A stretch of 32,589 bases of DNA, taken from the NCBI GenBank assembly GCA_039000165.1, contig JAWBTW010000008.1, forward strand, positions 1 through 32,589. The letters are read 5' to 3'. The notes beneath the pieces are model-generated. The model ran no database searches, was not told the origin of the DNA, and worked only from the letters and a program-made list of their open reading frames with translations. A program made the position numbers and the translations under genes. This DNA comes from Candidatus Aenigmatarchaeota archaeon. Its GTDB lineage: Archaea; Aenigmatarchaeota; Aenigmatarchaeia; CG10238-14; SCSR01. This document shows positions 1 to 32,589 of the stretch, one piece after another. Every line of letters starts with the position of its first letter. The first letter of the stretch is position 1.

Positions 1-157
1 CTTTTTTATCCTTTTCCGGAAGATCCTTCAATTTTTTGTAAATTATAGCAGGAGGCAAATTTATAGAAAAACTCACGGTTTTCAAGTAAGGGTTTTGATT
101 AGAATAAACGCAAGGAATTTCAATTTCCTTGTTTCTTATGTATACTTCAACTTTCAC
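1..157 (-). CDS. Hypothetical protein, N-terminal part (runs off window)
   Basis: Open frame from GTG at 157 (MKVEVYIRNKEIEIPCVYSNQ...) to the window edge; TATA-like box about 25 nt upstream; not in ORF track. Confidence 0.5.
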   Translation of the reverse strand, partial: MKVEVYIRNKEIEIPCVYSNQNPYLKTVSFSINLPPAIIYKKLKDLPEKDKK

Positions 158-265
158 TAATTAAATTTAGGAAGAAAAAATTAAATCCCTTTATCGTTTT
201 GAATGAAATGGAAGTAAGTTCCGTTTTGAATTATTTTTCAATTAACTTAAAGAAATAGTTTTTTT

Positions 266-306
266 GAAACTACCATAGGATAAGCTGTTTATCAAGTCCT
301 GGCAAC
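266..306 (-). other. 3' arm of pre-23S processing stem (BHB)
   Basis: Inverted repeat of 3546-3586; GUCCUGGCAAC/GUUGCCAGGAC helix, GAG bulge, UCAA/UUGA 4-bp helix, UAA bulge, then a long outer helix starting with one mismatch. Confidence 0.9.
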
Positions 307-610
307 CTCGGGCGATTAGGAAAGGCGGGCTGAACGCCTCGCTCGAAAGCTTGGCGCGTACACCCCCTTCCTATCAACCTCCTCGTCTAGGAGAGCCCTC
401 GTTGCTCTACCGTTCCTTGCGGAACAGCAGAGCAATTGGCTGTCTATTTTCCCGGGCGGTTTCGTCCTTAGATGCCTTCAGGACTTATCCGCTATGGCTT
501 AGCTGCCCGGCTGTGCCATGAACAACCGGTAGACCAGAGGCCACGGATGGGTGTTCCTTTCGTACTCACCCATCCTTCCGGTCAGACAGCCAGCACCTCC
601 GGTAGATAGC

Positions 611-644
<34 letters not shown>

Positions 645-743
645 AACGTCCCCCTTTAACCAGTGGGCACCTGTACCCTTGGCCGCTACTGCACGGCCAG
701 GAGGGGGGGAGCCGACAGCGACGCACCAACGCGCCGGGTCAAT

Positions 744-786
744 TTACCCGCTCGTCGCTATCCTGTGGGATGAAAACCCCTGAGCT
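744..786 (-). other. 23S BHB intron, 43 nt, after E. coli-equivalent 2477 (H89)
   Basis: GCCC/GGGU central helix, AC|A and AA|A bulges, GCUC/GAGC intron stem; removal restores GAAAGCCCACAUUGAC. Confidence 0.9.
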
Positions 787-958
787 GTGGGCTTTCACCG
801 GCCACGGGCCCATTATCCCCGAGGTAGCTTTTCTGATACCACCGGCCGCCATTAAGGCGAACCGATGTATCGCTAGCCCAGGCTTTCGCCCTTGGATCCC
901 TCGCTTTGCGGGATCCAATCAACCCAGCTTTTGCGCTTACACTCTACTCCGGATTTCT

Positions 959-1054
959 TTCGGGTGTCAGAAGCTGGTTAAAGCTCATGAGCTACCTCCA
1001 TACTCATCTTTAATCATTCTGGAGCAGTGTAATCATAGCTTCAACTTCTGACAT
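959..1054 (-). other. 23S BHB intron, 96 nt, after E. coli-equivalent ~2306 (H84 loop); contains a box C/D guide layout
   Basis: CGGG/CCCG helix, UC|A and AA|A bulges, 9-bp UGUCAGAAG/CUUCUGACA stem; removal restores GGGUCAGAAAUCC. Confidence 0.95.
976..1045 (-). ncRNA. Intron-encoded box C/D-like guide RNA (predicted 23S G2251 and U2438)
   Basis: C AUGAUUA (1030-1036), guide CACUGCUCCAGA, D' AUGA, C' AAGAUGA, guide ending GAGGUAGCUC, D AUGA (985-988), closing stem GUUGAAGC/GCUUUAAC. Confidence 0.75.
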
Positions 1055-1109
1055 GACCCGGATGAGCTGAGCTTTGGGCGCCCTTGATCTCTTACCAAGG
1101 GCGTACCGC

Positions 1110-1193
1110 TTGCTGGTTTAGGAGCTGTTCAGACCGTATGCCCCTAATCATCTTTTCATAACTTAAGGGACTCTACATTCCAACTCCTAAACT
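1110..1193 (-). other. 23S BHB intron, 84 nt, in the P-loop after E. coli-equivalent G2252
   Basis: GCUG/CAGC helix, GG|A and AA|G bulges, 12-bp intron stem; removal restores GGCUGGGGCGGUAC. Confidence 0.95.
1116..1192 (-). ncRNA. Intron-encoded box C/D-like guide RNA with two 16S targets
   Basis: Degenerate C AUGUAGA, guide UCCCUUAAGUU, D' AUGA, C' AAGAUGA, guide GGGGCAUACGG(U), D CUGA; both 11-mers are perfectly complementary to 16S (6944-6954 and 6652-6662). Confidence 0.85.
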
Positions 1194-1346
1194 CCCAGCC
1201 GAACTGCCCATCTGACGCTGTCCCCTTACGGGTAAGCCGTAAGGTTGAAAAGGGCTGGTGTTACACTTTCCTCTCAGCCTCGGCCGAAGCCTACGCCTGA
1301 TAACGAGTCCCAGCTACTCTATGCAATTTCAACCTTACAGCAACGC

Positions 1347-1377
<31 letters not shown>

Positions 1378-1505
1378 TTTCCCACCGGAGGTCTCTGGCC
1401 TATTCACCAGAACAGCAATTTCGCTGGGTCCCAACCCAGGACAGCGGGGAAGTCGTTAAGCCGTTGAACGGGCCGTCAATTAAACGGCAAGGGATTGCGC
1501 TACTT

Positions 1506-1551
1506 ATGTCGCCCAGGCGGCGTATCATCAAATCAGATGACCGCCCTGAGT
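1506..1551 (-). other. 23S BHB-type intron, 46 nt, after E. coli-equivalent A1927 (just 3' of H69), with K-loop
   Basis: GUCG/CGAC helix, UA|A and AU|A bulges, CUCAGG/CCUGGG stem, imperfect outer helix; internal AUCUGA-UUU-GAUGAU K-loop. Confidence 0.92.
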
Positions 1552-3545
1552 TACGACGGTCAGAGTTACCGCCGCCGTTTGCCGGGGCTTCTCCCGGTTG
1601 GAACCGGGTTTCACACACCGGCACTGGGCAGACCTCAGAGACTGTACAAATCCTTTCGGACTAGCAGTCTCCTATGTTTTTGTTAAACAGTCGCTTCCCC
1701 CTTGTCACTGCGACCTGCTCTCCCTTTCGAGAGAACAGGCACCCCTTCTAGCGAACATACGGGGCCAGTTTGCCGATTTCCCTGGATTGGGTTCTCCCAA
1801 CACGCCTTCGCCTTCTCAGCGACCCTACCTGTGTCGGTTCTCGGTACGATCATGGAGGATCCTTCCAGCTTCCCTTTTCACGGGTTCCAGGAATCGGCCG
1901 AACTCCGCATACGCGGAGCTATTCCTGTCTTCACCTACTTCTCCTCATTACGAGACTCCGTAGGCTTCAACAGTTAACTTGCGTCGGCCTATCCTGAAAC
2001 GTCGGAAAGCTGGCTTGCGTTGCCGCACGTACCTCCATGGTATCGGAATATTAACCGATTTCCCCTTCGAGCGCTTCGGTTAAGAGCGCCCTTAGGATCG
2101 ACTAACTGCCAGCTGACGAACATTGCTGGCAAACCCTGAGGGTTCAGGCGGCTGGGATTTTCACCCAGCTATGCTGCTACTCATGGCAGGATCTTCAATT
2201 CTGCACGGTCCACTTGTTCTTACGAACAAGCTTCTACCCGTGCAGAACGCCTCCCTACCCCCTGCTTTCGCAGGTCTGGGGTATCGACAGCCGGCTTAGT
2301 CCCTTCCATTTTCAGGGCCCAAACCCTCGGCGGGTAAGCTGTTACGCACTTTTTAACTGATGGCTGCTTCTAAGCCTACAGCCCCGCTGTCTATGGGTTT
2401 GGACTCCCTTCTTCGTTTAGCCGGCATTTAGGGGTCTTAACCCCAGGTTGGGTTGTTCCCCTTTTGGGCACCGAGCTTAACCCAGTGCCCTCACTCTGGC
2501 CTTCTCAGGCAGCAGTAGATTCAGAGTTTGACAGGACGGCTGATGCTTTCGCACCTTGACCGTCCAATCAGTCTCTTTACCCTACTGCTTACCTCCGGCC
2601 AGGCTGAGCTGACGCTCATTTCGGGAGGAACCAGCTATCACCGGTCTCGATTGGCTTTTCACCCCTAACCCTGGGTCAACCGAGCGATTGGGTCTCAGCA
2701 CCGGTTCGGACCTCCATTCCTCTTTCGAGGAACTTCATCCTGCCCAGGGTTAGATCGACCGGCTTCGGGTCTTGCTCGAGTAATTTCGGGCGCTTTCACA
2801 CCCCGCCCCACGTCTCTTGCGAGACTACGGGCTTGTCGCTTTCGCTACGGCTACGGGGCTTAAACCCCTTAACCTCACTACTCGAGCAAACTCCCTGCCC
2901 CGTTTTTCAGAACGGATGCTAGGACACTGTAAGCTACTCCTCGTACTCTTCTCTTGCGAGAATTTCCTTCGGAGTAGCACCTTTCATGCCCTAGCTGACT
3001 ATGCCCAACTTGGTTTCAGGCTCTTTTCACCCCGCTTTCGCGGTACTTTTCAGCTTTCTCTCACGATACTAGTCCGCTATCGGACTTGGTTAGTATTTAG
3101 GGTTGGATGTTAATGCCACCCAAATTCCCACTCCATATCCAAGGAATGGTACTCAGGAGACTTGGCATTTTCCTTCTTGCCTTCCCCTACGGGACTATCA
3201 CCCTCTATGGTGGAGCTTTCCAGCTCACTTCGGGTCGACAAGCGAGGAAAGACCCAAGTCCTGTAACTCCACATCCTTTCTTTCTTTTCGAAAGAAAGTT
3301 CGGTTTGCCCTGTTCGGCTTTCGGTCGCCCCTACTCACCGAATCTCGTTTGATTTCTTTTCCTGCGCCTACTGAGATGCTTCACTTCGGCGCGTTCCCTC
3401 TCCTTCCGGAGTAGCCCTTAACGGGCTAGGAATCCCATTCGGCAATCCTGGGGTCAAATCCTCCATGCGGATAACCCAGGCTTATCGCAGCTTGGCACGG
3501 CCTTCTTCGGCTAACCAAGCCGAGCCATCCACCAAGTGGGCTACT

Positions 3546-3586
3546 GTTGCCAGGACCTCTTGACCAGCCTATCCTATGGTAGTTTC
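3546..3586 (-). other. 5' arm of pre-23S processing stem (BHB)
   Basis: Pairs with 266-306. Confidence 0.9.
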
Positions 3587-3593
3587 ATCTTCT

Positions 3594-3655
3594 GGTTTCA
3601 TAAAGACAGTTCGTTCTTCATCTTTCATCAGACGCTGTCAGTTAAGTCATCAACC
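3594..3655 (-). ncRNA. Box C/D-like guide RNA in the 23S leader (module A; predicted U2504 and A2600)
   Basis: C UUGAUGA, guide ending CUGACAGCG(U), D' CUGA, C' AAGAUGA, guide containing CGAACUGUCU, D AUGA, GGUU/AACC ends; matches 23S 712-720 and 614-624. Confidence 0.75.
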
Positions 3656-3702
3656 TCAACTCTTAAACCCTTATTATCAAAATAAGGATTCGCATCAAAG
3701 GA

Positions 3703-3760
3703 AGCTCGTTAGGTGCCCATTTCTTCATCTTTTATCAGTTAGAAGGGCAAACTCATAGCT
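3703..3760 (-). ncRNA. Box C/D-like guide RNA in the 23S leader (module B; predicted U2552)
   Basis: Co-varied K-turn AUGAGUU/AACGA, D' CUGA, C' AAGAUGA; guide UGGGCACCU perfectly complementary to the A-loop at 664-672. Confidence 0.75.
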
Positions 3761-3829
3761 AAACAAAAAGGCCGATGTTCAAGCTAAGCAGACATAACGA
3801 CACCGGCAACTAATTTATTAGTTTTTATA

Positions 3830-3846
3830 ATTTAAAAGCTTTATCC
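3830..3846 (-). promoter_or_regulatory. Putative BRE/TATA promoter of the pre-23S transcript
   Basis: Minus strand GGATAAAGC-TTTTAAAT, about 20 nt upstream of where the GC-richer structured leader begins (~3810). Confidence 0.6.
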
Positions 3847-3900
3847 TATTTAAGCTTTATCGTTTTTTTAAAACGACGTGAGTTGAAGTTAAATTAACAA

Positions 3901-3972
3901 TGGACCGGCGGGGATTTGAACCCCGAACCTCCTCGTTGCAAGCGAGGCGATCTACCGTTGATCTACCGGCCC
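3901..3972 (-). tRNA. tRNA-Ala(UGC)
   Basis: Cloverleaf, CCUCG-CU-UGC-AA-CGAGG anticodon arm, G3-U70 pair, no encoded CCA. Confidence 0.97.
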
Positions 3973-4121
3973 AATTAATTATTTCTAATTTAGTTAAGAT
4001 GAAGATAAAATTTTATCCTTACGATTTTAAGTCGTTCGGAATCCTTTACTTTTTCTGAAAAATTCTTCGAGAAATTTTTCAATTTTTTAAGCTTTAAATT
4101 CTTTACTACTTTTTTATAAGT

Positions 4122-4846
4122 ATGGAAAGGGAGGAAGACATAGAAGTAGAGTTCCAATCAACTCTAGAGGAAATTAAAGAAAAAACGGGCTTTAAAAAAG
4201 AGTGTATTTTAGATCTCTTTATCTTCGAACTTTGCAGAAGAGAAAAAAAGCACATCAAAATTTTAGGAAACATCCAATCGGTATAGCTCATCTTATTTCT
4301 CTGTACATCGATCCCTCTCTCTTGAATTATTCAATAGTCGAAGGTCCTGGAGCACCTATTAAAAAAACTCTTCATCCTTCTTCAACTTTTCTTGATGAAG
4401 AGAAAATAGAGTATGTTGATTATTTTTGTAGCTACTTTCTAATTAGTCCTAATATGCCTGTGCCAAGAAAAGAGTTAAAGGATAGCATCTTAGTCTGTTT
4501 ACTTTCTGATTTAGAAACTCCTTATAGAATAGGATTGATAAATCCTTCTCGAGTATTAGGCATAAAAATTGAAATGGATAAATATGATGAAGGAAACATT
4601 AACTCTCAACTCTGTACCTTCAGAAAATTTTATGGTTGTAACCAAATTCATAGAATTAGTGATGAAGAATTATACGAGTACACAAAAGAAAAAATGAAAG
4701 AGAAGTTTGCAGACTATGAAAAGAGAAGTGAAACCTTGTATAAAATCTTCAAACCATTTTATGAAACTTACAGAAGTTTTCTAATCAAGGAGCTTGAAAG
4801 ATTGGCTAGAGAACTCATGGGAAAACATAGAACATATGTAACGTAA
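4122..4846 (+). pseudogene. Hypothetical protein split by a -1 frameshift (4122-4286 plus frame ending 4846)
   Basis: ATG at 4122 lies about 24 nt after a TTTAAA box; the 54-aa frame overlaps a -1 frame open from 4196 to 4846. Confidence 0.5.
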
Positions 4847-4935
4847 AAATGCAAGTCTTATTAAGTAAAAAGTTCTTTTCATTTTCTTTGCTCTGAAATA
4901 TTAGTGATTTAAAGCTTACGATTATTTAATTTATT

Positions 4936-5742
4936 ATGCCTTTGGTAACAATCCATTACCATACAAAAGAAGGAGAAAAACTTAACCTAGGAAAAACTTC
5001 AAAAAAATTAGCAGAAGATTTTGAAAAAAGCAAAGTAGATTATCTTATTCTTACTGACAAAGCTTTTGCGTGTGAAAAAATCGATTTGCCGATAAAAGCT
5101 TTCAAAAAAATCAAATCTTACCTTAAAGCAAAAAAAGAAAACTTGCTTTTTGGTTTAGAATTTTTAACTTTCGACAATTATCATATTTTGGGTTTATGCT
5201 TAACTCCAGAAAAATGGGAAAACAAGGTATCGCCAAAAAATTTAGAAGATGTTTGCAAGAGTGTAGAAAGGGACGAAGGATTTATTGTCGTTCCGCACCA
5301 GTTTGGACCCTGCGGGTTGGGTAAAAGAGCGGATGAGATAATTAAACTTTACGAAAAAGGTGAAATTTGTCATAAACCTTTCATAGAAGTAAGCTATTAC
5401 TTGGAATCTATCCCTTCATTAAAAAAAGGTCTTAAAAAAGCAAACAAAGAAGCTATAAATTATGCTAGAAAAAACAACTTGGCCTTGATTTCTGGCTTAG
5501 ACTCAAGGTTCAAAAATTTTGATTTAGCTTTTAATTTCTTTAAAGAAGATATAACTAACTGCTTAGAAAAAGCTTCGTTACAAGGCTTTAACAACAATTA
5601 TATAATTCCTTACATTACTCCTTCGCATACTCCCATGCTTATGGAAACCATATATTTGCTAAGAGATCATACGATTGGTTTCCTAAGAACTGGTAAATTT
5701 GAAATAGCTAGTTATTTCCTGAGTCAAATAAGTAAGAGTTAA
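4936..5742 (+). CDS. PHP-domain phosphoesterase-like protein with degenerate metal ligands
   Basis: Motif order HYHT / LTDK / GLE..HILGL / VPHQF / IEV / GLDSR resembles PHP HxH, TDH, GxE, AHP, SDAH. Confidence 0.7.
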   Translation: MPLVTIHYHTKEGEKLNLGKTSKKLAEDFEKSKVDYLILTDKAFACEKIDLPIKAFKKIKSYLKAKKENLLFGLEFLTFDNYHILGLCLTPEKWENKVSPKNLEDVCKSVERDEGFIVVPHQFGPCGLGKRADEIIKLYEKGEICHKPFIEVSYYLESIPSLKKGLKKANKEAINYARKNNLALISGLDSRFKNFDLAFNFFKEDITNCLEKASLQGFNNNYIIPYITPSHTPMLMETIYLLRDHTIGFLRTGKFEIASYFLSQISKS

Positions 5743-5770
5743 ATCTTTTAAAGTATTTTTATTTTCAAAG

Positions 5771-6223
5771 ATGACAGAAGTAAAAAACTATGTTGGAATT
5801 CTTTTCGGGTTAGATAAGGATAGAGACGCGAGAAACTATTGCTTAAAACTGATGAAGAAATACGAGAATAATGAGAATTTTATTTTTGTTGACTTGGAAT
5901 GTTTTGCGAAAAAGGAAAGCAAAATAAAAGTTCTGTCAAAATTCTCTAAAGTTTGTTTTGGTGTGCACAGTTGTGATGATTATTCACCAACGATTTTTGA
6001 ACTAGAGTTCTGTGATAAAGGTATTGTTAGGGATTTGGCTTTTTATTTACAAGAAAAAAAACTTGTCGATAGGTTGTTCCCTTATCCTTATGAGATGTGG
6101 AAGTTAAGAGACTTTCCTACAAATTTTGGTATCATAGAAATTTTCGGAAATGAAAAGGCTTTTCATCGTTTCGAACAATTACTTCTTCAAACTTTGGAAT
6201 TCTTAAAAACTCAAAGAATTTAA
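5771..6223 (+). CDS. Hypothetical protein
   Basis: 150-aa ORF with typical composition; no family recognised. Confidence 0.7.
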   Translation: MTEVKNYVGILFGLDKDRDARNYCLKLMKKYENNENFIFVDLECFAKKESKIKVLSKFSKVCFGVHSCDDYSPTIFELEFCDKGIVRDLAFYLQEKKLVDRLFPYPYEMWKLRDFPTNFGIIEIFGNEKAFHRFEQLLLQTLEFLKTQRI

Positions 6224-6283
6224 ATTTTTGTTAGACGTCTAACATTAATACAACCTATACCTTTCTTTTGATAAAAAGAAAGA

Positions 6284-6318
6284 AGGTAGCGATTTTTGGT
6301 GCCTAGAGGTATTACCGC
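6284..6318 (-). other. 3' arm of pre-16S processing stem (BHB)
   Basis: AAUACCUCUAGG-CACC-AAA-AAUC pairs with GAUU-GGUG-AAA-CCUAGAGGUAUU at 7889-7911; canonical BHB. Confidence 0.92.
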
Positions 6319-6331
6319 ACACAAAGACTTA

Positions 6332-7881
<1,550 letters not shown>

Positions 7882-7883
7882 TG

Positions 7884-7920
7884 GCGGGAATACCTCTAGG
7901 TTTCACCAATCAACCTACCT
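7884..7920 (-). other. 5' arm of pre-16S processing stem (BHB)
   Basis: Pairs with 6284-6318. Confidence 0.92.
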
Positions 7921-7947
7921 GAAGCACTACTTCAGGATTAAGTTTGT

Positions 7948-8021
7948 CTCATGAGCAGGAATAGAACTTTTCATCCTGCCGTTAAGTCGGTAAAGTCAAA
8001 GTCCAACGCCATGCCCATGAG
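7948..8021 (-). ncRNA. Structured 16S leader domain with a 15-nt antisense element to 16S h35
   Basis: CUCAUGGGCA/UGCUCAUGAG stem encloses ACCGACUUAACGGCA (7977-7991), exact complement of 16S 6770-6784. Confidence 0.65.
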
Positions 8022-8048
8022 GCTATTTAAAAGAATTGTTTTCAAAGT

Positions 8049-8064
8049 ATTTATAAGTTTTTCG
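8049..8064 (-). promoter_or_regulatory. BRE/TATA promoter of the pre-16S transcript
   Basis: Minus strand CGAAAAA-C-TTATAAAT, about 26 nt upstream of the leader start (~8023). Confidence 0.7.
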
Positions 8065-8085
8065 TTTTACTTAAAAAAGTGAAAA

Positions 8086-8724
8086 TCATTTTTTAAAGAA
8101 AACCCACTCACAAAACTTATCTCCCATTCCTTCACATTTAGTTTCTTCAACTTCCCATTTTCCTCCTACTAAAGCTTCTAGAAAGCCAGCTATATAACCT
8201 GGCTCATGGATACAAACTGGATACCGAGTTTTTTTCATAACTTCTTTTACTGCTTTGCAAGAAAGAGAACCTTTTACCTTTACTACAACTTTATTATCTT
8301 CTTCCTTTATTTCATTTAAAATATTCTCAAAAGAAACTTCTCGCAGCTCGTTATTTTTTCCTACTTTAATCTCAAGAATTTTTTCTATGTGCCCTAAGTC
8401 TATCCAAAATTCAAGAAGTTTAATTATTTTTTCTTTTGGTAAAATTTTTTTAAGTTCTTTTGTTTCTTCATAGCCATTCTTTTTATAACTCATTCTCATC
8501 GTTGCAACTACACCAGGACCATGAATTTTTATGAGTTCTTCTATAAGTCTTCCCCAGTCTTTTGCCTCCATAGGAAAAACTGGTATAATACCAAAGAATT
8601 TTATTCCGCCTTTTTCTACCGTTACAACTTCCTTGATTCCTATTTCTCCGTTAACATATTTTCTAAAAAGAGAAGCACCTTCTAAGCTTTTCCAGAACGA
8701 TGTTAATTTTTCTTTTACTCCCAT
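8086..8724 (-). CDS. V4R (4-vinyl reductase-like) domain protein
   Basis: C-terminal PVC..E.GYIAGFLE...EVEETKC..MGD.FCEW signature; ATG at 8724 preferred over the upstream GTG. Confidence 0.85.
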   Translation of the reverse strand: MGVKEKLTSFWKSLEGASLFRKYVNGEIGIKEVVTVEKGGIKFFGIIPVFPMEAKDWGRLIEELIKIHGPGVVATMRMSYKKNGYEETKELKKILPKEKIIKLLEFWIDLGHIEKILEIKVGKNNELREVSFENILNEIKEEDNKVVVKVKGSLSCKAVKEVMKKTRYPVCIHEPGYIAGFLEALVGGKWEVEETKCEGMGDKFCEWVFFKK

Positions 8725-8769
8725 CTTCTCATAATTAATTTGAGTATTTAGCACTTTATTTTTAAGATT

Positions 8770-9507
8770 TTATACTCTGTAAGCCGAGCCTTCTTCCAAA
8801 ATTTTTAACTCAGAGCTTATGGTATTAAAGTTATCATCCAAATGAGCAAGATAAATTTTCTCTTTTATATGCTTTGGTAATCGAATAAGTTCTTTATACT
8901 GCGTATGAATTCCATATCCAACTTCATGAATAATCATTCTACATGGCGACAAAAATTCTATTAATTCAGGGTCAAAAGAAGTATCTGAACTGTAGCCTAG
9001 TATGCCATTAACTTTAATCGCAAAACAGGGTACGACATGCTTTGTTTTTTTAATCTCAACTTTTAAATTGTTTACTTTGTTTATCTTTCCAAATTCTAAA
9101 ATTTTTGTTTGGAAGTAAAAATCTAAAGAAACTTTTTCTAAAGAAAAATTTTCTGTATAAATTCTTTGCATACTGGCTTTAAGTTTATTCTCCCATAAAT
9201 CTTCAAAAACTTCTTTTATAGAATAAATGTTTGGCTTTTTCTTTTCTACAAAATGTTTCCAAAATCCAAAAGCTTCTAAACCGTTAGAATGATCGCCGTG
9301 TAAATGGGTTACTATAACATCGTTTATTTCCTCAATTCCTAATTTTTTGCCAGACCTTTCTCTAAATTCTCTTAAAATTTTTCTTAGCATACTGGGACAT
9401 TCAACTAGTGTATATTTTCCAGAAGAATTAATTACAAAGCTTGTTGGGTTACGTTTTTCTGAATAAGCATTACCAGAACCAAGTACAAAAATCTCCATTT
9501 CATTCAC
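8770..9507 (-). CDS. MBL-fold metallo-hydrolase (RNase Z/BN-like)
   Basis: LGSG start, THLHGDH, later H, YSSDT, HE, HT and AH motifs. Confidence 0.85.
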   Translation of the reverse strand: MNEMEIFVLGSGNAYSEKRNPTSFVINSSGKYTLVECPSMLRKILREFRERSGKKLGIEEINDVIVTHLHGDHSNGLEAFGFWKHFVEKKKPNIYSIKEVFEDLWENKLKASMQRIYTENFSLEKVSLDFYFQTKILEFGKINKVNNLKVEIKKTKHVVPCFAIKVNGILGYSSDTSFDPELIEFLSPCRMIIHEVGYGIHTQYKELIRLPKHIKEKIYLAHLDDNFNTISSELKILEEGSAYRV

Positions 9508-9649
9508 ATTTTTCCACTTCTATACTGTTAATTTAAATCAAATTTTTAAATTTTTAAAATTTCTGAAAGATGAAGTCTAATCCTGAAACTACTTAAGTTT
9601 ACTAAAATATCCAAAAATTCTTCTGTAGGTTTGAAGGATGAGAAACTTG

Positions 9650-9724
9650 GGCCCGACCCGGGATTTGAACCCGGCCTTCAGGCTCCACAGGCCTGCGCGC
9701 TAACCAGGCTACGCTAATCGGGCC
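9650..9724 (-). tRNA. tRNA-His(GUG) with encoded G-1
   Basis: CAGGC-CU-GUG-GA-GCCUG anticodon arm, C73 discriminator, G at -1. Confidence 0.96.
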
Positions 9725-9799
9725 ATAGTTGAATAAAATTTTAGAATTAAGGATAAATAAATTCCGTTTTAAATCTGTGAATTTAAAGGTAAAGTTATG

Positions 9800-10027
9800 T
9801 CAAACTTGAGCCGTTGGGTCAATGTAATATCCTGCTGCTTTCTCCCTCGCAATTCTTTTTACAACTTTTTTATTCATTAGCATTTGGATTATTGAAGCAA
9901 CTTTACTTTTTGGCATTGATGCAGCCTTTGCTATATGGTCTACTGTTTTAAGCTGAGATTCTGAAGTTGCTTTTAGCATTTTCATCGCTTCTACAACTTT
10001 TTTTTCCTCTTCTGTCAATTCAACCAT
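9800..10027 (-). CDS. Small winged-helix-like protein
   Basis: 75 aa with LTEEE..V..AM, HIAKAA.MPKSKV HTH-like pattern and wing; GGTGA SD upstream. Confidence 0.75.
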   Translation of the reverse strand: MVELTEEEKKVVEAMKMLKATSESQLKTVDHIAKAASMPKSKVASIIQMLMNKKVVKRIAREKAAGYYIDPTAQV

Positions 10028-10081
10028 TTTTTCACCTTTTGATAATATTTAAGCAAAAATAAATTTAATACTTTTCTGAAT

Positions 10082-10330
10082 TTAAGCCTTGTAACCTAGC
10101 TTTTCTAAAAGTTCTTTCACATCTTCTGGCTTAACCCCAAATTCTTTCGCTATTTCTTCAGCATTAAGCGGCGGTTTATACTCTTTTATCTTAAGCGTTT
10201 TTGTTTGAGAACGTGAAAATTTAAGGAGATGAAACTCATAAAAGGTTCTATCTTCTAGGAAAATTGGAAATACCATAAAAGCTATTTCATAGTCGTTTTC
10301 TTTTTTTACAATTTTTGTAGGAACTATCAT
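10082..10330 (-). CDS. Hypothetical protein (possible C-terminal HTH)
   Basis: 82-aa ORF; AEEIAKEFGVKPEDV segment. Confidence 0.6.
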   Translation of the reverse strand: MIVPTKIVKKENDYEIAFMVFPIFLEDRTFYEFHLLKFSRSQTKTLKIKEYKPPLNAEEIAKEFGVKPEDVKELLEKLGYKA

Positions 10331-10368
10331 AATAATAAGGAAAAAGTGAAAAGATAAATCCTTTTAAA

Positions 10369-10476
10369 TGCTGGGACCGGGATTTGAACCCGGGACTTCG
10401 GCGTTTCATCTTTCATCTTCTTTCAAAGCTCATAAAGCTTATGAGCGCCGCGTTCTAACCGCTGAACTATCCCAGC
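10369..10476 (-). tRNA. tRNA with CAU anticodon, most likely elongator Met, with a 35-nt intron (10404-10438)
   Basis: G1-C72, CGGCG/CGCCG anticodon stem; best BHB is UCAU/AUGA helix with AA|G and AA|C bulges, i.e. position 38/39. Confidence 0.92.
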
Positions 10477-10558
10477 TTATTTAATTTTTCTCTTATTTAA
10501 TTTTTATCGGTTAGCTTTATAGGTTTGTGCTTCCTAATTTTTAAAATCTGGGAAGAAC

Positions 10559-11215
10559 ATGAAACTGATAATTTTTGGTCCTCCAGGCTCAGGAAAAGGA
10601 ACTTACGCTTCGATTATTGAAAACAAACTAGGAATACCGAAGATAAATACTGGCGATATTCTGAGAGAAATTGCCAAATCCGGAAGTGAGTTGGGTAAAA
10701 AAATAGCTGAATACCAGGGTAAAGGCGAGCTAGTTCCTGATGATATTGTTATAGAAATAGTTAAAGAAAGGCTCTCAAAACCGGATTGTTCAAAAGGTTA
10801 TATCTTGGACGGTTATCCAAGAACGATTCCACAGGCAGAAGCTTTAGAAAAAATTTCTCCACCCGATGTCATTATAAACTTAAACGTTCCTCAAAGTGTT
10901 ATAATAGCAAGACTTTCTGGTAGATTAATTTGCCCTAATTGTAATGCGATTTATCATAAAATTTTTCTCAAACCAAAAACCGATGAGATATGCGATAAAT
11001 GCGGAGCTAAACTAATCCAAAGAGAAGATGATAAGCCTGAAGTTATTAAGGAAAGATTTAGAGTTTACAAACAGCAGTCAAAACCTTTGATAGACTATTA
11101 CAAAAAGAAAAAGCCTTTTGGAAACGTTAGATGCAATAAAGTTGACATCCCTCCTGAAGTTGTTGTTGAAAAAATTTTAAAGAAATTGAAAGATTTAGGA
11201 TTTTTGAAAAGTTAG
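10559..11215 (+). CDS. adk: Adenylate kinase (Zn-lid type)
   Basis: GPPGSGKGT, GDILR, GELVPD, DGYPRT, CxxC..CxxC lid, QREDD. Confidence 0.96.
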   Translation: MKLIIFGPPGSGKGTYASIIENKLGIPKINTGDILREIAKSGSELGKKIAEYQGKGELVPDDIVIEIVKERLSKPDCSKGYILDGYPRTIPQAEALEKISPPDVIINLNVPQSVIIARLSGRLICPNCNAIYHKIFLKPKTDEICDKCGAKLIQREDDKPEVIKERFRVYKQQSKPLIDYYKKKKPFGNVRCNKVDIPPEVVVEKILKKLKDLGFLKS

Positions 11216-12133
11216 CTTTTCTTTTAAACAAGAAACAATTATAGGAAAAGCTATGGTTGAATCGCAATAAACTGTACAGATTTTTGAACTTTTATCAACT
11301 TTACCCCAGCTTAAAGCTTCTTCTAAAGTCGCTCCAGATAAACCACCATACTCCGGAATTTCGGTTGTTATTTGAACAACATACTTATGGGGTTTGTCGG
11401 CTAATAAAACTGATTGTAAAATAAAGTTTTTCGGTACACCTCCACCTAAGATTATTGCGCCAGTATTTTTTCCTTCCTTCTTTAAGTCAAAGTTTAAGTT
11501 TATCAAGAAGTCTAAATCCTTCATCTCATTTATCTTTATTTTATGGTCTTGAGAAAACATCCAAAATTGAATTCCTAGGATTGAATCAACAATCCCAGGA
11601 ACAATAATTTTAACCCCGTTTTCAACCGCTACTCTCAACATCGAGTCTTTCTTTTCAATTCTTTTCCCTATTTCCTCGAGAAGTTCAAAAGTGGCATATT
11701 CTCCTTCTTTAATTTTGCTCAAAATTTCTTGAAGGTTTTTTTCCATTATCGCCATTGTGGTTGAGCTTGCATAAACATCATAAATTCTATCCAAACCTTT
11801 TTCTCTCAGCTCTAAATCGTTAACTTTTTCTGGTTCGCACTGATAGTATTTCTCTCCAAAACAGTTTGCAAGCTCGTGAGTAATGTTAGCTCCTGTAGAA
11901 ACAATTATATCAACCCATTTATTTTTTATCATTTCTACTATACACTTACCCATTCCAGCAGGAATTAGGGCTCCAGCCAAACCCAAAAATTTAACGCAAT
12001 TTTTATCTCTTATCATTTCTTCTATTATTTCTACAGCCTCTCCAAGCCTTCTTGCGTTAAAAGCCGTTTTTCTCATTTGTTTTACTAACTCACTTACAGT
12101 TTGTTTCCTTGGTTCAAACTCATCAACTTCCAT
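11195..12133 (-). CDS. dys: Deoxyhypusine synthase
   Basis: STGANITHE, LGGGVPKNF, GGLSGATLEEALSWGK. Confidence 0.95.
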   Translation of the reverse strand: MEVDEFEPRKQTVSELVKQMRKTAFNARRLGEAVEIIEEMIRDKNCVKFLGLAGALIPAGMGKCIVEMIKNKWVDIIVSTGANITHELANCFGEKYYQCEPEKVNDLELREKGLDRIYDVYASSTTMAIMEKNLQEILSKIKEGEYATFELLEEIGKRIEKKDSMLRVAVENGVKIIVPGIVDSILGIQFWMFSQDHKIKINEMKDLDFLINLNFDLKKEGKNTGAIILGGGVPKNFILQSVLLADKPHKYVVQITTEIPEYGGLSGATLEEALSWGKVDKSSKICTVYCDSTIAFPIIVSCLKEKLTFQKS

Positions 12134-12180
12134 GTTCTCAACGATTAATTTTTAAGTTAAAAATAAAAAATATCTCATAT

Positions 12181-13866
12181 ATGTTAGAAGAGGAAGCTAT
12201 AAAAGCTTTAGGGTTTTTGGGTATAGAGAAAATAGAGGGAACTCTAGAAGTTCCGCCTCGCTCAGAGCTTGGAGATTTAGCTTCTACCGTTTGTTTTCAG
12301 CTAGCAAAAAAGGAAAAAAGAAATCCAAAAGAGATTGCTGAAGAACTTGTTAAAAAAATAAAAATTCCAAAGAAAAGTTTGATAAAAAAGGTTGAAGCAA
12401 AGGAAGGCTACATAAACTTTTTCTTTGACTGGGAAAAAATTTCAGAAAAAGTTTTGAAAGAAATTCAAAAAGGAAAAAAGCTAAAAGAAGGAAGAGGGAA
12501 AAGGATTATGGTTGAGTATTCCCAGCCCAATCCTGTGCATCCCATGCATATCGGTCATGCAAGGTCAACTTTTCTTGGGGATACTTTAGCAAATGCACTT
12601 GAATTTCTTGGGTATAAAGTTATAAGAGCAAATTACATGAATAATGTCGGTTTGCAAGTAGCAAAATTAGTTACTGCCTACTTGCTTTGGGGAGAAGGAA
12701 AAGAGCCAGAAGAAAAACCAGACTTATGGCTTTGGGAATTTTACGTTAAGTTTCATGAAGAAGCAAGTAAGAACCCTGAATTGGAAGAAAAAGCAAGAGA
12801 AACTTTGAGAAAGTATGAAATAGAGAAAGATAAGAAAATAATAAAAATTTGGAATAAAGTTGTTGGTTGGTGTGTAAAAGGTTTTGAAGAAACTTACAAA
12901 AAACTTGGGATAAAATTCAATGTTTATTTTTATGAAAGCGAATCAAGAGATTTAGGAAAGAAATTAGTTGAAGATGCTTTAAGAAAAGGAATAGCTTTCA
13001 AGTCTCCTGAAGGAGCGATAGTTGCAGATTTGGAAAAGTATGGTTTGCCAAACATTGTTATTTTAAGGTCAGACGGTACAGGTTTGTACATAACTAGCGA
13101 TTTAGGATTAACAAAACAAAAGTTTGAAAAGTATAAGCTTGAAAAAGCATTTTGGGTTGTTTCTTCTGAGCAAAATCTTTACTTTAAACAACTTTTTAAG
13201 ATTTTGGAACTTTTGGGTTTTTCCTGGGTTAAAAATTGTTATCATTTTTCTTTCGAGCTCGTAAGACTGCCTGAAGGAAAAATGTCTTCAAGAGAAGGAA
13301 AAGCTGTCATGCTCGATGAAGTAATAAAAAAATTAACAGAACTTGCTTTAAAAGAAGTTGAGAAAAGAAACCCAGGAATGAAAGAAAAAGAAAAAGTTAA
13401 GATAGCGGAAATTATCGGAATAGGAGCTTTAAAGTATGCTATAGTTAAGATAGACCCAAGCAATGCTATAATTTTTGATTGGGATAGAATGCTAAGTTTG
13501 CAGGGAGATACTGGCCCTTACCTGCAGTACGCTTGTACAAGATGTAATGGAATTTTAAAAAAGGCAGGAAAGTGGAAGCCAAGTTATAAAACAAAAAAAC
13601 TTACTCAAGAAGAAAAAGACTTGATTAAATTGCTTTTGAAATTTCCAAAAGTTGTTAAAGATGCAGCAGAAAATCTAAGGCCGAATTATATTTGTAATTA
13701 TGCTTTTGATTTGGCCACAGCTTTTGACAAATTTTATGAGTATTGTCCGGTTTTGAAAGCAGAAAAAAATTTAAGATACTTTAGACTTACTTTAGTTGAT
13801 TGTACGAGAAAAATCTTAAAGAATTGTTTGGAGATAATCGGAATACAAATTCCTGAAAAAATGTAG
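12181..13866 (+). CDS. argS: Arginyl-tRNA synthetase
   Basis: VEYSQPNP..PMHIGH, KMSSREG, GDTGPYLQYA; start at ATG 12181 avoids overlap with dys. Confidence 0.97.
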   Translation: MLEEEAIKALGFLGIEKIEGTLEVPPRSELGDLASTVCFQLAKKEKRNPKEIAEELVKKIKIPKKSLIKKVEAKEGYINFFFDWEKISEKVLKEIQKGKKLKEGRGKRIMVEYSQPNPVHPMHIGHARSTFLGDTLANALEFLGYKVIRANYMNNVGLQVAKLVTAYLLWGEGKEPEEKPDLWLWEFYVKFHEEASKNPELEEKARETLRKYEIEKDKKIIKIWNKVVGWCVKGFEETYKKLGIKFNVYFYESESRDLGKKLVEDALRKGIAFKSPEGAIVADLEKYGLPNIVILRSDGTGLYITSDLGLTKQKFEKYKLEKAFWVVSSEQNLYFKQLFKILELLGFSWVKNCYHFSFELVRLPEGKMSSREGKAVMLDEVIKKLTELALKEVEKRNPGMKEKEKVKIAEIIGIGALKYAIVKIDPSNAIIFDWDRMLSLQGDTGPYLQYACTRCNGILKKAGKWKPSYKTKKLTQEEKDLIKLLLKFPKVVKDAAENLRPNYICNYAFDLATAFDKFYEYCPVLKAEKNLRYFRLTLVDCTRKILKNCLEIIGIQIPEKM

Positions 13867-14073
13867 CTAAGCTATGTATCTTGTATCTTTACCTGCAGGA
13901 ATTTTTTTCTTTTGCTCTTCAACAACTTTTTGTAAGGAAATTGCTAGATGTTCTAGAGTTGGAAAAGAAAGGTAAAGTTTTACTACTTTTTCTTTTCCAT
14001 GTGGTGAGAGACAAAGCAAAGTTAGGTTAAACTTCCCTTTTTTCTCAGTTATTGAAAAGTTTTTTATAATCAT
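13867..14073 (-). CDS. Small hypothetical protein
   Basis: 68-aa ORF directly downstream of glmU. Confidence 0.55.
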   Translation of the reverse strand: MIIKNFSITEKKGKFNLTLLCLSPHGKEKVVKLYLSFPTLEHLAISLQKVVEEQKKKIPAGKDTRYIA

Positions 14074-14091
14074 AAGTTTAATTTGTTTCTT

Positions 14092-15216
14092 TTAAATTAT
14101 ATTTTCTACTACTTCTGAATGAGGTTTAATCCATTTGTTACAACCAATAATTCTTCCAGGATAAATGGAAACATTTATTCCAGTTTTTGTTCCATCACCA
14201 ATTACTGCTCCGAATTTTTTTAAGCCAGTGCAAACTTTTTCATTTTTCACTATGGCAAAAATTTCTTTTTCATCAAACCTTAGGTTTGCTATTTTAGTTC
14301 CTGCCCCTAAATTGCAGTTTTCGCCGATTATACTATCTCCCACATAGTTCAAGTGCGGAACTTTTGAAAAATCACCTACTATACTTCTTTTAACGATGGA
14401 AAATTCTCCTATCGTACAATCATTTCCAATAACAGAAGATTCAATCACACAATTTTTTATCGTACAATCATTTCCAATAACTGTAGGTTTTCTTATTATA
14501 GCGCTTGACCAAACTTCTGTGTCTTCACCAATAACTACAGTATTAAGTTTGTTGAGCGCAAAAAGGTTTGCTTTAAGCAAATCCCAAGGAAATGTAATAT
14601 CTTGCCAGTAACCTTCAAGGTTATGAATTTTGAACTCAAACTTTCTAGCCATAAGGTTTATAGAATCTGTTAATTCATATTCCTTTCTCAAATCATTTTC
14701 TCTAGTTTTTTCTATAAAATCAAAAATTTTTTCATCGAAAAGATAAATCCCAGCGTTTATCAGCCCTTTTTTCTCTACGCTTTTTTCCTCTATTTTTATT
14801 AACTTATTTCCTTTCTTTAAAATTCTTCCGTATAAACTAGCATTGTTTGAAAAAATTGCGCCTATCGCATTTTTCTTCAACTTCAAAAAATTTTTTAAAT
14901 TGTCTTCAAAGTAAATGTCACCATTCAAGGCGATGAAATTACCATCAATAAAATTCCTTGCTTGATATAAAGCATTAGCAGTTCCTGCTAACTTTTTTTG
15001 CTTAAAATACTTAAAATCCTTTCCAAAATATTCTTTAATTTTCTCTTCTTTATAGCCAACAACAACTCCTATTTCTTCAATGCCTAAACTTTTTAATTTT
15101 TCAATTATATAGTAAAGCAAAGGTTTGTTCAGAACGTTAAGCATCGATTTTGGCTTATTTTCTGTTAAAGGAAAGGTTCTTGTTCCTTTTCCTGCTGCTA
15201 AAATTACAGCCTTCAT
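14092..15216 (-). CDS. glmU: Bifunctional sugar-1-phosphate nucleotidyltransferase/acetyltransferase (archaeal GlmU)
   Basis: ILAAGKGTR..P....PK, hexapeptide repeats, HLNYVGDS, ANLRFD, GDGTKTG; adjacent to glmS. Confidence 0.88.
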   Translation of the reverse strand: MKAVILAAGKGTRTFPLTENKPKSMLNVLNKPLLYYIIEKLKSLGIEEIGVVVGYKEEKIKEYFGKDFKYFKQKKLAGTANALYQARNFIDGNFIALNGDIYFEDNLKNFLKLKKNAIGAIFSNNASLYGRILKKGNKLIKIEEKSVEKKGLINAGIYLFDEKIFDFIEKTRENDLRKEYELTDSINLMARKFEFKIHNLEGYWQDITFPWDLLKANLFALNKLNTVVIGEDTEVWSSAIIRKPTVIGNDCTIKNCVIESSVIGNDCTIGEFSIVKRSIVGDFSKVPHLNYVGDSIIGENCNLGAGTKIANLRFDEKEIFAIVKNEKVCTGLKKFGAVIGDGTKTGINVSIYPGRIIGCNKWIKPHSEVVENII

Positions 15217-16979
15217 TTTACAGTCACGCTTTTAGCTAAATTTCTAGGTTTGTCAGGATTGCAACCCCTTAAAACTGCTAGCTGATATGCTAAAATTTGA
15301 ATAGGGATGATTTGGCATATAGGGTTTGTTTCTCCTACTTCCGGAACTTTTATCCAAAAATCAAAAATTTCATTTCTTTTTGAAGAAATCCCGATTATAT
15401 AACCTCCTCTCGCTTTTATTTCGTAAGCGTTAGAAATAATTTCTTTCTCGTTTTCTTCTGAAACAAAAACTATGCAAGGAGTATCATTTTCTATTAAGGC
15501 TATTGTTCCATGTTTAAGCTCGCCACCAGCAAAAGCTTCTGCATGGATGTAGGAAACTTCTTTAATTTTCAAAGCAGCTTCTAGAGCAGTAGGATATTGC
15601 AAACCTCTTCCTATCAAAAATATATGTTCTTTATCTTTTAGCTTTTCGGCAAGCTTTTTTATATGCTCTCTAGTGCTTTCTGAAGTTAGGTTATAAATCA
15701 AGTTCCAAAGGTATCCCAATTTTTTCCTCCCTTCTTCGTACTTTCCAGCCAAAGCATAAGCTAAAAGCGTTAGAATAGCAAGTTGAGAAGTGTAGGTTTT
15801 TGTTGAAAGCACGCAAATTTCTGGTCCAGCATTCATAAGCAAAGCTTGATCAGAGTTTCTGTGTAAAGAAGAGCCTGCTACGTTAACTATTGAAATTACT
15901 TTACTTCCTTTTTTCTTCGCAGTCTTTACAGCTTCCAAAACATCTGCAGTTTCTCCACTTTGGGATACTGCTATAACAAGAGTTTTTTCTGTTAGAAAAT
16001 CTTCATAGTTTGAAAATTCTGAGGCCAAAACTGCATTAACATGCATTTTAGCTATTCTTGAGAACAAGTAGCTTGCTGTTAAGCATGCATGGTAAGAAGT
16101 TCCACATCCAATCAAAAAAACTCCTTTTGCTTCCTTAATCTTTTTAGCGATTTCCATCAGTATTTTTTCATCTTGATTTATAGCTCTTTGAATAGTTTCA
16201 ACTTGCTCAGAAATTTCTTTTAACATATAATGTTCAAAATTCCCCTTTTTAACCTGTTCCAAACTCCATTCAACGCTTTTCACTTCTCTTTTCACTTCTT
16301 TTTCTTCCATAAGGTTGAAAAATTTTATTTCTTTATCTACCACAACAAAATCCTTATCATGCAAGTAGATAACTTTTGGGGTAAACTCTAGGAAAGCAGG
16401 GATATCGCTAGCCAAATAGTATTCGTTTTCTCCAACGCCTATAACTAAAGGAGAACCGTTTCTTGTCGCTACAATTTTCTTTTCGTCTTCATGAATAACA
16501 AGAATTGCATAATTTCCTTCCAGCATTTTGAAAGCGCTCTTGCATGCTTCTTCAAAACTTTTTCCTTTTTTCATTTCGTATTCTATAAGGTTTGGTATAA
16601 CCTCAGTATCGGTCTCGCTATAGAAAACAAAACCATTACTTTCAAGAAAATTTTTTAGTTCTTGGTAATTTTCTACAATTCCGTTATGAACAACAGCGAT
16701 TTTTCTGTTGTTTGAAATATGTGGGTGAGCATTTTCCCTCGTAACTTTTCCGTGGGTTGCCCATCTTGTATGACCAATACCTATGTTTCCAACTAAATTT
16801 TCAGAATTCACTTTTGAAAAAACCTCATCTATTTTTCCACTATCCTTTACTATCTCTAATTTTTGACCTAGTATCGCGATTCCAGCAGAGTCGTATCCTC
16901 TGTATTCAAGCATTTTCAGCCCTTTCAGAAGAATTGGAAAAGCATTATTTTTACCAAAGTATCCAAAGATCCCACACAT
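15213..16979 (-). CDS. glmS: Glutamine-fructose-6-phosphate transaminase
   Basis: MCGIFG, HTRWATHG, SQSGETAD, KPRNLAKSVTV. Confidence 0.98.
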   Translation of the reverse strand: MCGIFGYFGKNNAFPILLKGLKMLEYRGYDSAGIAILGQKLEIVKDSGKIDEVFSKVNSENLVGNIGIGHTRWATHGKVTRENAHPHISNNRKIAVVHNGIVENYQELKNFLESNGFVFYSETDTEVIPNLIEYEMKKGKSFEEACKSAFKMLEGNYAILVIHEDEKKIVATRNGSPLVIGVGENEYYLASDIPAFLEFTPKVIYLHDKDFVVVDKEIKFFNLMEEKEVKREVKSVEWSLEQVKKGNFEHYMLKEISEQVETIQRAINQDEKILMEIAKKIKEAKGVFLIGCGTSYHACLTASYLFSRIAKMHVNAVLASEFSNYEDFLTEKTLVIAVSQSGETADVLEAVKTAKKKGSKVISIVNVAGSSLHRNSDQALLMNAGPEICVLSTKTYTSQLAILTLLAYALAGKYEEGRKKLGYLWNLIYNLTSESTREHIKKLAEKLKDKEHIFLIGRGLQYPTALEAALKIKEVSYIHAEAFAGGELKHGTIALIENDTPCIVFVSEENEKEIISNAYEIKARGGYIIGISSKRNEIFDFWIKVPEVGETNPICQIIPIQILAYQLAVLRGCNPDKPRNLAKSVTVK

Positions 16980-17131
16980 TACCCATCAACCAAAGCGTTT
17001 GGAGTTTTTAAGAAAAGGTTTCCGCATTTTTTGCATTCAAAAGAATTGGGGTAGCTGGAACTAGTGATTACTACCAGGTTTGAGCTACATTTTGAGCATA
17101 AGATATTCCAAGCAACTTGTTTTTTCCTCAC
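16979..17131 (-). CDS. 50-aa Zn-ribbon microprotein (not in ORF track)
   Basis: MRKKQVAWNILCSKCSSNLVVITSSSYPNSFECKKCGNLFLKTPNALVDG; two CxxC; TAA overlaps glmS ATG. Confidence 0.7.
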   Translation of the reverse strand: MRKKQVAWNILCSKCSSNLVVITSSSYPNSFECKKCGNLFLKTPNALVDG

Positions 17132-17272
17132 AAAATTAAAAAGAGGAAAATTCTAATAAAAAGAAAATCTAAAAAAGAGGTTTTAATGTAGAGAGAAGAG
17201 TTAAAAAAGAAAGTTAAAAAATGTCAAACCATTATAAATAAATTTATAAGGTTAAAAATTAAAGTATAACTT

Positions 17273-18193
17273 ATGGCATTCTTGATTGAAGAAGGTAAAA
17301 AGCAAAAAGCTTACGAAACCTTACTCATAACAAACCCAAAACTTTTTTCTTGCTTAAGCAACGAGCTAGCTCTAAAAATAATTTCTGTGCTCTCAAAAAA
17401 ACCTTCTTGCGCTATGGATATAGCAAGAAAATTGAAGGAACATGAGCAAAAAATTTACTACCATCTAAGAAACCTAGAAGAAATAGGCCTAATAAAGCTG
17501 GAAAAAACAGAAGAAAGAGTTGGGGCTACGGCAAAAATTTATTCTGTTTGTTATCCTGTAGTATCTTTCAAGCTTTTTGAAGGTAAGGAAATCATCAACA
17601 CCAAAGTAAAGGTTAGAGAAGTCAAGTTTTTTAAGTCTTTTATAAAAGATGGAAAATTAGAAGCAAAGATAATAGTTGGCTCGCCAGATCCTCATGGAAA
17701 GTATGCAGCCCAAGCTTCTGATGGTTGTTGCGCGATAGACTTAGCTTTATTCTTGGGTAGTTTACTCAAGGAAGTTTCAGCAAATTATAAGCTTGACACA
17801 GAAATAAAGGAAGATGAGCTTAAAGAAAGCTTAATTTTAGTTGGTGGCCCGAAAGCAAACATCATAGTGGAGAGAATAAACAAAAATTTGCCAATCTACT
17901 TCGACTTTCATCGCGAGTGGAATATAGTATCACCTTTTTCTAAACAGATTTATGTTGAGGACGAGATTGGAGTAATAGAGAAAATTAAAAACCCGTTTAA
18001 TCCGGAAAAAGAAATCCTTGTTGTTAGCGGAAAAAGGTTTAAAGGAACAAGGGCAGCAATAATCGGGTTAATCAACTATCTTGAAGAAATAGAGAAAGGG
18101 AATAAATTTTCTCCTAACGTTATAGCAAAGGTAGTTTTAGGAATAGACAGAGATTCTGACGGAAGAATAGATGATGTGGAATTTCTAGAGTAG
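17273..18193 (+). CDS. ArsR-like HTH regulator with C-terminal alpha/beta domain
   Basis: DIARKL.EHEQKIYYHL..LE..GLI wHTH; C-terminal LILVGGP.AN motif as in archaeal S-layer-associated domains; divergent from glmS operon. Confidence 0.8.
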   Translation: MAFLIEEGKKQKAYETLLITNPKLFSCLSNELALKIISVLSKKPSCAMDIARKLKEHEQKIYYHLRNLEEIGLIKLEKTEERVGATAKIYSVCYPVVSFKLFEGKEIINTKVKVREVKFFKSFIKDGKLEAKIIVGSPDPHGKYAAQASDGCCAIDLALFLGSLLKEVSANYKLDTEIKEDELKESLILVGGPKANIIVERINKNLPIYFDFHREWNIVSPFSKQIYVEDEIGVIEKIKNPFNPEKEILVVSGKRFKGTRAAIIGLINYLEEIEKGNKFSPNVIAKVVLGIDRDSDGRIDDVEFLE

Positions 18194-18233
18194 GAACTTA
18201 AAAATTTATAAGTAGAGTATAAATCTTATTTGA

Positions 18234-19841
18234 ATGTCCTGGAAGGAGCAGTACAAAAGAAGAAGAAACGTGAAGCTTTACTTTAAGGATAAGCTTGTTG
18301 ATGTTTTACCTGTCAATGAGATTAACGAGGAAGTAAAGAGCAGAATTAAACCATTTCTTCAAGAGAAAAAAGTATTAACTTTAAGAGTTGAGTTAGAGTT
18401 TTTTATTAAAAATCCCTTCACAGGAAGAGTTTTGCTCAAGGAAGGGAAAAATCATGCAGAAAATTTTGTTAACACGATAAACAAAATAGCAGGAATTAAG
18501 AACATCAATTTGAAAGCACATTTTTTACCTTCTTTCAATTCAAAGAAAGTGGAGGCTTTAGGAAGAATTGAGACAGAAACCTTTAAAGATTTGTTAAAAG
18601 GAGTGAGCGATCTCAATAGACTTTTGTTAGATCACGAGAGTGTAAATTTTTGCCACTATTTCACTTATCAACTTTTTTTAGACAGCAAGAAAATTTTTTC
18701 CGTTTCTTATGTTTCAAAAGATTTTCCCTTAGCTTTGAAGGAAGGATTCAAGTTCAAACAACCTTACAAAGAAGCTTATTCCTTCAAGGATTTTCCGAAG
18801 ATAATTGAGCATTACCAGTTAGTTGGTGATATAGTTGCGAATTATTGTAAAAATTATGGAGTTTCTCTTAAATGCTTAAAGCCAAAAAAGTGGTTCTACT
18901 TCCTGAAAAAACTTTCAGCATCGTTAATTAAAAACGAGGAATGGCAAAAGCTTGATGAAACGTTTGAGTTAGAGGAGTCTGTCACTTTAAGAAACTGGCC
19001 AAGCTTTTACGGGAAAAAACCCATACAAATAGAAAAAAAAGAAGATATAAAGGAGTTAAATCAGCGTCTCCTTGCTTTTGAGATAATAAGAAATTCTCAT
19101 CCAATACACTTTGAGCTTCTTCCAGAAGCTTCTGTTCATCAAGCTCCGATAGATGCGATTAGGGATATAGATCCTTTATCTCTTGAATATCAGGATGTCC
19201 TTAAAATAGTTAACAAGATTCTTGAGTTTGATAAGAGTATAGGTTTAAAAGACGTGATAGTAAGAGCTTCGGGAAGCTCGGTAGGAGGTTACCATCTTTT
19301 TATCCCTTTAATTTATGAGGAAAACCTGATTTCACCTTCTTCCCAGCTTAAGCTTGAAACTTATGAAAGAAGAAAAAGTCCTGGCGAAATCCTTCTCGAT
19401 TCTTTGAGGGAAACAATTCTAACTTATTCCTTACTATCTGCATTAAAAACCAACCTTAAAGTTGGTTTTGATCCCAGAAACTTTTCTGAAAAAGTAGAGA
19501 GCGATGCGATAATAGATACTACTTCAATATGCTTTAACAAAGGTTGGAAAGCTCCAGGAAGTTTGAACTCAAAAATAAAATATGGAGTATGTCGCTACAC
19601 CGAAAAACCTTTTGAGACTTCATGGGAATACTTGTACTTTACTTCTATGGATTACGTTCATGATAATCTTGAAAAAATAGAAGAACCAAAGGTAAGCGAT
19701 AAAGTTAGGAGAGAAAACTTTAAGGTTTTAAGGGACTTTCTTCAGGAAAACAAAGGAGATGAAATAATACTAGAGTATGACAGAAAAAAGAGATACGAAA
19801 CCCATTCTGAAGTGTTGAACCATTTGAGGAAGATGCTTTAA
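18234..19841 (+). CDS. Protein with C-terminal archaeo-eukaryotic primase (AEP)-like domain
   Basis: RDIDP (DxD), ASGSSVGGYHLF (SG..G.H), IID, KAPGSLNSK in AEP order. Confidence 0.65.
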   Translation: MSWKEQYKRRRNVKLYFKDKLVDVLPVNEINEEVKSRIKPFLQEKKVLTLRVELEFFIKNPFTGRVLLKEGKNHAENFVNTINKIAGIKNINLKAHFLPSFNSKKVEALGRIETETFKDLLKGVSDLNRLLLDHESVNFCHYFTYQLFLDSKKIFSVSYVSKDFPLALKEGFKFKQPYKEAYSFKDFPKIIEHYQLVGDIVANYCKNYGVSLKCLKPKKWFYFLKKLSASLIKNEEWQKLDETFELEESVTLRNWPSFYGKKPIQIEKKEDIKELNQRLLAFEIIRNSHPIHFELLPEASVHQAPIDAIRDIDPLSLEYQDVLKIVNKILEFDKSIGLKDVIVRASGSSVGGYHLFIPLIYEENLISPSSQLKLETYERRKSPGEILLDSLRETILTYSLLSALKTNLKVGFDPRNFSEKVESDAIIDTTSICFNKGWKAPGSLNSKIKYGVCRYTEKPFETSWEYLYFTSMDYVHDNLEKIEEPKVSDKVRRENFKVLRDFLQENKGDEIILEYDRKKRYETHSEVLNHLRKML

Positions 19842-20098
19842 ATTTCTCCACCATGATTTAATAGCCAATTTTCTATTGCTTTCTTTATGTCTATTACCAT
19901 TTCTTCCCCGGATGGTAACCTTCTTTTTACAGTTATGGGTATTATCTTGTTTTTAAACTCAAGCTTCGCAATTTCTATAGGATTTGTTTCTTTTTCCACT
20001 TTAACTAAAATCGGAGCTCCAAGGGAGATTTGCAAGGCTCTTGCTCCAAGCAAACGGGCAGCTTCAAATCTTGTTAGTCTGTCTCTAGGCCATATCAA
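19838..20098 (-). CDS. rpoK: RNA polymerase subunit Rpo6 (K)
   Basis: LTRFEAARLLGARALQISLGAP. Confidence 0.96.
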   Translation of the reverse strand: MIWPRDRLTRFEAARLLGARALQISLGAPILVKVEKETNPIEIAKLEFKNKIIPITVKRRLPSGEEMVIDIKKAIENWLLNHGGEI

Positions 20099-20182
20099 AA
20101 TCTCACCATAAAAAAAGTTTTGTCTTCATAGAGGCCCCATATTTTAAATAATTAGGTTTTATGGATTTTTAAACTTTAAAAT

Positions 20183-20377
20183 TTATGGTTTGAAGTGCTT
20201 TATATCCTTAAGCAAGTCTATATGTCCTAAGAAGAGTTGCCTGCAGCAATATCTTTTAAGACCCAAATCGTTTAGCACTTTTTCCCTCTCTTCTCCAGCT
20301 TCTACCCTTTTCTTGTATTCTTCATACAAATGACCAACAACTTTTCCGCAAGTAAAACATCTTACAGGTATTATCAT
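20183..20377 (-). CDS. rpoN: RNA polymerase subunit Rpo10 (N)
   Basis: [12 protein letters not shown]...RYCCR. Confidence 0.97.
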
Positions 20378-20419
20378 GTATAGCACCAATATTTCTTTAA
20401 ATCAATTTATTAATTTAAA

Positions 20420-20827
20420 TCACTTTCGGTTTAATTCCTTCACTGCAATTTTAGCTTTTTCTTTAACCCATTCTTCAAGTTCCGCTTTCTTCAACTCCTT
20501 AAATTTAATCCAGGAAAATTCACTATGCTCTTTGCTAAGCTTTACCCTACCTTTTCTGTATTTGCAAAGGTAATGGATGATTATTCTCCAAACATTGTTT
20601 TTTCTCCCACTCCAAATACCAATAGGTTTTACTATTTCTACCTCGATTCCGGTTTCTTCTTTTATTTCCCTTAGAACAGCTTGGTTCGGGTCTTCGTAAT
20701 TTTCTACTCTACCACCCGGTAAAGTCCAACTAGCTTCTTTTGCAAATTCATCTTTCGTGGCTCTTTTTATAACAAGAAAACTATCTTCCTTGACAACGAC
20801 AGCTGCAGTTCCAACTTGTACTTCCAT
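20420..20827 (-). CDS. NUDIX hydrolase
   Basis: Nudix box GGRVENYEDPNQAVLREIKEETG. Confidence 0.93.
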   Translation of the reverse strand: MEVQVGTAAVVVKEDSFLVIKRATKDEFAKEASWTLPGGRVENYEDPNQAVLREIKEETGIEVEIVKPIGIWSGRKNNVWRIIIHYLCKYRKGRVKLSKEHSEFSWIKFKELKKAELEEWVKEKAKIAVKELNRK

Positions 20828-20858
20828 AATTTAAATTATTGAACTATTCTTAAATGCT

Positions 20859-21281
20859 TTATCTTTTACTTCTTTGCTTATGTCTTCTTGCCCCTTTCTT
20901 ACTTCTTGAAGGTTTTCTCGGTTCCGGCCTTCTTGTGTCTGCAACTAAAAGATTCCTGTCATATTCAAGAAATTTTCTTTTTAATTTTTCATCCTTAAAA
21001 AATTCAACTAAGGCATTGGCAATAGCCATCCTTACAGCATCTGCCTGTCCTGTTGTTCCACCCCCACTAACGTTAACTTCAATGTCAACTTTTTTTGAAG
21101 CTTCTTCAGCAAGAATTAAAGGTTCCATTACTTTCATCCTATTAAGTTCAGTGCCCCAAATTTCTAAAGGTACCGAGTTGATGGTTATCTTTCCACTTCC
21201 TGGTCTAGCTACAGCTCTTGCTACAGAACTTTTCCTTTTACCCAGGCTTATTACAATTTTTGGTTTTTCTTTTTTTACCAT
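20859..21281 (-). CDS. rps9: 30S ribosomal protein uS9
   Basis: GKRKSSVARA, GGGTTGQADA, GARRHKQRSKR. Confidence 0.97.
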   Translation of the reverse strand: MVKKEKPKIVISLGKRKSSVARAVARPGSGKITINSVPLEIWGTELNRMKVMEPLILAEEASKKVDIEVNVSGGGTTGQADAVRMAIANALVEFFKDEKLKRKFLEYDRNLLVADTRRPEPRKPSRSKKGARRHKQRSKR

Positions 21282-21694
21282 CTTTTCTTAGCCCCCAAAG
21301 CTATCGAAAGCTCTTCTAAACTTATGAATTCACATTTAAGCTTACTTGCATCAGCTTCCTTAAATTTCTCAAATTTTTTATCCTTCAACTCTTCTGGTAT
21401 ACCAATAAAAACTTTTAGGTTTTTGAAAGCTTTTCTGCCTTTTGCCCTATCCCAAGGAAGCATTCCTCTTACAGTTCTTCTAAAAATTCCGTCAGGAGTT
21501 CTTGGGAAAAAAGGTCCATGCTTAGGATCTCCCCTTTGAATTTTTTCTAAGTATTTTTTTATCGTATACTTTGGATTTCCAGAAATTACAGCCTTTTCGC
21601 AGTTAACAACAATTATTTTTTCTCCTTCTAAGAGTTTTTTTGCAATTCTTGAAGCAAGCCTTCCAAGGATTTGGTTTTCAGCATCTATCATCAT
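21275..21694 (-). CDS. rpl13: 50S ribosomal protein uL13
   Basis: IDAENQILGRLAS, GPFFPRTPD.IFRRTVRGMLP. Confidence 0.97.
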   Translation of the reverse strand: MMIDAENQILGRLASRIAKKLLEGEKIIVVNCEKAVISGNPKYTIKKYLEKIQRGDPKHGPFFPRTPDGIFRRTVRGMLPWDRAKGRKAFKNLKVFIGIPEELKDKKFEKFKEADASKLKCEFISLEELSIALGAKKRW

Positions 21695-21698
21695 AAAA

Positions 21699-22061
21699 TC
21701 ACGTAAGTATTTTTACTCCACTACCTTTTGGGTTTTCATTAAGCAATTCTTCTATGCTTATGCACTTTCCCCCAGCTTTTTCAATCTTTTCTCTTGCTTT
21801 TAAGCTAAAGCGCCAGGCAGCAACTTTTATTGGTTTTGTTAGTTCACCATAACCTAAAACCACACCAGGAACAATCACACTTTCGTTTTCCTTTGCATGT
21901 CTTTCTATATCAATAACGTTGACTTCAACTTTTTTCCTCCTTGGTTTTTCTAACTTTTCAGCTACGCTAAGCCAAATAGGTGCTTTTAATTCCTTGCTCT
22001 TTTTCTTAAGCTCTTCTATGAGCTTCTTTAAGTAAGGGTTTGTTGGTCCCGTTGGTCTCAT
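21699..22061 (-). CDS. rpl18e: 50S ribosomal protein eL18
   Basis: TNPYL..LI..L, VPG.VLG.G, NPKGSGVKIL. Confidence 0.96.
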   Translation of the reverse strand: MRPTGPTNPYLKKLIEELKKKSKELKAPIWLSVAEKLEKPRRKKVEVNVIDIERHAKENESVIVPGVVLGYGELTKPIKVAAWRFSLKAREKIEKAGGKCISIEELLNENPKGSGVKILT

Positions 22062-22119
22062 TTTCTCACTTTTTAAAAATATTGTATTTTTAGTTTTTTA
22101 TATAAAAGAATTTAAATCT

Positions 22120-23625
22120 TTAAATGAAATTTAAAAGACCAGGTCTAAAGTTGAAAGCTTCACCTTCTCTCATAATTTTAACATTTGAGCCAAACCGTTC
22201 TCTAATCAGTAAAGCATTGTCTAGACTTGAATGAATCGGTAAAACATACTTTGGCCTTATTTCTTTTATCATCCAAACTAAATCGGAATATCCCAAATGA
22301 CCTGAAGCATGAATTCTATGATACTTGAGTTTAAAGTAATTGCACCAGTTTTGTATTTTTTCCTCATCAAGAGTAGATTCCTCATCAAAAGGTTCGGGGT
22401 TATTAACTATCAAAACACTTCCTTCTGGTGGAGAAAAGTCAACAAGCTTGTCAAAGTCGTAAAAGCTTAGGTTTATTATATAATTCTGAGGGTTTTTTCT
22501 TATTTCTTCATCTTTAACCACCACAATCTCCTTGTGCGTGTGAATAGTTCTTTTTGACCTTGTAGAAGAAACTTTTTTATCAAAAACAGGAATTCTTGAT
22601 AAAAGCTCGGGAAACCTTCTTTTTATCAAATTTTTCATATTTTTGTATAAGAGAAACAAGGCATTCTTCGGAGAGGTTATAAACTCTCTTCCTGTTTCTT
22701 CTGCTATTTTCTTGTAAATTAAAAATTCTTCCAGATTTTTTGAAGAAAAATCAATTAAAACTAAACCTTTCGTATTCTTTACAACTTCTTTTGTTTTTTC
22801 TCCTACGTCATATTCTGTAAAGTTTACTTCTTCGTTGATTTTTGTTCCTTCTGTTATGAGAATGTCTGCGTTTTTGGCTTCTTCTACAAATCTTATGCTT
22901 TCTTGTGTTTTGAAACCGTGAAACCTTATATCTCCTGTGTAAGCTATTTTTGCGTCAGAAGTGTAGATTATACAAGCCTTGGCATCAAAAGAGCTATGAT
23001 CTACGGGATAAAGTTCAACTTCCAAATCATCAATTTTAGATTTTGAATGTTTAATAAAATTTCTTTCTATTTCTTCAGGAGGAATTTCGAACTGCATTAT
23101 TACTCTTCGATGGGTAGCTTTTTCTTTGGGTACTTTGTGTGCTTTTCCGAATTCATCTATGGTATAATAGCCTATAGGTATCCACTTATCAAGCTTTCTT
23201 GATTCTTGGTAACTAGTCCACTGCTTTTCTTCTTCCTCTCTTTTAACATCTTCGTAAGCTTTTATTGTGCAATAAGTTTCTCTTGAGCAGTATATAGGTA
23301 TGTTGGGGTCAAGAAAACTGATATCACCAAAATGGTCAAGATGAGAATGAGATAAAATACAAGCGTTTATTAAAGGCTCTTCATGAGGCTTTTTGCCTAT
23401 TTTTTTGAGCATAGCAGGGTTGTATATTCCTTCCAGGTTTGGAAGGATTCCCATGACAAGTCTATCTAACAAGCTTCTTGGCGAGTAAAAAGGGTCTTTA
23501 TAAAACCTTTTTATTTTTCCGAAGGAAGTTCCAAAGTCTAGGAAAACTTTTGTACTTTTATCTTCTATTAAAATTTTGTTTCCACCAACTTCTCCTACTC
23601 CACCGTAAAAAGTTATCGAAGTCAT
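22120..23625 (-). CDS. MBL-fold beta-CASP nuclease, RNase J-like
   Basis: GGVGEVGGN, HSHLDH, VDHS, YTGD, HASGH, PIH. Confidence 0.85.
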   Translation of the reverse strand: MTSITFYGGVGEVGGNKILIEDKSTKVFLDFGTSFGKIKRFYKDPFYSPRSLLDRLVMGILPNLEGIYNPAMLKKIGKKPHEEPLINACILSHSHLDHFGDISFLDPNIPIYCSRETYCTIKAYEDVKREEEEKQWTSYQESRKLDKWIPIGYYTIDEFGKAHKVPKEKATHRRVIMQFEIPPEEIERNFIKHSKSKIDDLEVELYPVDHSSFDAKACIIYTSDAKIAYTGDIRFHGFKTQESIRFVEEAKNADILITEGTKINEEVNFTEYDVGEKTKEVVKNTKGLVLIDFSSKNLEEFLIYKKIAEETGREFITSPKNALFLLYKNMKNLIKRRFPELLSRIPVFDKKVSSTRSKRTIHTHKEIVVVKDEEIRKNPQNYIINLSFYDFDKLVDFSPPEGSVLIVNNPEPFDEESTLDEEKIQNWCNYFKLKYHRIHASGHLGYSDLVWMIKEIRPKYVLPIHSSLDNALLIRERFGSNVKIMREGEAFNFRPGLLNFI

Positions 23626-23780
23626 CAAGTTAAAAAAGAAAGAAAAAGGATTTATGCTTAACTTACATGTTTATTAATCTTAACAGCAGAATTCAGATTT
23701 TCAAAAAAAAATTGAATTACTCTAAGTCGGAAATGTAAAGGATTTAAAGGTGTAGATTGAATTTTAAATTTGGTGATGAA

Positions 23781-24536
23781 ATGGAAAGAATAAAAACCGG
23801 AATTAAAGGTTTTGATGAACTCCTAGGAGGAGGTTTTCCAAAAGGTTCCATAGTTTTAATTACTGGAGTGCCAGGAAGCGGAAAAACGATTTTTTGCCTT
23901 CAAACAGCCAGAAATCTGGCTACTAGCGGAAGGAAGGTTTTGTACATAAGCATAGATGGCGAACTTCCAGAAGATCTTGAAATACAGTGCGAGTTGCTGG
24001 GAATAGATATCAAGCCTTTAATAAAGAAAAAACAGCTAACTTTTGTGAGATTGAAAGAGATGGGTAGTGATTTCAGAAATTCTGTTAAAAAATATGTTAA
24101 GGAAGGTGTTTCGTGCATAATTTTGGATTCTTTATCAGGAGCTTTACCCAGATTCTATAAGCCAGAAGAAATTTCTAAGTATGTTTTATTTGAAGAGACA
24201 ACAATAATGGGGATTTTTGATCCGAATTTTGCTTTGAGAGGTATGATTTCCGATATTTTTGAGTTTTTCAGAAGTTTGAACCTAGATTTAACTCTAGTAG
24301 TTACCGACAGGGTGGAAGGAGAAAGCGGTTTATCAAGAGATAGTATAAGCGAATTTATCGCAGATGCGATAATTGACTTCGAAACTTTAGGAATAGGTGG
24401 AGCTTTTAACAGAAGCTTGAGAATTTTGAAATTAAGAAAGAGTAAGCATTATTGTGAACCTGTAACTTTTGAGATAGGAAAAGGTGGAATAAAAATAACT
24501 GAAAGGAAAATCGAAGAAATTGCAAAAGAATTTTAG
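23781..24536 (+). CDS. KaiC-like (RAD55/RecA-superfamily) single-domain ATPase
   Basis: RIKTGI.GFDELLGGGFP, GVPGSGKT, ILDS, RSLRILKLRKSKH; GGTGA SD before ATG 23781. Confidence 0.9.
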   Translation: MERIKTGIKGFDELLGGGFPKGSIVLITGVPGSGKTIFCLQTARNLATSGRKVLYISIDGELPEDLEIQCELLGIDIKPLIKKKQLTFVRLKEMGSDFRNSVKKYVKEGVSCIILDSLSGALPRFYKPEEISKYVLFEETTIMGIFDPNFALRGMISDIFEFFRSLNLDLTLVVTDRVEGESGLSRDSISEFIADAIIDFETLGIGGAFNRSLRILKLRKSKHYCEPVTFEIGKGGIKITERKIEEIAKEF

Positions 24537-24552
24537 AAGTCGAGATTAATGA

Positions 24553-26166
24553 GTGAAAATAATGGTGGAAGAATTTTGTAATATGGCACTAGAATTGGTA
24601 GAAGGTATAAGTTCTTATTCACAACTGAAAGATCACCAAAGTCGAATGATTGAAAAAATTGTAGAAAAAAGTAAAAAAACTCCTATATACAGAGATAGGA
24701 TTACCGAAATCAAGGATGTTGAAGAGTTACCTGAATTACCACTGACATTCTATGAAGATATAAAAAGAAGGATGGATTTATTTGGTGTGGAGAACTGTCT
24801 TTTAGCACCATACAAAGTAAAAATACAAACAGCTGGCTCAACTGGTATTCCTAAACAATTTTACTACGGTAAACAAGATCTGGAGAAATTTGCTTTTATT
24901 GGGGCAAGATGTGGATATTTTTTTGGTTTAAAAAAAGGTGATATTGGTTGGAGTTTAACTGCACCACCACCTTACATTTCAGGTCTTCTTATATCTCTTG
25001 GTGCAAGAAAAATAGGTTGTAATTTGATAGACACACCAATAACAAGTGGTAAAGAACTTATTAAAGGATTGAAAAAAATATCGAAAGTGAATGGAAGTAT
25101 AAGAGGTATGTATGGTTTTCCTTCTATACTCATTTCAGTTGCTGAAATTTCAAATAACCCAACTAATTTCAAAAATAGGATAAGGGAAAAAATAACAGAG
25201 AAGATAGGCTCAAATTTTCTTTCTCACATATTTTATCTCTTTTATACCAGTGGAATAAATTTTGAGAAAATAAAACACATTATCGAGAATGTAGAAATTG
25301 TTATTTCTGCAGGGGAACCCCTCCCACCGTACAAAGATAAACTTAAATCTTTTTTCACTAATGCCAAACTTTTTGATGCTTATGGAAGTTCAGAATTGGG
25401 AATAGGAATGATAAAATTATTAGAGGATGGTTTTCTTCATCCTATGCTGGATTGGTTCATTCCTGAAATTGCAGATCCTTTAGACATAAGAAGAGTAAAA
25501 GTTCAACCAAATTATGAAATTAAATCGATTCCGTGGTGGGAATGGTATAAAGGATTAAAAGGTGAGCTTATAATCACAAGAGACGGGGAGTGTTTGCCTC
25601 TAATTAGATATCCTACGGGTGATTTGGTTGAAGTGGTTGACCCTGCTAAAAATATAAGTTTAAATATTAATGGTGCTACATTTCAATTTGTTTTACCTGA
25701 AGTTAAAATATTAGGTAGGTCTGTTGAAGTAATCCCACCAGACATATCAGAAGATGAGATGTTGACTTACTCAATTGCAAGAATCTATCCAAGCGAAATA
25801 AAATTAGAAGTGAGTAAAAGTGGAATAGAAGTGTTACACCATAATCTCTTTATTTATTCGCCTTGTAAATCACGGCCTTTTCCTAGATGGAGATTAGAAA
25901 TTATACCTAAAGAAGAGGTTTCAAATAAAGAAGAATTGGAGAAAGAAATAAAAAATAGATTGATAGAAAAAACAGAAATTAAAGAAGCATATGAACCGTT
26001 AAGTCTTAGTTATTCAAAAGAGTTTATAGAAGGACTTTTCGAAGTTAAAATTTTAACTCCAGACGCATATAAAGAAATAGAAAATGAAATCGAAAAAAGA
26101 GTAGCTGAAGGTAAACCTTTAGGTCAACTTAAACCAAAGCACATACATTTTGTGAAAGAGGAGTAA
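24553..26166 (+). CDS. Phenylacetate-CoA ligase / coenzyme F390 synthetase-like adenylating enzyme
   Basis: TAGSTGIPK P-loop, AGEP, YGSSE, PLIRYPTGD, ILGR. Confidence 0.85.
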   Translation: MKIMVEEFCNMALELVEGISSYSQLKDHQSRMIEKIVEKSKKTPIYRDRITEIKDVEELPELPLTFYEDIKRRMDLFGVENCLLAPYKVKIQTAGSTGIPKQFYYGKQDLEKFAFIGARCGYFFGLKKGDIGWSLTAPPPYISGLLISLGARKIGCNLIDTPITSGKELIKGLKKISKVNGSIRGMYGFPSILISVAEISNNPTNFKNRIREKITEKIGSNFLSHIFYLFYTSGINFEKIKHIIENVEIVISAGEPLPPYKDKLKSFFTNAKLFDAYGSSELGIGMIKLLEDGFLHPMLDWFIPEIADPLDIRRVKVQPNYEIKSIPWWEWYKGLKGELIITRDGECLPLIRYPTGDLVEVVDPAKNISLNINGATFQFVLPEVKILGRSVEVIPPDISEDEMLTYSIARIYPSEIKLEVSKSGIEVLHHNLFIYSPCKSRPFPRWRLEIIPKEEVSNKEELEKEIKNRLIEKTEIKEAYEPLSLSYSKEFIEGLFEVKILTPDAYKEIENEIEKRVAEGKPLGQLKPKHIHFVKEE

Positions 26167-26168
26167 GT

Positions 26169-26726
26169 ATGAGCAATAGAGAGGATCTATCTCAACATTT
26201 TATTAAGATGTTAAAAACGGGGCAAATTAAAATAGAAAAAAATGGGAGAATTTTATCTGAAGGTGTGCAAATGATTCTTTTTCCTGCGATAACTCTTGCT
26301 AAACTTTACAAAGATGTCGATCCAAAAATCTTGTACAAAATTGGTCTTTATCAAGCTGAAAAAGCGATAAAACTCCATTCACGCTACTTTGGCTTAGTAC
26401 CCATAAGAGCTGCTATGAAATTTTATAAGGGAATACTTGATAATGTTGTTGACTTTATGATAAAAAGCTGGAGCGTAGATGGTTGGGGAAAAATAATTAT
26501 TGAAAAATTTGATAAGAAAAAAAGAGAAATGATTCTCACAAATTATGTAAATCCCGTAGCAAATTGCTACATCAAGGAATTCGGAAAAGCCAAAAAACCT
26601 ATTGATCATTATTTTGTAGGGTTGTTTGAAGGTGTGATAAGATATGTTTTAAGGAGTGCAGTTTGTAAAGAAATAAAATGTATAGCTTGTGGAGATCCAG
26701 CTTGCGTGTTTGTCATAAAATGGTAA
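26169..26726 (+). CDS. V4R domain protein
   Basis: GWGK, DHYFVGLFEG, EIKCIACGDPACVF. Confidence 0.88.
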   Translation: MSNREDLSQHFIKMLKTGQIKIEKNGRILSEGVQMILFPAITLAKLYKDVDPKILYKIGLYQAEKAIKLHSRYFGLVPIRAAMKFYKGILDNVVDFMIKSWSVDGWGKIIIEKFDKKKREMILTNYVNPVANCYIKEFGKAKKPIDHYFVGLFEGVIRYVLRSAVCKEIKCIACGDPACVFVIKW

Positions 26727-26776
26727 TTTAGCAAGGGTATTAAAAATTTATCCTTTTAAATTATTCTAGTGAGAAA

Positions 26777-27469
26777 ATGAATAAATTTGCTTGGGAATTT
26801 TATGGAATTTCTTATGACAAGATTAAGAACCTACCAGCCTATAGAAAAATGATCGAGGATGTTTATAGGGAGTTGGAAATAAAAGTAGATGGAATTTATC
26901 TTGATGCGGGGTGTGGTACCGGAGAATTGCTGAAAAAAATAATAAGCGAAAAAAATGCTATAGTCTACGGTATAGATTTTTCCCTTTTAATGTTAAAAAG
27001 AGCGTTTAAAAAGTTAGAGAATAGAGAAAATGTATTTCTCGGCTACGAAGATTTGAACAAAAAGCTAAAATTTAAATCAAATTTTTTTGATGGCATAGCT
27101 TGTGTTCATGTATTGTCTTCAATTAAAAATCCTAAATTGTTGCTTCAGGAGTTCTACAGAATTTTAAAGCCTGAAGGAAAATTAGTAGTTTGTGATTTGA
27201 AAAAGAATTTCTCTTACAAACCATTAATAAGTAGTTTTAAAGAGTCTATTCATAATGAGAAATTTAAAGCTTTTGAATTACTTTTTCACGTTCCTATCTT
27301 AGGAACATTTAATATTTTGCAAGATTTGGAAATGAAAAAGAACGGAAAAGATTTTTTCACAAAAGAGATTTTAGAAAACTTATTTAGGGATACAGGTTTT
27401 TCTACTATAACAATTAAAGAAACTTATTCTTCTCAAAGTATCTTAATTTCTGGGAGGAAAGATAAGTAA
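26777..27469 (+). CDS. Class I SAM-dependent methyltransferase
   Basis: LDAGCGTG, GIDFS..ML, FDGI, RILKPEG. Confidence 0.92.
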   Translation: MNKFAWEFYGISYDKIKNLPAYRKMIEDVYRELEIKVDGIYLDAGCGTGELLKKIISEKNAIVYGIDFSLLMLKRAFKKLENRENVFLGYEDLNKKLKFKSNFFDGIACVHVLSSIKNPKLLLQEFYRILKPEGKLVVCDLKKNFSYKPLISSFKESIHNEKFKAFELLFHVPILGTFNILQDLEMKKNGKDFFTKEILENLFRDTGFSTITIKETYSSQSILISGRKDK

Positions 27470-27530
27470 AAAATCGTGTCTACATCTAAAAGGTCGAGCC
27501 CAAATTTAAAAATAAGTTAAGTATAACTTA

Positions 27531-27603
27531 TGCGCCAGCCGGGATTTGAACCCGGGATTTAGGCTTGGGAAGCCCACGTCTTACCAGGCTAGACTACTGG
27601 CGC
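27531..27603 (-). tRNA. tRNA-Gly(CCC)
   Basis: GCGCCAG acceptor stem, UGGGC-UU-CCC-AA-GCCUA anticodon arm. Confidence 0.96.
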
Positions 27604-27652
27604 TTTCTATTAAATTATCCTTGACTTAATTAAATATAAAAGTAAATTCATT

Positions 27653-28075
27653 TTAAACTAAATACTCTCCTGGAATCTTTACCACAATTTTTACACCAGG
27701 CAAAAGCTCATAACTGTCAAAGCATTGGCTTGTTGCATAGAAAATTTCTTCTATTTGGATTTTGGTTATTGGATTATAAAAGATGCTGTAATGATAGCTA
27801 AATTTTGATTTTAGCAAGTGGCATTCCAACCATTCTTCTTCCAATTTTTTAGAAGCATTTCTTACAGAACTTTTGCCCGAATATTTTCTCACTTTATTTT
27901 TCATTTCTTCTCCTGATATTGGCTTGAATTTGATTGAAATTTTAGTAATTTTTATCCCTAGCTTATCAAAAAAATTTTTAGGTGCAACCAAGCTTTTCCC
28001 GTATTCAAGTTTGTTCAAAAGGTAAACTCTTCTAAAATAAAGATAACCTTTAACTACTTCATTAAAAGTTTCCAT
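27653..28075 (-). CDS. Hypothetical protein
   Basis: 140-aa ORF; no family recognised. Confidence 0.65.
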   Translation of the reverse strand: METFNEVVKGYLYFRRVYLLNKLEYGKSLVAPKNFFDKLGIKITKISIKFKPISGEEMKNKVRKYSGKSSVRNASKKLEEEWLECHLLKSKFSYHYSIFYNPITKIQIEEIFYATSQCFDSYELLPGVKIVVKIPGEYLV

Positions 28076-28153
28076 AAATTTTAATTAAGCATTAAAAAGA
28101 TAAAAAATTCGCAAACTAAAAAAAATTAAATTTTTTTCTTTTATTTCTTAATT

Positions 28154-28398
28154 ATGGAAGAATACGAAAGTGAGGAAAAAGCTTTGCTTGCTGCTTGTAA
28201 TTTGCTAGGCCTTTCCCTAGAAGAAGTTAAACAAATTAAACCAAAGATAGTTCATTATTTTTTCCCTGAAGATGCAACTCTGGAAGTTTACAAAGTAGAT
28301 GAAACTTAAGTTTTGGTGTAGGTTTTACAAGACATCACAGGGGTAAAAATTTCTATGGGTTATGGTTAATAGAAGAAGAAAAAGTTGAAAGAATTTAA
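28154..28398 (+). pseudogene. Small hypothetical gene apparently broken by a 1-nt frameshift
   Basis: 51-aa frame (MEEYESEEKALLAAC...YKVDET*) ends at 28309; the -1 frame continues LSFGVGFTRHHRGKNFYGLWLIEEEKVERI* to 28398. Confidence 0.45.
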
Positions 28399-28423
28399 AA
28401 TTTTTCAACTCATTAAATTAAAA

Positions 28424-28840
28424 GTGGAAGATTTAGAAATAGCTAAGCAAACGATGAAAGAAAAAAATTTAGCTTTAGTCTTTGTTAAAGATAGTAAAGT
28501 TATTTTTGAAAGTAGTTCAAGTGGAATAAAAGATTTGTTAAAAGCTGTTACAGAATTTGATGTTAAAGCTTCGAGTGTTGCTGATAAAATAGTTGGAAAA
28601 GCTGCAGCTTTTCTTCTTGCTTTTTCTCAAGTGAAAGATGTTTTTGCCAAGGTTTTAAGTAAGCATGGTTTAGAAGTTTTAAAGGAAAATAGAATTCCCT
28701 ACGAGTATGAGACCTTAGCGGAAAGGATTCTCAATAAAAATAAAACAGAAACTTGTCCTTTTGAAAAAGCTGTCGAAAAATGTAAAACTCCGGAAGAAGC
28801 TTTTTTCAAGCTAACCAAACTTTTTGAAAAAATTTCCTAG
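28424..28840 (+). CDS. DUF1893 (TM1506-like) protein
   Basis: VADKIVGKAAA, I.N.....CPFE motifs; GTG at 28424 chosen as start. Confidence 0.85.
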   Translation: MEDLEIAKQTMKEKNLALVFVKDSKVIFESSSSGIKDLLKAVTEFDVKASSVADKIVGKAAAFLLAFSQVKDVFAKVLSKHGLEVLKENRIPYEYETLAERILNKNKTETCPFEKAVEKCKTPEEAFFKLTKLFEKIS

Positions 28841-29856
28841 CCTGGAAAAGTTATATCCTCTTCCTTATCTATGAACTCTATTCTCATTTTTTTGTTCAAA
28901 ACAGAAACTTTCGGCTTTTCCAAAACTTCAAACCTGAATAAAGCTGATTTGTACCAGTTAATTCCTTTATTTTCAGGGACTTTGAAAGGAAGCTTTTTAA
29001 CAAAATTCTCATAACTTAAATCTCCATAAATAGTGGGATAGACTGAAAAGCCAGCTATCAAATCTGTTATCACGCAGTTCATCCTTGTTAAGAATTTTTC
29101 AATTTCCAACCATTTTTTGAGAGAAGCTTCAGCATGAGTTAAACCGAAATATCCTGAAGAATTCTTCTTTAAAGCAGAAACTCCGCGCAAGATGAAAGCC
29201 TTAAGTCCGGTAAGCGTTTCTAAAGGTTCTGAAGAGAAAACATCAAACTTTCCTAAAAACTTTTTTGGTAAAGGTTCTTCAACGTTATATTCTTGAAACT
29301 CTATATCGAGTTTATACTTCTTGCTAACCTTTTCCACGAAACTTCCTATTCTTTCATCAATATCCAAAACAAGAATTCTTGAAGGTAAACTTGTAAGAGC
29401 TAAGGCTATGCTAAGCAAATCATCATCGCCTATTAAAATGATTTTCTTCTTGTCCAGGTCGTTGTTATAATGCATGAAAGCAACTCTTGTTATTACGTCA
29501 AACTCTTGCATATAGCCTTGAAAGAACTTTTCTGTTGGTAAAGGCCTTCCCTTTACGATTTTCTTGTATTCTTTAAGGAGTTCTTTGAGTTTTTTGTTTA
29601 AAACTATTCTTTTCCCTAGACATTTATGGCAAAGTTCAGGCTTAAGGGCTAAACCTTTTTTATTAATCAGTTTTTTCCCGCTTTTTGTGAGAACTATTTT
29701 CCTCTCTTTACTTTCTATTAAGCCATTTTTGTAAAGTTTTCTTAAGGTATCGATAGAATCTTTAAGCAAGAAATCTGACTTTTCAAGGATTTCCCATAAG
29801 CTCTTGGGAGATTCTGCTACTTCATTCAAAATTTTTGCTTTTATTCTTTCCATCAT
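28837..29856 (-). CDS. bpsA: N4-bis(aminopropyl)spermidine synthase (branched-chain polyamine synthase)
   Basis: GDDDLLS, LDIDER, RP....FFQG, PLET..GLKAF; coupled to speD. Confidence 0.92.
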   Translation of the reverse strand: MMERIKAKILNEVAESPKSLWEILEKSDFLLKDSIDTLRKLYKNGLIESKERKIVLTKSGKKLINKKGLALKPELCHKCLGKRIVLNKKLKELLKEYKKIVKGRPLPTEKFFQGYMQEFDVITRVAFMHYNNDLDKKKIILIGDDDLLSIALALTSLPSRILVLDIDERIGSFVEKVSKKYKLDIEFQEYNVEEPLPKKFLGKFDVFSSEPLETLTGLKAFILRGVSALKKNSSGYFGLTHAEASLKKWLEIEKFLTRMNCVITDLIAGFSVYPTIYGDLSYENFVKKLPFKVPENKGINWYKSALFRFEVLEKPKVSVLNKKMRIEFIDKEEDITFPG

Positions 29857-30188
29857 CCATACCTCCTTATTATCTTCTTTTTTATCTTCTTTGGTTCGAA
29901 TTTTTTGACTAGCAACTCAAAAGCTTTAAGAGCACTTTTTTCATTTCCGCAAGTAAAAATGTCTAGAGCCACATAACCAAGTTCAGGCCAGGTGTGAATA
30001 CTTAAATGAGATTCCCTTAAAAGATAAACAGCAGAAACACCAAAAGGTTTAAACTGGTGGAAACTTGAGGAGACAACTTTTAAGCCAGCTTTAGAAATAA
30101 CACTATCCAAAATTTTTTTAACAGGTTTTACTTTCGAGATTTTTTCTGGCTTTACCCCCATGAACTCGACGATAAGGTGAATACTCAT
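29853..30188 (-). CDS. speD: S-adenosylmethionine decarboxylase proenzyme
   Basis: HQF.P.GVS...LL.ESHLSIHTWPE..Y.ALDIFTCG; ATG at 30188 (or 30191) after AGGTG SD. Confidence 0.9.
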   Translation of the reverse strand: MSIHLIVEFMGVKPEKISKVKPVKKILDSVISKAGLKVVSSSFHQFKPFGVSAVYLLRESHLSIHTWPELGYVALDIFTCGNEKSALKAFELLVKKFEPKKIKKKIIRRYG

Positions 30189-30191
30189 CAT

Positions 30192-30250
30192 ACCCACCTT
30201 TACCGTCGAATCCTGGGAAGCAGATTTTACTGCCCACGGCAGACAACACC
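30192..30250 (-). promoter_or_regulatory. GC-rich structured 5' leader of speD-bpsA
   Basis: UGCCGU/ACGGUA stem enclosing GGGCAG-UAAAAU-CUG(CUU)CCC hairpin; BRE/TATA-like CGAAAAAAATTTATTTT at 30274-30290. Confidence 0.5.
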
Positions 30251-30330
30251 TATTTCTTAATAATTATAAAGGAAAAATAAATTTTTTTCGCCTATAAACT
30301 TTAAAAATAATCTCAAATTAAGGATTAAGT

Positions 30331-32589
30331 ATGATGGAATTTGAATATAAGGGACTTTGTCCGAATTGCGGAAATACTATAACTTCTGAAAGACTGGAAA
30401 GAGGCTTGCCCTGCGAAATTTGCTTGCCAGAGCGTTCGAAAGAAATGAGAGAAGGTTTTCTTACTAAATTAGCTTTGAGAAACAAAAATCTGGAAGAAAT
30501 CGAGAAAATTTTTCAGAAAATTTTGAAAACTGACATGTGGGCTTTGCAAAGGTTCTGGGCAAGAAGGTTTTTGGAAGGAGAAAGTTTTGCTTTGATCGCT
30601 CCCACAGGAAGCGGAAAGACTACTATGCAAGTTATACTAAGCTTGTACGCTTCCTCAAAGATGAACAAAAGATGTTTAATAATTTTACCAACAAGCATCC
30701 TTGTTCATCAAGTCAGTCAGAAATTGATTAATTTTAAAGAAACTCTTAACCTAAACACAGAAATAGCATTTTACCATAGCATGCTAACAAAAAAAGAGAG
30801 AGAAGAACAGCTTAAAAAAATGGCAAAAGCTCACATAATAGTTACTACCCACTTAAGCATAATGAAAAAGGAAGAAATAAACTCACAAAACGTTGATTTA
30901 GTTTTTGTCGATGACGTTGACAGTTTTCTTAAGAGAAGTAAAAGCGTTATGTATGTTTTTAAAATGCTAAAACTGCCAAGAAAAATTAAGAACATAATCC
31001 TAAAAATTTATGAAAAGAAAATTGAACTAAAAGATGCTTTACAAAAAATAGAAAAAATGAAAAGTGAAGAAGAAATTAAGTGTCAAGTTATAGTAAGTGG
31101 TGCCACGCCCAAAGGAAAAAGAACTAGAAGCATTCTTATTTTGGCCAGACTTTTTGGTTTTACACTTGGAGGTAAAGTTGAATTTGGAAGAAAAATCTTA
31201 GATTCTTACCTTCAGCCAAAAAGACCTTTGGAAGAAGAGGTTGTAGAAATAATCAAAAAAGTTGGAGGTGGGGCTTTAATTTTTGTCCCTACCGATAAAG
31301 GAAGTGAGTTTGTAGAAAGTTTAGAGAAATATCTACAAGAAAAAAGCATAAAAGCAAGAGCTTTTCTCAAGCCAAACAAAAAATACTTTGAAATGTTTGA
31401 TAAAGGCGAGCTAGATTGTTTAATAGGAATGGCAACTCTAAGAAGTCCATTAGTTAGAGGAATAGATTTGCCACATAGAATAAGGTACGCTGTTTTTGTG
31501 GGCGTTCCAAAGTTTTTGATAAGAATTAACCTTCAAGAGTTTCATCCTACAAAATGGCTTATGCTTTTGAACAACATTTCCCATGCAATAGGAGAAGATT
31601 ATAAGAAAGAATTTGAGGTTTTAGTTCAGAAGTTGGCTAAAATCAAAACTCTAACCTTAGAACAGTTGAAAATTGTTAGGGAGGCTTTGAAAGAGAATAA
31701 GAAATTGGAAGGTTTTCTTGAATATATAAGAGAAGTTGCCTTAAAAGGAATGGAATTTTTTCAAAAAATACTTAATAATCAAAATGTACTCAAAGCCTTA
31801 AAAGAATCTCCTACCATATCCTTTGGGTTTGAAAAAGACGAATATTATTTTTTGGTAGTTGACGAGGTTGCTTACATTCAAGCAAGCGGAAGAACTAGTA
31901 GACTTTACATAGCAGGCCTAACAAAAGGGCTAAGCATTGTGATTATAGACGATGAAAAAGCATTTAATAACCTTAAAAAAGAGCTTGGCTATCTTGAAGA
32001 AATAGAGTGGAAAAATTTTGAAGAGGTTGACTTGCCTTCTTTGATAAGGGAAATAGATAAAGATAGGGAAAACGTCTTGCTAGCACAAGAAGGTAAGCTT
32101 AAGGTTGAGGAAAAAGTTTCTCTTTCTACTATTCTTTTCATAGTGGAATCGCCGAACAAAGCAAGGACTATAGCAAGGTACTTTGGAAGACCTTTCAGAA
32201 AAACTGTAGAAGACCTGAAAACTTTCGAAGTTTTTATCGAGAATTCTTTAGCTATAATAACGGCAAGCAAAGGCCACATTACTGATTTAGATTTGGTTGA
32301 AGGTTTGTTTGGAGTTAAAGTTAACAATGAGTTCGTTCCTGTTTATAGGGCAATTAAAAAATGTAGATATTGTGGAAAAGAAGTTGAAAATGATATTTGC
32401 TCTTTTTGCAATAGAAAAGATTTTGTTAGCTCTGAACCAAGAATTAAAGTTTTGAGAAAAATTGCAAGCTTAGTCGATAAAGTAGTAATAGGCACAGATC
32501 CTGATGCCGAAGGAGAGAAGATAGCTTTTGACTTGTATCTTTTGCTTAAACCTTTCAATCAAAACATCAAAAGAGCAAGGTTTCATGAA
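30331..32589 (+). CDS. rgy: Reverse gyrase (runs off window; not in ORF track)
   Basis: N-terminal Zn finger CPNC...RL..GLPCEIC, APTGSGKT, DDVD, YIQASGRTSR, Toprim IVESPNKARTIA and GTDPDAEGEKIA. Confidence 0.97.
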   Translation, partial: MMEFEYKGLCPNCGNTITSERLERGLPCEICLPERSKEMREGFLTKLALRNKNLEEIEKIFQKILKTDMWALQRFWARRFLEGESFALIAPTGSGKTTMQVILSLYASSKMNKRCLIILPTSILVHQVSQKLINFKETLNLNTEIAFYHSMLTKKEREEQLKKMAKAHIIVTTHLSIMKKEEINSQNVDLVFVDDVDSFLKRSKSVMYVFKMLKLPRKIKNIILKIYEKKIELKDALQKIEKMKSEEEIKCQVIVSGATPKGKRTRSILILARLFGFTLGGKVEFGRKILDSYLQPKRPLEEEVVEIIKKVGGGALIFVPTDKGSEFVESLEKYLQEKSIKARAFLKPNKKYFEMFDKGELDCLIGMATLRSPLVRGIDLPHRIRYAVFVGVPKFLIRINLQEFHPTKWLMLLNNISHAIGEDYKKEFEVLVQKLAKIKTLTLEQLKIVREALKENKKLEGFLEYIREVALKGMEFFQKILNNQNVLKALKESPTISFGFEKDEYYFLVVDEVAYIQASGRTSRLYIAGLTKGLSIVIIDDEKAFNNLKKELGYLEEIEWKNFEEVDLPSLIREIDKDRENVLLAQEGKLKVEEKVSLSTILFIVESPNKARTIARYFGRPFRKTVEDLKTFEVFIENSLAIITASKGHITDLDLVEGLFGVKVNNEFVPVYRAIKKCRYCGKEVENDICSFCNRKDFVSSEPRIKVLRKIASLVDKVVIGTDPDAEGEKIAFDLYLLLKPFNQNIKRARFHE

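Follow-up and report, generated by a model that had tools for sequence, protein, structure and literature searches.

The question raised by this locus is what an insert of 96 nt is doing in a gene for 23S rRNA that belongs to an Aenigmatarchaeota archaeon, and whether, as the initial annotation proposed, the splicing of one rRNA intron licenses a modification guided by another. The window (the whole stretch of DNA that was analysed, 32,589 nt) is contig C8 of an assembly of 783 kb in 25 contigs, with 33% G+C and 91.6% completeness, and the sequencing runs that contain its sequence are hot-spring metagenomes. Coordinates are those of the window, and both rRNA genes with all their parts lie on the minus strand. 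The host 23S rRNA gene occupies 296-3556 (Rfam LSU_rRNA_archaea, 2651.8 bits over the full model) and the 16S rRNA gene 6332-7881 (Rfam scan). Since the gap of about 2.8 kb between them (3557-6331) holds AT-rich DNA in which there is coding potential on the plus strand, together with a tRNA-Ala gene (3901-3972), the two genes do not form a compact operon. Alignment to Rfam's model of the archaeal LSU brings out four inserts in the 3′ half of the gene, of 48, 86, 100 and 45 nt at places where the consensus has 2, 2, 4 and 2 nt. Of two smaller inserts in the gene, one has 43 nt (743-785) and lies in domain V near E. coli 2500; an insert is also found at this site in G021, and G013 is without it. 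The other is a 46-nt BHB intron (1506-1551) placed directly 3′ of helix 69, whose hairpin has CUGA-UU-UGAUGA at its tip, a D′/C′ motif that resembles a K-loop, the terminal boxes being absent. It may also be mentioned that Rfam calls a tRNA of 108 nt on the minus strand at 10369-10476 (59.9 bits) which is absent from the ARAGORN calls, and which is probably an intron-bearing tRNA gene.

The 96-nt insert (959-1054) sits in the apical loop of helix 84, at about E. coli 2306/2307, and its structure, assigned by eye, is that of a BHB intron. A central helix of 4 bp is formed by exon CGGG (1060-1057) with intron CCCG (964-961), a bulge of 3 nt stands on each side of it (UCA, 1056-1054, and AAA, 960-958), and an inner helix of 9 bp joins 1053-1045 with 973-965. 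The outer helix has 2 bp only, which makes this a relaxed form of the motif. The predicted splice product is GGGUC|AGAAAUCC, the same as in the intron-less relatives and in the Pyrobaculum loop; the helix 84 loop without an intron reads GGGUCAGAAAUCC in G033, G028 and Pyrobaculum. Across 25 homologous introns, 99 of 100 central-helix cells and 214 of 225 inner-helix cells are paired, with 22 distinct inner helices among them, and the exon side covaries with the intron side (CGGG with CCCG, GAGG with CCUC). These counts refer to the 25 of 45 in-intron copies that were caught by the junction pattern, 20 longer or more divergent introns being left out.

In the minimum-energy fold the stem of mature helix 84 is preferred to the BHB and carries a long hairpin, and on this ground the 96 nt could be taken as an expansion segment of helix 84 that is retained in the ribosome and binds L7Ae through K-turns of the rRNA type. 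We hold this to be extremely improbable. The BHB geometry with its exon-intron covariation speaks against it, as do the orthologues of the insert that exist as free-standing genes (see below) and the metatranscriptome contigs. In the latter, contig ends on either side of a 958|1055 joint are seen in two RNA runs of one study (X11 and X14), the sides of the joint being short and the samples being shared with intron-less relatives. The same two runs join 1109 to 1194, across the neighbouring intron that is described further below, and this joint is absent from the DNA run X1. Other joints in the RNA contigs connect 742 to 786 (three runs) and 1504 to 1551 (skipping 46 nt), and none of these is present in X1 either; a further run, X18, has little coverage of the region beyond the 43-nt and 46-nt joints. 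The RNA contigs cover the intron bins at a depth of 0, as against 108-196 for X1 (191-196 over the 96-nt insert). The sides of the RNA joints measure 19-27 nt, or are loose ends of 8-12 nt, and as the samples also contain relatives without introns (X1 itself has a loose end at 1194) the spliced signal could partly be theirs. The zero RNA cover of the excised intron is to be read as neutral, because small or circular RNAs drop out of contigs and of standard libraries. With the BHB rule, the RNA contigs and the loop of the intron-less relatives all in agreement, the intron ends stay where the initial annotation had put them.

Inside the intron, the sequence has the layout of a box C/D sRNA whose core runs from terminal stem to terminal stem at about 981-1041 (alignment A1; the covariance model R1 covers 982-1041 with an E value of 4.1e-17) and is closed by the stem AAGC/GCUU. 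In the 5′ to 3′ direction of the RNA, the C box AUGAUUA (1030-1036, with UGAU invariant in A1) is followed by the D′ guide, a 12-nt spacer CACUGCUCCAGA (1018-1029), and by the D′ box AUGA (1014-1017), for which homologues such as G022 and G023 have CUGA in the same register. After a D′-C′ loop of 6 nt come the C′ box AUGAGUA (1001-1007), placed by its sequence and by the C′6:D′1 pairing in homologues, the D guide, again a 12-nt spacer, UGGAGGUAGCUC (989-1000), and the D box AUGA (985-988), whose GA is invariant in homologues. The D′ spacer pairs with CUGGG|GCGGU (1198-1194 plus 1109-1105) over 10 bp, of which 8 are Watson-Crick and 2 are G.U. The 5′ half of this P-loop target is C2248-G2252 (1194-1198) and the 3′ half G2253-U2257 (1105-1109), and the fifth base upstream of D′ (1022) faces 1195, which is G2251. 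The D spacer pairs with 829-821 (A2435-C2443) over 9 Watson-Crick bp with no mismatch, its fifth base (993) facing 826, which is U2438. The numbering of G2251 and U2438 comes from our own counting along E. coli as it appears in Additional file 3 of PMC4644070. On recomputation, both guides thus came out as first annotated, the D′ guide across a splice junction with two G.U pairs and the D guide as a perfect 9-mer, with the same two nucleotides opposite the fifth bases.

In the 16S and 23S rRNAs taken together, the best match of the D′ guide is the spliced P-loop, any unspliced site reaching 8 bp at most. Under a lenient score, shuffled guides (n = 1500) do as well somewhere in the rRNAs in 13.8% of cases for D′ and in 28.9% for D. 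Therefore the pairing in a single genome is weakly above chance, and its significance rests on the relatives. The boxes are also off consensus, with AUGAUUA and AUGA in place of RUGAUGA and CUGA. A scan of 900-1250 against Rfam (E up to 10) gave only sub-threshold snoRNA-like matches, among them sR35 with 13.5 bits and snoR114 with 13.8 bits, and the RNA is thus missed by the families known so far.

The sequence model R1, built from the 17 copies of alignment A1, finds the RNA in 77 of the order's 118 genomes (of the 34 high-quality ones, in 26), with one match in the host genome (G000), and in 62 of 151 genomes sampled across the phylum. Where the D′ guide is complete (69 copies), 20 distinct D′ 10-mers occur. 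In all 20 variants the guide base facing G2250 and G2251 is C, and the base facing G2252, G2253, G2255 and G2256 is C or U only, so that opposite these P-loop G residues pairing is always kept. Conservation of the guide in homologues had been named at the outset as a test of the reading, and the guide is conserved. A U faces G2252 in 11 of the 20 variants; a G.U pair beside the target is therefore a common state, and the earlier worry that it might disable the guide falls away. Substitutions in the target tell the same story in part: where 2254 is U, the guide has a compensating A in 4 of 4 genomes (G014, G067, G083 and G103), and where 2257 is C, a compensating G is found in 4 of 8, while several homologues (G029, family f4) have an A.C mismatch facing C2254. 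The D core GAGGUAGCU is present in 51 of the 79 copies found in the order.

The K-turn, claimed from the start to be well formed, gains from the same comparison. Its tandem G.A pairs are present in 68 of 68 copies. The C6:D1 pair is Watson-Crick in 61 of 69 homologues and occurs in four types (U-A, A-U, G-C and C-G), as against a mean of 28.8 on shuffling, with 0 of 10000 shuffles reaching 61; C′6:D′1 is Watson-Crick in 69 of 77. It follows from the C6:D1 covariation that the AUGAUUA and AUGA boxes of the host genome are a compensated U-A form of the canonical G-C pair. We take the comparative evidence as decisive that, as judged by sequence, this is a genuine and conserved dual-guide box C/D sRNA.

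The position of the guide gene varies between genomes. In a DNA search of 41 relatives, the helix 84 insert was found in many, and in G019, G022 and G023 the sRNA core is a stand-alone intergenic gene, their 23S genes being without the insert. On dividing the 79 copies in the order by location, about 44 were found to lie within a helix 84 intron and 34 to stand free in AT-rich DNA between genes; G069 was assigned to neither class, and G057, where AT-rich DNA gives a fuzzy match to the P-loop, was counted as free-standing. Among the in-rRNA copies, 34 have helix 84 exons on both sides, 9 have the P-loop just upstream, and 1 remains (G064). As a rule there is one guide copy per genome, either intronic or free. 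In the same class but outside the order, the RNA is present in 22 further genomes, and all 20 copies examined (20/20) are free-standing with terminal stems of their own. The intron location is therefore the derived one, and the distribution across genomes indicates that an old guide gene moved, within this order, into the gene of its own substrate, the 23S rRNA. That the guide gene itself is housed in an rRNA intron is a larger point than the split target. Separately, one genome of the set (G039, locus L024) has a long AT-rich insertion of >190 nt in the region of helices 83 and 84. Taken as a whole, we consider it quite likely that 959-1054 is a BHB intron whose body is a working dual-guide box C/D sRNA gene for G2251 and U2438.

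The second half of the question concerns the neighbouring intron. At 1110-1193 an 84-nt BHB intron, identified by its geometry and its homologues, splits the P-loop between G2252 and G2253. Exon GCUG pairs with intron CAGC, the 3-nt bulges are GGA and AAG, the inner helix has 9 bp, and a cut after the second bulge base gives CUGGG|GCGGU exactly. This intron carries a C/D sRNA of its own (AUGUAGA, 12 nt, AUGA, AAAG, AUGAUUA, 12 nt, CUGA), and both of its guides match the 16S rRNA over 11 perfect bp each, with targets near 6950 and 6659. It is found in 5 of the 118 genomes of the order (G000, G001, G015, G095 and G097, in three genera), where the guides are kept and the BHB helices have changed by compensation. 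A model of its sRNA (R2) searched over the 118 genomes gave, beyond these five introns, only weak partial matches (E >0.001) and no free-standing homologue. In 36 other in-rRNA copies of the helix 84 guide the P-loop is unsplit, one further match being dubious, and G060, from the same genus as G015, is also without the P-loop intron. In the G095 assembly (1.7 Mb, 4% contamination; loci L051 and L101), two versions of the 23S are present, one with and one without this intron.

On the unspliced RNA 5 bp of the P-loop pairing are possible, against 10 bp on the ligated exons; a high level of methylation is stated to need a duplex of 8-10 bp (PMC7089733, citing Yang 2016). We also looked for other routes to the same modification, as had been suggested with the initial reading. 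Only one guide that is complementary to the P-loop and followed by a box was found in the 783 kb, with no second G2251 guide detected in this assembly, and PF00588 has no match in the 91.6%-complete genome, where no enzyme of the SpoU/RlmB type was thus found. RlmB, of the SpoU family, is the bacterial Gm2251 methyltransferase. It acts on the same nucleotide as is predicted here, but it is a stand-alone protein enzyme. Since the target is split and no alternative route was found, G2251 methylation, if there is any, would be carried out by this RNA after ligation of the P-loop exons.

The proposal that splicing licenses modification can accordingly be kept in one part and not in the other. The 10-bp target exists only on the ligated exons, and that splicing must precede methylation is a logical necessity in this genome, provided that G2251 is methylated at all. 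What the data do not support is the notion of an evolved licensing device, because the target is split in 5 of 118 genomes and the guide-target pair is class-wide and older. The old and class-wide pair together with the rarely split target points to a late insertion into an existing target, and the ordering is probably an incidental result of late intron gain and not an evolved checkpoint. The ordering would moreover cover only G2251 methylation relative to P-loop ligation, and it says nothing on which of the two introns is spliced first.

It could be held, to the contrary, that the P-loop intron is kept in order to delay or license G2251 methylation, as a quality control of the catalytic centre that fixes a hierarchy of LSU maturation. 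For this one may cite the guide, which is intact in all five split-target genomes of three genera, and the compensatory changes that maintain the helices of the P-loop intron. We find such a checkpoint unlikely, as the intron is confined to the five genomes and is lacking in G060 alongside G015, as the guide-target pair is far older and works with no such intron wherever the guide is free-standing and in no fewer than 36 intronic copies, and as the 16S-directed sRNA that the intron carries is enough to explain its retention.

The opposite reading is that the P-loop intron has disabled the D′ guide in the host genome, leaving it as a relic while the D guide for U2438 alone works. A genus in which something similar has happened does exist. 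In g6 the D′ half is lost, unrelated sequence replacing the P-loop guide half, and the C′/D half with the U2438 guide is kept; helix 84 introns of this type are found at L018 (G010), L095, L096, L099, L102, L105, L107 and L108. The P-loop guide is therefore dispensable in some lineages. Even so, in the split-target genomes the D′ guide pairs fully in 5 of 5 cases, and in G097 it differs from that of G000 by two substitutions that both preserve pairing, which argues for continued selection. For the host genome we therefore regard a relic D′ guide as very unlikely.

A further possibility is that the intron RNA serves mainly as a chaperone in cis, transiently holding the P-loop and 2435-2443 during the folding of domain V, with methylation absent or secondary. 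The arrangement of the targets would suit this, as they flank the intron within one domain, the P-loop about 55-110 nt upstream and 2435-2443 about 130 nt downstream, and an aid to folding has been proposed for dual guides with nearby sites (PMC4644070). The C that never varies opposite G2250 and G2251, the constant spacing of 12 nt and the intact K-turn signatures, however, fit the catalytic N+5 geometry. Orthologues that are free-standing carry the same guides and are unable to act in cis, and in the host genome the P-loop pairing is impossible before splicing. A role chiefly as chaperone is thus rather improbable in our estimate.

The working guide RNA that we favour would operate as follows. 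The genome encodes EndA, the splicing endonuclease, and RtcB, an RNA ligase, as well as adjacent genes for fibrillarin and Nop5 and a gene for L7Ae. The tRNA-splicing endonuclease would cut the pre-rRNA at the two 3-nt bulges and RtcB would join the exons. The excised 96-nt RNA, probably circularised, or else the intron while still in the precursor, may bind L7Ae at the C/D and C′/D′ K-turns, so that action either in trans or in cis can be envisaged. The L7Ae-bound RNA would then recruit Nop5 and fibrillarin. The resulting RNP is predicted to 2′-O-methylate G2251 of the P-loop under the D′ guide, and U2438, in the strand leading into the peptidyl-transferase ring, under the D guide. In evolutionary terms, the sRNA is the orthologue of a free-standing gene of the whole class that was relocated into the rRNA gene in this order, and a second BHB intron, probably a late arrival, has inserted inside the D′ target in the host genome and four others, so that the duplex can form on ligated exons only.

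The nearest known system is the C/D guide in the intron of pre-tRNA-Trp of Euryarchaeota (Haloferax volcanii, and sR50 of Pyrococcus), where splicing and methylation are coupled (PMC7994747). As here, a complete C/D guide lies in a BHB intron and has two targets in the host RNA (PMC7994747). In that case, however, the host is a tRNA, the targets lie in the exons adjoining the intron, and none is split by another intron; its methylation needs the intron-containing RNA or an RNA supplied in trans. In the present case the 23S rRNA is the host, 55-130 nt separate the intron from its targets, and one of these would come into being only after a second splicing event. With regard to the nucleotides modified, C/D sRNAs predicted for G2251 are listed in PMC4644070 for Thermoproteus tenax (sR7), Methanopyrus kandleri (sR13) and a Pyrobaculum, and for U2438 for Nanoarchaeum equitans (sR14) and Sulfolobus (sR128). 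They share with the present RNA the same rRNA nucleotides at N+5 (PMC4644070). As described there, they differ from it in being independent genes with other partner sites, e.g. G2520 with U2544 in the alignment numbering (PMC4644070); the pairing of G2251 with U2438 in one RNA and the location in an intron are features of the Aenigmatarchaeota family.

With regard to the intron itself, the resemblance is to the ORF-less 23S and 16S introns of Staphylothermus marinus and the Thermoproteales, which also have a BHB, are processed by the tRNA splicing endonuclease and sit in conserved rRNA cores (PMC3608112; PMC4496867). The rRNA introns known from these accounts are empty or encode homing endonucleases, whereas the intron at 959-1054 carries a guide RNA. 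A review of 2013 speaks, in its treatment of rRNA introns, of their non-coding RNA products as still to be found (PMC3608112), and where a review of 2021 sets out the gene contexts of archaeal C/D RNAs it names intergenic positions, positions beside tRNA genes and tRNA introns, with rRNA introns unmentioned in that account (PMC7994747). Our own search of the full-text literature, in which the string C/D itself is unsearchable, turned up no paper in which a C/D guide is described within an intron of rRNA. There is also a likeness to the intronic C/D snoRNAs of eukaryotes, in which the guide comes from an intron of a ribosome-linked host transcript and is co-expressed with the ribosome (PMC7994747). 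The eukaryotic hosts, however, are spliceosomal pre-mRNA introns processed by exonucleases, while here the host is the substrate rRNA and the splicing is of the protein-only BHB kind.

We also offer a broader reading, tentatively, and would give it somewhat less than an even chance. In this order, the rRNA mini-introns that encode no protein may be guide RNA genes. The old P-loop/U2438 gene would have entered helix 84, would thereby be made one to one with its substrate, and would be set free by the tRNA-splicing machinery, probably in circular form. A second guide intron, aimed at the 16S, would then have landed in the target of the first, with an obligatory cascade as the result, in which splicing comes before methylation of the catalytic centre, and with modification of the small subunit tied to processing of the large one.

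For the biology of these archaea, the finding would give a cellular function to ORF-less rRNA introns, until now regarded as empty or as selfish elements, in that one of them carries a guide RNA. It would provide an archaeal parallel to the intronic snoRNAs in which the host transcript is at the same time the substrate. The evolutionary step can be dated, as the gene is free-standing class-wide and intron-borne in one order, and this bears on the origin and persistence of BHB introns. The split P-loop target may serve as a natural experiment on the timing of catalytic-centre methylation in the assembly of the large subunit. For the annotation of intron-rich archaea it means that guide targets should be predicted on the spliced rRNA, and that the introns themselves should be searched for guide genes.

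Follow-up and report, generated by a model that had tools for sequence, protein, structure and literature searches.

The P-loop of the 23S rRNA gene in the stretch of DNA analyzed here (the window, 32,589 nt from a Candidatus Aenigmatarchaeota archaeon) is interrupted by an 84-nt insert that is probably a protein-spliced (BHB) intron whose whole interior is a working dual-guide box C/D RNA. BHB introns and box C/D guides are each well known, and the element is a member of both kinds; what appears to be new, to judge from the sequence and from the absence of an earlier description that we could find, is their combination in an rRNA at the P-loop. The intron lies in the peptidyl-transferase P-loop, so that splicing is obligatory for a working ribosome, and the predicted targets of the guides are in the rRNA of the other subunit.

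A BHB intron in helix 80 of 23S rRNA

The host is a tiny hot-spring archaeon with a 783-kb genome. When its 23S rRNA gene was compared with the Rfam model, 86 bases stood in place of 2 immediately after GGCUGGG and were followed by GGUACGCCC. In a mafft alignment with E. coli 23S, the 84-nt insert, which runs from window position 1193 down to 1110, separates G2252 from G2253 of the helix 80 P-loop (E. coli numbering), which bears out the proposal of an initial sequence-only reading that the P-loop itself is interrupted. The same flanks directly adjoin each other, as an uninterrupted P-loop, in at least 12 relatives. The features of the host gene and of the intron borders are as follows.

296 to 3556, minus strand: host 23S rRNA gene (Rfam)
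1110 to 1193, minus strand: 84-nt BHB intron of the P-loop (23S helix 80), separating G2252 from G2253 (alignment, BHB reading, RNA contigs joining 1109 to 1194)
1196 to 1199, minus strand: exon strand (5') of the central 4-bp BHB helix, GCUG, pairing with CAGC at 1112 to 1115 (3' end of the intron); columns invariant in 7 of 7 sequences
1193 to 1195 and 1109 to 1111, minus strand: the 3-nt BHB bulges, GGA and AAG, respectively (sequence)
1181 to 1192, minus strand: 5' strand of the 12-bp inner (closing) stem, GUUUAGGAGUUG, with its partner CAGCUCCUAAAC at 1116 to 1127 (covariation, fold)

The 4-bp central helix, the two 3-nt bulges, and the 12-bp inner helix together form a canonical BHB motif at the intron borders, and, read on the RNA strand, the helix extends outward as UCG/CGG and inward as GUUUAGGAGUUG/CAGCUCCUAAAC. 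The archaeal splicing endonuclease cuts at a set position within the bulge, and predicted cuts after the second base of each bulge leave GGCUGGG joined to GCGGUAC, which is the universal P-loop. The sequence restored by removal of the intron, GGCUGGGGCGGUAC, is the same as that in intron-less relatives and is colinear with E. coli 2246-2259. The fold of the 84-nt intron has a z-score of -3.98, and none of 200 shuffles folded equally well. The minimum-free-energy fold itself, in which the outer helix is displaced by one register and the guides pair together, was rejected as a description of the intron in favor of the BHB register, which is alone in yielding both a 4-bp helix with two 3-nt bulges and a correct mature sequence. 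Both enzymes that such an intron would call upon are encoded in the genome, namely the splicing endonuclease EndA (PF01974, 95 bits) and RtcB (PF01139, 549 bits), each above its Pfam cut-off. The intron has no ORF, and 84 nt is not long enough for a homing-endonuclease ORF.

Contigs from two metatranscriptome runs of one study and from two DNA runs, mapped at 90% likeness, support the excision of the intron, although they are not proof of it. A joint between 1109 and 1194 that skips exactly 84 bases is present in both RNA runs, on one contig each, and in neither DNA run, with the caveat that the short sides of these joints are just 19 and 27 bases and that an intron-less archaeal 23S in the same run could give such a joint. 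The DNA contigs run through the intron unchanged. One RNA contig covers 1194 to 1363 (170 bases, 3 differences) and ends exactly at 1194, its 9 extra bases being unlike the intron. There is also a back-joint from 3557 to 288, found in RNA only and with sides of 155 and 76 bases, which is the circular pre-23S intermediate expected from BHB processing and which implies that a near-identical organism was expressed in that sample. Among the 15 of 102 RNA joints listed, none is a circular-intron joint and none belongs to the second 23S intron or to the 16S intron described below, and among the RNA contig pieces listed none lies over 1110 to 1193; contigs drop rare forms.

A dual-guide box C/D frame and its predicted 16S targets

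In the RNA direction, from 1178 to 1129, the interior of the intron consists of a C box (AUGUAGA), a 12-nt spacer (GUCCCUUAAGUU), a D' box (AUGA), a loop (AAAG), a C' box (AUGAUUA), a second 12-nt spacer (GGGGCAUACGGU), and a D box (CUGA). A length of ~12 nt is the norm for archaeal C/D guide spacers. The architecture is rare in this genome, as even a loose C/D pattern finds only 4 matches on the two strands of the 783 kb, which are the two 23S introns, the tRNA-Ser(UGA) intron, and one doubtful match. The parts of the frame and their targets are as follows.

1172 to 1178, minus strand: C box AUGUAGA, which is AUGAAGA or AUGAGGA in relatives (pattern, alignment)
1160 to 1171, minus strand: D' guide GUCCCUUAAGUU, with 11 nt complementary to 16S; 1 of 12 columns variable among 7 sequences
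1156 to 1159, minus strand: D' box AUGA, invariant in the alignment
1145 to 1151, minus strand: C' box AUGAUUA, invariant in the alignment
1133 to 1144, minus strand: D guide GGGGCAUACGGU, with 11 nt complementary to 16S and an invariant core, GGGCAUACG (alignment)
1129 to 1132, minus strand: D box CUGA, which is CUAA in G015 and L119 and CCGA in G097 (alignment)
6332 to 7881, minus strand: target 16S rRNA gene, a separate transcription unit (Rfam, ORF layout)
6944 to 6954, minus strand: 16S target of the D' guide, AACUUAAGGGA, with the predicted 2'-O-methyl site at 6950, E. coli 912 (exact match, alignment)
6652 to 6662, minus strand: 16S target of the D guide, CCGUAUGCCCC, with the predicted 2'-O-methyl site at 6659, E. 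coli 1203 (exact match, alignment)

The sequence-only reading had matched both spacers to 16S rRNA in a register suited to methylation, and this holds in every particular. The D' guide UCCCUUAAGUU (1170 to 1160), which abuts AUGA, and the D guide GGGGCAUACGG (1144 to 1134), which stops one base before CUGA, are exact complements of their targets, and alignment with E. coli 16S places the partner of the fifth nucleotide upstream of the D' box at position 912 and that of the fifth nucleotide upstream of the D box at position 1203. For each guide, 11 of the 12 spacer positions form Watson-Crick pairs with 16S, and neither guide has a Watson-Crick match as long as 8 nt in 23S. Apart from the antisense strand of the intron itself, each target 11-mer is unique genome-wide.

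The usual archaeal form at the D' guide target is AAACUUAAAGG, and, just as had been claimed, the 16S of this organism instead reads AACUUAAGGGA. The same form is found in G001, G023, G063, G097, two contigs of G095, and G150, while G021 has AAAGG at this site and one G095 contig has a different form, that contig being probably from another organism in the bin. Where the site is readable in an operon that bears the intron, namely in G000, G001, G095 C29, and G097 (all 4 cases), it has the AAGGG form that the guide needs, as it does in G150. UCCGUAUGCCCC is present in the 16S of G001, G012, G023, and G095 C29, and G150 has GGCCC there.

Three oppositely oriented ORFs (4202-4846, 4936-5742, and 5771-6223) separate the 16S gene from the tRNA-Ala/23S unit, and for this reason action of the guide in trans, as was originally suggested, is a reasonable reading. 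The proteins on which a guide of this kind would depend are encoded, each above its Pfam cut-off: L7Ae (PF01248, 109 bits), Nop5 (PF01798, 231 bits), and fibrillarin (PF01269, 284 bits), the gene for the last adjoining that for Nop5. In the mechanism that we propose, the tRNA-Ala/23S precursor would be transcribed first, after which the splicing endonuclease would cut in both 3-nt bulges, after G1194 and after A1110, and RtcB would ligate the exons and probably circularize the intron. We infer that the C/D and C'/D' motifs would serve as the assembly sites of L7Ae, Nop5, and fibrillarin, perhaps even before the precursor is processed, and that pairing of the D' guide with AACUUAAGGGA and of the D guide with CCGUAUGCCCC would then lead to 2'-O-methylation of U912 and U1203. 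Since 16S is a separate transcript, the guide would act in trans, and one guide would be released for each 23S made.

The boxes themselves depart from the consensus to differing degrees. The description of the C box as degenerate was accurate: opposite CUGA, AUGUAGA permits the first G-A pair, while the A of the second sheared G-A pair is replaced by U, which, by the rules of kink-turn structure, may weaken L7Ae binding. The terminal box consensus for archaeal C/D sRNAs is RUGAUGA for the C box and CUGA for the D box (PMC7994747 and general knowledge). The C' (AUGAUUA) and D' (AUGA) boxes are both off consensus as well, and their departures sit at positions that can pair with each other, the sixth base of C', a U, being able to pair with the first base of D', an A, in place of the usual G-C. 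Both boxes are invariant in 7 of 7 sequences, lie 3-6 nt apart, and retain their GA dinucleotides.

Among the homologous introns, the box variants seem to behave in a kink-turn-like manner. The C box AUGAGGA of G097 is accompanied by the D box CCGA, with a G-C pair where the others have A-U or G-U (alignment pair 33-78), and the CUAA D box of G015 and L119 has an A at the same position as in Thelohania Kt-23, a kink-turn that has been crystallized with L7Ae (PMC3985660). An engineered guide lacking the C/D motifs has been reported to function without L7Ae (PMC9670817), and, by analogy, the long closing helix of the intron may compensate for the degenerate C box. The tRNA-Ser(UGA) intron of G150, which belongs to a different family, carries the module AAUGUAGA-GUCCCUUAAGUC-AUGA, in which the same C box is again combined with the same guide; because of this recurrence, we regard AUGUAGA, which was first taken for damage, as a recurring and tolerated variant.

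Conservation, other hosts, and alternative explanations

A BLAST search of the 118 genomes of the order recovered full-length homologues at the same P-loop site in G000, G001, G015, G095, and G097, which represent three genera of one family, and a search across 371 genomes of the phylum returned the same five. The figure of 5 of 118 should be read as the number in which the intron was found and not as a frequency, many of the genomes having no assembled rRNA. Weak BLAST matches in G101, G047, and G054 proved to be neither introns nor guides. A metagenome scan gave 7 loci, with the complete intron in 6 and the seventh locus truncated, and added two new variants.

Across the 7 distinct sequences, the parts of the intron vary very differently. 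The closing stem has 14 variable columns of 24, and the loop varies at all 6 of its positions; the two guides together vary at 4 of 24 columns and the D' and C' boxes at none of 11, with the C box (2 of 7) and the D box (2 of 4) completing the frame. Half of the closing stem pairs (6 of 12) are altered on both sides, yet 96.4% of cells remain paired, compared with only 24-46% in shifted registers, and the covariation score of the stem was not reached by any of 500 shuffles. Covariation in relatives had been named as a check on the original proposal, and its outcome is favorable: the stem covaries and the guides change little, which indicates that structure is what is preserved in the stem and sequence in the guides. 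Part of the guide conservation could nevertheless serve the intron's own structure, given that the minimum-free-energy fold partly pairs the two guides together (GUCCCU with AGGGGC). The core duplex is shortened to 9 bp in G015, L119, and G097, where the 2-3 guide bases adjacent to the D box are different.

The same guides also occur in other settings. G034 has the D guide in a C/D frame within its tRNA-Arg(CCU) intron, and in G061 and G063 a free gene next to tRNA-Arg(CCU) carries it. The pattern used for it, GGCATACGNNYNRA, is too loose by itself, and among its matches a nearby C box is present only in the P-loop introns, G034, and G061/G063. For the D' guide, the pattern CCYTTAAGTTNTGA gave 18 places in 17 of the 118 genomes, about as many as a reversed control, and would miss the guide variant of G150; the 13 matches outside P-loop introns were rejected as C/D guides, the surrounding sequence being devoid of box motifs. 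A search of the present genome for a second carrier of either guide found none. In five relatives, the C/D RNA that this genome carries in its tRNA-Ser intron is found instead as a 16S intron. Taken at the level of sequence, these cases suggest that guide RNAs change hosts, between rRNA intron, tRNA intron, and free gene, among close lineages.

In a first alternative, the intron would be a relic: a C/D guide, having once become lodged in a BHB intron, whether by entrapment or by movement, would in this genome now be only spliced out and degraded, its function lost or taken over elsewhere. The lack of a consensus A in the C box and the CUAA D box of the G015 lineage are what such decay would look like, and the presence of the intron in just 5 of 118 genomes of the order, together with the uninterrupted P-loops of its relatives, means that organisms can live without this copy of the guide. 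We nonetheless consider a relic unlikely, since in the seven sequences, which span three genera, the guides have changed far less than either stem or loop and the C'/D' boxes have not changed at all. In addition, neither guide has a second carrier in this genome, and AUGUAGA recurs with the same guide in another family (G150).

A second alternative would retain a function but change its nature, with the intron pairing with 16S in order to hold distant segments together or to tie small-subunit assembly to large-subunit processing, methylation being secondary or absent. The two targets, 291 nt apart in different regions of 16S, would suit such a role, as would a degenerate terminal kink-turn, and the N. 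equitans dual guides sR15 and sR17, which are directed to distant 16S segments, have been proposed as folding chaperones (PMC4644070). However, the duplexes are in exact register with D' and D within 12-nt spacers, a precision that methylation needs and mere pairing does not, and both fibrillarin and Nop5 are encoded, which leaves this explanation quite improbable. It is scarcely credible that the complementarity to 16S is a product of chance in what would then be a short structured BHB intron like any other. Complementarity to rRNA over 9-10 nt is indeed frequent, at 4.9% and 1.0% of genomic 12-mers, but Watson-Crick complements of at least 11 nt occur in only 2,700 of 1,548,393 genomic 12-mers (0.17%), and 200,000 shuffles of the intron produced one such spacer in 442 instances and both in none. 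Moreover, both matches lie inside the spacers of a C/D frame, are conserved, and recur in the C/D frames of tRNA introns elsewhere.

Known systems and the second 23S intron

Several known systems share parts of this arrangement. The 16S-D RNA of Sulfolobus and Archaeoglobus, described by Tang et al. in 2002, is reportedly derived from pre-rRNA, released and religated at BHB motifs, C/D-like, and bound by L7Ae, but it is said to originate from the external spacer rather than from an intron and to have no identified guide target. The pre-tRNA-Trp intron of Euryarchaeota (Haloferax volcanii, and sR50 of Pyrococcus) houses a box C/D guide; it is likewise a BHB intron with a dual-guide C/D RNA as its interior, and the splicing endonuclease frees this RNA (PMC7994747). 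The host in that case is a tRNA that is methylated by its own guide at C34 and U39 (PMC7994747), whereas the P-loop intron has a 23S host and both of its predicted targets in another transcript, the 16S.

In N. equitans, a C/D-like RNA in the intron of elongator tRNA-Met likewise combines a small DPANN-type genome with an intron-derived RNA, stable in that organism, and a degenerate C box, and the "mobile C/D box sRNAs" of that organism include C/D genes that appear to move and RNAs that occur in circular form (PMC3491384). It differs in having a tRNA-intron host, and the accessible parts of that report mention neither an rRNA-intron host nor targets tied to the rRNA of another subunit (PMC3491384). 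The sR15 and sR17 RNAs of the same species resemble the P-loop guide in that a single C/D RNA serves two widely separated 16S positions, but their targets are G930 and G1217 and A915 and U1370 (numbering of that paper), and they are not placed in an rRNA intron in the portions of the paper available to us (PMC4644070).

The introns of Desulfurococcus mobilis 23S and Pyrobaculum 16S are, like the present one, bounded by BHB motifs, located at conserved rRNA sites, and cut by the tRNA splicing endonuclease (PMC3608112, PMC4496867). As far as the available text of these sources goes, known archaeal rRNA introns carry an ORF, in some cases for a homing endonuclease, or nothing known (PMC3608112, PMC4496867), in contrast to the 84-nt, ORF-less, guide-bearing P-loop intron, and whether archaeal rRNA introns yield functional non-coding RNAs was described as an open question in a 2013 review (PMC3608112). 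The settings reported for C/D genes in the accessible literature are intergenic, overlapping ORFs, downstream of tRNAs, and within tRNA introns (PMC7994747, PMC3491384). Eukaryotic intron-encoded box C/D snoRNAs are similar in that the guide is a splicing by-product of a host tied to ribosome production (general knowledge; mentioned in PMC7994747). They differ in that they come from spliceosomal introns of mRNA or non-coding hosts and are processed by exonucleases, not from protein-spliced introns inside rRNA. Our search of freely available full texts found C/D guides in tRNA introns and none in an rRNA intron.

The 23S gene of this organism holds a second intron with a C/D architecture, located close to the first.

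959 to 1054, minus strand: second 23S BHB intron, 96 nt, at E. coli 2306/2307, with C/D architecture and the D' guide CACUGCUCCAGA (alignment, pattern)

With the spliced P-loop, CUGGG joined to GCGGU, this D' guide forms 8 Watson-Crick pairs and 2 G-U pairs, and in the register that we adopt the fifth nucleotide falls at G2251, the conserved P-loop methylation site. An intron at the 2306/2307 site is present in 17 of the 23 relatives in which the flanks were found (24 loci examined), and in 14 of these 17 the homologous guide forms at least 10 contiguous pairs with the P-loop, G029, G038, and G014 having an interrupted version. The P-loop intron sits within the target of this G2251 guide and splits it, and so, where both introns exist, full pairing is possible only after the P-loop intron has been removed.

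Considering these elements jointly, we offer, as a tentative reading that we hold to be possible rather than probable, that the guide repertoire of this lineage is largely the cargo of protein-spliced rRNA and tRNA introns and of the pre-23S leader, that modules move between hosts, perhaps via circular excised RNA, and that newly acquired introns are preferentially inserted in or next to guide-target duplexes, as exemplified by the P-loop intron itself and by the 16S introns of relatives named below. If this cargo reading is correct, it would represent an archaeal counterpart, and possibly a forerunner, of eukaryotic intron-encoded snoRNAs, and it would entail a fixed order of ribosome maturation, with P-loop splicing preceding methylation of G2251, and the release of one small-subunit guide per large-subunit rRNA. 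The P-loop intron and its G2251 sister intron provide testable cases of guide supply coupled to rRNA synthesis, of a forced order of splicing and modification, and of guide RNAs switching hosts between close lineages, and they bear on the origin of intron-encoded snoRNAs. Introns of this kind would also explain the short rRNA inserts in DPANN genomes that trip annotation pipelines and "universal" primers.

Further inserts and modules were seen in and around the rRNA genes of this lineage. The leader of the tRNA-Ala/23S unit contains two C/D-like modules, and a BHB-like insert of 43 nt at about 743-785 in the window is skipped in RNA only. The 16S gene has an 81-82-nt BHB intron of its own at 7065-7146, and in relatives two 16S introns abut the two targets of the P-loop intron.

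Guide modules in other hosts and 16S introns beside their targets

Both guide modules carried by the P-loop intron, the 84-nt BHB intron at G2252/G2253 of the 23S gene, recur in other hosts among relatives, where guide 1 (its D′ guide, predicted to act on 16S U912) and guide 2 (its D guide, predicted to act on 16S U1203) are found in or beside tRNA genes. A tRNA intron of the present genome (G000) also carries a C/D RNA.

Locus L124 (genome G150), 1440-1600, minus strand: guide 1 and an AUGUAGA box in a tRNA-Ser(UGA) intron
Locus L049 (G034): guide 2 in a tRNA-Arg(CCU) intron
Loci L046 and L047 (G061 and G063): guide 2 as a free gene adjoining tRNA-Arg(CCU)
G000 contig C1:43505-43553, minus strand: C/D RNA in the tRNA-Ser(UGA) intron, with guides AAUGGCUUGACU and GUCGGAGGUGAG

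The two guides of this last C/D RNA are predicted from their sequence to be aimed at the 16S 3′ region, and the same C/D RNA is itself a 16S intron near position 1510 in G015, G021, G023, G095, and G097 (loci compared: L032, L035, L036, L052, L053, and L058). Both 16S targets of the P-loop intron are adjoined by 16S introns in relatives (L053 and L061 on G095 contig C29, L036 in G021, L052 in G097, and L058 on G095 contig C3), with a 224-nt intron lying immediately after AACUUAAGGGAA and one of 85-88 nt lying two bases before CCGUAUGCCCC. Conserved sites may happen to coincide here, or guide binding may be linked to intron insertion.

Further introns and a possible mini-intron in the 23S and 16S genes

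Three other stretches of the rRNA genes have BHB or BHB-like borders.

Window 959-1054, minus strand: second 23S BHB intron, 96 nt, at E. coli 2306/2307
Window about 743-785, minus strand: insert of 43 nt that E. coli 23S lacks, with a BHB-like border
Window 7065-7146, minus strand: BHB intron of 81-82 nt that follows GAUACCCCGGU of 16S, close to E. coli position 800

Of 23 relatives, 17 have an intron at the 2306/2307 site of 23S. In the present genome, this intron contains a C/D frame consisting, in order, of AUGAUUA, CACUGCUCCAGA, AUGA, UUAAAG, AUGAGUA, UGGAGGUAGCUC, and AUGA. Its D′ guide is predicted to pair with the spliced P-loop, which would place the fifth nucleotide (the target base paired to the fifth guide base upstream of the box) at G2251. 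For its D guide the predicted partner is 23S AGCUACCUC, where U2438 would be the fifth nucleotide.

At the border of the 43-nt insert, GCCC is paired to GGGU and the bulges are ACA and AAA. A joint from 742 to 786, skipping 43 bases, occurs in RNA contigs of both metatranscriptome runs and is absent from the contigs of the DNA runs. The insert is possibly a third 23S mini-intron, one without cargo.

Within the 16S intron, a CUGA-UGAAAAG-AUGAAGA module is present, and a clear terminal C/D pair was not found. One guide-like stretch within it has a 14-pair run (9 Watson-Crick and 5 G-U) against the part of 16S around mature position 605.

rRNA transcription units, leader, and circular pre-23S

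The 16S and tRNA-Ala/23S genes are unlinked, being separated by three opposite-strand ORFs (window 3973-6332). The leader of the latter unit carries two modules.

Window 3598-3653 and 3706-3756, minus strand: two C/D-like modules between tRNA-Ala and 23S

As judged by complementarity, the D guide of the first module, ACGAACUGUCUUU, would pair with 23S UGAGACAGUUCG and place the fifth nucleotide at A2600, a site that bears an intron in relatives. A back-joint of 3270 links the 23S 3′ end to its 5′ end (window 3557 and 288; sides of 155 and 76 bases) in RNA contigs only, and this 288/3557 joint represents the circular intermediate of pre-23S that BHB processing should yield.

Follow-up and report, generated by a model that had tools for sequence, protein, structure and literature searches.

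The question raised by this locus is whether a short segment of a 23S rRNA leader is a box C/D-type guide module directed at the catalytic centre of the rRNA that it precedes, as an earlier note on this DNA had proposed. The window, that is, the whole stretch of 32,589 nucleotides analysed here (GCA_039000165.1, JAWBTW010000008.1:1-32589), comes from a Candidatus Aenigmatarchaeota archaeon with a genome of 783 kb in 25 contigs (33% G+C, about 92% complete). The 23S gene (3556..296; 3261 nt against a model of 2987 positions), the tRNA-Ala gene upstream of its leader (3973..3900) and the 16S gene (7881..6332) are all read from the minus strand. Three plus-strand open reading frames of 214, 268 and 150 amino acids separate the 16S from the tRNA-Ala (window 3973-6332), and the 16S and the tRNA-Ala-23S unit are unlinked. 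A TATA-like A+T-rich stretch is present at approximately 3822-3840, and the tRNA is followed by a hairpin with a run of U residues; based on these features, the 23S leader may possess its own candidate promoter. Elsewhere in the window, a 108-nt tRNA at 10369-10476 (minus) was found by Rfam and not reported by ARAGORN, presumably because it contains introns. The segment under study, here termed module A (3594..3655, minus), is located in the 23S leader between the tRNA-Ala and the 5' strand of the 23S processing stem (3559..3582, minus), which is complementary to 262-300 and has its bulge-helix-bulge cut beside 3558/3559.

Read from 3655 to 3594, the RNA of module A is GGUU GAU GA CUU AACUGACAGCGU CUGA UGAAAG AUGAAGA ACGAACUGUCUUU AUGA AACC. 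It has the build of a double-guide box C/D-type RNA, as seen in its sequence, in a four-box scan, in a structural scan and in the leaders of 39 relatives. The terminal stem (GGUU, 3652..3655, with AACC, 3594-3597) is followed on the C side by a kink-turn core (3647..3651) composed of the 3-nt bulge GAU (3651-3649) and GA (3648-3647). The terminal kink-turn, GGUU/GAU/GA ... GA/AACC, thus has both its closing stem and its 3-nt bulge, and it would contain tandem G.A pairs. The D' guide arm CUGACAGCG (3633..3641) precedes the D' box CUGA (3628..3631), which is CUGA or a close variant in nearly all relatives. A loop of 6 nt leads to the C' box AUGAAGA (3615..3621; consensus RUGANGA), of which AUGA and the next G are invariant in a 21-sequence alignment (A1). 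This internal D'/C' motif is canonical, and some relatives have a hairpin inserted between its two boxes. The D guide arm CGAACUGUCUU (3603..3613) then precedes a variant D box, AUGA (3598..3601), in which only GA is conserved. The A of the C-side GA and the G in the GA of the D' box are separated by 17 nt, the canonical 3+12+2, and on the D side AUGAAGA is followed by 18 nt up to the next GA and the closing stem. With three stem-II nucleotides counted, the guide spacers in this structural register are 12 nt (D') and 13 nt (D), in agreement with a length of about 12 nt.

Since the stem that covaries lies directly against GAU-GA, it is the second GA of UGAUGA that enters the kink-turn, and the structural C box is consequently AUGACUU. 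In the canonical register, a stem is followed by NRU, by GA, and then by a U and a G whose partners are the U and C of box D. In the terminal kink-turn of module A, stem II lacks the canonical U.U and G-C pairs, and in this register both terminal boxes, C as AUGACUU and D as AUGA, depart from the consensus RUGAUGA and CUGA. According to the available part of PMC5689011, the canonical terminal C/D motif has U:U at 3b:3n. The earlier note had described a complete set of C, D', C' and D boxes; the double-guide anatomy stands, but the D box is AUGA and not CUGA, and only AUGA remains of the C box in the structural register. Over 3560-3900, no Rfam family scored above its threshold, and among matches up to E = 10 the only one was SNORD5 (14.3 bits, E = 9, threshold 55). 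The minimum free energy fold of module A (-11 kcal/mol, z = -2.16) was rejected as a structure model, since it pairs both arms and ignores the kink-turn. Within the module, GACAG of the D' arm can form 5 bp with CUGUC of the D arm.

The two arms are complementary to two strands of the catalytic centre of the 23S rRNA. A base-by-base check pairs the D' arm (C3641..G3633) with CGCUGUCGG at 712..720 (minus; G712..C720; E. coli 2501-2509) in the peptidyl-transferase central loop, a segment that includes the C at 2503. The pairing comprises 9 bp, one of them G.U, at positions 2-10, and the fifth nucleotide upstream of CUGA, A3636, faces U717 in a Watson-Crick pair. The D arm (C3613..U3603) pairs with GAGACAGUUCG at 614..624 (minus; G614..G624; E. 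coli 2597-2607), the 3' strand of helix 93 with A2600-A2602, through 10 Watson-Crick pairs and one terminal G.U, i.e. 11 bp at positions 2-12. The fifth nucleotide upstream of AUGA, U3606, faces A621, again in a Watson-Crick pair, and each arm thus forms at least 9 bp. In the Rfam alignment, the neighbour of U717 is a C, at a position occupied in the archaeal consensus by the A of UCGAUGUCGG, which we take to be E. coli A2503, so that U717 would be U2504; similarly, we take A621, within GAGACAGUUCGG, to be A2600. Both pairings had been given in the earlier note, with the variant C2503 inside the first, the D'+5 position at U2504 and the D+5 position at A2600, and all of this proved exact. The E. 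coli numbers agree with the available part of PMC4644070 for C2606, the base of helix 93, and for U2552, the first base of the A-loop.

The targeted region is itself unusual. The 23S of this genome has C at window position 718 (2503) against A in the archaeal consensus, and its A-loop (664-672) reads UGCCC instead of UGUUC. In the order, 31 genomes could be matched cleanly here: 24 have C at position 2503, seven have U and none has A, and the A-loop is UGUCC, UGCCC or UGUUC. Over the paired stretch, the target of the D arm is invariant in the relatives examined, with the exception of two genomes that both lack the arm (G040 and G045).

Within the single genome, the evidence for module A is of mixed strength. 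When both strands of the 25 contigs were scanned with a loose four-box pattern, module A was the sole match, and the structural scan also recovered it. The 9-mers GACAGUUCG and CGCUGUCRG occur genome-wide in the 23S only, plus in the leader as the complement, and the complement of the D arm is likewise restricted to the 23S in the 783-kb genome. Upon shuffling of the arms, an equally good anchored match to 16S plus 23S was obtained in 84 of 2000 trials for the D arm and in 441 of 2000 for the D' arm. The D' complementarity in this one genome is at chance level and not significant alone, and the D complementarity is only suggestive; the case for module A therefore rests on comparison. A half-mer scan (C box with at most one mismatch, 10-15 nt, CUGA, guide score of at least 9) gave 42 matches, mostly in coding DNA, and was discarded as a guide to the C/D repertoire.

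We compared a 381-nt query, consisting of the leader and the start of the 23S, with 61 related genomes and obtained matches in 36 of them. Leader alignments with 72-98% identity extend over several genera and two further families. Homology of the leader was found in 28 of the 30 loci fetched, with CGA(A/G)CUGU at the same place in all 28; in G040 and G045 the leader arm is absent and helix 93 is also changed. After further genomes had been added by means of a pattern search, leaders could be parsed at 39 of 42 loci from three families, using a parser that requires GA, and the remaining three gave no parse. The D arm CGA(A/G)CUGU is present in 39/39 parsed leaders and occupies invariant columns of alignment A1, amid flanks, loops and D' spacers that vary. 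The terminal stem changes in a compensatory manner: GGUU/AACC in 15 of the 39 leaders, GGCC/GGCC in 6, GGUC/GACC in 4, GGC/GCC in 6, AGUU/AACU and GGCU/AGCC in 1 each, plus G.U intermediates. Of the 156 cells of this stem, 148 are paired, against 116.9 +/- 3.5 upon shuffling, and none of 2000 shuffles was as high, kinship being ignored in this statistic. These values were computed directly from the parsed leaders (MAFFT misaligned the 3' ends of three sequences).

Other elements of the module are more flexible. The bulge is GAU in 26 of the 39 leaders, UGU in 6, AAU in 4, AGU in 2 and GUA in 1, and the D box is AAGA in 19, AUGA in 12, ACGA in 4 and UUGA or AGGA in 2 each. Between the D arm and GA there are 5 nt in 28 leaders, 4 nt in 9 (mainly genus g6) and 6 nt in 2, corresponding to D spacers of 13, 12 and 14 nt, respectively. 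The predicted site is thus not strictly fixed, and it would shift to C2601 in genus g6. Across the phylum, the exact motif UGADGADCGARCUGU is present in 54 of 371 genomes (f1, 37/69; f5, 4/19; f6, 1/1; f4, 0/23), and its reversed control in 5. We examined the pattern matches outside the order (11 genomes) and second matches in G008 and G028: four were tRNA anticodon arms, the other nine had no 23S start downstream and were coding-like by eye, and none was a leader module. Taken together, these alignments indicate that the D arm and the kink-turn of module A are under strong selection across an order, and they strongly support the assignment of the D arm to 2597-2607.

The assignment of the D' arm to 2501-2509 appears less secure. 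This arm is identical in six genomes of five genera (G000, G001, G012, G019, G020 and G031) and altered in two others, shifted in register by one in G028 and with one internal mismatch in G006, giving a total of 8/39. In the six genomes, 10 nt of the arm, CUGACAGCGU, are unchanged while the preceding 5 nt and the K-loop differ, and this constancy amid variable neighbours argues for constraint, as judged from the alignment. In the other 31 leaders, the D' arm is absent and the spacers are unrelated. A search of D' spacers of other relatives against the 16S and 23S of this genome, used as a proxy, identified no consistent or convincing target, most of them giving no rRNA match at or above the score floor of 7.5. 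Genomes with the D' arm and a readable 23S all have C2503, and seven genomes with U2503 lack the arm. The D' arm is a more recent acquisition, limited to a subclade. The expectation of the earlier note that both guides would be conserved in the 23S leaders of relatives thus holds for the D arm, in 39/39, but for the D' arm only in 8/39.

Upstream of module A, the leader contains a second C/D-type module of the same build, module B (3702..3761, minus). Its D arm UGGGCACCU (3719-3711, minus) pairs with 664-672, and its fifth position, A3714, faces U669, which we take to be U2552. The guide of module B and the A-loop co-vary and are Watson-Crick consistent in 23 of 25 genomes: for guide and A-loop, respectively, 8 have GGGCACC and GGUGCCC, 14 have GGACACC and GGUGUCC, and 1 has GAACACC and GGUGUUC. 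The two exceptions are a G.U wobble in G033 and an A.C mismatch in G024, a genome in which the leader and the catalytic-centre region are on separate contigs. The C-type and the U-type are both present in f1 and in f5, indicative of more than one co-change. For the D' spacer of module B, we found no convincing target. U2552 is predicted to be guide-methylated in five of seven archaea, according to the available part of PMC4644070. Between modules B and A is a hairpin (3656..3696, minus; AUGCRAAUCC - hairpin - GGGUUxAAGAGU) that is conserved in sequence and has a covarying stem in relatives. We rejected it as a kink-turn: one strand fits, and the other has C or A where G is required.

A different arrangement is found in family f4, in which the leader (L131/G044, L132/G049 and L130/G057) carries a single double-guide C/D RNA with a helix-93 arm before a canonical CUGA (D') and an A-loop arm before UUGA (D). 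The sequence CGAACUGUCUCUCUGA is present in 13 of 23 f4 genomes and in none of the 95 others of the order. The fifth position of the f4 helix-93 arm is again A2600, at a fixed distance from CUGA in 13/13. The f4 RNA and module A are thus two architectures aimed at the same nucleotide. At the position of module A, f4 has a bare kink-turn hairpin without guides, GUC UGU GA CC ... GG GA GAC, and a guide-less kink-turn hairpin is located at this position also in genus g31 of f5. The distribution of arms suggests that guides moved between modules.

Information on the RNA comes from runs labelled as hot-spring and sediment metagenomes that contain the sequence, one of which, X4, is a hot-spring metatranscriptome. 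In X4, 994 placed reads are at least 99% identical, and 1046 reads exit at 3558 and resume in the 3' end of the 23S (at ~289), with a mean depth of ~670 for the bin. The junction, GAUAA/AGGUCC, puts both cuts in the 3-nt bulges of the leader-trailer bulge-helix-bulge, and it is present also in a contig of run X1. The junction reads of X4 prove the processing stem, and they confirm the bulge-helix-bulge cut of the stem immediately upstream of which the earlier note had correctly placed module A. The ends of most sampled 23S molecules are ligated, and these molecules are hence circular or circularly permuted, as was reported for Pyrococcus (available part of PMC7758197). Because the processing stem needs the trailer, the leader is not released before the entire 23S, domain V included, has been made, and this attachment during 23S synthesis is the basis on which we propose action in cis. 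For the leader, the X1 RNA library yielded a 170-nt contig over 3562-3731 with one mismatch, at a depth of 3.66 against 1813.8 for the 23S contig of the same library; DNA carry-over is possible. Runs X2-X4, which are not small-RNA libraries, had zero depth over 3570-4100 in the 3-5% sampled. A leader RNA that is rare or short-lived would fit these data, which are no proof of a stable small RNA.

The genome encodes the proteins of a C/D ribonucleoprotein, namely fibrillarin (283.6 bits), Nop5 (231.4 bits) and L7Ae (109 bits), all above the Pfam cut-offs, with the Nop5 and fibrillarin genes adjacent on contig 6. We found no convincing FtsJ/RrmJ in the ~92%-complete genome: the best match (27.5 bits, 52/181 positions) is a partial one in an unrelated methyltransferase open reading frame beside a ligase-like gene, and one weaker match is below the cut-off. 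On this result, methylation of U2552, if present, would depend on a guide. A stand-alone intergenic C/D sRNA is located on contig 1 (43501-43558, minus; L117), with C box AUGAUAA and D box UUGA. It is present with both arms kept in 32 of 61 relatives; its D' arm forms 9 perfect bp with the 16S (own position ~1428), and its D arm, GGAGGUGA, can base-pair with UCACCUCC at the 16S 3' end. The conservation of an sRNA with UUGA indicates that this lineage tolerates D boxes other than CUGA.

C/D-like sequences are present also in insertions within the rRNA genes. An 83-nt insertion in the 790 loop of the 16S (7071-7153, minus), after GAUUAGAUA, is closed by CACGAG/CUCGUG and carries CUGAUGAAAAGAUGAAGA, the K-loop motif common to the leader modules; judged from these sequence features, the insertion is probably an intron whose core is C/D-like. 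The 23S has insertions at 1108-1193 (86 nt) and 954-1053 (100 nt), both minus and bounded by inverted repeats of 9-11 bp. In the former, AGAUGAUUA is accompanied by CUGA and an arm of 12 nt, with 11 perfect bp to the 16S, and the latter resembles module B (AGC UAU GA ... AUGA ... AUGAGUA ... GA GCU). A further insertion of 45 nt is present at approximately 745-790, at the tip of helix 89 of the 23S.

Considering sequence and comparison together, we regard it as very probable that module A is a true guide module of the box C/D type and forms part of the pre-23S leader. We consider it likely that it functions as a guide RNA built into this leader in the following manner. Module A would be transcribed ahead of the 23S and remain covalently attached until the leader-trailer stem forms, and would thus be present when domain V is synthesized. 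Its terminal kink-turn and internal K-loop would recruit L7Ae, followed by Nop5 and fibrillarin. The D arm would engage 2597-2607, the 3' strand of helix 93, and present A2600 at the fifth position for 2'-O-methylation, and in this genus and a few neighbouring genera, the D' arm would pair with 2501-2509 and place U2504. By holding two strands of the catalytic centre together, the module would also assist folding, and module B would have the same role for U2552 in the A-loop. The anatomy of the module, its pairings, its conservation and covariation, the presence of the protein genes and the processing cut are observed, whereas the binding of proteins, the modification and its precise nucleotides, and an effect in cis are inferred; methylation of A2600 and U2504 and cis action are well-motivated predictions and not findings.

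Several alternatives have to be weighed against a methylation guide. Module A could be a tethered antisense chaperone that does not methylate, in which the kink-turns bind L7Ae and perhaps Nop5, the geometry of the fifth position is irrelevant, and the arms keep helix 93 and the strand at 2501-2509 either open or joined while the catalytic centre is assembled, comparable to U3 for 18S. The degenerate D box would fit such a role, as would a guide-to-box spacing that varies by 1 nt in either direction and the attachment of the leader until the trailer is made. The D arm spans the entire 3' strand of helix 93 and must compete with that hairpin, and the lineage's catalytic centre, without A2503 and with an altered A-loop, is unusual. 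Chaperone roles of dual guides were proposed by Dennis et al. 2015 (available part of PMC4644070). Against this proposal, the spacers have the canonical 12-13 nt, f4 has a canonical CUGA at a fixed distance in 13/13, the fifth position of module B falls exactly on U2552, and the full methylation machinery is encoded. On this balance, we regard a chaperone that does not methylate as unlikely, bearing in mind that chaperoning and methylation are not mutually exclusive.

Considerably less probable, in our view, is a platform for processing only, in which L7Ae is recruited by several kink-turn or kink-turn-like motifs of the leader, namely the terminal turn and K-loop of each module and the middle hairpin, to organise the processing stem for the splicing endonuclease, the complementarity to rRNA being incidental. 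Such a platform would account for the recurrence of the K-loop motif CUGAURAAAGAUGAAGA in the 16S insertion, where the spacers are too short for guides, and for the guide-less kink-turn hairpins at the position of module A in f4 and in g31 (f5). It leaves unexplained, however, both a near-invariant arm of 9-11 nt whose genomic complement is in the 23S only and the co-variation between the guide of module B and the A-loop. A chance resemblance in an A+T-rich spacer might be suspected given that the single-genome shuffles (84/2000 and 441/2000) are not decisive and that UGA-rich motifs are common in DNA of 33% G+C. This is hardly credible in view of a non-coding leader kept at 72-98% identity across genera and families, the covariation of the stem, and the status of module A as the sole match of the four-box scan.

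A kink-turn RNA derived from a pre-rRNA spacer after bulge-helix-bulge cleavage, as module A would be, has reportedly been described before: the 16S-D RNA of Tang et al. 2002 is said to be the ligated leader-trailer of Sulfolobus and Archaeoglobus pre-16S and to bind L7Ae. It reportedly has neither guide arms nor a C'/D' motif, and it comes from the 16S spacer, not that of the 23S. The type of ribonucleoprotein and the rRNA neighbourhood that we propose resemble those of the helix 93/A-loop double-guide C/D sRNAs, which are the most conserved archaeal guides, with Neq sR10, Pca sR30 and Sac sR13 as examples (available part of PMC4644070). Like the f4 leader RNA, Neq sR10 unites a helix-93 arm with a U2552 arm in a single molecule. 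By contrast, the archaeal sRNAs in the available part of PMC4644070 target C2606, whereas module A is directed at A2600 (C2601 in one genus), and they are stand-alone genes with CUGA D boxes, whereas module A lies within a leader and has an NNGA D box.

Further precedents share single elements of the arrangement. Tko-19, which resembles a snoRNA and lies in the rRNA-operon leader of Thermococcus (2014; available part of PMC4247193), is a loose one: a C/D-type gene is likewise co-transcribed with rRNA from an operon leader, but upstream of the 16S and not in the 23S leader. The C/D guide in the intron of pre-tRNA-Trp acts in cis (D'Orval et al. 2001, as cited in the available part of PMC7994747). 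There too, guide and targets are on one precursor and the guide part is removed at a bulge-helix-bulge, but the guide is an intron and the substrate a tRNA, whereas module A is in a leader approximately 2.9 kb upstream of its targets in the 23S. Dicistronic precursors of a tRNA and a C/D sRNA are found in N. equitans, with sRNA8 after tRNA-Val, and in plants (available parts of PMC3491384 and PMC7994747). As in these dicistrons, a tRNA gene, here tRNA-Ala, is located directly upstream on the same strand, and RNase Z could therefore free the 5' side. Unlike in the dicistrons (available part of PMC3491384), the downstream partner is the 23S, and two modules and a hairpin are arranged in series. 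In the open-access literature of PMC and bioRxiv, including the available parts of PMC3608112, PMC8339473 and PMC7994747, we found no description of C/D guides in a 23S leader.

In conclusion, the usual picture of a box C/D guide is that of a free small RNA reaching its rRNA target in trans; in this leader, guide and targets share one precursor, in an arrangement kept across four families of an order. The proposed function predicts a 2'-O-methyl group at A2600, where the available parts of archaeal surveys report none. Kink-turns of functional-looking C/D RNAs can lack the CUGA box, which standard sRNA finders require. A broader reading, which we offer tentatively and consider doubtful as a whole, is that the rRNA units of this DPANN order carry their own guides: C/D ribonucleoproteins of the leader for A2600, U2552 and sometimes U2504 would act as co-transcriptional assembly factors, with C/D-like modules also in 16S and 23S insertions, in a lineage with a changed A-loop and a catalytic centre without A2503. 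In a genome that is reduced and has hardly any stand-alone guide genes, these guides would be the main reason for which fibrillarin and Nop5 are kept. The evolution of these guides is linked to unusual sequences of the catalytic centre, namely C or U at 2503 and a UGYCC A-loop, and the 23S leaders of this order provide a natural system in which to ask whether tethering matters for the modification or folding of the peptidyl-transferase centre.

Follow-up and report, generated by a model that had tools for sequence, protein, structure and literature searches.

A leader-encoded box C/D-type module with compensated non-canonical boxes as a probable guide for A-loop methylation in an Aenigmatarchaeota archaeon

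Introduction

The 2'-O-methylated uridine Um2552, located in the A-loop of 23S rRNA, is among the most conserved of rRNA modifications. In bacteria and many archaea it is formed by the stand-alone methyltransferase RlmE (RrmJ/FtsJ), and in yeast the guide RNA snR52 and the enzyme Spb1 act at the equivalent positions of 25S rRNA. Methylation of the A-loop at U2552 and/or G2553 is described as general (PMC7994747), and a comparison of seven archaea lists U2552 as a predicted target of a box C/D RNA in five of them (Dennis et al., 2015, PMC4644070). The locus described herein, the leader of a 23S rRNA gene in a Candidatus Aenigmatarchaeota genome, raises the question of how this nucleotide comes to be modified in a genome-reduced archaeon of the DPANN lineage in which RlmE was not found, and whether a short module lying a few kilobases upstream of the A-loop on the same strand may serve as the guide.

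Results

Genomic setting of the leader

The window (the whole stretch of 32,589 nt that was analysed) is contig C8 of a host genome of 783 kb with 33% G+C and an estimated completeness of 91.6%. The closest relatives of the proteins it encodes are found mainly in metagenome-assembled genomes (MAGs) of Candidatus Aenigmatarchaeota (58-93% identity), and DNA near-identical to the window is present in hot-spring metagenome runs. The 23S rRNA gene (296..3556, minus strand; RF02540, 2651.8 bits) is enclosed by a processing stem, the 5' arm of which (3546..3587, minus strand) pairs with 265-306 in a 42-nt inverted repeat of 86% complementarity. Between this gene and the tRNA-Ala gene (3973-3900, minus strand), and on the same strand as both, sits a guide module of ~58 nt (3703..3760, minus strand), hereafter module B, ~115 nt upstream of the processing stem. 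A neighbouring C/D-like module, module C (3594..3655, minus strand), directly precedes the stem, such that both modules lie upstream of it.

A putative archaeal promoter, comprising an A-rich element and a TATA-like box read by eye at 3822..3842 (minus strand), is located ~25 nt before a conserved 5' hairpin, and a similar element at the same distance was recognized by eye in relatives; the A-rich/TATA-like sequence at 3842-3822 suggests that the 23S rRNA gene has a promoter of its own. A single 170-nt contig (depth 3.66) from a metatranscriptome run, the library of which may include DNA and the contigs of which carry no end information, covers 3562-3731, and 3732-3893 is without cover in the same run.

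Several further features of the region deserve mention in their own right. The conserved 5' hairpin (3771-3807, minus strand), which stands at the presumed transcript start, includes the A-loop-like motif GGUGUC, with which the D guide of module B could also pair. A second conserved hairpin (3662-3697, minus strand), the flanks of which (GAUGC and UAAGAG/UGAAGAG) are kept in relatives, separates the two modules and may represent a further K-turn-like element. The 16S rRNA gene (7881-6332, minus strand) is unlinked from the 23S rRNA gene by three plus-strand open reading frames, which lie between it and tRNA-Ala (4202-6223). Given that a DNA contig from another run carries 677 different letters between 3853 and 3900, and that the tRNA is found ~750 nt upstream in one relative (G001), the linkage of tRNA-Ala to the 23S rRNA gene is variable. 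Elsewhere in the window, an Rfam tRNA match extends over 108 nt (10369-10476, minus strand; 59.9 bits) and was missed by ARAGORN; this tRNA likely contains an intron, as both its span and the missing ARAGORN match indicate.

Anatomy of module B

Read along the minus strand, module B (71.8 bits with its covariance model, R1) begins with the 5' arm of a terminal stem of 3 bp (AGC, 3758..3760), which pairs with the 3' arm at the other end of the module (GCU, 3703..3705). The arms enclose, in order, a variant box C (AUGAGUU, 3750..3756; consensus RUGAUGA), a D' spacer of 11 nt (3739..3749) with a 5' UGCCC able to pair to the D guide, a D' box (CUGA, 3735..3738) that is conserved in most modules, a C' box (AUGAAGA, 3722..3728), a D spacer of 12 nt (3710..3721), and a variant box D (ACGA, 3706..3709; consensus CUGA). 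The guide proper comprises nine nucleotides of the D spacer (3719-3711), and the fifth position upstream of box D is an A at 3714. Internal D' and C' boxes, a short loop between them (6-7 nt), and spacers of ~12 nt are features of archaeal C/D sRNAs, all of which module B displays; its terminal boxes likewise retain the UGA and GA of the tandem G.A pairs next to the short stem. The inner two pairs of that stem are GC in 42/51 and CG in 43/51 distinct modules, and the outer pair varies among GC, AU, and UA. Boxes C and D are predicted to fold as a K-turn.

From the literal consensus RUGAUGA/CUGA, the boxes deviate at four positions (C5, C6, D1, and D2). No Rfam C/D-box family exceeded its gathering threshold on the module, the best being SNORD5 with 14.3 bits against a threshold of 55 (E = 9.6). 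Strict consensus scans of the whole genome for C/D sRNAs returned 0 matches, a result that is uninformative about absence in a lineage that uses variant boxes; the sequence-only reading had proposed that such boxes escape consensus searches. A relaxed, K-turn-aware scan gave two matches in the genome, one of which is module B, and 0 in the reversed genome. The other match is a second C/D sRNA candidate (C1:43505-43553, minus strand), also with variant boxes (AUGAUAA/UUGA), the spacers of which complement 16S rRNA over 9 nt near position 1428 and over 8 nt at the 3' end near position 1545.

Compensatory change in the terminal boxes

If the variant boxes form a K-turn, its non-canonical stem should be variable in sequence and yet remain paired, which is what the C5:D2 and C6:D1 covariation described below indicates. 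In a 52-row alignment, the UGA of box C is kept in nearly all rows and the GA of box D in almost every row. In alignment A2, which comprises 51 distinct modules and was fitted to the model structure, so that its pair counts lean towards that structure, the C6:D1 pair is CG in 25 modules, AU in 14, UA in 7, GC in 2, and unpaired in 2; four Watson-Crick types are thus represented, and 48 of the 50 cells are paired. At C5:D2 the counts are GC 21, GU 5, AU 4, UA 1, and other 20, and inspection by eye shows the last class to consist mostly of U opposite U. K-turn covariation attains a score of 0.405 as opposed to 0.132 in shuffles, none of 500 of which reaches it, and partners slid along the alignment, a control that shares the same structure bias, score at most 0.113. 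These data support the earlier suggestion that the boxes hold on to the tandem G.A pairs and compensate at the two adjoining pairs, and the compensated deviation recurs both in relatives and in the second C/D sRNA candidate of this genome (C1:43505-43553).

The guide, its target, and the register

The target of the D guide is the A-loop of 23S rRNA, i.e., helix 92 (664..672, minus strand): the 9-mer at 3719-3711 complements 23S 672-664 exactly, as had been stated from the sequence, and it occurs at only these two places in the window (2 matches against 0.08 expected). The fifth guide nucleotide upstream of ACGA (3714, A) pairs with window position 669. When aligned with an annotated 23S rRNA of E. 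coli, this position corresponds to the initial U of the helix 92 loop, which is position 2550 of the 2901-nt copy and which we take to be U2552 of the standard numbering. The loop sequence is UGCCC in this genome, as opposed to UGUUC in E. coli. The stem of helix 92 reads CAGG/ACUG and closes on a G opposite an A.

The D guide thus offers the rRNA complement of 8-9 nt with a fifth-position target that is expected of a C/D guide, and the duplex it would form is only 8-9 bp long. In a single genome, such a match carries little weight: rRNA complements of nine nucleotides number 4 in the 343-nt leader and 3.6 +/- 2.4 in 2000 shuffles, so the match is not significant by itself and its significance comes from the relatives. 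Among these, the register is constant, every module read having exactly 2 nt between the ...ACC of its guide and its 4-nt D box, which places the fifth position always on the U2552 equivalent; the assignment of that nucleotide as the target, previously made for this genome, therefore holds in every module read. In one relative (G025), the U2552 position itself reads G.

Guide and loop among relatives

Guide and loop were compared in 45 genomes, 40 of which were tabulated by script and 5 read by eye. Three A-loop variants exist in the order (UGUUC, UGUCC, and UGCCC), and the guide follows them: GGGCACC accompanies UGCCC in 9 genomes, GGACACC accompanies UGUCC in 25, and GAACACC accompanies UGUUC in 2, with a further 5 genomes in which guide and loop are joined with one G.U pair. 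The guide is hence fully paired to its A-loop variant in 41/45 genomes, and the other 4/45 (G024, G093, and G097, which belong to one genus, and G056) have one uncompensated A.C mismatch at guide position 7. On a 23S rRNA tree of 44 rows, which has several long branches and omits G024 for want of sequence, there are five independent pairs with different loop states; the guide differs in the same way in 3-4 of them, in the opposite way in none, and not at all in 1-2. Because such events are too few, a sign test over the independent pairs gives p = 0.125. The change of UUC in the loop with GAA in the guide constitutes a further co-change at another position.

Distribution of the module

The leader can be aligned across several genera, and searches with R1 were extended to the order and to other families of the phylum. 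Matches were obtained in 53/118 genomes of the Aenigmatarchaeota order, mostly once per genome, many of the 118 MAGs being without assembled rRNA operons; the 99 genomes searched from other families in the phylum gave only 2 weak matches. At least one weak match within the order is an unrelated C/D sRNA, found in G107 outside the leader context (C1:263687-263748), with fully canonical boxes (AUGAUGA, CUGA, UGAUGA, and CUGA), from which it follows that canonical boxes also exist in this group. In the 24 fetched loci with a sufficiently long contig, the A-loop lies 2.6-5.8 kb downstream of the module on the same strand, which identifies the module as a leader element throughout.

One genus, g6, has the same loop type and is without the module, R1 having matched 0/11 of its genomes and 0/8 in a second search. 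A pattern search of five g6 genomes for a trans-encoded A-loop guide produced no sRNA-like match, all 8 hits having the appearance of coding sequence. The guide is accordingly not indispensable.

The 23S rRNA genes of several relatives contain insertions opposite window positions ~637 and ~664 (L046, L049, L050, L057, L058, L062, and L129), which are probably archaeal rRNA introns. Some of these directly follow GGGU, ~30 nt downstream of the A-loop, and in G014 and G069 the insertion comes immediately after the A-loop sequence.

The comparative data also bear on the simplest alternative, namely that a chance complementarity in an AT-rich leader has been dressed with boxes seen through relaxed motifs. 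The count of nine-mers at the shuffled expectation and the need to relax the box definitions, canonical ones giving no match, would be compatible with such an accident; conservation of the module across families, covariation in both boxes and guide, and the excess of the relaxed scan over the reversed genome contradict it, and this explanation is regarded as extremely unlikely. Taken with the structure of the module, they make it very probable that module B is a real, conserved guide of the C/D type.

Protein machinery and the question of methylation

A methylating C/D particle demands L7Ae, Nop5, and fibrillarin, and the host genome encodes all three in open frames without stops and above the Pfam cut-offs (L7Ae 109 bits, Nop5 231 bits, fibrillarin 284 bits), with the Nop5 and fibrillarin genes adjacent. 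A search for RlmE/FtsJ, which had been proposed as a check, found none in this genome (91.6% complete), the best rrmJ score being 20.7 bits against a cut-off of 300. Of the two matches to the FtsJ Pfam family, one is a generic class I methyltransferase and the other an RsmB/F protein. Across 41 genomes of the order (this genome and 40 relatives), no FtsJ protein of the RlmE type was found, and the best FtsJ score was 37.5 bits.

These observations bear on a rival in which the C/D-type ribonucleoprotein acts solely as an antisense chaperone, pairing with the A-loop during 50S assembly and opening helix 92 or timing its formation without methyl transfer, in the manner in which chaperone snoRNAs such as U3, U8, and U14 act by antisense pairing. 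Co-transcription of the module with its target, tolerance of an A.C mismatch in the four genomes noted above, loss of the module in genus g6, and the resemblance of the D' spacer to the target would all suit a chaperone. A pure chaperone would have no need, however, of a spacing that invariably puts U2552 at the fifth position, and the 12-nt spacer is typical of methylating archaeal sRNAs; moreover, fibrillarin is present and another U2552 methylase was not found in the genomes searched. The chaperone reading is consequently judged quite unlikely, and module B probably directs formation of Um2552.

The D' spacer and the internal helix

The D' spacer lends itself less readily to interpretation. 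Its 8-nt match to 23S rRNA (1743-1750) exists and is not conserved, which justifies the doubt expressed about a D' guide in the sequence-only reading. By eye, the 1743-1750 region is conserved while the D' spacers vary, and the D' spacers of 12 relatives share no common rRNA site; 1743-1750 was rejected as a D' target, as the spacers of relatives track neither that site nor any common one. The D' spacer, then, does not present the fifth-position target that defines a C/D guide.

What the D' spacer does offer is a partner for the D guide within the module. Pairing of an internal helix, UGYYC/GRRCA, reaches 85.5% in 11 rows rich in family f1, and the minimum-free-energy fold of module B includes this helix. 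Both points speak for a further alternative, in which the module serves the leader as a structural signal or one for processing, with a K-turn and an internal hairpin recruiting L7Ae and the A-loop complement arising as a by-product. Against this, families f4 and f5 retain the guide and lack the helix, the pairing of which amounts to only 60.6% over all 51 rows; the z-score of the fold is only -1.5; and a hairpin constraint by itself leaves unexplained why the D spacer should track the variant of an A-loop 2.9 kb away. The internal helix was therefore rejected as the main function, being insufficiently general, and a purely structural role for the module is considered very unlikely. The UGYYC end of the D' spacer may mimic the target, or it may be a relic.

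Module C and a second architecture

Over 10 nt, the D guide of module C complements 23S 623-614, with 621 opposite its fifth position; 621 precedes by two nucleotides the A aligned to position 2600 of the E. coli copy, and the target strand adjoins helix 93. The D' spacer of module C also carries a stretch complementary to its own D guide. In the sister family f4, the two guides are combined in one sRNA, with the D position taken by the A-loop guide and the D' position by the guide of module C, in the same fifth-position register. The occurrence of the same two guides in two architectures and one register argues that both are working guides.

The pairing of these modules in one leader invites a more far-reaching proposal, which is offered as speculation and deemed unlikely: that they constitute a cis-acting, co-transcribed device, with guides for U2552 of the A-loop and for the helix 93 strand near A2602. 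Under such an arrangement, methylation of the catalytic centre, and perhaps its chaperoning, would take place on one and the same molecule ahead of leader removal; the obligatory one-to-one coupling would allow a near-invariant A-loop to drift from UGUUC through UGUCC to UGCCC with the guide following; and the D' spacer, as an A-loop mimic, would occupy the guide intramolecularly, as a placeholder, and keep it masked until transcription of the real target.

Discussion

The reading preferred here is that of a methylation guide, for which the following course of events may be envisaged. Transcription of the 23S leader would yield module B on the upstream side of the processing stem, and L7Ae would bind the terminal K-turn formed by boxes C and D as well as the internal C'/D' motif, whereupon Nop5 and fibrillarin would assemble on the guide RNA. 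The 9-nt D guide would then pair with the A-loop of helix 92, and fibrillarin would 2'-O-methylate the nucleotide opposite the fifth guide position, i.e., the U2552 equivalent at window position 669. Guidance could take place in cis, with the guide RNA still attached to its own pre-23S rRNA, or in trans, following excision from the leader.

Judged by its sequence, module B belongs structurally with the archaeal box C/D guides and departs from them only in the literal box consensus. The archaeal C/D sRNAs predicted for the A-loop share with module B the target nucleotide and the N+5 rule, the bipartite C/D-C'/D' layout with spacers of ~12 nt, and the protein set of L7Ae, Nop5, and fibrillarin (Dennis et al., 2015, PMC4644070). 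Unlike those sRNAs, module B has compensated boxes that deviate at C5, C6, D1, and D2, is encoded inside a 23S leader as opposed to a free-standing or ORF-overlapping gene, and belongs to a DPANN (Aenigmatarchaeota) lineage in which the A-loop varies (PMC4644070). The principle of encoding a guide in the precursor of the RNA that it modifies has a counterpart in the Haloferax pre-tRNA-Trp intron, which encodes a box C/D RNA (Clouet d'Orval, 2001; Singh, 2004; as cited in PMC7714728 and PMC7994747); there, the guide resides in a tRNA intron and the target in the tRNA, whereas module B resides in an rRNA 5' leader with its target ~2.9 kb downstream. Dicistronic and polycistronic sRNA genes, including the tRNA-sRNA units of Nanoarchaeum equitans and others, likewise have sRNA modules in tandem and no promoter for the individual module, and their maturation, like that of module B, is presumed to proceed via protection by the ribonucleoprotein and trimming of a longer transcript (PMC7994747). 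The gene contexts enumerated in section 9 of that review are promoters, ORF overlaps, clusters, tRNA fusions, and tRNA introns, and rRNA leaders are not among them (PMC7994747).

No C/D guide embedded in an rRNA leader was described in the literature surveyed, with the proviso that Tang et al. (2002) might report a spacer-encoded C/D RNA. What is new in the present case is the combination of a gene in the 23S leader, compensated non-canonical boxes, a DPANN host, and a guide that co-varies with a drifting A-loop. The work of Tang and colleagues is reportedly concerned with RNAs from archaeal rRNA spacers. RlmE, the protein-only solution to the same task, modifies the same nucleotide with a presumed role in the A-loop that module B would share. 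Guide-dependent methylation of an A-loop uridine would also be common to the yeast snR52/Spb1 system and module B, the yeast system being eukaryotic, trans-acting, and equipped with canonical boxes.

The implications of these findings extend beyond the single locus. Functional C/D K-turns can hide behind compensated boxes that do not conform to consensus, and sRNA finders based on consensus motifs will therefore under-count guides in lineages of this kind. Likewise, the order provides a natural series of guide-target co-changes at a loop of the ribosomal active site, complete with two lineages in which guide and target are mismatched and one genus without the module. Lastly, module B represents a testable answer to the question of how Um2552 may be formed in genome-reduced DPANN archaea that lack a recognizable RlmE, the proposed answer being a guide RNA that would travel with the transcript of its own target.

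Follow-up and report, generated by a model that had tools for sequence, protein, structure and literature searches.

A tRNA-Met intron from an Aenigmatarchaeota archaeon as a probable single-kink-turn guide for methylation of its own wobble base

The 35-nt intron in the elongator tRNA-Met gene of a Candidatus Aenigmatarchaeota archaeon is probably a minimal, cis-encoded C/D-type guide, built on a single kink-turn, for 2'-O-methylation of the wobble base (Cm34) of the same tRNA. The gene lies in contig C8 of a 783-kb genome (25 contigs, estimated 91.6% complete); this contig is the window, by which we mean the whole stretch of 32,589 nucleotides that was analysed. The window DNA was matched in hot-spring metagenomes, and the 20 sequencing runs listed as containing it, all of them hot-spring or vent metagenome contigs, included no RNA run.

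The mechanism that we propose would begin in the unspliced pre-tRNA, where the intronic UUAUGAGC would pair with the anticodon loop from G31 to A38. UUGA and (A)AGAUGA, immediately 3' of the guide, would fold into a K-loop that would recruit L7Ae and then Nop5-fibrillarin, and fibrillarin would 2'-O-methylate the wobble C34 opposite the fifth guide base upstream of D'. The pre-tRNA would then refold to a competing BHB conformer, using a second copy of AUGA and a CUUU/AAAG helix, and the splicing endonuclease would then remove the intron. In this scheme we infer the protein binding, the methyl transfer, the order of events and that the guide works in cis, on its own pre-tRNA and not on a second one.

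The tRNA-Met gene and the guide unit in its intron

The Rfam tRNA model RF00005 matches the minus strand at 10369-10476 with 59.9 bits and a 37-nt insert in the anticodon loop, and a search of 10330-10520 in E-value mode returned the tRNA and noise only, with no C/D family. Read on the minus strand, the gene has the acceptor strand GCUGGGA, a G1-C72 pair, A73, an anticodon stem of CGGCG/CGCCG, the loop CUCAUAA and a normal T arm. Its anticodon stem has no GGG/CCC and is not initiator-like; a CAU tRNA with an initiator-like A1-U72 pair and several introns is found elsewhere in the same genome (C3:35163-35287). A reading as CAU tRNA-Ile2 is unlikely, because a search of the order for TiaS_FLD (PF08489), a domain of agmatidine synthase, was positive in 0/41 genomes, of which 19 have a completeness of 90% or more, with the control positive in four model archaea. 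With its CAU anticodon and as neither initiator nor tRNA-Ile2, the gene is best read from its sequence as elongator tRNA-Met. ARAGORN overlooked this gene and, when run with -i, misread it as tRNA-Ser; that option yields many false introns, and its output served only to point to places.

In the direction of transcription the intron runs GCU-UUAUGAGC-U-UUGA-AAG-AAGAUGA-AAGAUGA-AA (Table 1). The initial annotation had described an exact complement between UUAUGAGC and the anticodon loop GCUCAUAA, followed by U, a D' box UUGA and a C' box AAGAUGA, and every one of these elements was found again on the minus strand. Its placement of C34 at D'+5 holds too, the partner of C34 being a G that stands fifth upstream of UUGA, and the interval that it had marked, 10404-10446, runs exactly from G31 to the last intron base. 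UUGA-AAG-AAGAUGA makes up an internal D'/C' pair of the kind that would form a K-loop or kink-turn, and it is the sole kink motif found in the 35-nt intron, again in agreement with what had been claimed. The antisense ends one base before D' and is, at 8 bp, shorter than the usual 10-12 nt. Both boxes are degenerate versions, with A for U at position 2 of C' and UUGA as D'. At the level of sequence the self-guide reading is supported, with Cm34, RNP assembly and site specificity from one kink-turn as its predictions.

Table 1. Positions of the tRNA-Met gene and of the putative guide and splicing elements within the window
Feature	Position	Strand	Basis or remark
Elongator tRNA-Met (CAU) gene, best reading, with intron	10369..10476	minus	Rfam RF00005, sequence reading
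3' exon, C39 to A73	10369..10403	minus	Rfam match, sequence reading
Intron of 35 nt, i1-i35, 38/39 frame	10404..10438	minus	10405-10439 in the 37/38 frame; mature tRNA identical
Second AAGAUGA copy	10406..10412	minus	
AUGA within the second copy, pairing with U33-U36 as 3' strand of the central BHB helix	10406..10409	minus	4/4 pairs
AAAG, inner BHB helix with CUUU (10434-10437)	10410..10413	minus	overlaps last base of C'
C'-like box AAGAUGA	10413..10419	minus	GAUG opposite UUGA: G.A, A.G, U.U, G.U
K-loop bases AAG	10420..10422	minus	with A20 and A21 of C', 5 nt between D' and the GA of C'
D'-like box UUGA	10423..10426	minus	sequence reading; relatives have UUGA, CUGA, AUGA, UCGA
One-base spacer U, guide position 1	10427	minus	exactly one base in all 29 BLAST loci, not imposed by any pattern
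Putative guide UUAUGAGC, complement of 31-38	10428..10435	minus	perfect Watson-Crick pairing with GCUCAUAA
Target strand GCUCAUAA, G31-A38	10439..10446	minus	sequence reading; G31 at 10446, C34 at 10443, A38 at 10439

No terminal pair of box C (RUGAUGA) and box D (CUGA) was found in the intron and exons, nor a second NUGA or an upstream box C, and the intron is therefore not a bipartite C/D sRNA. The spacing of about 12 nt between the two kink-turns, reportedly established by Tran in 2005, is inapplicable since the intron has one kink motif. When the 35-nt intron was shuffled 1,000,000 times by mononucleotides, AUGAGC arose in 7081 shuffles and AUGAGC-N-NUGA in 204, and the whole arrangement of guide, D', 3-7 nt and GAUGA in one.

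The unit in relatives and in other phyla

A BLAST search with the whole tRNA-Met gene, intron included, against 60 relatives gave 29 loci. Aligning the relatives' introns in this way had been suggested as a check in the initial annotation, and the outcome was favourable: all 29 loci keep the guide/D'/C' unit with invariant spacing, as GAG(N)-N-N(U/C)GA and, 2-8 nt further on, a box of the (G)AUGA type, and all keep the guide core, AUGAG plus the complement of N31. The 2-17 nt that separate A37 from the guide are variable, as are the loop that joins the two boxes and the 3' tail, and the flanking loops range from 2 to about 20 nt; the single spacer base is invariant despite these variable surroundings. 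A compatible C' is present in 24/25 unique parsed genes of this set. Two genes from the same genus (L014 and L015, 98% identical) carry AUGAUGA, the consensus C box, in place of the window's AAGAUGA, and three relatives (L016, L032, L039) have the consensus CUGA as D'.

Patterns were also counted over larger samples. GCUCAUA, GAGC, NNNGA and a later UGA occur in this order in 159/371 genomes of the class sample, as against 10 for the reversed pattern; by family the matches come to 52/69 in f1, 14/23 in f4, 15/19 in f5 and 3/3 in f2. With N31 and its partner left free, 149/250 genomes of the phylum sample match, compared to 17 with a reversed-pattern match. One member of the order without the strict pattern (GCUCAUA, GAGC) does have the guide unit, with an A31:U pair (G053, L194); for a second such member, the stretch examined held no CAU tRNA (G051, L193).

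The guide base opposite N31 covaries with it, as counted where the search left both bases free: the pair is G:C in 25 genes of the BLAST set and A:U in 26, G:C in 10 and U:A in one of the scan set described below, among the matches listed. Twenty further places were fetched, chosen for a guide reading AUGAGA or AUGAGU, and four of these were not tRNA genes. The remaining 16 comprise five with U31:A, six with A31:U and five mismatched (A31 or G31 opposite A), and the pair is mismatched in L108 too. Position 31 is in the duplex usually, but not always, and the guide duplex, 8 pairs in the window, has 4-10 pairs in relatives.

We scanned species-representative genomes for CUCAUA, AUGAG-NNN-UGA and a T-arm word, a pattern that leaves C' out, and obtained at least 120 stretches; among those listed, 67 match by chance and lie in bacteria or in coding DNA. 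The tRNA-Met matches listed fall in MAGs labelled Micrarchaeota, Woesearchaeota, Aenigmatarchaeota, Nanoarchaeota, Nanohaloarchaea, Parvarchaeota and Hadarchaeota, and in some 'Methanosarcinales' co-assembly bins; the complete chromosome of Fermentimicrarchaeum limneticum (Micrarchaeota) is among the listed matches with the tRNA-Met unit. A second match in Fermentimicrarchaeum (G373:C1:784776) was set aside, the surrounding stretch not being tRNA-like, as was the match in Methanogenium marinum (L151), the only cultured archaeon among the matches listed, which is due to chance and lies outside any tRNA gene. Among the matches listed, a C' compatible with a K-turn or K-loop is present in 32/37 unique parsed tRNA matches versus 4/67 chance matches, and the five tRNA matches that miss it have 2-bp stems or loops of 10-11 nt.

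Outside the window's order a stem replaces the loop. It begins directly after the GA of D' and ends exactly 3 nt (NNU) before the next GA, the NNU bulge being GAU in 18 genes, UAU in 10, AAU in 9 and UGU in 4. There are 22 combinations of stem sequence, and the first pair is G-C in 29, U-A in 8, A-U in 3, C-G in 2 and G.U in 2. This anatomy of stem, NNU and GA is a kink-turn signature. The fourth non-canonical pair, between the first base of D' and the base after GAU, is not kept in genes of the Micrarchaeota type, 10 of which have A opposite G.

Splicing, other tRNAs and competing explanations

In the 38/39 frame the BHB of the window has a central helix of U33-U36 with AUGA (4/4 pairs), an inner helix of 4 bp (CUUU/AAAG) and a 5' bulge of A37-A38-G, whereas the canonical 37/38 frame gives a central helix with 1/4 pairs and an inner helix with none. 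The non-canonical placement at 38/39 that the initial annotation had preferred is the better fit by pairing, though as a relaxed motif, since on its 3' side the 'bulge' offers only two free bases (AA), which face a C32 left without a partner. Relatives do not share this placement as a rule (a perfect 38/39 helix in 18/84). Both frames lead to the same mature tRNA. Splicing endonucleases of DPANN archaea are described as having broad specificity, and relaxed BHB motifs are known (PMC5829648).

The BHB and the K-loop/guide conformers are mutually exclusive, because AAAG overlaps the last base of C'. An unconstrained fold of the tRNA-Met gene gives the guide hairpin, with predicted energies of -9.6 kcal/mol for the guide hairpin and -7.6 kcal/mol for the BHB conformer, and the closeness of these values makes a switch between the two plausible. 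A switch of this kind would also suit a different role, in which kink-turn and antisense form an L7Ae-dependent folding or timing device: with the anticodon loop sequestered, splicing or some other modification of the anticodon would be delayed or licensed, with no methyl transfer. Apart from the exclusive conformers only 2 kcal/mol apart, this explanation draws on the pre-rRNA spacer in the window, where there are K-loop hairpins whose arms are self-complementary and for which no target is evident; these indicate that the module may also serve other L7Ae-dependent roles. It draws as well on the finding of Hardin and Batey (2006) that a single-motif 'hemi-complex' is active in vitro but not site-specific, while they called the bipartite architecture of natural complexes absolutely conserved (PMC1635284). 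Crystal structures show half-mer RNAs assembled in twos on a Nop5 dimer (PMC6239191, PMC3608112), and by analogy we speculate that two precursors on one Nop5 dimer might offer a way round the loss of specificity. We nevertheless consider a pure folding or timing device unlikely, as it leaves unexplained both the invariant one-base spacer amid variable surroundings and the finding that the base paired at the fifth position upstream of D' is N34 in six tRNAs of this genome, one of them through its 5' leader.

These six tRNAs emerged when 46 tRNA genes, each with 90 nt of leader, were scanned for NUGA-(3-7)-GAUGA, which gave nine K-loop units. Six of the nine match their own tRNA over 8-10 uninterrupted pairs, in a register that sets N34 against guide position 5. 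The predicted target is C34 in tRNA-Met, tRNA-Trp and tRNA-Leu-CAA and U34 in tRNA-Leu-UAA and tRNA-Gln-UUG, all with the unit in the intron, and U34 also in tRNA-Ser-UGA, where the unit sits in the 5' leader, four bases before the mature 5' end, and the pairing spans the exon-intron junction. Splicing does not explain the complementarity in tRNA-Ser-UGA, since a leader cannot join a BHB. The tRNA-Cys intron holds a seventh unit, which is complementary to the 3' junction and has C39 at position 5. Over the whole genome a K-loop regular expression gives 134 matches, compared to 133-161 in shuffled sequences, with 8 in tRNA genes on the sense strand versus about 0.35 expected. Similar sites are known to be guided elsewhere: for Pyrococcus C/D sRNAs four tRNA targets are given, the wobble base in each of Leu-CAA, Leu-UAA, Met and Trp (PMC7994747), and the tRNA-Trp intron of Haloferax guides two sites, at positions 34 and 39 (PMC2584109).

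A simple genome scan for a separate C34 guide gene with AUGAGC-N-NUGA found the intron and three other sites, none of the three with a C' box, and a strict regular expression for a full C/D RNA had 0 matches in the whole genome. Genes for fibrillarin (C6:24109-24750), Nop5 (C6:23422-24063) and L7Ae (C6:37340-37618) are present. Fibrillarin was found in 356/371 genomes of the class sample and in 98/98 high-quality genomes, and a gene so nearly universal offers no phyletic contrast to set against the motif.

An excised, probably circularised intron could instead be the active form, a stable RNA guiding methylation in trans on tRNA-Met, spliced or unspliced, or on another RNA. The tRNA-Met intron of Nanoarchaeum equitans does accumulate as a stable, abundant RNA (PMC3491384), work in vitro on pre-tRNA-Trp is reported to have favoured action in trans (PMC2584109), and the 8-bp duplex of the window uses exon bases only. 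Guides of 6-8 bp would be weak in trans, however, and in 18/84 unique genes from relatives the duplex extends into the gene's own intron, so that a hairpin is closed whose loop measures 3-5 nt, from which it follows that the substrate would be the unspliced precursor. The leader guide of tRNA-Ser-UGA, which pairs across the exon-intron junction, argues in the same direction, and we regard a trans guide as quite unlikely.

The complementarity might also come from splicing. Archaeal introns normally pair with the anticodon loop, and AUGA is complementary to UCAU, so that GAUGA in tRNA-Met can arise from splicing alone, as the second copy does here. In relatives, though, the splicing helix is a separate 3'-terminal element, either U(G/A)AG-AN before A38 or (A/G)UGA-NN before C39. 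The first class (37/38 frame) has 4/4 helix pairs in 12/84 unique genes, with 27 showing the pattern with C34 unpaired; the second (38/39 frame), which includes the window, has 4/4 pairs in 18/84 genes, with inner helices of 1-8 bp. As this separate element supplies the splicing helix, the guide is not the BHB helix, and the outcome that would have spoken against the initial annotation, with UUAUGAGC serving only as an alternative BHB helix in homologues, was not what we found: the element stands apart there and the spacing of guide, D' and C' is invariant. That UUAUGAGC is no guide but an alternative or auxiliary splicing helix, with box look-alikes that follow from AUGA complementing the CAU anticodon, is most improbable: the second AUGA copy does form a BHB helix, but against this stand the separate 3' element, a C' kept without being selected for among the matches listed, the stem covariation that defines a kink-turn, the occurrence of the unit with non-CAU anticodons and in a leader, and the rarity of the full arrangement in shuffles.

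Known guides and the meaning of a single-kink-turn design

The cis-encoded guide that we favour has its closest precedent in the tRNA-Met intron of N. equitans. Randau (2012) described how the 66-nt intron within elongator tRNA-Met gives rise to that stable RNA, in which box D fits the consensus, box C is a variant and there is a G-C hairpin of 6 bp, and which is described as 'potentially guiding RNA methylation' (PMC3491384). The two introns share the host gene, a DPANN archaeon as host and the combination of a box D with a box C variant, and the 6-bp hairpin resembles the D'-C' stem of L200 and L107. The window intron is half as long and has a loop for the stem, and no target or register is named in the accessible text of that paper (PMC3491384). 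From the published description, the N. equitans intron may be a homologous, stem-type member of the window's family.

A similar case is the intron of pre-tRNA-Trp, described for Pyrococcus (sR50) and Haloferax volcanii as a box C/D guide for Cm34 and Um39 (PMC4090602, PMC2584109, PMC7994747). There too the wobble base of the guide's own tRNA is the target, before splicing and with competing guide and BHB folds; it is, however, a complete bipartite sRNA with C, D', C' and D boxes (65-104 nt) and two guides, whereas the window has one K-loop and one guide in 35 nt. For elongator tRNA-Met itself, Cm34 in Haloferax is C/D-guided (PMC2584109, PMC4033218), and guides acting in trans are reported as sR-tMet in Haloferax (Joardar 2011), sR49 in Pyrococcus and SNORD97/SCARNA97 in human (PMC4033218, PMC6601510). 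These address the same nucleotide by the N+5 rule, and the haloarchaeal one also acts on an intron-bearing precursor, but they are separate genes with terminal C/D boxes while the window guide is intronic. The tRNA-Trp intron of the window's own genome has the mini design with a single K-loop, unlike the bipartite euryarchaeal guide.

The K-loop is said to have been described by Nolivos in 2005 as the C'/D' motif of Pyrococcus sRNAs. The likeness lies in the D' box, short loop and C' box, with tandem sheared G.A pairs closed by a loop and no canonical stem; the window K-loop differs in standing alone, without a terminal kink-turn in the same RNA. Engineered half-mer or hemi C/D RNPs show that one kink-turn and one guide can assemble L7Ae-Nop5-fibrillarin and methylate (PMC1635284, PMC6239191), though they are artificial, the hemi-complex lacks site specificity and the half-mers in crystals pair on a Nop5 dimer.

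A 2014 review of tRNA introns names, in its accessible text, tRNA-Trp as the unique case of an intron encoding a modification guide (PMC4090602), and the accessible text of Grosjean (2008) has the Cm34 guide of pre-tRNA-Met as always a separate gene (PMC2584109). We found no account of single-kink-turn self-guides in tRNA-Met or in DPANN tRNAs in the literature covered, subscription papers and supplements being outside its scope. For tRNA-Met the closest precedent found in print is Randau (2012) only, by which the present reading is partly anticipated.

As a wider and tentative suggestion, natural 'half-mer' C/D guides written in cis into tRNA introns and 5' leaders, and perhaps into rRNA insertions, could be the standard means of ribose methylation of the anticodon loop in DPANN archaea. 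If this is true, the guides of these organisms would dispense with a bipartite architecture that has been taken as obligatory, perhaps by placing two precursors on one Nop5 dimer, perhaps with the tRNA body as a second anchor. The proposed guide in the tRNA-Met intron would itself overturn the published views that only tRNA-Trp has an intronic self-guide and that the tRNA-Met guide is 'always' a separate gene (PMC4090602, PMC2584109), as well as the view that the site specificity of natural C/D guides depends in every case on two box pairs (PMC1635284). The intron would also give a natural substrate of 35 nt for studying the ruler mechanism of fibrillarin, the question of cis versus trans action raised by tRNA-Trp and the coupling of modification to splicing, for which three recombinant proteins would suffice. 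For the tiny genomes of DPANN archaea it would explain the many tRNA introns, with the intron replacing an sRNA gene, and on the wider suggestion half-mers acting in cis could be ancestral to the free-standing sRNAs with two guides.

Putative guide units in tRNA genes of the same genome

The window's own genome carries putative guide units (antisense guide, one spacer base, D'-like NUGA, short K-loop and C'-like GAUGA) in several further tRNA genes on contigs outside the window (see table), and the nucleotide paired with the fifth guide base upstream of D' (position 5) is the predicted methylation target. The intronic guides of tRNA-Trp, Leu-CAA, Leu-UAA and Gln-UUG are complementary over 8–10 bp to their own anticodon loops, and position 5 falls on N34 in each. 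For tRNA-Cys GCA it falls on C39, an aim reminiscent of Um39 in Haloferax tRNA-Trp.

The tRNA-Ser UGA gene bears a unit in its leader, which ends four bases upstream of the tRNA 5′ end; when paired to the tRNA's own anticodon loop the guide spans the exon–intron junction, with U34 at position 5. The intron of this gene (59 nt), like that of tRNA-Ser CGA, also holds a perfect CUGA-3 nt-AUGAUGA unit, and both have box C-like and terminal CUGA motifs besides; these two introns could be complete C/D sRNAs.

Features with putative guide or K-loop units (C numbers are contigs of the window's genome, G000)
Feature	Location	Strand	Detail
tRNA-Ser UGA gene	C1:43454-43599	-	
tRNA-Ser UGA 5′ leader K-loop unit	C1:43604-43617	-	GACUCAAGGU-CUGA-AUAAA-GAUGA
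tRNA-Ser CGA	C14:6987-7124	-	53-nt intron with perfect unit
tRNA-Trp	C4:46764-46873	+	intronic guide-N-NUGA-loop-GAUGA; own anticodon loop complementarity
tRNA-Leu-CAA	C9:26832-26949	+	as tRNA-Trp
tRNA-Leu-UAA	C6:33225-33346	-	as tRNA-Trp
tRNA-Gln-UUG	C9:15028-15146	-	as tRNA-Trp
tRNA-Cys GCA	C13:14411-14514	-	intronic K-loop unit; pairing with 3′ intron–exon junction
Pre-rRNA spacer K-loops (two)	window 3618-3631, 3725-3738	-	CUGA-loop-GAUGA
16S rRNA gene	window 6332-7881		
83-nt stretch within 16S	window about 7071-7153	-	unaligned to archaeal SSU model
Unit inside 83-nt stretch	window 7111-7125	-	CUGA-UGAAAA-GAUGA

K-loops in the rRNA genes and spacer

The 83-nt stretch of the 16S gene lies in the GAUUAGAUACCC loop region and has closing pairs CACGAG/CUCGUG. 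Ahead of its unit stands GGGAGUAUCUU; judged by eye, 8 of 9 of its positions pair with the neighbouring exon AGAUACCCC, and the stretch looks like an rRNA mini-intron bearing a guide unit. Two K-loops lie in the spacer of the window that separates the start of 23S (5′ end at 3556) from tRNA-Ala (3901-3972). Their flanks are self-complementary by eye (GACAG/CUGUC and GCCC/GGGC), and they look like L7Ae-binding pre-rRNA hairpins rather than guides. The K-loop regular expression has three further matches within 23S (window 1004-1017, 1148-1159 and 1525-1536).

tRNA annotation, second introns and AUA decoding

ARAGORN missed the window's tRNA-Met gene (10369-10476), and when run with -i on the whole genome it assigned wrong isotypes and called wrong introns in many cases. 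The tRNAs of this genome are not reliably annotated by standard means. In many relatives this tRNA-Met gene is interrupted by a second intron (fetched stretches L028, L032, L039, L153, L196, L198, L207, L208 and L212), which sits either close to 30/31 within the anticodon stem or 3′ of the anticodon arm; the upstream ones share a conserved GGCGA(A/U)(G/A) at the intron end.

No UAU tRNA-Ile was identified in this genome and its relatives. The TiaS domain PF08489 was found in none of the 41 genomes of the order (this one and 40 relatives), so AUA decoding must do without agmatidine there; a UAU tRNA-Ile is one possible reader.
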